A stretch of DNA of 63,673 bases, the filler included, from Reticulomyxa filosa (lineage: Eukaryota > Protista > Foraminifera), in the NCBI GenBank assembly GCA_000512085.1. It is 16 parts of 16 records of this genome, joined end to end, with 100 filler letters (N's around TTAATTAATTAA, not from the genome) between each part and the next. Parts side by side here need not be neighbours in the genome. Positions count along the whole stretch, not along the records: positions 1 to 13,651 come from ASPP01027167.1; 15 more parts are not named here. One strand, written 5' to 3'. A program made the position numbers and the translations under genes. Shown here one piece after another: positions 1-63,673 of the stretch (its first letter is position 1; each line of letters opens with the position of its first letter). The notes beneath the pieces were generated by a model, which saw nothing but the letters and a program-made list of their open reading frames with translations, did not search any database and was not told where the DNA came from.

Positions 1-3000
1 AAATGAAATGCAAGGGAACATTGGCCACTTTGGCCAAAAATTTGATCAGTAATGTTTTCCCACAACCTGTTTCTCCCATTAAAATAATTGGAATATTGGA
101 TTGTATTCTCAAATATATTGCAATCATTTTCAACATGTTATCGTAAGTTAACACATAATCTCGAAACTCTCCAATCTTTATATTTTCGATCATTGTTTGT
201 TCTTTTTCTAGTTCCTTTGGCATGAATTCCATTCCCCATAACTCCACTTTGATCTTTGCCCATGACGTTTCTTTTGTGCCAACAATGCGGAGCAACGACT
301 CTGTTTTTTTATCTTTTTCTGCAATTTTTGTAGATATCTTCCATATATTTTCCTGAGACACCGATTTTGCGTTGTTAGTCAGGATAGAAATTGTACCTTT
401 TCATAAAGAGATAGAGGCCATAAATTCAAAAAATGAAATTTTTTAAATTGAAAACAAATTGAACAAACCTAAATTGTTCTGATTGTCCTGATTGACCAAA
501 TATAGAAAATCTTGGGATACTTGCCATTTTTTGCATAGATAAAACTCATCCTCTCCTTCACTCTCGTTTCTGTTATACATGTTCCTTCTCTCGTACAATT
601 GACTGGAAAGATCTATTCCCATTTCAATAATAGATTTGGTGATTTCATGTTTGAAACGAAGGGGCCATTCTTGACTTTCTTTGTCTTTATTTCGTAAAAA
701 AAAATTGTCAACTAGGGGAGCAAATTGATTGAACAGATATTTGTAAAAAGCAGTTTGTTGCAAGGGAGAAGCCTGTGCAATTTTTGGACAGTTTGTTGTT
801 ATAATTTGAATCATTTCTGAAGATTTCAAATCATCATTTTTTGCATATCAGGGTCTTTGTCTCTATTGTTTTATTTGTTTGTATTAATTATGTTCAAGAT
901 AATAGTATAATCAAATTGCATTTTGTTACAAAACTTTAAATATCCAGCAAAGAATTCTTTCATCCATTTGATAGCAAATTTTGCTTCTGGACCAAATATA
1001 TATGGATTGGTTTCTTTGGACACTTTTATAATGGGAATCTTTGATAAAGAGAATACCGTATTCAATATCTTTTTGTAATCATTATCACTTCCATTCAATT
1101 TAAAAGGCATTTCAATTAAAAAAGCCATTTTTGTATTGACATGAAAACATTGTGAAGTCATCATGTTCAATGTGGTATTGATGTGTTGCAAATACAAAAG
1201 TTCAAATAAAAATGTATTCATCGAAGTTGAGACAAGAGGAGATATGTCCAAGTGATACACAATAAGATTATCAACATGATAATGGAGTTTAGAGCATTTG
1301 TTTTCAATGTCAATTAAATTATCTTGAACTTGATATTCATTTGTGCAAGGATGATATCTCCAAAGTCCTTCCATTATACATTTCCAATCAATGTTATCAC
1401 TGTTGAATGCAATACGTATGACTTGCATATTTGGATTGGTTCTTCGAATCGATTCAATGTCTTGTTCAATTTTGAAACTCTTGCCCATTCCAACTTGACT
1501 AGAGACATACAACTGCACAAATGATTTGTTGTTATGATTATTTGAGAAATTTTGTGAAACAAATGTCTGTAAGTTATCACAATATAATTGCTGAAACAAT
1601 AGATTTGGAGTTTGATCATTCATTATAATAGATTGAAATAATCGAAATGGATTCAATTTTCGAGATAACATATTATTGGGAGAATTTGATACAATAACCA
1701 ATAAATATGGTAATTTTTTTAATCTGTTCAATGCTTCATCAGTCAATAACAAAGTATGAAACAACTTGGTCACTCGCTCCAATGTTTCAAAAGGTAACAC
1801 TTCTGGCCACATTAAACAGTACAACGGAGATTGCAAAGTATCTTGTTTTTCGTAAATTCGATTGGCTGAAGTAATAGCCCGAAATAATAAACATTCAATT
1901 TCTTCTTCCATTGTATTTTCTTTGCATACCAAAATATGTTCAAATCGAGGAGTGACTCCAATATTTTTGAACAACTCCAAAACATTAAGCATTTTATGTG
2001 TATTTTGAATTATTAAATTGGGTTTGCCATATTTAAGTCCACATGAAGATACAACACAGGAATATTTCAAATTAATCCAAATATATGAAAACACTGTTCC
2101 AAATTGAGTAAATATTTTATCTTCTTCCACAGGTGCAAATTTCCATTTTTCAACAAAAGGTAAAGCGTCAGAAATATTGGAATCAATACGTTGCAAAAAT
2201 GGTAAAATGAATTTAGAGCAAAGTATTGCTCGATATTTTTGATTACAATCTACAATATCATTTAATTTTTTGGAAAGGTATCTCACTTCATTAAATGTAA
2301 AGTAATTCAATATTGGATATTCTGTTCTCAATTTTACACATTCCTTTTGCCATTCTTCAAATCTGTTCTTCCATTCACTTTGCAAATTTGTAAACACTTC
2401 CAATGGCTCTTTCACAGATAAATGCAATTTTTTTGTCTCTTGCCGTCCACCTTTCCTCCAAAACATCACTCGTAATATTTCAATTTCCTTGCATATGCCA
2501 AATTGCTTAACCAGTGGATCTACTTTTTCTTTGCAAAATCTTAACAGCACGCAATCAATGTCTTGTTCTATTTGATCAAAATTCAATTGTTCTGATCCAA
2601 TCTGCAAAACGAGCCATTCATTTCTCTGTCCTTTTTCTTCGTTGTTATCAATAACAATGGGATTGGCTCGCAACACTTGATCGCATCCGGCAAAATTCCA
2701 TTGGCCAATTTGACTCGCTTTTTCCAACAAACTAAAGCTTTTGGCAACTGGCAATAGACTCGCCTCTTCGACTAGAAAAGAGATATGATCCAGATCCTCG
2801 TCGCAGCACTTTTTGAATTTGACAGTGAAATCGTTATCACATTTGTAAATTGCTAAAATCGCTGTTGCAACTTGACTTGTCTCTTTTAAATCGGCATCCC
2901 AAATATATTCATGGATATTTTTGTTGACTGCACGTAGTGCACTTGCCAATTGCTGGAATCGGATTTCCTTGCAATTGTCCAATTTCTCTATAGTGTTTAT

Positions 3001-6000
3001 AAAATACATTTTGTTTGCAAAATATTTGTTGGTTGCCAATTGTTTGATCAGTTTTTCTTCATATTTCACAATCAAATCCAGTAATTCTACACACTCCAAA
3101 ATCCCATTTCCAAAGCAGCTTACACATTCATCATAATATTGACACAGGAGTTGGATTAAAGGCTCTTGTTTTTCAATTTCTTTGAAGATATTCTCCAATG
3201 ACTGAACGAAGAAATTCCAATTGGTATCATTTTTCATTATATTGTTTGATTCGTGATATTTTTTTAAAGCTTCGGTGGCCTTTTTCAACATTGCCCAAGG
3301 AGTCACCATTTTTTTTAATTGTTTGACCTTTTCACATTTTTCATGGATATCTTTTACCGTCATTTCCCTTTTTTGATCAGTCCAGTTTGGAAATAAGAAT
3401 TTCATTTCCAAATGCAAATCACTTATTTCAAACCATTTCAAATCTTCCATAGAGAGTAATTTATTTTCTATTGCCTGTCTCAACTCCCTCCATTTTTTAC
3501 ATACATGGTTGTATATCTTATCCATACTCGTTTCAAATGTCAGTTTCGTTTGTTCATTCATTTCTCTTCGATACTGAATCCACAACTTTTTAAAAACGCA
3601 ACTGCCCTTCATATCTACCAAATATTTCATTGCTTCTTGCAATTTTTGAAATGTATTTTGTTCATTGTGATAGTTTCGACTTGCTTCCAGGAACGACTCC
3701 AAATCCCAATTACTACAAAACTGACTGAATTCTTGTAACCGTTCAGAAAGATCATCCATAGTCATATAATCTGTTGACACCACTGTATATAACTGTTTCA
3801 AACGCACAAAATCTTTGAACTTTTTTAACACATTTAATAATGTATCCACTTTGTCTTTCCATTCGGGAAAAGATCTGCAAATAGCTTGAATGTTATGGTT
3901 ATTATCACCATATCCTAAAAATTCGCATACACAAAATGCAATTGATTCATTTTCAACCATTTCAAACAATACATTAAATGTTATTTTCATTAAGTCTTGC
4001 AATTGTTTTAATCTTCTTACTTTATTTGATTGACATTGAGTCAATGGTAACCATGGGATACACAAAAAACAATATTCCAAATGATATATTAATGACTTTG
4101 ATTTATTCTTGTCTATTTTCTCTTTTTTAATTTCCTCTTTGTTTTCTTCAATTTCTTCAATTACATTGAGATTCATTTGAACAGGAATATCTACAATCAC
4201 TTCTAATATTCTATTCAATAGCTTCCAGTCAATGAATGTCTTTTCCAAACATTTCTTCAACACCTCCAAAGATTTCTCATTCCATTTTTTGCTACTCAAA
4301 AATAGTGCTTCTTTTTGCTTTTCAATTTCGGTCAAAAATGTGATTTGGTATTCACCAGGGAGACACCAAAATTCTAAATAAGACATCAAATTCACAAGTT
4401 GTTGAGGAGAATCAATGTTTTTTCCAACCATCTTGTTGTTTATCCATTCACACAGACTTTGTGACAAAAGACTTTTCAAAGTATGTTTTTTTTCTTCTTG
4501 GATCTGATACGTAAATAGCTGCAACCATAATACAAGTTTCTCTTCAATGACAAGTCGTCTTAGCAATCTTTGAGAGGAAGCAATGACCTGTGTTTCAATA
4601 GGATTAAAATCAAATGGGCAACGTCTCCAAAGTACATTAAAAATAGCCATTAATGTATCAATATGATAGATCATGTTTGTATTTTCAATATAAAAATTCA
4701 AGGTTTGCAATACGCTTTCCCAATTTTGCCAAACGACAGTATCATACTTTAGTACAAAAGAAACAAATGAAATAAAATCTTGATTAGATTGAAGTACAAT
4801 ATCTTGAAAATTCTTTTCATTGAATATGCGCAATAATTTTTTGCAAACTTGCTCGATCTTTAACGCTCCAATATTCTGGAGTCGGTCTACAAGTTGACTC
4901 CATTTTTCAAAATGACACTGGTACAATTTACAAATGACGTCTGCACATTTCGAGTCTTGTGTTGTCCACAACCTAACCCATATCTCAGCTGTCATAAATT
5001 CTTTATTGGATAATAGCAATTCCAATATTTCTTTCGACAAAATACTATCATTTTGAGAATGCAAAATTTGCATTAAATGCACTTCTGCAAATAATATTGG
5101 ACTGATATTAAGTATGCGTCGAATTTTTACATCTGTCTCGACAATATCCATGCACCGTGAGGCCATTTGTGATACTTTTTTGATATTTTTAAAGTCAAAA
5201 TGTCTCAAAAGAGTATCATTTATTTGCACAGTATTTTTATCTGCCAAAAGATTGAAAGAAGGAATCAACATAAACTGATGAAATCCTTCTACCTTGACTC
5301 CACATAAATTACGTTTTACATCACGCAAAAACTCTCTTTTTATAATTTCAATATTGACCATTGGTGCTGTTGTTACGTATTTCACCAAATAAAACAATTC
5401 CAATGGAGACAGATACTGTCGTTGTTCTCCAAGTTGTTCACTTACAAATGTAATTTGATAAATCTTTTTTTTGATGTTGGATAAAAGTTTGAAATAATCA
5501 AATTGTACCAAAAAAAATTCATGCTTAACTGATGTAATATTTGCTTTGTCTTTAAACTGTGTATTATCTCTCGAAATAAGCTTTGAAATTGTTTAGTGGA
5601 ATTGGGGAGTTCTTTGATCATATCGTGTATAGCTTGTTGCGCAAATTGAAATGACTCTTCATCATAAATGCTTTCCACCAGATGACGAATCACAAAGGTA
5701 TCTATACATTTTTCTGCGGAACCAAATAATACTGTCGTGTATGGACAATACATTTGGCCCTTCAAGTCAACAAAATAGGCACATTTTTGAGTTTCAATCT
5801 TAATCCTTGTTTGTAAATATTGATGCTTAATGTTAATAGTTAAAGATGTATTCTTTTGTACTTGCAAGTCATGTACATACAAATATCTAAATTCATCGCT
5901 TACTAATCTCATTGGATCCTGTACTCCTAAACAAAATATACAATGTACTCTTTTTTTAGGTAGTTTTTAATTAGTAAAAACAAATACCATTTTGAAAAAT

Positions 6001-6110
6001 AATTGGTTTGTTTGTGCTTGTTGATGAAAACCCAAGGGCATAAATCCTCACAATCCTCGAGGTATTATCGTTAACTCCACTTGGAATAGCAATATTCTCC
6101 TTAAGCACAG
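1..6110 (-). CDS. RNF213/mysterin-like giant AAA+ ATPase (multi-exon, runs off the left edge of the window)
   Basis: The exon at about 1-397 translates to YVLTYDNMLKMIAIYLRIQSNIPIILMGETGCGKTLLIKFL, matching the RNF213 Walker A context (YELTTDNMLKILAIEMRFRCGIPVIIMGETGCGKT, recalled). ORF 871-5511 has further RNF213-like blocks: YPILNYFTFNEVRYL, GKPNLII, HILVCKENTMEEEIECLLFRA, SSQVGMGKSF and YHLDISPLVSTSMNTFLFELLYL. It joins ORFs 443-829 and 5442-5912 through short introns and single-base frameshifts at homopolymers (about 837-842 and 5510-5517). Confidence 0.88.
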
Positions 6111-6208
6111 CTACATTTTCTTTTTTCTATTGTTTTTAAAATGAAAATAGTAAAAGCGAATATTGCCCATCCAATTGTGTGAACTAGACAATACACTAGA
6201 ATTGCTAC

Positions 6209-6523
6209 TTATTTTATTTTATTTGTATCGTTTAACTCAGGCTTCTCGGCACCCTCTTCGCGAAAATCTCCAATGTTTAGTGGTTTCAAGTCTTTTTTGA
6301 TACGAAGTTCATTTAATGCATTCAATAGTTTCACTTGTTGACCCTCGAGCAATCCTACTTCTTTGAAAATTCGACTCCATTGTTCACGCGATATGACGAC
6401 AACGGATTCCATATCATCACATTCGTAATAATCGTACAACCAATCGAGTATTCGTCCCACATACATTGGTCTCAGTATTTTCAAGAAACTTCTAATTTCT
6501 TGTTTTCCTGGATCTTCTGCCAT
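6209..6523 (-). CDS. SAM-like helical domain ORF; probably the first exon of the RNF213-like gene
   Basis: The pattern FLKILRPMYVGRILDWLYDYYECDDMESVVVISREQWSRIFKEVGLLEGQQVKLLNALNELR resembles a sterile alpha motif. It lies on the same strand about 100 nt upstream of the RNF213-like exon at 5988-6110. Joining is not proven. Confidence 0.55.
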   Translation of the reverse strand: MAEDPGKQEIRSFLKILRPMYVGRILDWLYDYYECDDMESVVVISREQWSRIFKEVGLLEGQQVKLLNALNELRIKKDLKPLNIGDFREEGAEKPELNDTNKIK

Positions 6524-7352
6524 TGCACAAGATTCACCGACGGGAGACAAGAATTTAGAGTTTATTCACTTCCTGTCTCCAACAAACCTTGCTTATCGAG
6601 TAATTTAAAAAATTGAAAGTAATTAAAGGAGATCTTTTCTTCCTCAATCTTCTTAATTCAATAATTACAAAGTGGAAATATATGCATTTTCAAGGCTTGC
6701 AAATTATTTAGAGGATTATGATGAAAAAAATCAATGAGATTTGTGTGTTCCTGTTGATTTTGGCACGCTTGCACAGTAAAACCGTCACCATAAAGAGTCT
6801 TTTAAAAAGGTTAGAATACTTTCCCTTTTTTGGTATGAATTTTCTCAGTTTAAACGGTACTTGCTTTGAGCGTTTTCTGCCTTTCAAAATGCAACTCGGT
6901 AAAGAAAATGTGTCTATTCTGTGTTTTTTTAATGATGGCAAAAAAATCTTTTCTTATTCTATGAATTAACAACAGTGTGCCAGCAAACCCAAGGTACATT
7001 AGGCTTAAAAAAGAGTTGTTCCCATCCGGAAACGCGCATCTCCAATTTTGAAAAAAATCCCCTCTGTTTGTTTGTAGGAAAAATGACTACGTATGACAAA
7101 AGGAATGAATGCAGTTGGTTTGAGGTCGGTCATTATCCTTACGAGACAAGTACACATAACTTTTTTTTTTTTTTTTGTGGTGGAAAAAAAAGAAAACAAC
7201 TGACAGTAATCTCAACCTAGCGATGATGATGGCCATAAACTTGCCAAACATGAGTTTACAAAATGAATATACATGACCATATATAGCCCACATAAATAAT
7301 AGAAATAGATGTAATCATGTGGTAAATAGACAACGTGAAGTGCGCTGGAGGA

Positions 7353-10300
7353 ATGCAAAACGAGATCACAAACGAAGCCGATAAAGCTTATGAAAAAGAA
7401 ATGAAGATATTAATTCGACTATTTGGAGACGCAGTCAGCAGAGAAGAGTTGCAACAAAAAATGGAACAGTGCAACGGAAACATTGAATCAATGATCAAAG
7501 ATCTTGTTCGAAAAGCTATTGAAAACGAGGTATATAAATGCCAACGACAATATATAAATACATATATGTATATGTACACATTATATATTTCTTAATTTTT
7601 TACTTTTTTTTAATAAAAAAAAAAAGGAGTACATTAGATACGGAGCTCAAGACAAAAGAATCGGACGATACAAAAGAGGCATATATATAAATATATATAT
7701 ATATAAATACATATACATATATATATGTATATGTATGTATACGTACATATATGTATATGTATATGAAAAGGGTTCATTTGATTTGTCTTGTTGAAATATT
7801 ATATATGTATATACTGTATCGTGTTTTTATTTGTTTGAAATAATGAGCCAGGGCCTACAAGTAATAAACAGCATGTTCAGTGGACTCAGTGTTAGTAGTG
7901 AAGGTATACAAAAAGAACCGGAAAGAGCGGAAATCGGACAAGTGAAGCCAGGTATTAACTTGCAAGGACATTGCACTAATGAGGCCTGTTTAGCGTCAAA
8001 GGCAACATTGCTAGTATGGACGAATATTGGATTTACCACCATTTCATTTAATAATTCAGAGGATGCATTTTTTCATTGTCCAAATTGCAAAAAACTGACA
8101 GTCACTTCTATCACCAAGGCGCTTTTTTATAATGCCAATCATTCCATTTGCGCAAGTGGCGATGTAATGCCTGTCAGAGATAATCATTATCGATGTTCAT
8201 ATACGATCAAGTCTGGATTGTCTTATGAATTGAAAGCGGATAAAATTAGACAGCCCGCAAAAAGCATTGAAGATTTGAGAGAAAGGAGTGAATGTGCAAT
8301 GAGCAGTGTCGAAATTACAAATTTGGTGACTGAATTGCAAAAGTATGATATCACCGTTGTGAAGCCGCCCAATTTGAAAGAAGACAAGCGATTATTGGAA
8401 AAGATTCAAATAGATTATGAAGGTGATTTTAGTCAAGTATTTGATATTGGACGATTCACTATTTTGTGTGATGATAGCACCAAAATGCAAACAGCGGTTG
8501 CAGTGATTAAAAAAGCAGAACAATTCAATCTAATTGTGTCCGAAGACAAGGATTTTTTTGAAAAGAAATCAAAGACACATTATCGATTCCATAACATTAA
8601 ATTATTTGTGCCAAAGCATAATGTATATATTGAGATGCAAGCAACATTGAAGCGATTCACAACATTGGAGGGATATTCAGTCATTGAAAATCCAAATTTG
8701 AATCATTCACTATATAAATTGGTCCGGGCATGGAAACCAAATAATCCGGAGGAGGAGACATTGAAACGAGCAAGTGATAAGGCTTTGGCTAAAATCAATG
8801 ATATAATTTGTGAGTGGATTGATGAAAAGCAAATCAAAAAAATTGTCGATCGTTACAAACCACACTCCGAAATTCGAATATTAAAGCCTGTACAATTAAA
8901 AGGAATGGCAGAGCAAATTGGTAGCATAGACGATGCTCCTTTAAAATTAACCAAATTTGTGTATGATCAACTTTGTGAATTCACTCCAAAAGGAATGAAA
9001 GGGAAGGCAATTTATGTGGTTTTATTTGACTATTTCAAAAAATATGTCATGCATGAAGCAAATCTTGCAAGCTGTGGTGATGTTGTATCCATACTGAAGA
9101 AAGCAAGAGAAAGAGAGCTAGAAGACGATGCAGAAATATTTCAAGCTCTTGAAAGCTATGTTCCATTGCAGGCGAATAATTATCCGTATGCCGATAATGA
9201 CGATAACAAGGAAAACAATTCATATGATTGCCATCATTATATGACCGATTTGCTGACAAACAAACAAAGCAGCAAAGAAGAAAAACAACAGGTAATAATA
9301 TTGCAAGGGAAATCAGGATCAGGCAAAAGTGTATTTTGTCGCTATTTAGAAGGGACATTATGGGAATCATATATGAGTGGCTCTGCAACGTCCATTCCTG
9401 TTTACATCTCATTGCCGAAATGTTATAATGAATTGGATGAAAAACAAATCATTTCTCAGGCTTTTCAAATGAAACGAATTAATAGGGAAGCAGTGGATGT
9501 TGTTCGTGAAAATATTTCCTTTGTTTTTATTTTGGATGGATTTGACGAAATATTTGACAAATATAATAAGCACAATAACAATGAAAAATACTTTTTTAAT
9601 CGTTTTCATTTAGATAAATGGAATGCAAAAATTATTGTGAGTTGTCGGAGCCATGTACTAAACGATGAAGATATTGCTCACGTTTTGACGGGTTCAAATT
9701 GCACAACAACACCAATGCTGCATTTATGGCCTTTTTCAAACGAACAAGTGCATGCATACATTGACAAGTTTGTAAAAATGAATAAAAAAAAAAATTGAAT
9801 CACAATTTGGATTGGACAATACACCAATATAAAGAAACTTTGAATAATTATCCAAATCTACACAAAATGATGGAAGAACCTTTTTTACTTCAAGTGATAT
9901 TAACAGCATTACCATCATTACTGAAACAATATCCTGTAGGAACTAAAATATCAAAATCACAAGTATATGAAGCATTCAATGAACAATGGATTGATATTCA
10001 CGTTAAAAATATTGTAAATAAATTATCAGAATTAAGGATTCAAACATATCCCAAAAAAATCAAATCGGCATTTCAGCAATATTGTCAAGATTTAGCATTT
10101 GAAATGTTTATTCAAGGAAATCAAGTTGCAACTGAAGATATTAGTGCACAATATAAAAACAATGAATTTTTGAGTAAATTAGACCCACCAAGAGACACAA
10201 AGAGCAAAAATGAAGACGACGAAAAGTCAAAAATGCAACCCGATACAAATGACACTTCGACCATACGTACAAATATTTTTAGAAATGCAATGTCAATAAA

Positions 10301-12994
10301 AAGGGAGAGTAAAACATACAAAACGAAGAAAAAAACAACAACATTTTGGATAAATCAGATTCAAAGGTAGAAAACGAAAATAAAATTTGGGATAAGTATT
10401 TTGATGGTAACAGTATTGCAAAATATGTATTGAGGAAAATTGGTAACAACAACTACCAATTCTTACACAAATCGTGTCAAGAATATTTTGCAGCACAAAA
10501 AATAATGCTTGACATCATTTCATGGAAGCCAAGTTTTAATGCAAATCTCAGCAATCAAGAATTTCAGGAACAATTTGAACTATATGTTCCCAAGTTGCTT
10601 ATCAATTGTAAATTATTAAATGAAGAATTAGAAATTATAAAATTTATTAGTGAACGAATTAATGACACAAATTCAAAATTTATCAATTTTAAATCAAGAT
10701 TGTTTCGTATTATTGATGCATCAAAAAATAATAGCAATGTTAGTATTGCAGCTGCAAATGCAATCACTATCCTTAACTCAGCTAATATTAATATGCATTA
10801 TCAAAATTGGGAAAATATTAAAATTCCGCATGCAATTTTAGATCATTCATTTCTTGAAGGAACTATTTTAAAAAATGCAAATCTTGATTATGTTAGTTTT
10901 TTCCATGCTTTCTTAAATAAGACAAATTTTACAAATGCATCAACAAATGGAGTATTTTTTGGCGAATATGCTTATTTAGAAGGAAGCTCAGTTGTAAATG
11001 GAGTGCAATTTTCACCAGATGGTTCAAAATTTGTATCTTGGTCAAGGGATGGAATTATTCGGGTATGGAGTACGTCATCAGGAAAACAAATTCAATGTTT
11101 CCAAGGACATTCAAATGACATAGAAGATGTGCACTTTTCACCAGATGGTTTAAAAATTGTGTCATGTTCAAGGAGTGATAAAACAATTAAGATATGGAAT
11201 GTACTATTAGGTCAACAAATTCAAGCATTAAAATACCACGCCGACTTGCATGGAGTGCAATTTTCTCCAGATGGTTCAAATGTCGCATCATGTTCAACTG
11301 ATAAAACAATTCAAATATGGAATTTATTATCGGGCCAGCAATTTCAGTTATTAAAAGGACATACTGCTGGTGTATCTGCAATTCAATTTTCGAGAGACGG
11401 TTCAAAGCTTGTATCATGCTCATTTGATAAAACAATCCGATTATGGAGTGTGGAGTCAGGACAAGAATTGAAAAAATTTGAAGGACACACTGATCGTATT
11501 AATAAAATTCATTTATCATCAGATGACCTTAAAATCGTGTCATGTTCAGACGACGAAACAATTAGAATATGGGATATATTATCCGGAAAACAAATTCAAG
11601 TATTACGAGGACATACGGGATGGGTAAATGCAGCATATTTTTCGCCTGATAATTCAAAAGTTGGGTCTGGCTCAGAAGACGAAACAATTAGAGTATGGGA
11701 CACATTGTCTGGAAAACAGCTCCAAGTATTACAAGGACATTCAAGTCGGATTACAGGATTGCAATTTTTTTCAAATGGCTCTAAAATTTTATCGTGCTCG
11801 AGTGATAAAACAATCCGAATGTGGGATGTAACATTAAGACAAAACGCTCAATCAATAGGAGGACATCTAAGTCATATAAAGGAAGTACAATTTTCACCGG
11901 ACAGTTCAAAAATGGTGTCATTTTCCACTAATAACTCAGTGCAATTTTGGGATGTTTTGTCAGGTAGACAAATTTTTTTATTACAGGGCTATTCGAATGG
12001 TATATGTGGAATACAATTTTCATCAGATAATTCTAAAATAGTATCATGTTCACACGACGGAACAATCCGAATATGGTCTACCTCATCCGGGAGACAATTG
12101 CAATTAATTCATTTGGATGCAAAGAATGTACAATTTTCACCTGATGATTCAAGGATTGTATCATATTCAGGTAAAAGTATTCAAATATGGGATGCGTCAT
12201 CAGGGAAACAAATACAAGTATTAAATGGACATTTAAATGATGTAATTGCTGTTCAATTTTCACCTGATGGTTCTAAACTTGCGTCTCATTCTCTTGATAA
12301 GACACTTCGAGTATGGGATATATCATCTGGGATAGAGCTTCAATCGTTTGAAGGGCAGCCGTGCTTTAAAGGCGCCATACAGTTTTCATCAGATGGATCT
12401 AAGATCTTATCTTGTACGAGCAAGGCTATTTACTTATGGGATGTATCATCTGGAAGTCAACTTCTATTGTTAAAGGGACATTCGGGCGATATAGAGGGTG
12501 TGCAATTTTCACCAAATTGTTCCAAAATTTTGTCATATTCATGGGATAAAAGTGTCCGATTGTGGGATGTTCTTTCTGGAAAACAACTCCATATTTTAAA
12601 AGAACACACTGGTTACATTACTCGAGCACAATTTTCGTCAGATGGCTCTAAAATTATTTCATGCTCGGGAGATAAAACTATTCGAATATGGGATGTATTT
12701 TCAGGACAACAAATTCAATTGTTAGAAGGACATACTGGATTTTTATATGGAATACAGCTATCACCAGATGGCTCTAAAATTGTATCATATTCAGAAGATA
12801 GAACAATCCAATTATGGGGCACTAGTAATAATAGCAAAATAGCTGATGTGACCGAGACTAATTTTGTGAAATGCATTTGGCGAGCTGGTGTTCAAAGTTT
12901 TGGCTTATCAATGAAAGACAGTATCTGGAAAGGTACAAATGATTTAACTCATCAACAGAGGTTGCTTGTGGAGCAACGTGGTGGAATACTTTGA
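7353..12994 (+). CDS. NLR-like STAND protein: CUE-like + Cys4 Zn-like domain + RelA/SpoT-like nucleotidyltransferase + NACHT + pentapeptide repeats + 15 WD40
   Basis: ORFs 7335-7595 (exon ending gag|gtatat at about 7529), 7831-9798, 9795-10370 and 10346-12994. NACHT motifs: Walker A GKSGSGKS, Walker B FVFILDGFDEI, sensor IIVSCRS, EPFLL, winged-helix FLHKSCQEYFAA and AAANAITIL. These are followed by pentapeptide repeats (ILKNANLDYVSFFHAFLNKTNFTNAS) and a WD40 array. The ORFs join through single-base frameshifts at A-runs 9784-9794 and about 10311-10314. Confidence 0.9.
7681..7765. repeat. Imperfect (TA)n microsatellite in an intron of the NLR-like gene
   Basis: atatatataaatatatat...atatgtatatg tract seen directly. 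Confidence 0.8.
8341..8740 (+). other. RelA/SpoT-like (RSH synthetase / small alarmone synthetase) nucleotidyltransferase domain inside the NLR-like gene
   Basis: Motifs appear in RSH synthetase order and plausible spacing: NLKEDKRLLEK (Syn1-like), DYEGDFSQVFDIGRFTIL (Syn2 Asp), KDFF, HYRFHNI (variant of GYRxxH), YIEMQAT (ExQ) and NHSLYKLVR (H..Y). Confidence 0.75.
10981..12822 (+). repeat. Array of 15 WD40 repeats (about 42 aa / 126 nt each)
   Basis: Repeating consensus L.GH...V..VQFSPDGSKIVSCS.DKTIRIWD..SG.Q counted 15 times in ORF 10346-12994. Confidence 0.95.
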
Positions 12995-13651
12995 CGTGTT
13001 TGTTTATTGATTTCTTGTAAAAAAGGCATTTTAGAGAAGTTTATCGACTTTTTCAAGGATTAAGTAAAGGGTAGACCAGGTTTTGTAGTAGGAAAATTGA
13101 AAACGCAAGTTACTACACAGAATTTCAGCTAAATAAAAAACTTTAATGGATGCTCAAATAACTCATTATTAGCACTATTAAATTGAAACTGGAAATGACA
13201 AAAGTAGAAAAAATTAAAGCTCAAAACTTTTTTAAAGTAGTCCAATCACTTAATCGTTATAAAAACCCGAAGAAATTGTATAAATAGTATTTTTGACAAA
13301 TGCAAGCCAAATTTGAATTGTTACAGTTTTTCTAGGATTTGGTAATGTAAATATTATACAACATTCACACGTGTTTAATGGTTTGATCACTAGCTGCTAA
13401 GGGAAGCATTTAATTTGTGAAAGAGAAAATTAAATGGATATCCTGATGTTGTATTGTTCTTGTTCGTGAAATAACAGCTCGAATATGGAGAGAGAAGAGC
13501 CAAAAAACGACATTTGTAATGTTCAAGAGAATTTTTTCTAAAAAGGGAAAACTTTTTCTCTTTACTAAAAAAAAAATAATGATTTATTAAAAAAAAAAAA
13601 AAAAAGTTCAATTTTTTTATTTTGGAATCAAAATTGTAAAACAAAAAATGA

Positions 13652-13751
13652 NNNNNNNNNNNNNNNNNNNNNNNNNNNNNNNNNNNNNNNNNNNNTTAAT
13701 TAATTAANNNNNNNNNNNNNNNNNNNNNNNNNNNNNNNNNNNNNNNNNNNN
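13652..13751. other. Artificial assembly spacer N44-TTAATTAATTAA-N44 (first of 15)
   Basis: The identical 100-nt spacer also occurs at 24269, 26370, 30081, 32959, 42008, 43381, 45021, 46340, 48095, 53953, 56284, 58156, 59791 and 61115. TTAATTAATTAA places a stop in all six frames. Confidence 0.98.
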
Positions 13752-13833
13752 TTTTTTTTTTTTTTCTCTTCCATCACAAAAACATGCACATGAACAGTAT
13801 GCAGACAAGAAAGAAGACGAAGAGTTTCAGTCG

Positions 13834-14904
13834 ATGTTGAGTGCCTCAGAAAAAATTCTCGCAGCCAGAAAAGGTGAGTTGGTAATAATCGGATGGACGC
13901 GTGACAAGTATTTGGTTCGACTTCGTGATCGAAGTGGTTCTAGAAAAGGAAAAGCGGAAGAACTAGTGAAGGCTCTAATAAAAATTTGGAGCTGGAAAGC
14001 GGTACAACAATTATGGTCAGAGAATTATAAAAAGTTGCCTGACGCATGTAAATACCTGGACTATTATATGAATAGCATAGATCGTATATCTCAGACAAAT
14101 TATCATCCAACGGATGAAGATATCTTAAAATCTCCCAAGGGAGGATATTCTACAAATCCACAATTGTTCGATTTTGTAATTATCAATAATTCCTATCAAT
14201 GGGTGGATTTAAACACGCATACTAGAAGCATCGGATTCAAGACCTTATCGAGTTGGTATGCTCGACACGATAATCCCGCGGCATTACTATTTACAGTATC
14301 GTTGGCATCATTTTGTGAAGAATTAGGGGCAAGAGAATTTGAATGGTTGAAAAAAGCGCAGGAAAAACAAATGGCAACTAAACAAATAATTAACAAAGAC
14401 AATAATATCTCGGATCCTGTCATTTACTCGAATGTCATGCAGCAATCCATTAATTTATTTGGTCAAATGCTAGACGCATGGAGCGCAAAAAAACCAAAGT
14501 GTATTGTTTTGCTACGTGAAAAGCAACTTTTATATGACAGAATCGTCAACCAGCGCATTCCATTTCATCGTTACTTTGGAAAAAATTGCAAATGGGGTAC
14601 ACATCCTTCTCAATGCGAACCGTTTGGATATCACTTAAAACATCAACCAACCAGCCCTGTTGCAGAGGAAATAAAAAGTGAAAGCCTGGTAGATATAGCG
14701 ATCGAAGGGGCCAAGGATCCATTACAACTTTTAAATGAGACACAATATGTGAATGAAATTGTGCGCTTCATAAAGCTTCAATTTTCCAAAGAAAGAAAAT
14801 GGAGAGATTATCCGAAGCTACTACTTCTTGTTGAAAACGATTGCACTGACCCAAAAGAATTAAAACAAATTTGTGTCGAGATCGATCGTGCCTTAAACTC
14901 GTAA
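13834..14904 (+). CDS. Divergent heterotrimeric G-protein alpha-like protein (5' end lost at the contig edge)
   Basis: G-alpha helical-domain signature IKIWSWKAVQQLW...LPDACKYLDYYMNSIDRISQTNYHPTDEDILKS. ALLFTVSLASF and VMQQSINLFGQML match the beta4 and alpha3 segments. The G2, G3 and G4 motifs are degenerate. Confidence 0.8.
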   Translation: MLSASEKILAARKGELVIIGWTRDKYLVRLRDRSGSRKGKAEELVKALIKIWSWKAVQQLWSENYKKLPDACKYLDYYMNSIDRISQTNYHPTDEDILKSPKGGYSTNPQLFDFVIINNSYQWVDLNTHTRSIGFKTLSSWYARHDNPAALLFTVSLASFCEELGAREFEWLKKAQEKQMATKQIINKDNNISDPVIYSNVMQQSINLFGQMLDAWSAKKPKCIVLLREKQLLYDRIVNQRIPFHRYFGKNCKWGTHPSQCEPFGYHLKHQPTSPVAEEIKSESLVDIAIEGAKDPLQLLNETQYVNEIVRFIKLQFSKERKWRDYPKLLLLVENDCTDPKELKQICVEIDRALNS

Positions 14905-15161
14905 ACAAAATTTTTTCTTTCATAAATATTTTTGTCTAAGGTGTTTGTAAAAATTCTTGAGCTGTACTGATCACAATTTTTTTTATTTTTTTTTGCGGCT
15001 TTGCTTTTGAAATGTTGTTTTGTTCTAATGTGTTTCGATCCCATACATTCCCGCAGATTTCTTTTTAACACTTCAGAAATCATAATAATACTTTTTTTTT
15101 TTACCCTTTCCGGTAGCTTTGAGTTTTAAATAAATAACTGTCAACAAACACACTCAAAAGA

Positions 15162-16267
15162 TTAAGCAAACATTTCTGGTGGGGGTTTAAGAGGGATTTG
15201 ATTGTGTTTGAATGATTTGTCCAAAAAAGCGTTGATATCACTTGCAATTAATTGATAAGTCTTTTGAATCTCACCACTTCTAATTTTGTTCATGTGTTGG
15301 CCCCACTCATTTTCGTTGATGGCCCTTGCCTTTGCCGGCTGTATGGACTTTCCAACATTGGCCATGAATGATACTAACTCTTGTTCATGGGCAGTCTTTG
15401 CGTTCTCCAGCAATTTTATATCTGATATGCCGAGATTTTGCTCCGGCCTGTTATAATTGCTTGCCGAAAAAGCAGACTGCACTTGATCACTTTCGGCCGA
15501 TTTCTGATCGAACCAATTGGCGTCTGAATTATTTACAGAGAATTGTCCATCGAAGAAACTTCGATTTGAGCCCTTTATTGTGTGTATGTCAATTATTAGC
15601 AGTGCTTTATATGTTTCTTTTTTTTAAAGAAAAGAACTCTGTTGTTATTATCAAATGAATTGAAAAAGGAGCCACCACCATTGCCATCATTTCCAAACCG
15701 TGGCTGCTCTCCTGAAACCGTTATATTATGGGTTGTGTTATTGTGAGATTATTTGCAACCAATACTGTTTTTTATTATTATTACCAAAAGAGTTATCATT
15801 ACGGTTTTGATCTTGCCAAGATCTATCCCGCCCGGGGTTGTGATCATTCATTCTGAAATTATCATTAAAACCGTTGTTATCAAATATTCCAAAGCCTTGA
15901 TTACCACCCCTATTGTCTGAGTTTTGATTACGGTTTTGGTTTGGATTATTTCGATATTGATTTTGGTTGTGTTGATTGTCGCGATTTTGGTGTTGATTGT
16001 TGCGATTTTGGTGTTGATTGTTGCGATTTTGATGTTGATTGTCGCGATTTTGATGTTGATTGTTGCGATTTTGGTGTTGATTGTTTCGATTTTGATGTTG
16101 ATTGTTTCGGTTTTGGCTGTGATTCCGGTCCTGTTTTCACACATTGCTACTCAAGACAAACAAAGGTTGTCGTAGACCCAGCACGTAACAGAATGGAGAT
16201 TACGACATCCGCTGCCATAACGGCAGAGCCCTTTTTCCCAAAACGAACAAATAGTTGCTTGTGCCAT
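15162..16267 (-). CDS. NUP42: NUP42/NUPL2-like nucleoporin (CCCH zinc finger, Q/N-rich repeat, C-terminal Gle1-binding-type motif), multi-exon
   Basis: Exon 1 encodes MAQATICSFWEKGLCRYGSGCRNLHS (CCCH). Predicted intron 16131-16189. A few FG motifs follow (QGFG, NSFG, PRFG). The C-terminus AFLDKSFKHNQIPLKPPPEMFA resembles the NUPL2 end FQSKKFTLGKIPLKPPP (recalled). Confidence 0.75.
15970..16116 (-). repeat. Seven tandem 21-bp units encoding QNR(N/D)NQH
   Basis: Plus-strand unit tgttgattgt(t/c)(g/t)cg(a/g)ttttg(g/a). Differences between units are mostly synonymous in the minus-strand QNRNNQH frame (CGA/CGC, CAC/CAT, AAT/AAC). Confidence 0.92.
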
Positions 16268-16450
16268 GAATCACCGATGCCGATAATGAAAGAAATGAAT
16301 TTTTTTAAAAAATTTTAAGCAGATATCCTCGAAAAAATTAAAGACGACCGATTTCTTTTGTGTTCGCTATAAATGAAAAAGTTTATGCGAAAGAAAGATT
16401 AAAGAATTATTTTTGATGGTGAAAAAAAGAAGATAAATAACACGCAAAAA

Positions 16451-19400
16451 TTACTTTATTGTAATTGTTTGTGCTGTTTCGATCCATTCAAAACCATTAT
16501 TAAACGATACTTCTAACAAAACTTTCTTTTTTAAGCCAATTTTCTCTAAGCCTTCAAATGAACAGGCAATAATATTTTGGCTCAGTGACACAGTACCTGT
16601 TGTTTCTACAACAACATCTTTTCCTTCCCTTAAGCGTGCTCTATTGAATTAACACAAAACATACCTCAAGCTTTTAAGAAAATGGAAATAAATGGAAAAT
16701 TTGAGTTCTGTGTACCTGATAGAGTTGGATGAAAATAAATTTAATACTCCAATTTCAATACTATTGTTCCCAGAGCTTAGCACAGCTGGATTTATTTTTC
16801 CAAACTTGATTTTGTCTATACATATATGACTTGTAATATTTAGATGAAACATGCTTTGACAAGGACAAGAAGCGTACCATAAACATAAAATGCCATTGTT
16901 CGGTTGATTTCGTCATTCAGGTGTGCAGAAATTTGATATTGTCCTGCTTGTTGAAGTTGTGGAAGTGCTGTAACAATTAGCCCAGCGGATACATCCAGTG
17001 CTTGCACGTGGCACTCCATTTCGTGTTTGGTGCTATCGCCTTGAATTTTTATTCTTTGGAAAAAAAATGAAATTAAAATGTTGCATTTATTTGTCGTATC
17101 TCAAAGTAATAATAGTATGGCGATAAAAAGAAATAAAAAAACTAAATAACTTGATATCGTTTTGGTAACTCGACAGATCAACTCCACAGATTTTTAATGT
17201 AATTGCACATTGTGATGTGGAAATTAAGCTGACACAACTTGGATGCATCGATATAATTTTAGGATCTTTTCAGTAAAACAATCGTCCAAACTTGCAAGCA
17301 AAAATGAATAAAACAAAATGAAATTAGGAAAGGTTTACTTACCAATGCATGAAACAGAGTCTAATTCACTAAATTGTTCGTTATTACAAGTTAAAGAGAA
17401 TTGCAGCTGCAATGGTGTATTCTCTCGGAGGGTATTGAGATAATCCAATGAAATTGGTACAGTTAAATGCCCTTGTCCATTGTCTTGTTCTGTGGGCAGT
17501 TCAAACATTTGCCTTTGTTCTTGTTCGTTAATTGCATTAAATAATTGTTCATATTTTTCATCTAATTTTTTGCTTTCTTCCTTTGTTTTTGTTTTTGTTT
17601 TTGTATTTTGTATTTTATACTGTTCAAGCAATACCTTTTGTTTTGTTTTGTTTTTTCTCGTCACACCTCTCTTTTTTTCAACATATTTTCCCATTCACTC
17701 AATCTCAATTTTTCGGCTTCCTGTTCGTATATTTAGTAAAAATAATAATAATAAAAAAAAAAAGAGTGTTTTGCAGGACTCTATGTTTTTAAAAAATTAC
17801 AAATAATGAAAAACCTCGTTTTCTTCCTTCTTTTTATTTTTCTTTTTTTTTTCAATTGCAAGATCTTCCATTTTCTTTTTTTCGTCTTCCTATAATAGTC
17901 CGTTGTTTTTTGTTTTTTTTTTTAATGTTGAACACGTATACTCATTTTGTTGAGAATATCATAGCGCACACGATCTAACTTGATTGCATTTGGACAGCCA
18001 TTGAGCTTTTTCATCATCTTTTTGCTTCTTTAATACTTCTCTATCATGCGAATATTGCTGCTTAATGCACAGAGTTTGTTGCAAAATTTTCTGTTTGCTC
18101 AGAGATTCATAAGTTGCGCAAACAATTATTGGAGCCACGTTTGCGCTTGACAGTTGGATCCTTTCCCGTGTGCAAATTTAAAAAACACACACAAAATGTA
18201 GCACTGATAGCAAGGTACAGGCATGGATGACAGTGCAAAACTTTATATCTTCGCAATGATTTTTATCGTAAACAAATCCTTTGACTTTGACTAATATTTT
18301 GAATTCATCTTGATTATTTTGTTGTGAGGATAATACAATTCGTTGTGGTGAAGTGCCCTCTGAGAGGACATGGTAACCATGAATTTTCTCCGTCGTATGA
18401 AAAAAGTCTTGACCATCAAAAGCCAAAAATAATTGATAAGAGCCAGTAGCTGGCAAAACTGGAACAGCAAAATTGACCTTGTTGGTGGTTTTGTTCCATG
18501 CAGCTTGAATTATAACAGAGTGGTTTCCCTGTTATTCAAAAGAGTAGAAATTTTCCTAAAATTAACAAAAAGGAAAGTTGTTGTACCTGTGTAAATAAAA
18601 TTTTAATGTGTTGCGTGTCCAGTATGCTTGGAAGTTCCAAAGGGAGTTGCAACTCACAGTGGGTTCCTCCTTTGATATCTGCGCATGTTGGATGGCAGAC
18701 AAAGTTGCCAATCATTTCATCTGAACACACCAAAAGTGGTCGGAAGAGATTGAGAATACATGATATAATAAACAAAAAAATCCTCAGTTAAAGACAAGCT
18801 AACCAACAAGGTAACACTTTTTTGAATTGCTGTAATATTTGCCGTCAACTGCCACGGAGACGTTTACTGGCACAGTTGCAAGCGTTGTCTTAGAGATCCT
18901 TGGCTGAACGAAGCGAAGCCACTGAAGACCGGATGGTGAAGTTACAGCAATTGTATTCTCGTTTGCGTCATTGTCATTCCTTTCCCATGTCCCTTCGAGT
19001 TCAACGTCTTGATCACAGTGCTCAAATTTTATCGTGACTGGGAACGAGGTTTTGAAAAGTCCATGTCCAGTGATTCGCAAGATAGTCTTTCCATTCTTAT
19101 GAAATAATGGTGGTGATATCTTGCTAATTGTTGTGGGAGTTACAACAGCTAAAGTTTTGGTAGTAATTGCTGCACATATTGGTTTAATGAAAGGATCGTG
19201 AATGAGTACTTGTTGTGGTGTTCGATAAATAACCCCTTGTCCAAACAACGAATCGCTTTTACCAAACACAAAAAATTCGTCATTTTCTGTTTTTTATAGT
19301 ACATTCAAACTTTCTTTTGCTTTTGCTTTTCACACCAATGGCAACGTATCTCAACAAAATTGTGCAGCTGACAAAAAAAATATGTTGGTTGTAGTTGAAC

Positions 19401-20487
19401 CTGTTACTATTGCTGATATGTTGCCACAACAACTAATATCTTTCACAAAAAGAAGTTTTTCTTCCGAAAATATATTTATTGGCACTGGGCTTAAGTACGT
19501 CAAGGATTTATTAGTTTTAATTCCCAATTGTCCAAACATATTTTGTCCCCAACCCAGCGCATATCCATTACCTAGTGTTTTTTTTCCATTTTGCAAGCAT
19601 CCAGTTTTGTTAGTAAAGAAAATAAAACACAGCGCATAAAAATATGTAACTCATCAAGCACAGTGTATGATAAGAACCGCTACAGATTTTAATTGGAAAT
19701 GAGCGCTTTTCGTTATCTGAAAGCAATTTTTCATCTATTTTGACTATCAGAGGGACTTCTTGCTTTTTTTTTTTCCATTTCCGCATTGACCAGTCATCGA
19801 ACTTCCCCACATGTACACAGCATTCATTTCTACACATGACGGCAAACAAGAAAATATGCTTTTGATCTTGCTAGAAAAAGAGGCAATACACAAAAAAATT
19901 ACCTGTTATTGCAATAGTGCAATAGTCACCTGCACCAATGGCTTGAAAGTGCACAGGCTCAGAGAAATGCACATATCGTGGCAAAAATTGGAAAAAACGT
20001 TCTTACACCCCAGTTGCCCATATGATCCATCCCCAAACGTGTACAATTCTCCAGTAGATGTCAAGACTACAGAATGAAATTTGCCACAGGCAATGTTACA
20101 AATGTCTATTTTCAGGCGATTGAAGAGAGTGACAAGAGTTGGGAAGCGAATTTTAGGACTACTGGCCCCAAGACCACACTGCCCAAACTGATTGTTTCCA
20201 AAGGAATAAACTTGGCTTAGACAGTGTTCAGACGCACAAACTTGAATTAAGCAATGGCTCTCCCCAAAAGAAATATCTTTAATATCAAAACTTCCAAGCA
20301 TTTCACTACCTTCTTTCAACATTTCATTAAGTTGAACTATTTGAATATCTCCTTCTTTCAATAAAATCATATTTTCATATCCTGAACATAGTTTTGAGAT
20401 TCGAGATGGGCTTTTTGAAGGCCTAACTGGAACAGAAATAATGGAGTGAGGTGCGGATTGGACATGCAATATACCTGCTCCACTCAT
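16451..20487 (-). CDS. RCC1-repeat protein with C-terminal IPT/TIG-like beta domains, multi-exon
   Basis: RCC1 motifs VYSFGNNQFGQCGLG, IACGKFHSVVLTSTGELYTFGDGSYGQLG, ICSGSYHTLCL and GWGQNMFGQLG. IPT-like segments TISKISPPLFHKNGKTILRITGHGL, VSVAVDGKYYS and LAFDGQDF. The last exon ends ...LEVSFNNGFEWIETAQTITIK at the stop at 16451. Confidence 0.75.
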
Positions 20488-20914
20488 ATTCTGTAGTTGT
20501 GCTTTTTTGTAAGAGTTATTGGATTGTTAGATGATTCTCACACACAGCACAAATACCAACACTGATTTATTCACCTTTGACGTTTGAGTTTATGAAATTT
20601 TTAAAAATTTAGATAAATGAGTAGTTAGTAAACTGTTTTTCCTTGCCATTGAAAAAACAAAAAGGAAAAGTAAATGAAATGGATATCAAAATAAGAGCTG
20701 CACAGTGATTATGCAGTTGTCGATCGCTTAATAAATTTGAACTTTGACGTATCATTGCACGTAACAGAAAACATATTGCGGTTTTAATGGGGACATTTTG
20801 GAGTAAAGAGTGTATCGAAAGAAGGGAAATGAAGACGAGCCAAAAAAAAGAAGGTTTTTGGTGTATCATGGCTAAATAAGAAAATGCCAATAAAGCAAGG
20901 CAAGTTAAATGTGT

Positions 20915-22800
20915 TTAAACAATACAATCTAATTGTTCGTTGATTTGTTTTTTAAGAGAGTAAGCAATTCCTTTTTTGACTTTGTCATCAAGTTGATAAT
21001 TTTTGATTGCGACATGGTATTGCTCGCCATAGTAAGCCATGAGTTCTTGCCCTGTTGCAATATTGTTGCATGTTACAACAAAAATCCCGGGATAGCCATT
21101 AATTTTCGCACGAACAAATTTGATATTTTCTCGGTGTTTGTCATCCAAGTTTAAATAAGATTTTTCAATATCTTTGCGACAATCATTGATCAGCATAAGG
21201 TCATCAACAGGAACTTGCGACAGCCCATTGCGCTTACGTATTTCACAGCTTTCCAGCGCGTCAATGATTATTTGAATGGCTTTTGGACCAATTTAATTTG
21301 GGTCACATGGAAAAAAAAAAAAAAAGGACATTTGTGTCCCTGGAAAAGAATATCTTCAAAAAAAAAATAAAAAAAAAGGGAAAGATAACTGATGGGATCT
21401 CGGCCAACAGCCAAGGTGGTAGCACAATCGAAAGCGTACAAGTCATGTATTTTTTCATTTCTAGAAAGTGCATACACTTCATACCATTCCGGTTGTAAAT
21501 ATTCGACGCCTTGATATCTACCCAGTACGACATTGGACGGAATATCACATTTGGCCCTCAAACCCTTTTGTCCGTTCAGCGCCGGGATAAAGTGTTCGTG
21601 AATTAGAAAAGGCTCGACAACATTTTCCAAATGTGTCCATTCCCTATTCTTTCTTTCGGTGCCAGCCAATCGCCTGCTTCTTTCGCGTTTTCTTTCCTTC
21701 ATTGGCACGTCATCTGTTTGATTTGCAAAATGTCTTTGTTTTTTTTCCTTTTCCCCCTTTTATAGACCCCCCCTCCTTCTCTCATCTTTCTTTACGTGTT
21801 CCATTTCGTGCCATTTTCGGACTTTAAAAAAAATAATTGTGTGTGTGTTTAACATACATTCCTGAACGTCCAATTTTTACTTTTGGATGGCTGTTGTATT
21901 CTCCATTTTGCTTGACAAACTCTTGTATTGGTTGAAGAAACGCCTCGCGTTCTTCAAACTCGACTTCGATATCCATCTCCTATATTTATTTTTTTTTTGC
22001 ATAATTTTCATTAAAAAAAAAAAAATAATATAATAATAATAATGTTTTGATAACAAACAGACGAAAGGATTGCAAACAAAAAGAACGTGCATGTTCAGTG
22101 ATGTTCCTTTGTGAGAACATTTTTTTTCGAATATTATGTAAGGTTTGGGTTCGTTTCACGTCGTTAAATGCGCACTTGCTTCGTCCTATTCCGCTAATCT
22201 CTGTGCAAATATCATTTTTTTATTAGTTGTTGAAAATAACAAAAAAAAAAAGTGACTTTTTTTTTTATATCTTGATTTAAATAACTTGAAAGTTCATCGA
22301 CATTGGGGCTCATTGGCTCAATCATTGAAACGCAATCATATCGTGGCTGTACACCTCGGCAACATATGTCCAACAATTCGTTAATTATTTCGTCTCGACG
22401 GCTTATTGCACGTTTCAATTTTTCGTTCTGTTTGTTTTTTATGATTGTCAAGGTCTTTTTTTAGCCGTTTCCAATTGCCATACATTTTCTTGTTTATTGC
22501 TCTTATTGCCTTTGTTTCCTCTCTCACCTCTGCTTGTAATTGCTGAATTAAGTCGCTATTCGATGGAGGAACAGAGTTATTTTTATTATCTGTGCGGCAA
22601 ATGGTGTCAGAAAGCATAAATTCTGGAATGTCTTGCAATTGCTTTTCTAAGTACTCGTCAAAACTCTCAGTGCAGCGTGCGATTGCTTGTTGCGCCTGTG
22701 CTTATTGTACAGTCCGTAAACTTTCAGTCTCAAAAAAAGAGATTGAAAAGAAGATACAAATAATACTTGTGATAATTGAGATTCTGTTTCTGAAATCCAT
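20915..22800 (-). CDS. SET-domain protein, multi-exon
   Basis: GQKGLRAKCDIPSNVVLGRYQG, LINDCR and IFVVTCNNIATGQELMAYYGEQY are SET motifs. Upstream exons (22212-22638) look coiled-coil. The start is approximate. Confidence 0.8.
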
Positions 22801-25179
22801 GTATTTGTGTTCATGTGGAGTTGTTTTTTTATGAATGACAGGTTCTTACAGTCAGACTTTTTTCTACTGAGTTTTTGGGAATATAATCCCTACCCGAATT
22901 AATAGATAAAGCAATTTCTCAAATAAACAATGTCAAGGTCTATCAACTGCAGTGATTGGTACTTCATTGCGAAAGTAGCAGTGGTTACATGAGTACTGCA
23001 CAAGAGAATCTCGGGCAATTATCTCGAGTGTTGACTGTCATAGCATAAAATATTGTACTTTATCTTCATTCGATGAGCAAAGGTAACAAAATATCAAAAA
23101 ACTAGACAATTACAATTCTAAAAGATATTTGGATAATTTTCATCCAACAATTTAAATACGGAGAATCGCAGGTAAAAATTAGTGTTGTGTAACAGCTTCT
23201 GCTGAGAAGACTGCTTATTAAATATGGCCCAGTACAAGTATAATAAGAAAATGTATTGCTCTTTAGGATATTTTAAAAATAACTTAATAAAAGAATAAAC
23301 GAAATAGAAGTAAAGAAACAAAAGAAAGTGAAATAAACAAGAGATTTACACTAAATATAAAATATCGTTTATGTTAGCATTTTTTTAATTAAAAATATTA
23401 GAAAATATACTGTAAATTTGTAGGACAAGGATATGTCATATGCTGTCAATGTTCAAGTGAGCACTGAAATCACTTTTTCCACAAAACTTAACAGCTTTAT
23501 TTTTCTTCTAGTTTTTACTTGTTATGTTTTTTTTATTTGTTTAATTAATTTTGCTTTATTAAAAATCTCCCAGAGAATATTACTTTTATTTTATCAGGGC
23601 ATACTGAGTGAAAATTTTGTTGCAGTCAAACTGGATTTTTTACAATAGACCAAACAAAAGGGGGTCATAAAACTTTATCCGAACAGGAAGCTAACTGAAA
23701 AATTTTTTTAGATACAAAAATATTCACATTTTTGTGAATTATGCAGAAAACAAATTACAATGTATGTCAACAAAAAAAGCTAATGACAACTTAAACGCTT
23801 ATTGAAGCAAAAATCAATTTATAAGACACAAGAATTCATTGATTACACGACCAAATTTGGATGCAGTCAAAATGAAATGTTAGACATACAAATAGATCAA
23901 GAATTATTAATAATTTAACAATAATATGTTATGACTATGATATAAAAAATAAAAAAATAATATTATTTTTGCAAACATGACTTTATTTGGTATTTACAAG
24001 CGTGACGAAAGAATTTGTCTCATAAAAGTTAATTCTAAAATTTATTGAATTAAATAAAAACATTGTTAAGAAATTGAAAAACAATTTCATTACTGTTATA
24101 GTTTTGCTTATCTTTGGTTTGGATTGACAAAGTGAACGAAATTGATATACATTTTCATAAATCATTTTTGATCACATCTGAACTTCGTTCATCCCTTTCG
24201 GTTAAAAATTTATTTTTATTTTGTAGAAAAAGCAAAACTTAAATATAAATACTTTTAAAATTTAAATTNNNNNNNNNNNNNNNNNNNNNNNNNNNNNNNN
24301 NNNNNNNNNNNNTTAATTAATTAANNNNNNNNNNNNNNNNNNNNNNNNNNNNNNNNNNNNNNNNNNNNAAATGCCAAAATATTCCAAAAAATTACAAATT
24401 TACATTTTTTTATAGATATTTATGAATTGTGCATCTACGTCTTATTCAAGAAAAAAGGTCTTTTTTTTTTTTTCTTTGGTTGTATCTCTCTTTAGTACCA
24501 GCTCATAATTAGGCGCCAATCGTCTTCTTAGCAAAACACTGGTAGGTCTTTTTTCTTTTTTAAGTTATTTTGCAACTTAAAAAGTGGTTTGTTTGGACAG
24601 TTCGCAAACTCTAAAAAGAATAATAAAAAATATGTCATTTTTGTTTGGATGCTGTGCATCCTTTATCAAGAGAAAAAAAAAAAAAGATTATGGGGTAAGG
24701 CCCCCCGTCTCCGCGAGGAGTACTAATGGTTTGTTATATATTTGTACATTATTTTTTTTTTAAATAATTGACTTGTTTTTTGTCAACAGCCGCAACCCAT
24801 CTGTTCAAAAAAAAAAAACGTATACGTCCAACTCCCAACTCTCAGCAAATAAAAATTTCTGGGTTGAAGCCACCCAGTGGTGCAAAAAAAATGAAATGGT
24901 TTGTTTCTTTTATTTTTTTATTTGTTATTTTTTTTAATCAAATGTTTGTGTGTTGTCAATAGGCATGCCCCCATCAACAATAAATTTTGTTTGCCCCCTC
25001 ACCGTACAAAGAAAAAATGATATATTGTAATTGGAGCTTTTAGCTCAACGACAAAAATATATTTTTGTTTGTTTTTGTTAAAAAAGTATTTCAATTTGTG
25101 ATGTGTGTATATGGTTCAATGACCAAAAATAAAAAATAAAACAAATAAAAACTTTATAATATTTTTTAAATTTTATTTG

Positions 25180-25545
25180 AGATAGTGAAAAATTGTGGGG
25201 AAAAGATAACTGAAGGGAAAAAAGTATTGAAAAAATTAAATGAAAAAAATATATTTAAAAGAAAATTGAAGGGGGAAAATGAATGGGAAAAATAGGGAAA
25301 ATTAATGGAAAAATGGGGAAAAAGAAAATATAAAAAGATTGTAAAAATTTAAAAAAAATGGAAAAAATAAAAAAATGAAGAATGATAAAAAAGAAATGAA
25401 AAAAATAGTTGAAAAATGAAAAAGAAAATAAAATAAAAAAAAGAAGACAATGTGAAAAAAAGAAAAAAGAGTAAAAGATAAAGAAAAAAGAAAAAAAGAA
25501 AAAAAGAAAAAGATGAAAAAATTTAAAAAAAAAAACGTTGAAAAA
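25180..25545. repeat. Strand-asymmetric A/G-rich low-complexity tract
   Basis: Runs such as gaaaaaa, aaatgaaaa and gggaaaa with very few C bases; no credible ORF. Confidence 0.7.
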
Positions 25546-26469
25546 TCCAGGAGCGTAGACTGATCGCTCATATAAATTAATTGTGTACGTGCGTGTTTTC
25601 GCACTTTGGGGTAATTGTTAGTGTGCTGATAAGATAAAGCGCGATACATTTCATTGGTGAATATGATTGCGCGAAACTAAACAAGAAACTGGCAAGCAAG
25701 CACCAAAGAAAACGTCGGAATTTGATATGTCAAACAATGGAAATTCGTCGTTATTGAAATATAGCAACTTGGTGAACACAGAATAATAATCGAAGTTTGT
25801 GGTGTACGTGCGCACATTCGTAGCTTTAGATTTCGAATTTAGATCACTGCATCTGGAATTGTTCCATGTGAAAGTGGCCCAATTCGATGGGACTTGCGCG
25901 AAACTAGTCAATATATCAGGAAGCAAGAGGATTGAGATTGGAAGGATGATGAAGAGAATAAAAGAATTCCGAGTAATATCGCGTTCGATTAGTTAACAAA
26001 GCCAGCCGATTTGTTTATTTTTTTTTTTTAATTCTGGCTATAGAATCATTTTTCGTGTCCAGAAACGCGCAAAGTCGCCGCTCGCAAGTCTAGACCAACT
26101 TCCAGTATCGCGCCAATGAAAAATTCTAAACGAGTGAGGCAATTTCAAGCATTGGCAGCCCGAGGCATCGTAAAGAACGTCTACACTCAACATAGGCGCA
26201 TAAGAGTCTCTGTTGATAATTGTTGGCGCTGCATAGCACCAAAGAGGGTATCGAAATGCAATTGATAGATGCCAACGAACAAGGGACCATCGGCCGTTAT
26301 GAAAAGTGAGCGAATTTTGTGAATGCAAAGATTGAGCACTTATACCAAAACTGGTCGTGTGCGTACGCANNNNNNNNNNNNNNNNNNNNNNNNNNNNNNN
26401 NNNNNNNNNNNNNTTAATTAATTAANNNNNNNNNNNNNNNNNNNNNNNNNNNNNNNNNNNNNNNNNNNN

Positions 26470-26997
26470 TTATTATTATTATTATTATTATTTTGTAATG
26501 GTGAAAATCCTACACACCAAATAGTATGTTCATGTCCATTAAAAATATTTAATGATTTATATGTTTCAATATCCCATATACGAATTGTTTTATCACGAGA
26601 TCCAGAACATAAATATCTACCATTATTAAATGATGAAAATTCAATTCCATAAACACCACTCATATGTTCATTTAATATTTGAAATTGTTGATTATCTTTA
26701 ATATCCCAAAAACGTATTGTTTTATCATATGAAGAAGAACAAATAACATTACGATGATATTTATGATAATGATATGATGAAAATTTTACACAATATACAG
26801 AATCTGAATGTCCATTTAATAATTGAATTTGTTTATCTGTTTCTATATTCCATACACGAACTGTTTTATCATCTGATCCAGAACAAATTAATTGATTATT
26901 ATTAAATATTGAATAATCAATACTAAATATACTATTTGTATGTCCACTAAAAGTCTTGAGTAATTTGGATGATGAACAAAATCGATTAAAATTTAAT

Positions 26998-27029
<32 letters not shown>

Positions 27030-28240
27030 TTCTTTTTAATATTCATCATTATTATTATTATTATTATTATTATTAATTTCTTTTTTCAATTGTTCAAATT
27101 CAGTAATAATATTATCCTATTTTGATATAATTTTTCTATATTTTATTTTATTTTATTTTTAAAAAAAAACACATAAAAAACAATACCATTTGCTTTTTTA
27201 AGATTAAATTATCATTATTTATTTTTAAAATTTCTTCTCTTTCTGATATCATTTTTTCATTTTCCAATTTTAATTTATTAATACTTACATTAAATTGTTC
27301 AATTTGTTTCAATTGTTCATTATTATTATTTTTTACAATTTCTTCTAATTTAATTGTACAATTTTGATTTTGTTCAATTTGCTTTTTGAAATAAATAATA
27401 GTTTGATCCATTTCTAATTTCAAATTTTTTACATTATTTATTAATTCAATTATTTGTTCATCTTTTTTAATTATTTCATTCTATAATAATAAAAATATAT
27501 ATATATATATATATTATATTTTTAAAATAATAATAATAAAATATTTACATTAAGTTGTTGAATTTGTTTATTCTTTTCGTTATCATTTTTTTTAAGCTTT
27601 TCAATTTCTTTTTTACTTTCTAAATTCTTTTCTGTTAATTCTTCCTTTTTTTTTATTTTAATTATAAATTTAATTTTTTATTAAAAAAAAATAACTAAAC
27701 TATTTGTAATTTTTTAATATGTAATTGTGATTGTAATTCTTTAAATAATAACATAATTTGTTGAAATGAAATTAATTTACATGATTTATCTAAATGATCT
27801 TTTATATCCTTTATTTTACATTTATAATCACATTGATTTTTTGAATAATAATCTGTTTCATTTTCTTGTTCTCCTATTTTTATTTCTTGATTTGATTTTC
27901 TTCTTTTTAAATCATATTGTCGAGGACAAATTACTAATAAATCCGATATTTGTTGTCTTATACTTTTATTTTTTGTAAATTCGCAATTTTTATGTTGTTT
28001 AATTGGACATTTTTCATTATTTTGTTTTAAATATATTTGTAAACATTCTTCTCCAACTAAATATGCTTGTTCTGTATTTTCATGTTCTTTACAACGTAAT
28101 TCTATTGCATTATTTGCAATTTGTTTACAAATACAGCAAATTAATGTATTTAATTTCTGTGATTTATTAGTAAGCAAAAGCCAGTCTTTATTATAACAAC
28201 CAAAAGTAGAAAAGGTTTCTTTTTCATCTTCTTCTTCCAT
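26470..28240 (-). CDS. RING + TRAF-type zinc finger + coiled coil + WD40 protein (3' end lost at the contig edge)
   Basis: RING-like LICCICKQIANNAIELRCKEH...GEECLQIYL...CPIKQH and TRAF-like LVICPRQY...CDYKCKIKDIKDHLDKSC. Coiled-coil exons lie at 27120-27650. WD40 repeats at 26470-26960 include LCSGSRDKTIRIWD and GHEHTIWCV. Confidence 0.85.
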
Positions 28241-29113
28241 ATTCAAGAATAACATTCCTTTAATAGGGAAAGAAAAATAAAGCTTTCTGAACTTCAAAAA
28301 GTTGTATTTAAAAAAAAAAAAAAAAAAGGGAGAAGAAGACTGTCCCCTCCGTAAAAAAATAAAACCAGATAATTTTCAAATTTATTATTCTTTTTTCTCA
28401 ATAAAAATGAAGAGAATTAATACATATTATACACAGTTCTTCTTCCAATAATGTGAAATTATATTCGGAAAACAACTATTCTTAAATAAAATATTCATTG
28501 AATGATTTTTATAGTTGAAACAATTTAACTTTCAGGATCATTGTGAAAGTGTGTATTGTTCATCAGATTTAGCTTTTTATTCACGTGGAAGTACTTATCT
28601 GGATTATAGCATAATTAAACTTGCTTAATAGACAAAAAACTTTGAGTTCATACTTTAAGTTGCAGATAAAATCAGCCATTTGTAATATAAAACATTATTC
28701 TTTTCTTGAAAAATATCCAAAAACAAAAAATTAATTGGAAAAAAGGTAAATCAACCTCTTTTGTCGTTCTGAGAATAATGTAAAAGATTAGAAAGGCAAT
28801 TTGATGTTATGAAGCACTAAATAAAAAGTATGATTGATTGATCCTTTTGAATCAATAACAATTTCAAGAACAACTATTAAATCATACATTTTTGTATTTG
28901 CGTTTGTTTTATATTTGATAAAACAAAATAACATTATTGAAAATAAGAAAGGAAATTACTCAATGAATTTTGATTATTGCTCATTCTTATCAACTATAAA
29001 ATCTATTCCATATCTAGAAAACAAAAATTTACGTTCACATTTGTATGGAATATCAATGAAAAAGTGATTATATCTACTTAAAACAACTTTTTGCAAATCA
29101 CAAATGATAAACA

Positions 29114-30080
29114 TTATTTTGAGTTTTTCAAAAAATTTTGAATATTTTGTCGCAAAGCATGATCAGGAAAAAGCTCTACATTTTTATCTGTCATTAAAGA
29201 AGAATAATTTGGAATGTTTTGATATTGATTCATAATTGATGATCGATCATATGTTATTCCATTCAAAGCAATTACAGGATCATTCATAATTGAATTGGAT
29301 AATGGACATAAATACTCTTTTGGAATAGCTTGTTTTGCAACATTTTTATCAGAATCAATCACATTAATTGGATATTTCTTGCAAATTTCATTGAATGAAT
29401 CGTACATTGCACAAGCTTGTAAAAATGTCTCGAAATGAAATATATCCATCAAATCATTTTTTGACATTTTTGATAAAGAAATTCCATCGATTTTTTTTTT
29501 TTTAATGATTTTATTGTATTTATTTATTTTTGATTTTTTACATTCCGAAGTATGTACAATAAAAATTGAAATTTCTTGTGAATTCCATTTACTCCATTTT
29601 TTCTCTAACTCACTCCATTCTTTTTCAATCCAATTTTGATTCTCTTCAATCAATTTTTGTAATTTGTTATTGAATTCATTAAATTCTTTCAACACTTTTT
29701 TATCAAAGGCATAAATTTGATTGACTATAATTAATTTTTGTTCCTTTTGCTGCTTTTGGATTAATATATTTCTTTCAATGGAACAAAGATTGTTATATTG
29801 CTCAATGCATTTTGTATAATTTAAAATTGCTTCATCTACTTGATTTTTCAATTTTATCTTTTCCAAATATTTTTCATAAATTTTTTGTTGTATTGATTTT
29901 TGTTTTTCAATCACTTCTTCAAAATCTTTTGATGCAATATTTACATTCTCCTATGCATTCAAACAAATCAATGTATAAATGAATATACATAAAAATAAAT
30001 ATAAAATCAAACCTTGATAGATAATTGATAAGAAAGTAATGTTTTAATTATGGACGGGATATCATTCATCCGAATCAAAT
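29114..30080 (-). CDS. Coiled coil + SAM-like + U-box E3 ligase (5' end lost at the contig edge)
   Basis: U-box IPKEYLCPLSNSIMNDPVIALNGITYDRSSI...LFPDHALRQNI, preceded by SAM-like WSKWNSQEISIFI...IDGISLSKMSKNDLMDIF. Confidence 0.85.
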
Positions 30081-31056
30081 NNNNNNNNNNNNNNNNNNNN
30101 NNNNNNNNNNNNNNNNNNNNNNNNTTAATTAATTAANNNNNNNNNNNNNNNNNNNNNNNNNNNNNNNNNNNNNNNNNNNNCTGTTGTCAACACACACTAA
30201 TTCTTTTATAAAAAGAAATGTATTTTTCAAACAAATCTTTTTAAAAAATCAGTATTTCAATTAATCAACACCAAAAATTCTGTCGAAGTTTCCCAAAAAT
30301 TGTTTGTCATCGTGAAAAGAGGTAAACAAAAGAAAATATTTTTTTTGCACATTTCTTACTTTGTCACTTGTCTTCTTTTCGCGACGTACATTGCGCGAAA
30401 CACCGCGTCGGTGAAAAATCAAAAGTTATAAAAGAACGAAACTTAATTACAATTTTAGATTGTTCCATTATCAACAAAAAGAAACACAAATTAGGAGAAA
30501 AACTTCTTGAGATTCAAAAAAAAAAACTCAAACTGTCCCCGTTTTTTAATCTATTTCCAAAATGAAGTAATATCATCAGAGATTTATAAAAAGTTTAGTT
30601 TTTGCCACAAATATAAGTTTTTAAACCTTTAAAATGTTTTTTACAAATTGTCGAGCTGGCGATATATTATCTTGATATATTTTAGTTTTTTTTAATACTC
30701 TATCTTCTTTGATTGCTAAAACATCATAGTCCTCTTATCTTTTTCAAGCAATTTTAATAAAAAACATCAAAAAGAGCTACTTGAATAAACAATATGAAAA
30801 AAAATCCCTACTAAATCGTAAATAAGTGTTATTCAGTTTTGAAGAGGAAACTCTTGATCACTTCATGTTGTATAACATTTTATTCCAAACATTAAAACAA
30901 AAAAATTGGTAAACCTATTATTAAAAGGCCAAAGCAAACAACAACAACAACAAAAAATGTGGAAAAAAAATCATCGTAATCTCCAGTGACACTTGCACAA
31001 TTGTGGAAAAAAAAACAGAGTCCTCACAAGCAATCTTTTTGTGGATAATATCTCTT

Positions 31057-31573
31057 TTAAAGTGTTGTGCAGCAGCCACTGGTCTCCTGTTTCACTTGGG
31101 TCGAATTGCCAATATTGACAACAGGTTTAGGATTTATAGGTGTGTGCGATTGCAATCTTTTTTATTTTGGTATGTTTGCAGAAGAGAAAAGATGTAATAT
31201 GTTTGTTGTGCAATTTTTCAAAAAAGAGTCCCCTCCCCTCTCTCCTTCAAACATCCATTTCAATTTGGATATGTTTTAGTCCGTTCATTTGTAATTTTCG
31301 AGATGCAAGGGGTCCTTCCTCTTTTTTTTTTTTTTTTTTTTTAAACCAAGAGAAAAGGATGGAGGGACGAAGAGCAAGAGGGGAGAGAGAAAAATGTTTG
31401 ATTAAAAGTCCCCTCTTTTTTTTTTTTAAATTAAATTAAACAAAAGAAAAGAAGAATAACTTGTTTTTAATTTGAGCTGCCATTGTCAAGAAAGCTTGCT
31501 CTACGTTGGCAGCATTTTTGGCCGAAGTTTCCAAAAATGGAATGTTCAATTCATCAGCAAATGCTTTTGCGGC
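31057..31573 (-). pseudogene. 3' half of a Rab1/Ypt1-like GTPase gene with no recognisable 5' exons
   Basis: Exon 31461-31573 encodes [37 protein letters not shown] (G5 ETSAK, Rab1-type). The last exon ends ...VKQETSGCCTTL*. No GxxxxGKS, WDTAGQE or NKxD was recognised upstream within the same contig. Confidence 0.65.
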
Positions 31574-34500
31574 CTATATTGCCAATATTTTTGTTGTTAC
31601 CCCGTTATTTAGATTTCGAAAAATGATTTGACTGTTAGACGAAAAAAATGACAAATTTATATTGACTTTTCAATGCCATCATCAAGATATGACTCTGCCA
31701 ACATAAGATTTAATATTTATCTGTTTTGTGGGAACTGTCTGAACAAAAAGTTGGAAACAAAATGTATACATATTGTAAGATACATAAAATATTATTCTTT
31801 CAATTTATCTAATTGGTGTTGTCAAGAAACTAAATGGTCACAAAAAGCTTGATTTTTGTATAAACATTCGAATGATTTGCCAAGCAGACAGTCAAAGATT
31901 TTGACATTGAGATCGATGAAAGAGTTTGTATGTATTCAATCAAAGAATCAACAAAAGTTTCAATGATCAGCCTTTTCGTTTTAGTGGAGACTTGACAACG
32001 TTCAATTATAAGCATCTTGAACCAGCTTGTGAAACACAAACGAGCATTCATTTTTCTTGTTTAATTTTTTTTCCGTGTTTTTCCATGGAAAGATTTTTTA
32101 AAGATGCCTTGAAATCATTTCATTTGGATCAAAATTAACACCAATGTTTGATTGTCATTTCAATGTCTTTCAAATATATTACGATTAAGTAGCAACAAAA
32201 TTAACTGTAAATTGTTTTACATCAAATGATTCGGCTATTCCTTCTAACATTAATCTTGTATTAAATAATTCAATATTCTCTTTATTTAATATTGTCCATT
32301 GTCTTTCCAATTCTGTTTTTGTTTTTTTTCCATCAATTGATTTACATTCGTTTTCATATGTGCTGATACAATATATCATGTATTATCAATTACTTCAATG
32401 ATATGTATAAAATTAATATATTCATTTAATATTGCACAGCTTGTTTTAATGAATTGGGTAAAGTATATTGAAATTTCATCCATTTATCTTTAGTAATTGA
32501 ATATTTATGTATTAAATTTGTTAATTACTATCGATCGCAATGTCAATCAAAAATAAGATGAAATCATATTAATAGTTTGATTATATATAATTGACAATAT
32601 TGTTGATTTATTAAATAATAATATTTGTATTTTTTTTATTAATTGATTATTTAATCATTTGTTGGCAAAATAGCACGATTTATTTCCTAAAATTTATCCA
32701 AATTGAATACAATAATATCTTTATGATGATAATTGCACGTGCTACTTTATAATTCTTCAAATACAGTAAGATAAAAAAGAAAGTTGACATCTAAAATGCC
32801 ACCTTATAGAGATGATTTTGTTTCTTCATGAAAAAACAACATTTAATCAAAATTTTTTTTAAATATCATTTTGGTTTTTATTAAGTAATTTACAATTTTT
32901 TCAAAAATTTTAATCTTTCATTTGATTTGGTAAAAAAAGTTGACAATCGTATTTTTCTNNNNNNNNNNNNNNNNNNNNNNNNNNNNNNNNNNNNNNNNNN
33001 NNTTAATTAATTAANNNNNNNNNNNNNNNNNNNNNNNNNNNNNNNNNNNNNNNNNNNNTCTGTCCGAAACCACCGCCACCACTTTGAGACCTACCAATAC
33101 GCAGCTTTGCAACAAATCCCATTTCCATGATTGCCATAATGCCAATGCTCATGCGTCATTGTCAGAGAGACAATGGCAAGATCATCCTCATTCTTCTGAC
33201 CATCTCTTGAACATTCCAAAGTATGTTCGTTTTTTTTTTTTTTTTTTACTATTTCTTCATCTCTTTGTTAGACTGACATTTTCAACCAATCTTTTTCCTC
33301 TTTTTTTTTTTTTTTTTGGACTTGCTTTTGTCACACAGCGCAAGTGACGGGCAAATGCTATCCACTGCCCCATACAATCCACTCACTCCATTAAAATCAC
33401 AATACATTGATAGTGAAAGCTCAAACGTGTGTTGTCAATGGAAGTGTCTCATTTTATAAGCCGGTTCGTTTTTATTGTTTTTTTGTTGTTTGTTTTTTTT
33501 TTTTAATTTTTGATTTTGATCTTGATTTTGGTTTTTTTTCCTTGTTTTGTGTTTTTTTCTCCTTAATCAATCCCATTTTTCAAGTACAAGTGGAGCAACA
33601 TCACCACTTTAAATGAGATAAAAAAAAAAAAGAAACTTGATATATTTTTTATTCAATCAACACCGCAAAAAAGGTGTCTTCTATCTTGTTTATAATGCTT
33701 TTTTGTTTGTTTTGGATTAGACAAAAACGACAATTTTTTTTTTCTTTTTTTTTTTTTTGATTAAAATTTTTGTGATCTTTTTGTTTGTTGGCTGTTTATC
33801 ACACTGTATACTTGAATTGATTGTTGTCGATGAGTTTTTTGCTGAATGATAAATTTTAGAATTTACACGTTTCTCATCAGATAAATGGGTTTTTTTAATA
33901 TATTATTTTATTATTTTCTTTTTTTTTAATACTGGGTACTCTGTCAGCTTTTGGTTTTTTCTGTTAGGACAGTGCTCAAAATTCTTGTGATGTTCGTCTT
34001 TTTCAAAATAAGAGATATGGCGAAAAGTCACATTTTTTTCCCCCTCTTCGATCACTCTTTTCAAATGTCAATGTTTGGTCTTTGGTCATTGTGTGATTCT
34101 TCCTCCTCATCTTTTCTCCGGCCATGAGAGCAGCTGCTTATTGTTGGACGTATTCTTCGCAGAAATCGCTACATGTGTTGAAATCTTTGAGTTTGTAATC
34201 TTTTTTTCTATACGAAAATCGACACAAAATTGTCATTTCATTTTGTACTTTTTTGTCGTCATTTTTTCCCTAAAAATAAATCGCAACTAAGTTAGTTGTA
34301 CAATAAAATGGCAATCTTGTAATTGCCATATTTTCAAAAAATGCAAATAAAATAAGATACTTGATTCTGCCATTGTTTTAGCATTGTTACATTTGTCAAT
34401 GTATTTTCGATTGTTGGTGTTGCAATGCACATTTTTGTTAGCTTTGTTTAGATTAATCTTTCATTGCAATGTGGTCTAGTAATTATCTTGCACGAGCGCT

Positions 34501-35054
34501 GACAAAGTACAAATTATTGTTTTTTTGTGCGTTGATAAGTGCATTTTATTTTGAAGTTTTTATTTCAATATTTCTCAGGCAACACATGTATCGAAAGCCG
34601 AAAGTCACACATATAACAAAAATTTATTTTTTTGGGCGTTGTTCAATGTTTGCCACTGTCTTATAACAAAAAATTTTTTTTTAACCTCTGTCCCCGAAGA
34701 CAACGCATTTCTTATGTTGGCACAATCATTAAGAGGGTATAGTGAGAAATTGGGCGGATTGTGGCACCATGACACAATATTTGCCAATTTATGGTTCAAT
34801 TCCTTATCATGTGTTTGTAACATGTTCCAGATTCTAACAACTTGTGTTGTGTTGGGTGAGTGAAAGTTTTTATGATTGAAAGACTACAAGCCACACAAAA
34901 AAGAGGATAAAACAACATAAAAAAAAAAAAAAATGAAGGTTATTATCACAGTCATACTACCACGCAATATGTCTGGTGGCCGATTTTGGAAAGTGCGCGA
35001 TTGTTTATACTAACGATAGCACGTGTAGATGTAATATTGAAAGAGCCTCAATAT

Positions 35055-36540
35055 ATGTCATATCGGGAAATGAGCGAAGAGAACAACGAAGCGAACGAGC
35101 CAATGAACCACCCACGTAGCAGTGGTGGACGAAGTGTGGACCCAAGTGCAAATGGCGAGCACGCATGTCGGTTGATAGCATGTTGCAACATGACAGGAGT
35201 GGCGAACCTGATCGTAGGACTGCCATTATTTCTGGTGTTATTGCCAAACAAAGACAAACAAGACCCTCTCAACATATTGTGTTTGACTGTCTTTCCCTTG
35301 TTTTGTTTGCTTCGAATGGTGCTTACCATTCCGATGTTTGTGACTGCCATTTGGAAAACCCCTTTTTATCGATCTCACAACGGAAACAACTACGAACGTA
35401 TCGGAGATTCGAACTTGCGAAGACGCAACTTGCCGTTTCAAAAACGAAGTTTTCTTTTTTCTCACAAAAAAAATTGTATACAAATTTTCGTCATTTATTA
35501 AACATTTTTTCCTATTTTTCTGTTTTGTTAGATTCACGTGAATTCCCAATGCTTGCTGGTTCGCGTGGTGTTACTACTGGTAATTTTTTTTTTTTTTTTT
35601 TTAAAGTTTTTTAAATTGTCAATTTAATTTTTTTTTATTTTTTTTTTTTTTTTGGTCATATACGTGTTGTAATCATAGCCGATATTCCTAATGAGTTATT
35701 GTGGTCAATGTATGAAGATGAACAAACACAATTGGCAATTGAAGCGTCACAACGTGAGTCGTATCGCAATTTACGTGTGCAACAAGATGAAGAGTATGCT
35801 GAGGCGTTACGACAGCAGGCCGAGTTAGATAAAAAGACGCAATTTGCAAAGGATTCCAATCATACCAATACCAATGCAGCTGCTGGTATCACTACTAACA
35901 ATTATAATTGGACAGAGACAAAACAATCAAATTTCAAAGAAGTCAGTGAAATGACCACGCCACTCTACAAAACTTCGACCAATGCTCGCCCGGATGCAAT
36001 CGCCAGAGAAAATAATACTTCACAAGTCGACGTTGTTGTTGACGAATTCAAAGATGTTCAACTGGATGAATTGCCTGTCGAACCTTCCAGTTTCTTTGTT
36101 TATTTGGATACATTCATCAACTATATTTTATTATATTCACATATACATATATTAATATAGTAATAATATATAGTTATATATTATTAGTTTAGCCTAAAAT
36201 TATCACATTTCTTTTCCTACACTTCTCTCAAAAAAAAAAAAAAAAAAATTAAGATGGAAAAACAACCGTTAGGGCAAGAATTCGTCTGCCAAATGGAGCA
36301 CGTTGCACTCGATTGTTTCTTCATAACAACAGATTAAGTGATATCAGATGCTGGATCAATCATGAATTGATGAATAATAATTTAGCTCATGTCATCAATC
36401 ACTTTCGGTTGATATCCACTCACCCTCGTACTGTCTACGACCAAAATGGAAAAACTTTGGAAGAGTTGGGATTTTGGAGACCTAATGCAACACGTCAGCT
36501 GGAAACTCCTATGCTTTATGTTGAAGAGTGCATGGAATAA
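35055..36540 (+). CDS. UBX-domain protein with N-terminal hydrophobic segments and a UIM-like motif, multi-exon
   Basis: The last exon RARIRLPNGARCTRLFLHNNRLSDIRCWI...FRLISTHPRTVYDQNGKTLEELGF...MLYVEE is UBX-like. EDEQTQLAIEASQRE is UIM-like. LRVQQDEEYAEALRQQ resembles the coiled coil seen before UBX in FAF-type proteins. Confidence 0.8.
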
Positions 36541-39500
36541 AATTGCGTAACTTTAGATTAAAAATCACAAAAAAAAAGATATCCACTATATTGGACCTAC
36601 ACTGATATAACGGTGAAACCTGGATCTTTTTTCTTATTTGTTATTTTTTTTATGTTTTTCTTTTTCGGCACAGTAATTCGTCCATGCAGTTACTGGTCGG
36701 AGGTGAAAGTACTGAAATTGTAATTAGTTTTCAGCAATAAGTGGCAAAGTTTGGATTTTTCTTTTACAAGTGTTAAATAATCTCAGTTTGCACAATCGAG
36801 GAATATTCACATCTTGGAAAACCTAGTATTTAAAAAATGTAACTAGGTAACTTTTGAATGCACACCAGAAATTAGATTATAAAATATTTTTCTCCGGCTA
36901 GCCACAACAAAATTAATTAAATTTTGTTGATTTACTTTAAAATAAAATCTTTATTTGAACACTGCTCAAAAAACGATCCCCTAGAACCTTAATAACATTT
37001 GCAATTTAATCATGAAAACTTGGTATTTTTAAATAATAGCTACAAGAATTTAAAACTCTTAAAATTTCTTCACAATTTTCTAAGAAGAAAAAAGAGATTC
37101 TAGTTGTCGAAATTAACATTACATCGTATTTGGTCATCTTTGTAAAATTATCTTCTCCAATATTAGAAGAGGTGTAAAATTAATAGTAAGATTAATTTTG
37201 TAATATGGTAAAAGGGGAAAGAAAATTTATTCTTATTTTTTTAAAGTGGTTTTTTTAAGAACTTTCTCATGTTCTTCAGCATTTTTATTTTCTTCAATAT
37301 TCTGATCAGAAAATAAAATATACTTTCTTCATACGGGTAGAAGATTTTCCAAAAACAAAAGATTTAAGATATTCCAAAGGAGTTTGTAAAGAGTTGATCA
37401 ATACATCATAAATATTGTGATATTATATTAAGCGATGTGCATCTATTTTGCAAACGATATGTACATATACTCACTACAATGAATTTGAATACAAGAATTA
37501 AACACCAATAAAAGAGATTCTAATAGTTTTATGTCAACAGTATAATTACAATCTCTTTCTACATTCAATTGTTTTGTTGATTGTTCTTGATTTCATTATC
37601 TCGTTTTTCTTTTCTTTTTTCAAGTGCATTTTCCATTTTAACGCATCGATTATGATGTACGGACATGGCCAACAAGTTATCATTCAATATACAGCATACT
37701 TGTTCCAAAGGTTAATCATTTTATGTTATAATACAACAGTTAAAATAAAAAACTTTGTCTTTCGATTGAAAAGGTTTAAAGAAAAAAAAGACTCAAACTT
37801 TGCAACGAAGCCTTTGATGAGTTTCGACCATTGTTTCAAGAAGATATCACGTGATCAATCAGGCCTCAAGTTTGTTGTTTGTTGTCGAAAGACAAACATG
37901 ATACTTACGAAAAAAAAAAATGGAACTAGGCTACCCTTTGTAACACATTGTTTTGGTTGATAATTTTTATTTAATGAAACAAATCAATAATAAAATCAAT
38001 AGCCTACATGATCACATAAAAAAAAATTTTAGATTTTTTTTTCAGGCTAAAGTTGGAACGGCGTATCAAATTGCTTGACTTTGCACACATAATATCAAGT
38101 GAACTGTTTCGTATAACGACAGTCTAGTAAAATGTAGCCAAATATTGATAACAATTTCTTTGAGTTCTTTTTGTCTTCGCATTATTGAATGCCAGCAAGC
38201 AATCTCTAGATAAAAAAGTGTTGGATCGCACTTCGGCTCAATACTGCCAAGTCTTTATATTGCAAAATAAAGTATCATGATAACAGCGTTTGGTTTTATT
38301 TCATTTCATATCAAAAATTTTTTAAAACAAATTTACAATAATACATGTTGTCTATGTAATATCTTAAGTAAATCCACCAATGTCCATTAAACTACTGCTG
38401 ATTCTTTAACTGCAGCATCATTCTCATTGTTTAGGCTTTGCACAAGTCACTTTGCCAAATATAAAATAATAATAAAATTTTTAAATTTCTTACCTTTTTC
38501 CACATTCTTTTTTTCATTTAAATCTTTTTCTTACAATCTTTTTTTCCAATTTCACTATTTTTTCCATTCACCACTTTTTTATTCATTATCCTTTTTCAAT
38601 ACCCCCTTTCAACAACGTCATTTTTAAAAATAAACAATTTTGATTTTCTTGGACAATATACAAACAAAATTATTTATATTTTCAAAAAACAGAAAAAAGA
38701 ATAACGTAAATGTAAGTGGAATTCGATATCAAATTTAAAATTTTCTTTTTTTGGACAAACAATCAAAATGTTTTTGTTTTTTTTATATGATTATGACAAA
38801 AAATGATAAATTTTTCAATATGATATTGTGAATTCATATTAACATACAAACAACCACATTATTTTTAAAAAAAAAACAAATAAATATAACAAACATTTAG
38901 CCATCATTTCGGATACAGTGTTGGACTTCAACATCATTTCTTTTTTTATGTGGATCATAGAAAAAAGTATGTAACGCTATTCTTTGGCGTGGCATTACTA
39001 TACAAAACACATACAACATGTGAATATTTTTTAAAAATAATATAAACAAAACAACTATGTTCGCTGCTTTTGGGGACATTGGAGGATTATCACCTTAATC
39101 TTTTTGTCATTGTCTTGGTCGTCATCGTTGACTATTTTTTTTTCACATATACATCACGTATACAATCAAAGTGTTTTACCGATCTTTTTAAAAGGAAAAT
39201 TCAAAAAAAAAGATTATACATATACATATATGTATGTTAGTCAAATTGTTATATATTAAGTATTAGTATTAAATGTGATTGCCTGACAGTTGCTTGTTGC
39301 TGCATGCGCTGTTGTCATTGTGTTGGCAATATCACCTTCACCTGCTGGCCATTTTTGAAGCAATTGAGTTCAACACTGCCAATACTTCAATTTCCACTCT
39401 AACATCTGCCACCTGACGTTTAATCATATGATACACTAGTTTGCATAAATATAATATTATATTCACACTATGCGTTAGCCAATGTGTTGTAATGACCTTT

Positions 39501-40688
39501 GAACCAGTCCAGTTAATACTCAATACAATCATTGTCTGTTATATTTTTTTTATGTGTGTAATTTAAATATTATTGTTATTTCAACTTTTTTCCCTAACTC
39601 TGTATCACCTTTCTTTTTTTTTTAATTGAAAGAAAGATATAACGAAAGTAACTGAAATGTATACATAAAATATCAAACGACACCATGCAAATCACGTTTG
39701 CACAAATTTGACGGCAGTATTTATTAGCCGTTTGTTTGATGTAGTCAGCTCGATTTTTTGGAAGAATGTTGGAGTTGTTGGTTGTACGATAGTACTAGTT
39801 ATGCTAGACTAGCAACAGCCAACTTTGAGTAAATGATTTTTGCGTCATTTCAAATCAAAAATTGAAATGGCGTGATCCACATGCAACGCCAGACATAAAT
39901 GACTACAACCTTTCAAAAATCGTCTCCCGAAAAAAGCTTTGTGTTGGTGTTGTTTGAACTTAAATAACAGATATTATAAACAGAATTACAAGAAAGAAAT
40001 AGCGCAGATAGCGAGTATCAATTATCGATGCAAATGCGACGCTGACTTGCCACTGCCGACCAAAAAGAGATTATGTGATGCGACTTTCCGTTGTAAATAC
40101 TCTTTGTTTTTTGCTAAATTTGTTTTTTTTTAGAAAGCATTGAAGATTGGCATTTTTTTTGCATTGTTCATAAAAAATGAACATATTTACAATGTCTTTG
40201 TTTATTTCTTTCAAAAAATTTATTAAACATAAAACATAATTTTGTTCATCCTTCAAATATTTAAAAATATTACCATTCACGAACAAATTGCGAGGAAATA
40301 GGTAGTTTTAGATGGAATTAGTAGATTATCCGAAGCTAAGAATAAATAAAACTAATTGAAAAAATTGTTGTGGTGTGTCAGTTAATCAAACGTGACAGAA
40401 AGAGGGGGGAAAATTTTAAATTATCAAAAAACAAAGAAACATAACAAACAGATACGAAGGCATGTAGAGCGCTATTTATGGCAAGATGTGATACACACAT
40501 GTTTTTAAAAGATTGAGGATGGCAACAAAGAAATCAACCAAATAAGAAATAGTTATTCTAATTTTCTCATTCTTCAAGAGTTGTAAAAAAACAAAAATAA
40601 AAAAGTTGTGCAAAACATTTATATTTATTGCAGAGTTTTTTAATAAGATATTATCCTGCAAATCTTCGGATATTTATTTGAGTTTATT

Positions 40689-41966
40689 TTAACAGTTTGC
40701 ATAAAACATGGCATACTTTTCTTTTTTGGTTCCCAATGAATGATATAAATTTCTAAGTTCGGCATAACCTTTAACAAATTGGACTTCCGTGACTTCTTTC
40801 TCTGCAAACTTTTTCTTTAGTTCATCACACTGAGTGTCTATTTTGTTCATGGCGTTATCAAATTCTTCCAATATTCGTTGTGGCGAATAATTCTAGTATA
40901 CACGTATATGTATACATATATAGTATTACATCAATACACGCAACAAATGTGTCCATCCCCATACACAAACAACGTTATCAAATGACAATAATCGCAAATC
41001 CAAGTAATGCAAAAAAAAAAAAAAAAAAAAGAGCTGACAAAAAGGATAGCCTGAGCACACACTTTTGTACCTGCATTAATTTGTGTTGTTGTTCCTTCAA
41101 AGCAACAAATTTTTGTGAGAGCTCGTCCACTTCTTCTCTCAGCTTTTTTGTGTCAGTTATTATTACATCAACTTCTTGTTTCTTTTCAATATTTTTTCCG
41201 TGTTTCACAAAAAGTCAATTCAAATCCATCCAAACGCTTTGTTATATATATATATATATACATACATACGTATGTATATATGTATATGAATGTCAAGTAA
41301 CAAAGCGAACTAGCAGTGGTAAGAAGTGCTTCTTCCGAAGCGTTTCTCATTTCCCGAATGCCAGCAGCTGTTTGGAACGCAAACTCTTGCATTGCGAGTT
41401 CGTCTTTCAATAGTTCTTTCATTTGAGTTTCGCTGACAAGTATTTTTTAACGACAATTGATATACGTTAACAATTAGTTTGTTTTAATTTTTTTTTTTTT
41501 TTTTACAAAAGGGGTTTTTTTTAAAAAAAAAGGGGGGAGGAGGGAAGGAAGAAGATGAAACAAATTGCCGAACCTGAGGTCTTTGACCAATGGTATTTCC
41601 CAAATATCTTTGGGTAGATTGATGGTGATGGATTCAAGATCGGTCGAGGCATCTTTTTCAGGTCGCAAAGAGGGCAGCAATGGCTGCGTGGCTACCTCTT
41701 TGTGGACGACGTTCACGCTGGGCGGTGGTATGTTGTACTGTGCGTTCATATAAGGATATTGTCCAAAGCCGTTGTATTGTATCGCTTTCGGCCGAGGTGG
41801 ATTGCTCTTAAAGTGTCCTGCGATAGTATTGATTATATTTGCAAGGTCTGAGTTGTGAGACCAATAACCGAACTTAAGATTTCCACTATCATCTGCCAAA
41901 GAATGCGTTAAATTCAAATCTATTCGCAAGTGAGGAGCAGCAGAAGGGAATGTCTCTGGCAACGTT
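40689..41966 (-). CDS. VPS37: VPS37A-like ESCRT-I subunit (UEV-like N-terminus, Mod(r) C-terminus); 5' end lost
   Basis: LPETFPSAAPHL...WSHNSDLANIINTIAGHFKSNPP is UEV-like. CDELKKKFAEKEVTEVQFVKGYAELRNLYH matches the VPS37 C-terminal pattern. Confidence 0.75.
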
Positions 41967-41967
41967 C

Positions 41968-42007
<40 letters not shown>

Positions 42008-42107
42008 NNNNNNNNNNNNNNNNNNNNNNNNNNNNNNNNNNNNNNNNNNNNTTAATTAATTAANNNNNNNNNNNNNNNNNNNNNNNNNNNNNNNNNNNNN
42101 NNNNNNN

Positions 42108-42496
42108 TATCTGGATCAAATGATAAGACAATTCGTTTATGGGATATTCGAATGAAAAAGGAAACTAAAATCTTTAAAGGACACATAAAAGATGTGACTG
42201 CTGTTGAATATTTACCATTTGTAAAAAATAGTATTAATACAGTAAATAAAATTCGAGTTGATAGTGACAATACAATATGTTCTGTTTCATTGGATAAAAC
42301 AATTCGCTTTTGGGATATTCAAATGAATAAAGAATTATATATTATTCAAAGACATGCACCAATATTATGTTTTCAAATTTTACTATTTAACAATAAAGAA
42401 AGAAATGAAACAAACAATAGCAATGAAGTTAATATATGTTATGGTTTATGTACAGGTGAAATTAATATTTTGTCATTGTCATCATCATTACAATGA
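42108..42496 (+). CDS. C-terminal fragment of a WD40 protein
   Basis: SGSNDKTIRLWDIRMKKETKIFKGH...ICSVSLDKTIRFWD, in the same style as the WD40 gene at 26470-28240. Confidence 0.8.
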
Positions 42497-42782
42497 TGAC
42501 ACTAACAACTAGAAAGTTTACAACCATTTTTTGAAACAATTTTTTGTGATTTGCAAATTTTAATTATTGTAAATTGGTTATTCAAAAGGGATAGCAATCA
42601 TATTGAAGAGGATATATTTTCAACATACAAACTTTCAAATCTTTTCTTTTTTTGTTGATTCTATATTCCTTAATAACATGAAAAAAAAATCGTCTCAAGA
42701 CTGTCAGTTTGTTTTCTTCAAAAAAAAAAAAAAAAGTGAAATCAAAAAAAGATATATCTTTCAAGAGAAAACTCTTGTAAGA

Positions 42783-43321
42783 ATGAACGAACTTCATCGA
42801 ATCGAATCAACAGTAAATCAAGCATTCAATCAATTTCCAGATATAGAAGAATCAATCAAAAGATTTTTGCAGGAAGCAGTGATTCAGTTGTACCAGTTGG
42901 CGTTGACAACTGGAGAAAATGATAAAAACCTGACAGCAGCGCAGAAGCAGTTGAAAGTTTCGTTCGAAAGAGATATTGAATGGATGAGAAAAAAGAGCAA
43001 AAGGAGAGGGGAGGTGGAAAAAAAAAAGGACTGGTCCATAGTATTTAAAAAGCATATACGCCCCTATAGACAAACTTCCAAACAAACAAAAAACAACTTA
43101 GAAATCAACAGATCCTTTTGATCGGTGTTTACAAGAAGAGCATCAATTGCGTTTATTGCGCGAATGGCTATCGAACATAATAACTCCTTCAATGTTACCA
43201 TTGTTTGTAATAGTATTAATAAAATTGATGGAATCAATGGCCAACAATAATCCACTCGATAACATAAAAAACAACAACACACAGCCCAATTGGAATACTA
43301 CGGGTCATAATGAGTCGAGAA
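42783..43321 (+). CDS. Hypothetical protein, partial, probably two exons
   Basis: Helical protein-like segments MNELHRIESTVNQAFNQFP... and RLLREWLSNIITPSMLPLFVIVLIKLME. No family recognised. Confidence 0.45.
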
Positions 43322-43723
43322 TGGTGTGCTTTTTCTTTCCTCCTCTCCCTTTTTTTTTTTTTTTTTTTTTTCTTTCCCGANNNNNNNNNNNNNNNNNNNN
43401 NNNNNNNNNNNNNNNNNNNNNNNNTTAATTAATTAANNNNNNNNNNNNNNNNNNNNNNNNNNNNNNNNNNNNNNNNNNNNTTTTTTTTTTTCTTTTTTCA
43501 AACAACAACTTATGACAACAAAAAAATTTCCCTATATCAATTCTCAATGTTGAATCAACTACTATGTTTTGGTCAAAAAAAGAGACATGTCCATAAAAGT
43601 AATGAAAGAAAGATATTACAATAACTGAAAATTTCGTTTTTTGTTGTATGGTCAATGGTGCAAGAAAAAAGGGCAAAAAGAGACGTGGACCGTTTTGTTA
43701 CAAAAAAAAAAAAAAATTAGTTA

Positions 43724-44874
43724 ATGTTTGCGTCTTCTGCAATTGAGCTTCATCATTTCCCACCAAAAGAACGAAATGAAGAGATCAAAGATATGCTTTC
43801 AGGCATGTTGGCCGGATTTGTAATGAAAGTGATGGAATATCCCCTTGACACGGCGAAAGTGTTTTACCAGACGCCAAGATTTGGGGAAAGCCAATCACCA
43901 TCATTTTCTGTGATCCGGCATATGAGGTGTTGTTAATTTAAAAAAAAAAAAAAAATTTGTTTTTTTATGTACTATTTTTTCATAGACTGTTTTACAAACG
44001 GATAATAACAACAACAAAACAACAATGAAAAAAAAAAAAAAAAAAAAAAAGGAATATGGTGAATGAAAAAGGGTTTCTTCGATTATACCACGGACTACCA
44101 GCACCATTATTTGGAAGTTGTATAGAGAATTTGATACTGTTTTGGTTGTATGGGATGTCCGAAAGAAGACTCGAGCATTGGAACGAAGAGCATTACGGAA
44201 AGCAGCAGAAAGAGTTGTCAATGGTGCAAGTCGGTTTGTGCGGTGGCTTTAGTGGCATTGGCGTTGGTCTATGGCTGACACCGATTGAATATGTGAAATG
44301 TCAAATGCAGATCCAAAACGACATGAACGTGAAAGCTGCAGTCGGGAGTCATCCCCCTTCGGGACCCACGCAAATGTATGGCAACACGTGGCATTGCTTT
44401 CGACACATTGTGCAGACCCATCCTCGGCGATTGTTTAACGGACTAACTCCGACGTTGTTCCGTGAAGTTCCCGGCACTTGTATCTTTTTCATTACTTTCG
44501 AATATTCTTTGCAGTACCTTAATAATCTTGCAAAAAAGAATATTCCCAATTCTTCTTCTTCTTCTTCTTCTTCCACACGTCAAGAACTGTTCCACACTCT
44601 CATCAGTGGGGGCTTGGCTGGTGTTGTTTTTTGGTTGACCATTTATCCTTTTGATACTGTTAAAACACAACAACAATTACACTTGGACCTGAGTCATCGG
44701 TCCATGTTTTCTTTATTAAAACATCGTTGGCAAACTAATGGATTGGCCAAAGGTTTATATCCTGGCTTTGCGCTCACCATTCCGAGAGCGATACTCAGTA
44801 ACTCTACTCTCTTGTGGGTTCACAAATATTCCAAAATTTTGCTCACCGATTTGGAAATCAAATACGATCTCTGA
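43724..44874 (+). CDS. Mitochondrial carrier (SLC25), ornithine/carnitine-carrier-like; intron at about 43928-44052
   Basis: Three PX[DE]XX[KR] signatures (YPLDTAK, TPIEYVK, YPFDTVK), plus GFLRLYHGL and FREVPG. Confidence 0.93.
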
Positions 44875-45120
44875 TTACTTGCCAAACTTTTACGCAAAAA
44901 AATACATTTTATTTATATAGATGGTACCAATTTAATCAGGATTAAGCAAATTAAAACTGATTTTAAATTTGCAAATTGCAAAAAAAAAAAAAAAAAAAAA
45001 ATTTTTTTTTTTTTTTTTTTNNNNNNNNNNNNNNNNNNNNNNNNNNNNNNNNNNNNNNNNNNNNTTAATTAATTAANNNNNNNNNNNNNNNNNNNNNNNN
45101 NNNNNNNNNNNNNNNNNNNN

Positions 45121-45253
45121 GACTATTTGAAGGAGTTGACAGGCCAACGAACTGTTCCACGAGTATTCATTGGCAAGTCTTCCATCGGAGGATGTGATGA
45201 TACCTATAAACTTAGTGATAATAACAAATTGACGGGACTGATTGACCAGTTGA
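45121..45253 (+). CDS. Glutaredoxin, C-terminal part
   Basis: Translates to DYLKELTGQRTVPRVFIGKSSIGGCDDTYKL, containing the TVP and GGxDD glutaredoxin motifs. Confidence 0.88.
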
Positions 45254-46439
45254 GATTTTTTGTTTTTTGGAAAGATAATATATGAATGCCAAGTTTTTTT
45301 ATTGGCATTTTTTAAAAAAATAGAGCAAAGAAAGACTTCACTGCGAAAAGCAAGACAGATGAAAACAAAAAAAATACATTGACTAGATCAAAATTGTGAG
45401 ATTTGATATCTTTTGTTTGGATTTTTTGGTCCGACAATTTTTTTGGTAATTATAATATAGATTTTAAAATTTTGATTCTCACTGATCTTCAACTGCCTCT
45501 TGCTTTTTTGTAGCTTAAAATTAAAATACCAAGCTGATGAGGCAATTTACTAGCAACAGTATTCGGTTGAGCAATTGTTCAATTTTGTTTATGATTTTTC
45601 CCTTTAGCTTAAAAAAGAGATAGACGACTATTCCACATTATTTTAAATTTGTGCAAGCATTCACAAAAAACAAAGCTTCTAAAAAAAGAAAATTGAGTAC
45701 TGCTTTTGATTTTGAGAGCATTTTCTAAAAACTTTTTATTTTTATCATTTAAAATCTTTCTGTTTCAGAGTGCAATGTAAAGAGGGGCCAAACAAAAAAG
45801 AAAAAATTGAGTGGAGGGCTCGGTTGTTTTAGCGGCAACATGAAACCATCGTTAGTAGAACTTATATTGGTGACGTTGCACGTATTAAGCGCGTTTCACG
45901 TGGTGTCAAGCGTAAGTGACTTGGCCAAAGACGACCCAAACGAAAACGGCCAAAAATATTTGAACAATCAAGATAGTATGGGTATATCGATAACATCATG
46001 GAATACGTTGGCCAAACATTCTATAAGTCAAATGTGGATATCAAAAACGTGGAAATGTGTGCAATGTCCAAGTGGTCATAACAACGTAACAATGGTGTCG
46101 TTGGTGCAAATTTTCAACAATGGTCCGCTGCAATTAGAAAATGAAAGTATACGTCTTCTCAAAAGAAGCAATCAAATGCAGTCCAAGAAAAATATATATG
46201 TCGTGACGATTGCAATGAACACTTTTCCATACATTTCGGAAATATCATCGTTATCATACGTATCAATATCCAAAACATTATCACACAGGTACATAATAGT
46301 GATATAAAGACCTAATAAAAAAAAATGTCACAAAAAAAANNNNNNNNNNNNNNNNNNNNNNNNNNNNNNNNNNNNNNNNNNNNTTAATTAATTAANNNNN
46401 NNNNNNNNNNNNNNNNNNNNNNNNNNNNNNNNNNNNNNN

Positions 46440-47108
46440 CTTGTGCGAAAAGTTAGTTAGCAAAAAAAAAAAAAAAAAATAACGTAACGGCACAGCAACT
46501 GAAGGATGGAAACAATTATATGCTGGTACATGATTATCGACCAACATTTTTAGTTTTTGCTGAAAACATTCTGTCTCTTTTTGGTACAACACAAGCTTAT
46601 TCGAGTAGAGGTGTTGTATATCATCTGCCAAGGATTGCTTTATTGCTCGGCATTTCAGCTCGAATTCTTGCATATACTTCTCTCTTTTTTGGTCCAATTC
46701 GTTCGGGATTCGCACTGCGACCAATCCATTATCTCCACTATTGCTGTTGATGATGTTACTGCTACTGCTACTGCTGTTGCTACTGGTTACATAGTCCCCT
46801 GATACGCTCTTCATCGTCGTGGCCATGTTCCCACCGCCAGCTGCATTCACGTTCACGTTCATATTCATATTCGCACTTCTGGTTCCATTTACAGCTGCAC
46901 TTACATTCCCGTTCGTGCTCGGGCAAAAGGGAACCGACGTCACACAGAAATGAATCGGGTTCGGACTTGCAGGTATGCAGGCACCGCCATTGAAAGGAAC
47001 TAACAGAGGACAAAATGCGCTCGAATTGGGTAAAACAGAGTGAGTGTATGCCTGTCCATTATTCTGAAAAACTGGATTAGCCAAGTGAAGAGGTGCTAAA
47101 GAATTCAT
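46440..47108 (-). CDS. Hypothetical low-complexity / coiled-coil protein, partial
   Basis: Long ORF with N/S-rich segments and a helical segment (REKYMQEFELKCRAIKQSLADDIQHLY). No family recognised. Confidence 0.5.
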
Positions 47109-47523
47109 TCATCAGCCTTTGTGAAGAATCACTGCCAGTCACAAATGCGGGGAAAAATTCAATCAACAGTCAACTAAATCAACGTCACAAACACAAGCTT
47201 CAAACTGTTTCTACTTGTTTGCCGACATCTGTTTAATCATCATTTATTTTCCCTCTCTGAGCAATTGCAGCTTTTTCAATATTTTCAAATGACAATAAAC
47301 AAAAAATATATTTTGATAAGTCAAATCTACGTTTAATTGTGCTGGAGTATCTTTTGTTTGAGGAGCAGTCGTCTGTATTTTTTCCACCTTTGTTTTTTAA
47401 TGTACAACCGGTATGAAATTTGAGTAGTTACAGTCGAAAAACGTCTCTAAACTCGAATAAGCTGAAAAAAAGGAGCCCGATGGATTTCAAACTTGTCTTT
47501 GTTATAATCTATATAACGGAAGT

Positions 47524-47978
47524 ATGAATTTAGGAGATGTATTCGTGACATTATTATCAGTGATATTGTCTCTTCTAGTTGGCTATTTGTATGCTTATTT
47601 TAACATCAAAGTAGGTGGAAGTGAAATTCCTCCTCTCGTGAGAAGAAAAGATCAGGTGGCAGTGGTATCAGCGACAAAACCGCTAGAGGAAGTACAAAAG
47701 CCAATACAATCGACGTCCACACAGCCTCGGATAAGTGAAGTGAAAAAGAGCGTAGAGCAAAGCAGTTCGAATGAGCAAGGGAAAAAAGAAGCTCAGGACC
47801 ACAAGATAGCAGACAGTCCACAAGCGAAGCCGACCTTTGAAGTGCCAACGGATCCGTTCTGTCCATTCCCGCAAGTGGCCCCGATTATCAATACAAACAC
47901 ATCAGCGTTGATGGGTCATGATAAAGTTGGTGTTTATTTTATTTTATTTTATTGTTTCCTTTTCGTCTTTCACTTGTG

Positions 47979-48015
<37 letters not shown>

Positions 48016-48094
48016 GAAACATTGGGACAATCGATTAGAGAACATTGAAGAAGGTATCGCGAAATATCCAGACCGCGCAAGCGCGCATATCCGG
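47524..48094 (+). CDS. Hypothetical protein with an N-terminal membrane anchor, partial
   Basis: Hydrophobic VFVTLLSVILSLLVGYLYAYF. The next exon, WDNRLENIEEGIAKYPDRASAHIR, may start a TPR. Confidence 0.55.
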
Positions 48095-48347
48095 NNNNNN
48101 NNNNNNNNNNNNNNNNNNNNNNNNNNNNNNNNNNNNNNTTAATTAATTAANNNNNNNNNNNNNNNNNNNNNNNNNNNNNNNNNNNNNNNNNNNNTTTATT
48201 TATTATTAATTATTGTTATTATTGTTATTATTCATTCATTCACTCATTCGTTCACTTATGTATTTATTTATTTATTCATTAATGAATTATTCGAAGCTGA
48301 CAATCCCACATCCCAACACAGCACGGAGAAAACAAACAGCCCACTAA

Positions 48348-49376
48348 CTAAGTGGTAATAAAGCAAGGCAACAACGGACATACATGATGAAATAGTGAGT
48401 CTTTGTCTGTAATCTGCAAAGTGAAATAAATGCGTTTTTTCAATTGGATGGAAGACAATCGAACCAACCTATTTTTCCATTCGTCTGCCGTCGTTTCGAT
48501 TTGCTGCTCTTCGCTTTGTTTCGCGTTTTCGTCGGCACCGTTCGCGCTCGAGTCCGCTTTCGGGTTCATTTGCGTGATATCCCTTTCATGGTCACCCAGG
48601 CCCGTTTCTTCGAATAACTCGCGCAATGCCGCATACTTGCCTGCCAACGACAAGCTGTATTTCCGTATTTCCTCTTTGTCGATGTGGCCTCCTGGCAGTT
48701 GGTAATGTGGTCCTTTGCCGGCCTTGCTCTCGCATTTCAATAGCAAGTAGCCGTACTGCTCATGGGTCACGATCACAAACGCTCGAAAGTCGCTACGTTC
48801 GTCGTTTGAATGCGCTTCTGTATTTGCTACACATATGTCGTTGTGTGTGTGTGTTTGTGTGTTTGTGTGTTTTTTTTTTTCACACCCCCTTTTTTTTTTT
48901 TTTATGTTCGCTCGTTGTCACACATATACATATGTATATATTATATATAAATATATGTATTATGTAATATAATCGTGTGTGTGCGTGTGCACAAACAAAC
49001 CTGTATCTGCATGCCACGCGAATTTAATGTTTGCATCCGAATTTATTTTATAGTTGCTCGCGGATGTCGCGCTATAATCTGTGCGCTGTTGGGGATCATT
49101 TTGGATCAGTGGGACGCTTTGCTCAAGTCTTGTTTTACTCTCTTCTTCTTCTCCTTCTTCATTCTTTGCTTCGTGCGTTTGTGTTGTGCTCGAGTTTTCG
49201 TCACGCGTTACTATCCACGCATTTTCCTCTGCGTCTCCGTGCTGAGACGTGTCCAACACTATACGACGATGCATAATGCGTTTCGAATTTTTTACAGTAT
49301 TTCTTTCAAGTACTATATTTTTTAATAAACACAAATCAACGCCACAGCAATCTACAATGCTTTCACTTGTGCCCAT
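48348..49376 (-). CDS. NUDIX hydrolase with an N-terminal extension, multi-exon
   Basis: Nudix box YQLPGGHIDKEE...AALRELFEETGL. The upstream exon begins MGTSESIVDCCG. Confidence 0.82.

Positions 49377-63673: not shown

Follow-up and report, generated by a model that had tools for sequence, protein, structure and literature searches.

A gene of the foraminiferan Reticulomyxa filosa probably belongs to a family of NLR-like STAND receptors whose effector is predicted, from sequence and a structural model, to be an active nucleotide pyrophosphokinase. It occupies positions 7353-12994 of the window, a stretch of 63,673 nucleotides of nuclear DNA (filler included) from assembly GCA_000512085.1, and all its parts described here lie on the plus strand. 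In order, the gene encodes a CUE-like domain, a cysteine-rich beta domain, a RelA/SpoT-type synthetase, a helical domain, NACHT, pentapeptide repeats and 15 WD40 repeats. This is the architecture of an NLR-like STAND protein: an effector, a NACHT with Walker A and B motifs, and repeats. A first-pass annotation had proposed the fold, the catalytic residues, the NLR-like architecture and the rhizarian host, all of which are borne out by profiles, structure and paralogues. Throughout, exons and ORF pieces were searched one by one, never as a joined or spliced model.

The synthetase domain (8251-8745) carries every motif that had been claimed for it, each at its expected place in ORF 7831-9798: K183, R187, E190 and K191 of the donor helix at 8377-8403, D205 at 8443, R208 at 8452, the loop HYRFHN with Y251, R252 and N255 at 8578-8595, E268 and Q270 at 8632-8640, and H292 and Y295 at 8704-8715. 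The conserved set of basic donor helix, catalytic Asp, Arg, ExQ and C-terminal His (K183, K191, D205, R208, E268, Q270, H292) is present. Pfam RelA_SpoT matches the isolated domain at 29.5 bits against a cut-off of 27 (E 1e-6), a score that drops to 26.3 bits with the whole ORF as query, and it matches 37 of 37 paralogous domains. When the AlphaFold model (pLDDT 92) is compared with known structures, the top matches are all RSH synthetases: they fill ranks 1-11 among 48,161 chains in VIA-align (Z 8.9-14.1), where Tas1 comes first at Z 14.1 (172 residues, rmsd 3.3), level with SAS2 and SAS1 of B. subtilis, and Foldseek likewise ranks Tas1 first. By score, fold and residues, membership in the RSH synthetase (RelA/SpoT SYNTH) superfamily is confirmed. 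PADLOC and NCBIfam searches with the enzyme domain returned no matches.

By comparison of sequence and structure rather than by a tree, profiles and model further support a position in the toxin-like Tas1/Apk1 branch, not with housekeeping RelP/RelQ. Tas1 is the only PDB match of the paralogue profile, and a wider profile finds it at E 1e-22 versus 3e-11 for RelP/RelQ. The fold is that of Tas1/Apk1, the T6SS (p)ppApp synthetase of Pseudomonas aeruginosa (PDB 6OX6), and the signature KxxxRxxEK..DYxGD..DxxR is common to the Apk1-like/EAS family (Apk2, SaEAS, VpEAS, AaEAS; PMC12691689, PMC10083569), as are Arg at the usual Ser position, Asn at the (p)ppGpp-synthetase His position, ExQ and a C-terminal HxxYE helix. 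The Reticulomyxa enzyme differs in being only 18-19% identical to these proteins, in its THYRFHN instead of a GY-type loop, and in being eukaryotic and cytosolic, with a NACHT-WD40 fusion replacing the export domain; neither the PAAR or MuF export domain nor the adjacent immunity gene of Apk1/Apk2 is found in the window. Surveys of the Apk1-like/EAS family covered bacteria, and the name Reticulomyxa was not found in the supplement searched.

The loop HYRFHN had been read as a possible sign of a changed substrate or of lost activity. The acceptor-loop His of GYxSxH in housekeeping (p)ppGpp synthetases (RelP/RelQ/Rel) is indeed absent, with N255 aligned there as in Tas1, but active Apk1 (N370) and SaEAS (N169) share the Asn, so that the His-to-Asn change gives no hint of inactivity. 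The loop is also unlike that of any characterised enzyme (Gly to His, Asp to Phe, Asn to Lys), and the base-stacking Tyr, present in the window gene, is replaced by His in 21 of 26 copies; in FaRel2 a Tyr-to-Phe change at this position impairs the enzyme (PMC11782079). Kinship with Apk1 does not fix the product, since some Apk1-like enzymes make only (p)ppGpp and others are mixed (PMC12691689), and because the loop is fixed but divergent, an adenine, guanine or other acceptor is possible. We tentatively favour adenine nucleotides; guanine nucleotides or both are a more doubtful choice, and an RNA end or another acceptor equally so.

Upstream of the enzyme, the first exon (7353-7529, with a GT donor directly behind it at 7530) encodes a CUE/UBA-like three-helix domain (7389-7529) and is conserved in 28 paralogues. 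Pfam CUE matches 8 of 20 aligned exon copies (best E 2e-4), and the UBA of USP25 is a weak match. An intron region (7530-7850) that probably holds a small exon near 7627-7679 comes next, its splice pattern approximate; its signs are GT at 7530, an A-run plus AG at 7615-7626, an AT-dinucleotide tract and a GC content of 0.23, and its second donor is GC instead of GT. The cysteine-rich beta-sandwich (7927-8250), which probably binds zinc, stands directly 5' of the enzyme in every case and has four conserved Cys and a predicted model with pLDDT 93. Comparison with the PDB gave no clear match (best Z 6.5); in the Atlas it matches eukaryotic proteins (TM 0.68-0.74) that carry it in fusion with ubiquitin, RING or ADP-ribosyltransferase domains.

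Downstream, a helical linker to the NACHT (8746-9150) accompanies the enzyme in all close relatives, with 44-70% identity to paralogues and 28-29% to L001 and L004. As had been claimed, an intact NACHT and 15 WD40 repeats follow. The NACHT ATPase core (9292-9774; Pfam NACHT 37.5 bits, cut-off 26.7) holds Walker A at 9307-9330 and Walker B at 9532-9549, both kept in paralogues. Beyond it lie a helical/winged-helix region (9795-10270, 50-67% identity to paralogues), a second helical domain with pentapeptide repeats (10385-10964, 58-71% identity; PF00805 matches on paralogue P0019), the exactly 15 WD40 repeats (10967-12820), which make up about two propellers and are presumably the sensor, and a conserved tail with the stop codon (12821-12994), paralogues P0067, P0060, L088, L089 and L091 ending alike. 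The product has no signal peptide and, besides the synthetase, no other recognisable effector domain.

More than 50 paralogues lie on separate R. filosa contigs, and they keep all five catalytic residues (Lys, Asp, Arg, Glu, Gln). The conservation of Asp and ExQ on which the annotation had staked its reading is evident across 59 aligned rows, where K183, D205 and R208 are invariant and E268 and Q270 are never substituted. No other part of the gene is as well conserved as the enzyme, whose dN/dS is the lowest (0.05-0.16); the WD40 region is the least conserved (46-56% identity, dN/dS 0.23-0.31). Pairwise dN/dS of the WD40 repeats stays below 1, so that positive selection is not apparent in what is a crude, near-saturated pairwise test, and the repeats within the window gene are visibly divergent from one another. 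That enzyme, NACHT and WD40 share one polypeptide is seen in paralogues L090 (1252 codons) and L092 (1091 codons), each a single open frame from the enzyme through the first WD40 repeats. Paralogue P0035/L093, as its sequence reads, is a membrane receptor without NACHT: one ORF holds a signal peptide, extracellular repeats and one transmembrane helix (residue about 428), past which lie the cysteine-rich, enzyme and helical domains. At P0001 a degenerate synthetase copy stands beside an intact one in tandem, the NACHT is gone from L091, and P0083 as query found only itself. NCBI models P0054 and P0055 were treated with caution because their introns bridge frameshifts, and the raw frames were used instead.

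The enzyme-NACHT module also occurs in symbiont-like bacteria, and the N-terminal signal peptides of these relatives suggest export rather than phage defence. At one bacterial locus the enzyme is 45% identical and adjoins recA, which implies that host and bacteria have exchanged genes; the fusion has probably been exchanged with intracellular bacteria, to judge from the sequences. Support for the foraminiferan copies as one clade is only 69/71, and the transfer may have gone in either direction. The RecA fragment of locus L004 has a best match of only 61-63%, Bacteroidales MAGs first, and this bacterium may resemble Amoebophilaceae-type symbionts; stops within bacterial loci L003 and L004 were kept unaltered. 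No close relatives turned up when GTDB genomes, JGI metagenomes and IMG/VR were scanned by DNA pattern, and a phage search gave only one match, a weak one to a Bordetella phage. The nearest relatives outside the family include DUF4157/eCIS and phage MuF toxins, export-linked classes of PMC12691689, and the NACHT is closest to symbiont-like bacteria and Mycoavidus/Mortierella in a comparison that did not include HET-E.

The precedent cited in the annotation exists: RelA_SpoT NLR fusions are already listed, uncharacterised, for fungi and bacteria. Fungal RelA_SpoT-NACHT-WD40 NLRs (Dyrka et al. 2014, PMC4986451; Sordariales survey PMC12258605) have an identical domain order, the effector of fungal NLRs lying N-terminal to NACHT (PMC4986451). 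They are rare (<1% of annotations; 17 of 4613 Sordariales NLRs; PMC4986451, PMC12258605), whereas R. filosa has more than 50 copies in its genome and adds CUE-like, cysteine-rich and pentapeptide parts; no recognisable fungal protein was found among 90 profile matches, most of them nameless. NACHT-pentapeptide-WD40 receptors of Mycoavidus/Glomeribacter and Mortierellomycota (PMC11291939) have the same NACHT type (29-33% identity), C-terminal layout and host-symbiont sharing, but the Reticulomyxa NACHT is nearer a separate metagenomic set bearing signal peptides, and the synthetase is absent from all Mycoavidus/Mortierellomycota NACHT receptors fetched. Kibby et al. (bioRxiv 2022.07.19.500537) list alarmone synthetases among NACHT effectors and propose NACHT transfer from intracellular bacteria to eukaryotes; their text mentions neither Reticulomyxa nor Rhizaria. 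The sensor-fused toxSAS CapRel (Z 11.0) and the FaRel2 tRNA pyrophosphokinases have the same fold and likewise exemplify a sensor-controlled RSH enzyme, but FaRel2 is a weaker match (E 0.44, Z 6.2), and the CapRel sensor is a pseudo-zinc-finger where Reticulomyxa has a STAND ATPase module. Compared with HET-E/HET-D (HNWD), the window gene has RelA_SpoT in place of any HET effector match. HNWD repeats are near-identical, under concerted evolution and positive selection; the WD40 repeats of the window gene look divergent, with dN/dS below 1 in the crude pairwise test. No paper in the literature searched links Reticulomyxa to NACHT or RelA in the present sense.

How might such a receptor work? 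By analogy with STAND biology, the WD40 propellers would keep the NACHT shut until a ligand binds, most likely one from a bacterium, a symbiont or non-self cytoplasm, and nucleotide exchange and oligomerisation would then release the enzyme. If it behaves like its Tas1/Apk1 kin, the freed enzyme would pyrophosphorylate the 3'-OH of a purine nucleotide with ATP as donor, causing local ATP or GTP drain and alarmone output, which might shut down or kill either that part of the syncytium or a bacterium living in it. What we say of activation, of the product and of a part in immunity or allorecognition is drawn from these analogies.

The enzyme might instead signal rather than kill, with cytosolic NACHT-WD40 sensors and surface receptors alike acting through a nucleotide second messenger that it makes at a low level, comparable to the cAMP made by receptor cyclases. 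The NACHT-less surface receptor P0035/L093 fits this idea, as does the lack of an adjacent immunity gene in the window, and an acceptor loop that is divergent yet fixed might reflect slower catalysis or a new product. However, the nearest characterised relatives are fast toxins, and more than 50 copies with variable WD40 sensors and recombined segments are typical of conflict genes, and we consider this account unlikely. Still less probable is that the domain is a non-catalytic or repurposed integrated decoy, which would bind a bacterial effector, antitoxin or nucleotide and so trigger the receptor. Related secreted proteins in symbiont-like bacteria, the degenerate tandem copy at P0001, and the replacement of the stacking Tyr by His in most copies, at a position sensitive even to Phe in FaRel2 (PMC11782079), would suit a decoy. 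Yet no donor-site or catalytic residue has been lost, constraint is stronger here than elsewhere in the gene, and the protein would then be left without any recognisable effector.

A different question is whether the window copy itself works. It is not one open frame, since it comprises three ORFs (frames 1, 3 and 2) with two breaks, besides upstream exons split by introns; the three pieces are collinear with paralogues. Break 1 (9784-9798) falls within an 11-A run, the sole run of >=8 A/T in the coding region. Break 2 (10267-10345) lies in a variable, duplicated linker, where frame 2 stops at about 10280 and 10310 and where GT 10267 and AG 10327-10328 would delimit a 62-nt intron. Both breaks are probably assembly errors or an intron, and break 2 in particular may be an intron, a compensated shift involving a miscalled A-run or a real lesion. 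A recent pseudogene in an otherwise working family is a serious possibility, if not the one we favour, and is compatible with active receptors at the family level: the second break aligns as a 7-base loss with stops nearby, not a simple homopolymer, there is a GC donor upstream, and L091 lacks its NACHT. Nevertheless, seven frameshifts over five loci come without an in-frame stop in aligned coding stretches outside the break-2 linker, most of them at A/T runs, which is the pattern of assembly indel error, and a long A-run and a GT-AG pair accompany the two breaks of the window gene. Near relatives in bacteria raise the further thought that the contig came from a symbiont co-assembled with its host. 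Spliceosomal-type introns and an RNF213-like gene, arranged head-to-head with the window gene, effectively refute this, as do the eukaryotic CUE-like exon, the paralogues spread over separate contigs and the missing signal peptide, and we regard it as scarcely credible.

Returning to the receptor-effector reading, what is new is the enzyme-NACHT module in signal-peptide bacteria and the membrane-receptor paralogue without NACHT; no characterised NLR with an alarmone synthetase effector was found in the papers searched. Eukaryotic alarmone synthesis is established mainly for plastids. The others listed in PMC3153485 are no more than scattered, untested cases. The 200-residue domain is intact, well folded and strongly selected in dozens of copies, and standard assays exist, so that (p)ppApp/(p)ppGpp signalling or killing by eukaryotic immune receptors becomes directly testable, giving a first handle on foraminiferan innate immunity or self/non-self control. 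More speculatively, and on balance doubtfully, Foraminifera may have turned an alarmone-synthetase/NACHT effector, acquired from intracellular bacteria that exported it, into an immune system of the host that signals by nucleotides, in which more than 50 cytosolic NLR-like sensors and at least one surface receptor converge on one enzyme with a remodelled acceptor pocket, whose 3'-pyrophosphorylated product is so far not known to act as a cytosolic messenger in eukaryotes; if true, this would parallel cGAS-like and TIR-derived signals. Reticulomyxa is also a second example, after Mycoavidus and Mortierella, of a NACHT receptor family common to a host lineage and bacteria, and here the sharing includes the enzyme.

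The receptor gene (7353-12994, plus strand) encodes, in order, a CUE-like domain, a cysteine-rich beta domain, the synthetase, a helical domain, a NACHT module, pentapeptide repeats, WD40 repeats and a conserved tail. All the RSH motifs named in the first-pass annotation lie where it placed them, the NACHT it called intact scores 37.5 bits against Pfam NACHT, and its count of 15 WD40 repeats holds. Introns, the CUE-like first exon and an RNF213-like neighbour show that the contig is host nuclear DNA of R. filosa, a freshwater foraminiferan; in a protein collection search with the enzyme ORF (7831-9798), 51 of the 52 other matches were R. filosa proteins (42-81% identity). The coding region is split over three ORFs, collinear with the paralogues, and its ORFs and exons were searched piece by piece, unjoined. 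That enzyme, NACHT and WD40 repeats form one fusion is settled at family level by two paralogous loci: in L090 a single frame of 1252 codons runs from the cysteine-rich domain through enzyme, NACHT and pentapeptide repeats into the first WD40 repeats, and L092 has an equivalent single frame of 1091 codons.

The synthetase domain (8251-8745) is of RelA/SpoT type, as first proposed: in isolation it exceeds the Pfam cut-off, and 37 of 37 aligned copies match RelA_SpoT. When the PDB was searched with a profile of the paralogues, the sole match was Tas1 (Apk1), the (p)ppApp synthetase of the Pseudomonas aeruginosa T6SS (E 0.002); a wider profile put Tas1 at E 1e-22, ahead of the RelP/RelQ-type enzymes, none of which matched better than 3e-11. 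With the AlphaFold model (pLDDT 92) as query, Tas1 again ranked first, at E 5e-9 in Foldseek and at Z 14.1 in VIA-align, where B. subtilis SAS2 and SAS1 came within 1 of its score and count as ties. Across 59 sequences D205 is invariant, as are K183 and R208, and the ExQ residues E268 and Q270 are nearly so, along with K191, H292 and Y295. In printed alignments, R208, N255 and E268 are the counterparts of R330, N370 and E382 of Apk1 (our own numbering, chain number plus 21), which have been named as active-site residues (PMC12691689). The Asn in HYRFHN does not support the earlier suspicion of lost activity: active enzymes too have Asn in place of the usual His, so this change does not indicate decay. 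The remainder of the acceptor loop is both unusual and fixed, with His for Gly in 26/26 copies, Phe for Asp in 23/26 and Lys for Asn in 26/26; the stacking Tyr has become His in 21 of 26 copies and is kept in the window copy. Kinship does not reveal the product, since some Apk1-like enzymes are specific for adenine, others for guanine, and others again are mixed (PMC12691689).

The likeness to Tas1/Apk1 is one of predicted enzyme action, here placed under NLR control. The receptor is not a member of Apk1/Apk2, from which it differs in having neither export domain nor immunity gene; nor is it a housekeeping SAS, as the acceptor His is absent, or a HET-E-type receptor, as there is no HET domain. 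The R. filosa family is real, and the fusion type is already listed for fungi and for bacterial NACHTs. The fungal precedent claimed earlier stands, RelA_SpoT-NACHT-WD40 proteins being listed in PMC4986451 and PMC12258605, and alarmone synthetases are listed as effectors of bacterial NACHTs in bioRxiv 2022.07.19.500537; in the parts of these three sources consulted, the effector is listed without experiments. Within the literature searched, we found no published description of the Reticulomyxa enzyme-NACHT family.

The domain layout, the RSH fold, the catalytic residues, the selective constraint, the expansion of the family and its bacterial relatives are all shown by the analysis. By analogy with established STAND biology, the WD40 repeats would hold the receptor autoinhibited until a ligand triggered nucleotide exchange and oligomerisation. 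Oligomerisation would then free the pyrophosphokinase, which would spend ATP on modifying a purine nucleotide, with local energy drain, or poisoning of an engulfed or resident bacterium, as the outcome. R. filosa is a giant multinucleate cell whose pseudopods fuse and which feeds on bacteria; to such a cell a local, diffusible shut-down would be useful.

There are other scenarios to consider. The enzyme might make a low-level second messenger, a reading favoured by P0035, an R. filosa paralogue in which the NACHT is absent. Its single ORF (L093 4001-7054) encodes a signal peptide, extracellular repeats, one TM helix, a coiled stretch, the cysteine-rich domain and an intact synthetase; it is a single-pass membrane receptor whose enzyme module faces the cytosol, a surface-receptor version of the synthetase. 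Alternatively, the synthetase might be a decoy domain. Against this idea speak the conserved residues and a dN/dS of 0.05-0.16 relative to six paralogous domains, with NACHT (0.12-0.29) and WD40 (0.23-0.31) both above the synthetase, all values being rough because synonymous sites are near saturation.

A last scenario, pseudogene status, concerns the window copy only. Among the fetched loci none is open end to end, and seven frameshifts are spread across five of them. Because the shifts fall mostly at A/T runs and the aligned stretches of these five loci contain no in-frame stop, assembly indel errors are a better fit than decay. Break 1 of the window copy falls in an 11-A run. The linker that holds break 2 is variable and duplicated; in alignment the break shows as a loss of 7 bases, and the downstream frame has stops close by. 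GT at 10267 and AG at 10328 could delimit a 62-base intron across it. On balance, we lean towards a functional copy.

Where, then, might the module have come from? A profile search over 1.84 billion representatives returned 90 matches, and the close group outside R. filosa consists of three metagenomic loci, L007, L001 and L004/L005. L007 (1-1403), a JGI contig of 31% GC, encodes CUE-like, cysteine-rich and enzyme domains, with the CUE-like exon joined without the R. filosa introns; it probably represents another foraminiferan, of which the contig may be a transcript. L001 shows 52% identity. L004, bacterial by context, runs from signal peptide through cysteine-rich domain, enzyme (45% identity) and helical domain to the start of a NACHT, has two in-frame stops and sits downstream of recA, a link seen on a single 2.5-kb contig. 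More distant than its enzyme are those of L002 (signal peptide, ankyrins, enzyme, NACHT; adjoining an IS1634 transposase), L003 (signal peptide, enzyme, TPR, ankyrin, NACHT) and L006 (enzyme, adjoining a bacterial membrane-protein gene). A tree of these relatives unites R. filosa with L007, L001 and L004 (support 100/99) and sets them, together with L002, L003 and L006, apart from the other Apk1-like rows (100/94); on it, grouping L004 with the remaining bacterial rows was rejected (AU p 0.007). The NACHT tree (midpoint root only) places R. filosa next to L002, L003 and similar signal-peptide proteins, separate from Mycoavidus/Mortierella (100/99). The simplest reading of these sequences would be that enzyme and NACHT were acquired from intracellular bacteria, with exchange continuing one or both ways.

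The bacterial signal-peptide NACHT proteins (L002, L003, L004/L005, L006, P0130-P0133) have swapped N-terminal domains, namely synthetase, ankyrin, TPR or a lipase-like stretch (P0133), and stops interrupt several of them. Among the more distant profile matches are DUF4157/eCIS toxins, MuF toxins and repeat-fused proteins from other protists, e.g. Guillardia theta. Apk1-like domains are fused to TPR, C1 or DUF285 repeats in P0096, P0103, P0104, P0108 and P0119, one such protein coming from G. theta and the others probably from protists, and may be read as a wider eukaryotic set.

Within R. filosa, the stretch at 9810-10110, just past the NACHT core, has a synonymous distance of 0.37-0.43 to the paralogue loci L088 and L089, against 1.0-2.4 in the flanks. 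This points to recent recombination or gene conversion, a means of reshuffling effector and sensor halves. The paralogue P0001 (L089 814-3897) carries the cysteine-rich and enzyme module duplicated in tandem; the first copy has lost some of its acceptor-loop and C-terminal residues and the second is intact. Another paralogue (L091 2042-4262) is without NACHT, its WD40 repeats following almost directly after the enzyme. The cysteine-rich beta domain itself (7927-8250) has no Pfam family and no clear PDB match; elsewhere it is widespread among eukaryotic proteins bearing ubiquitin, RING or ADP-ribosyltransferase domains, and it is a candidate undescribed adaptor.

Head-to-head with the receptor, on the minus strand, lies the large RNF213-like gene (871-5511, with upstream pieces at 5442-5912 and 6209-6550), which apparently stops short or carries a frameshift near 871-829. 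RNF213/mysterin structures are the sole matches of its C-terminal part (E 1.4e-4); RNF213/mysterin is an AAA+ ligase that is antibacterial in animals.
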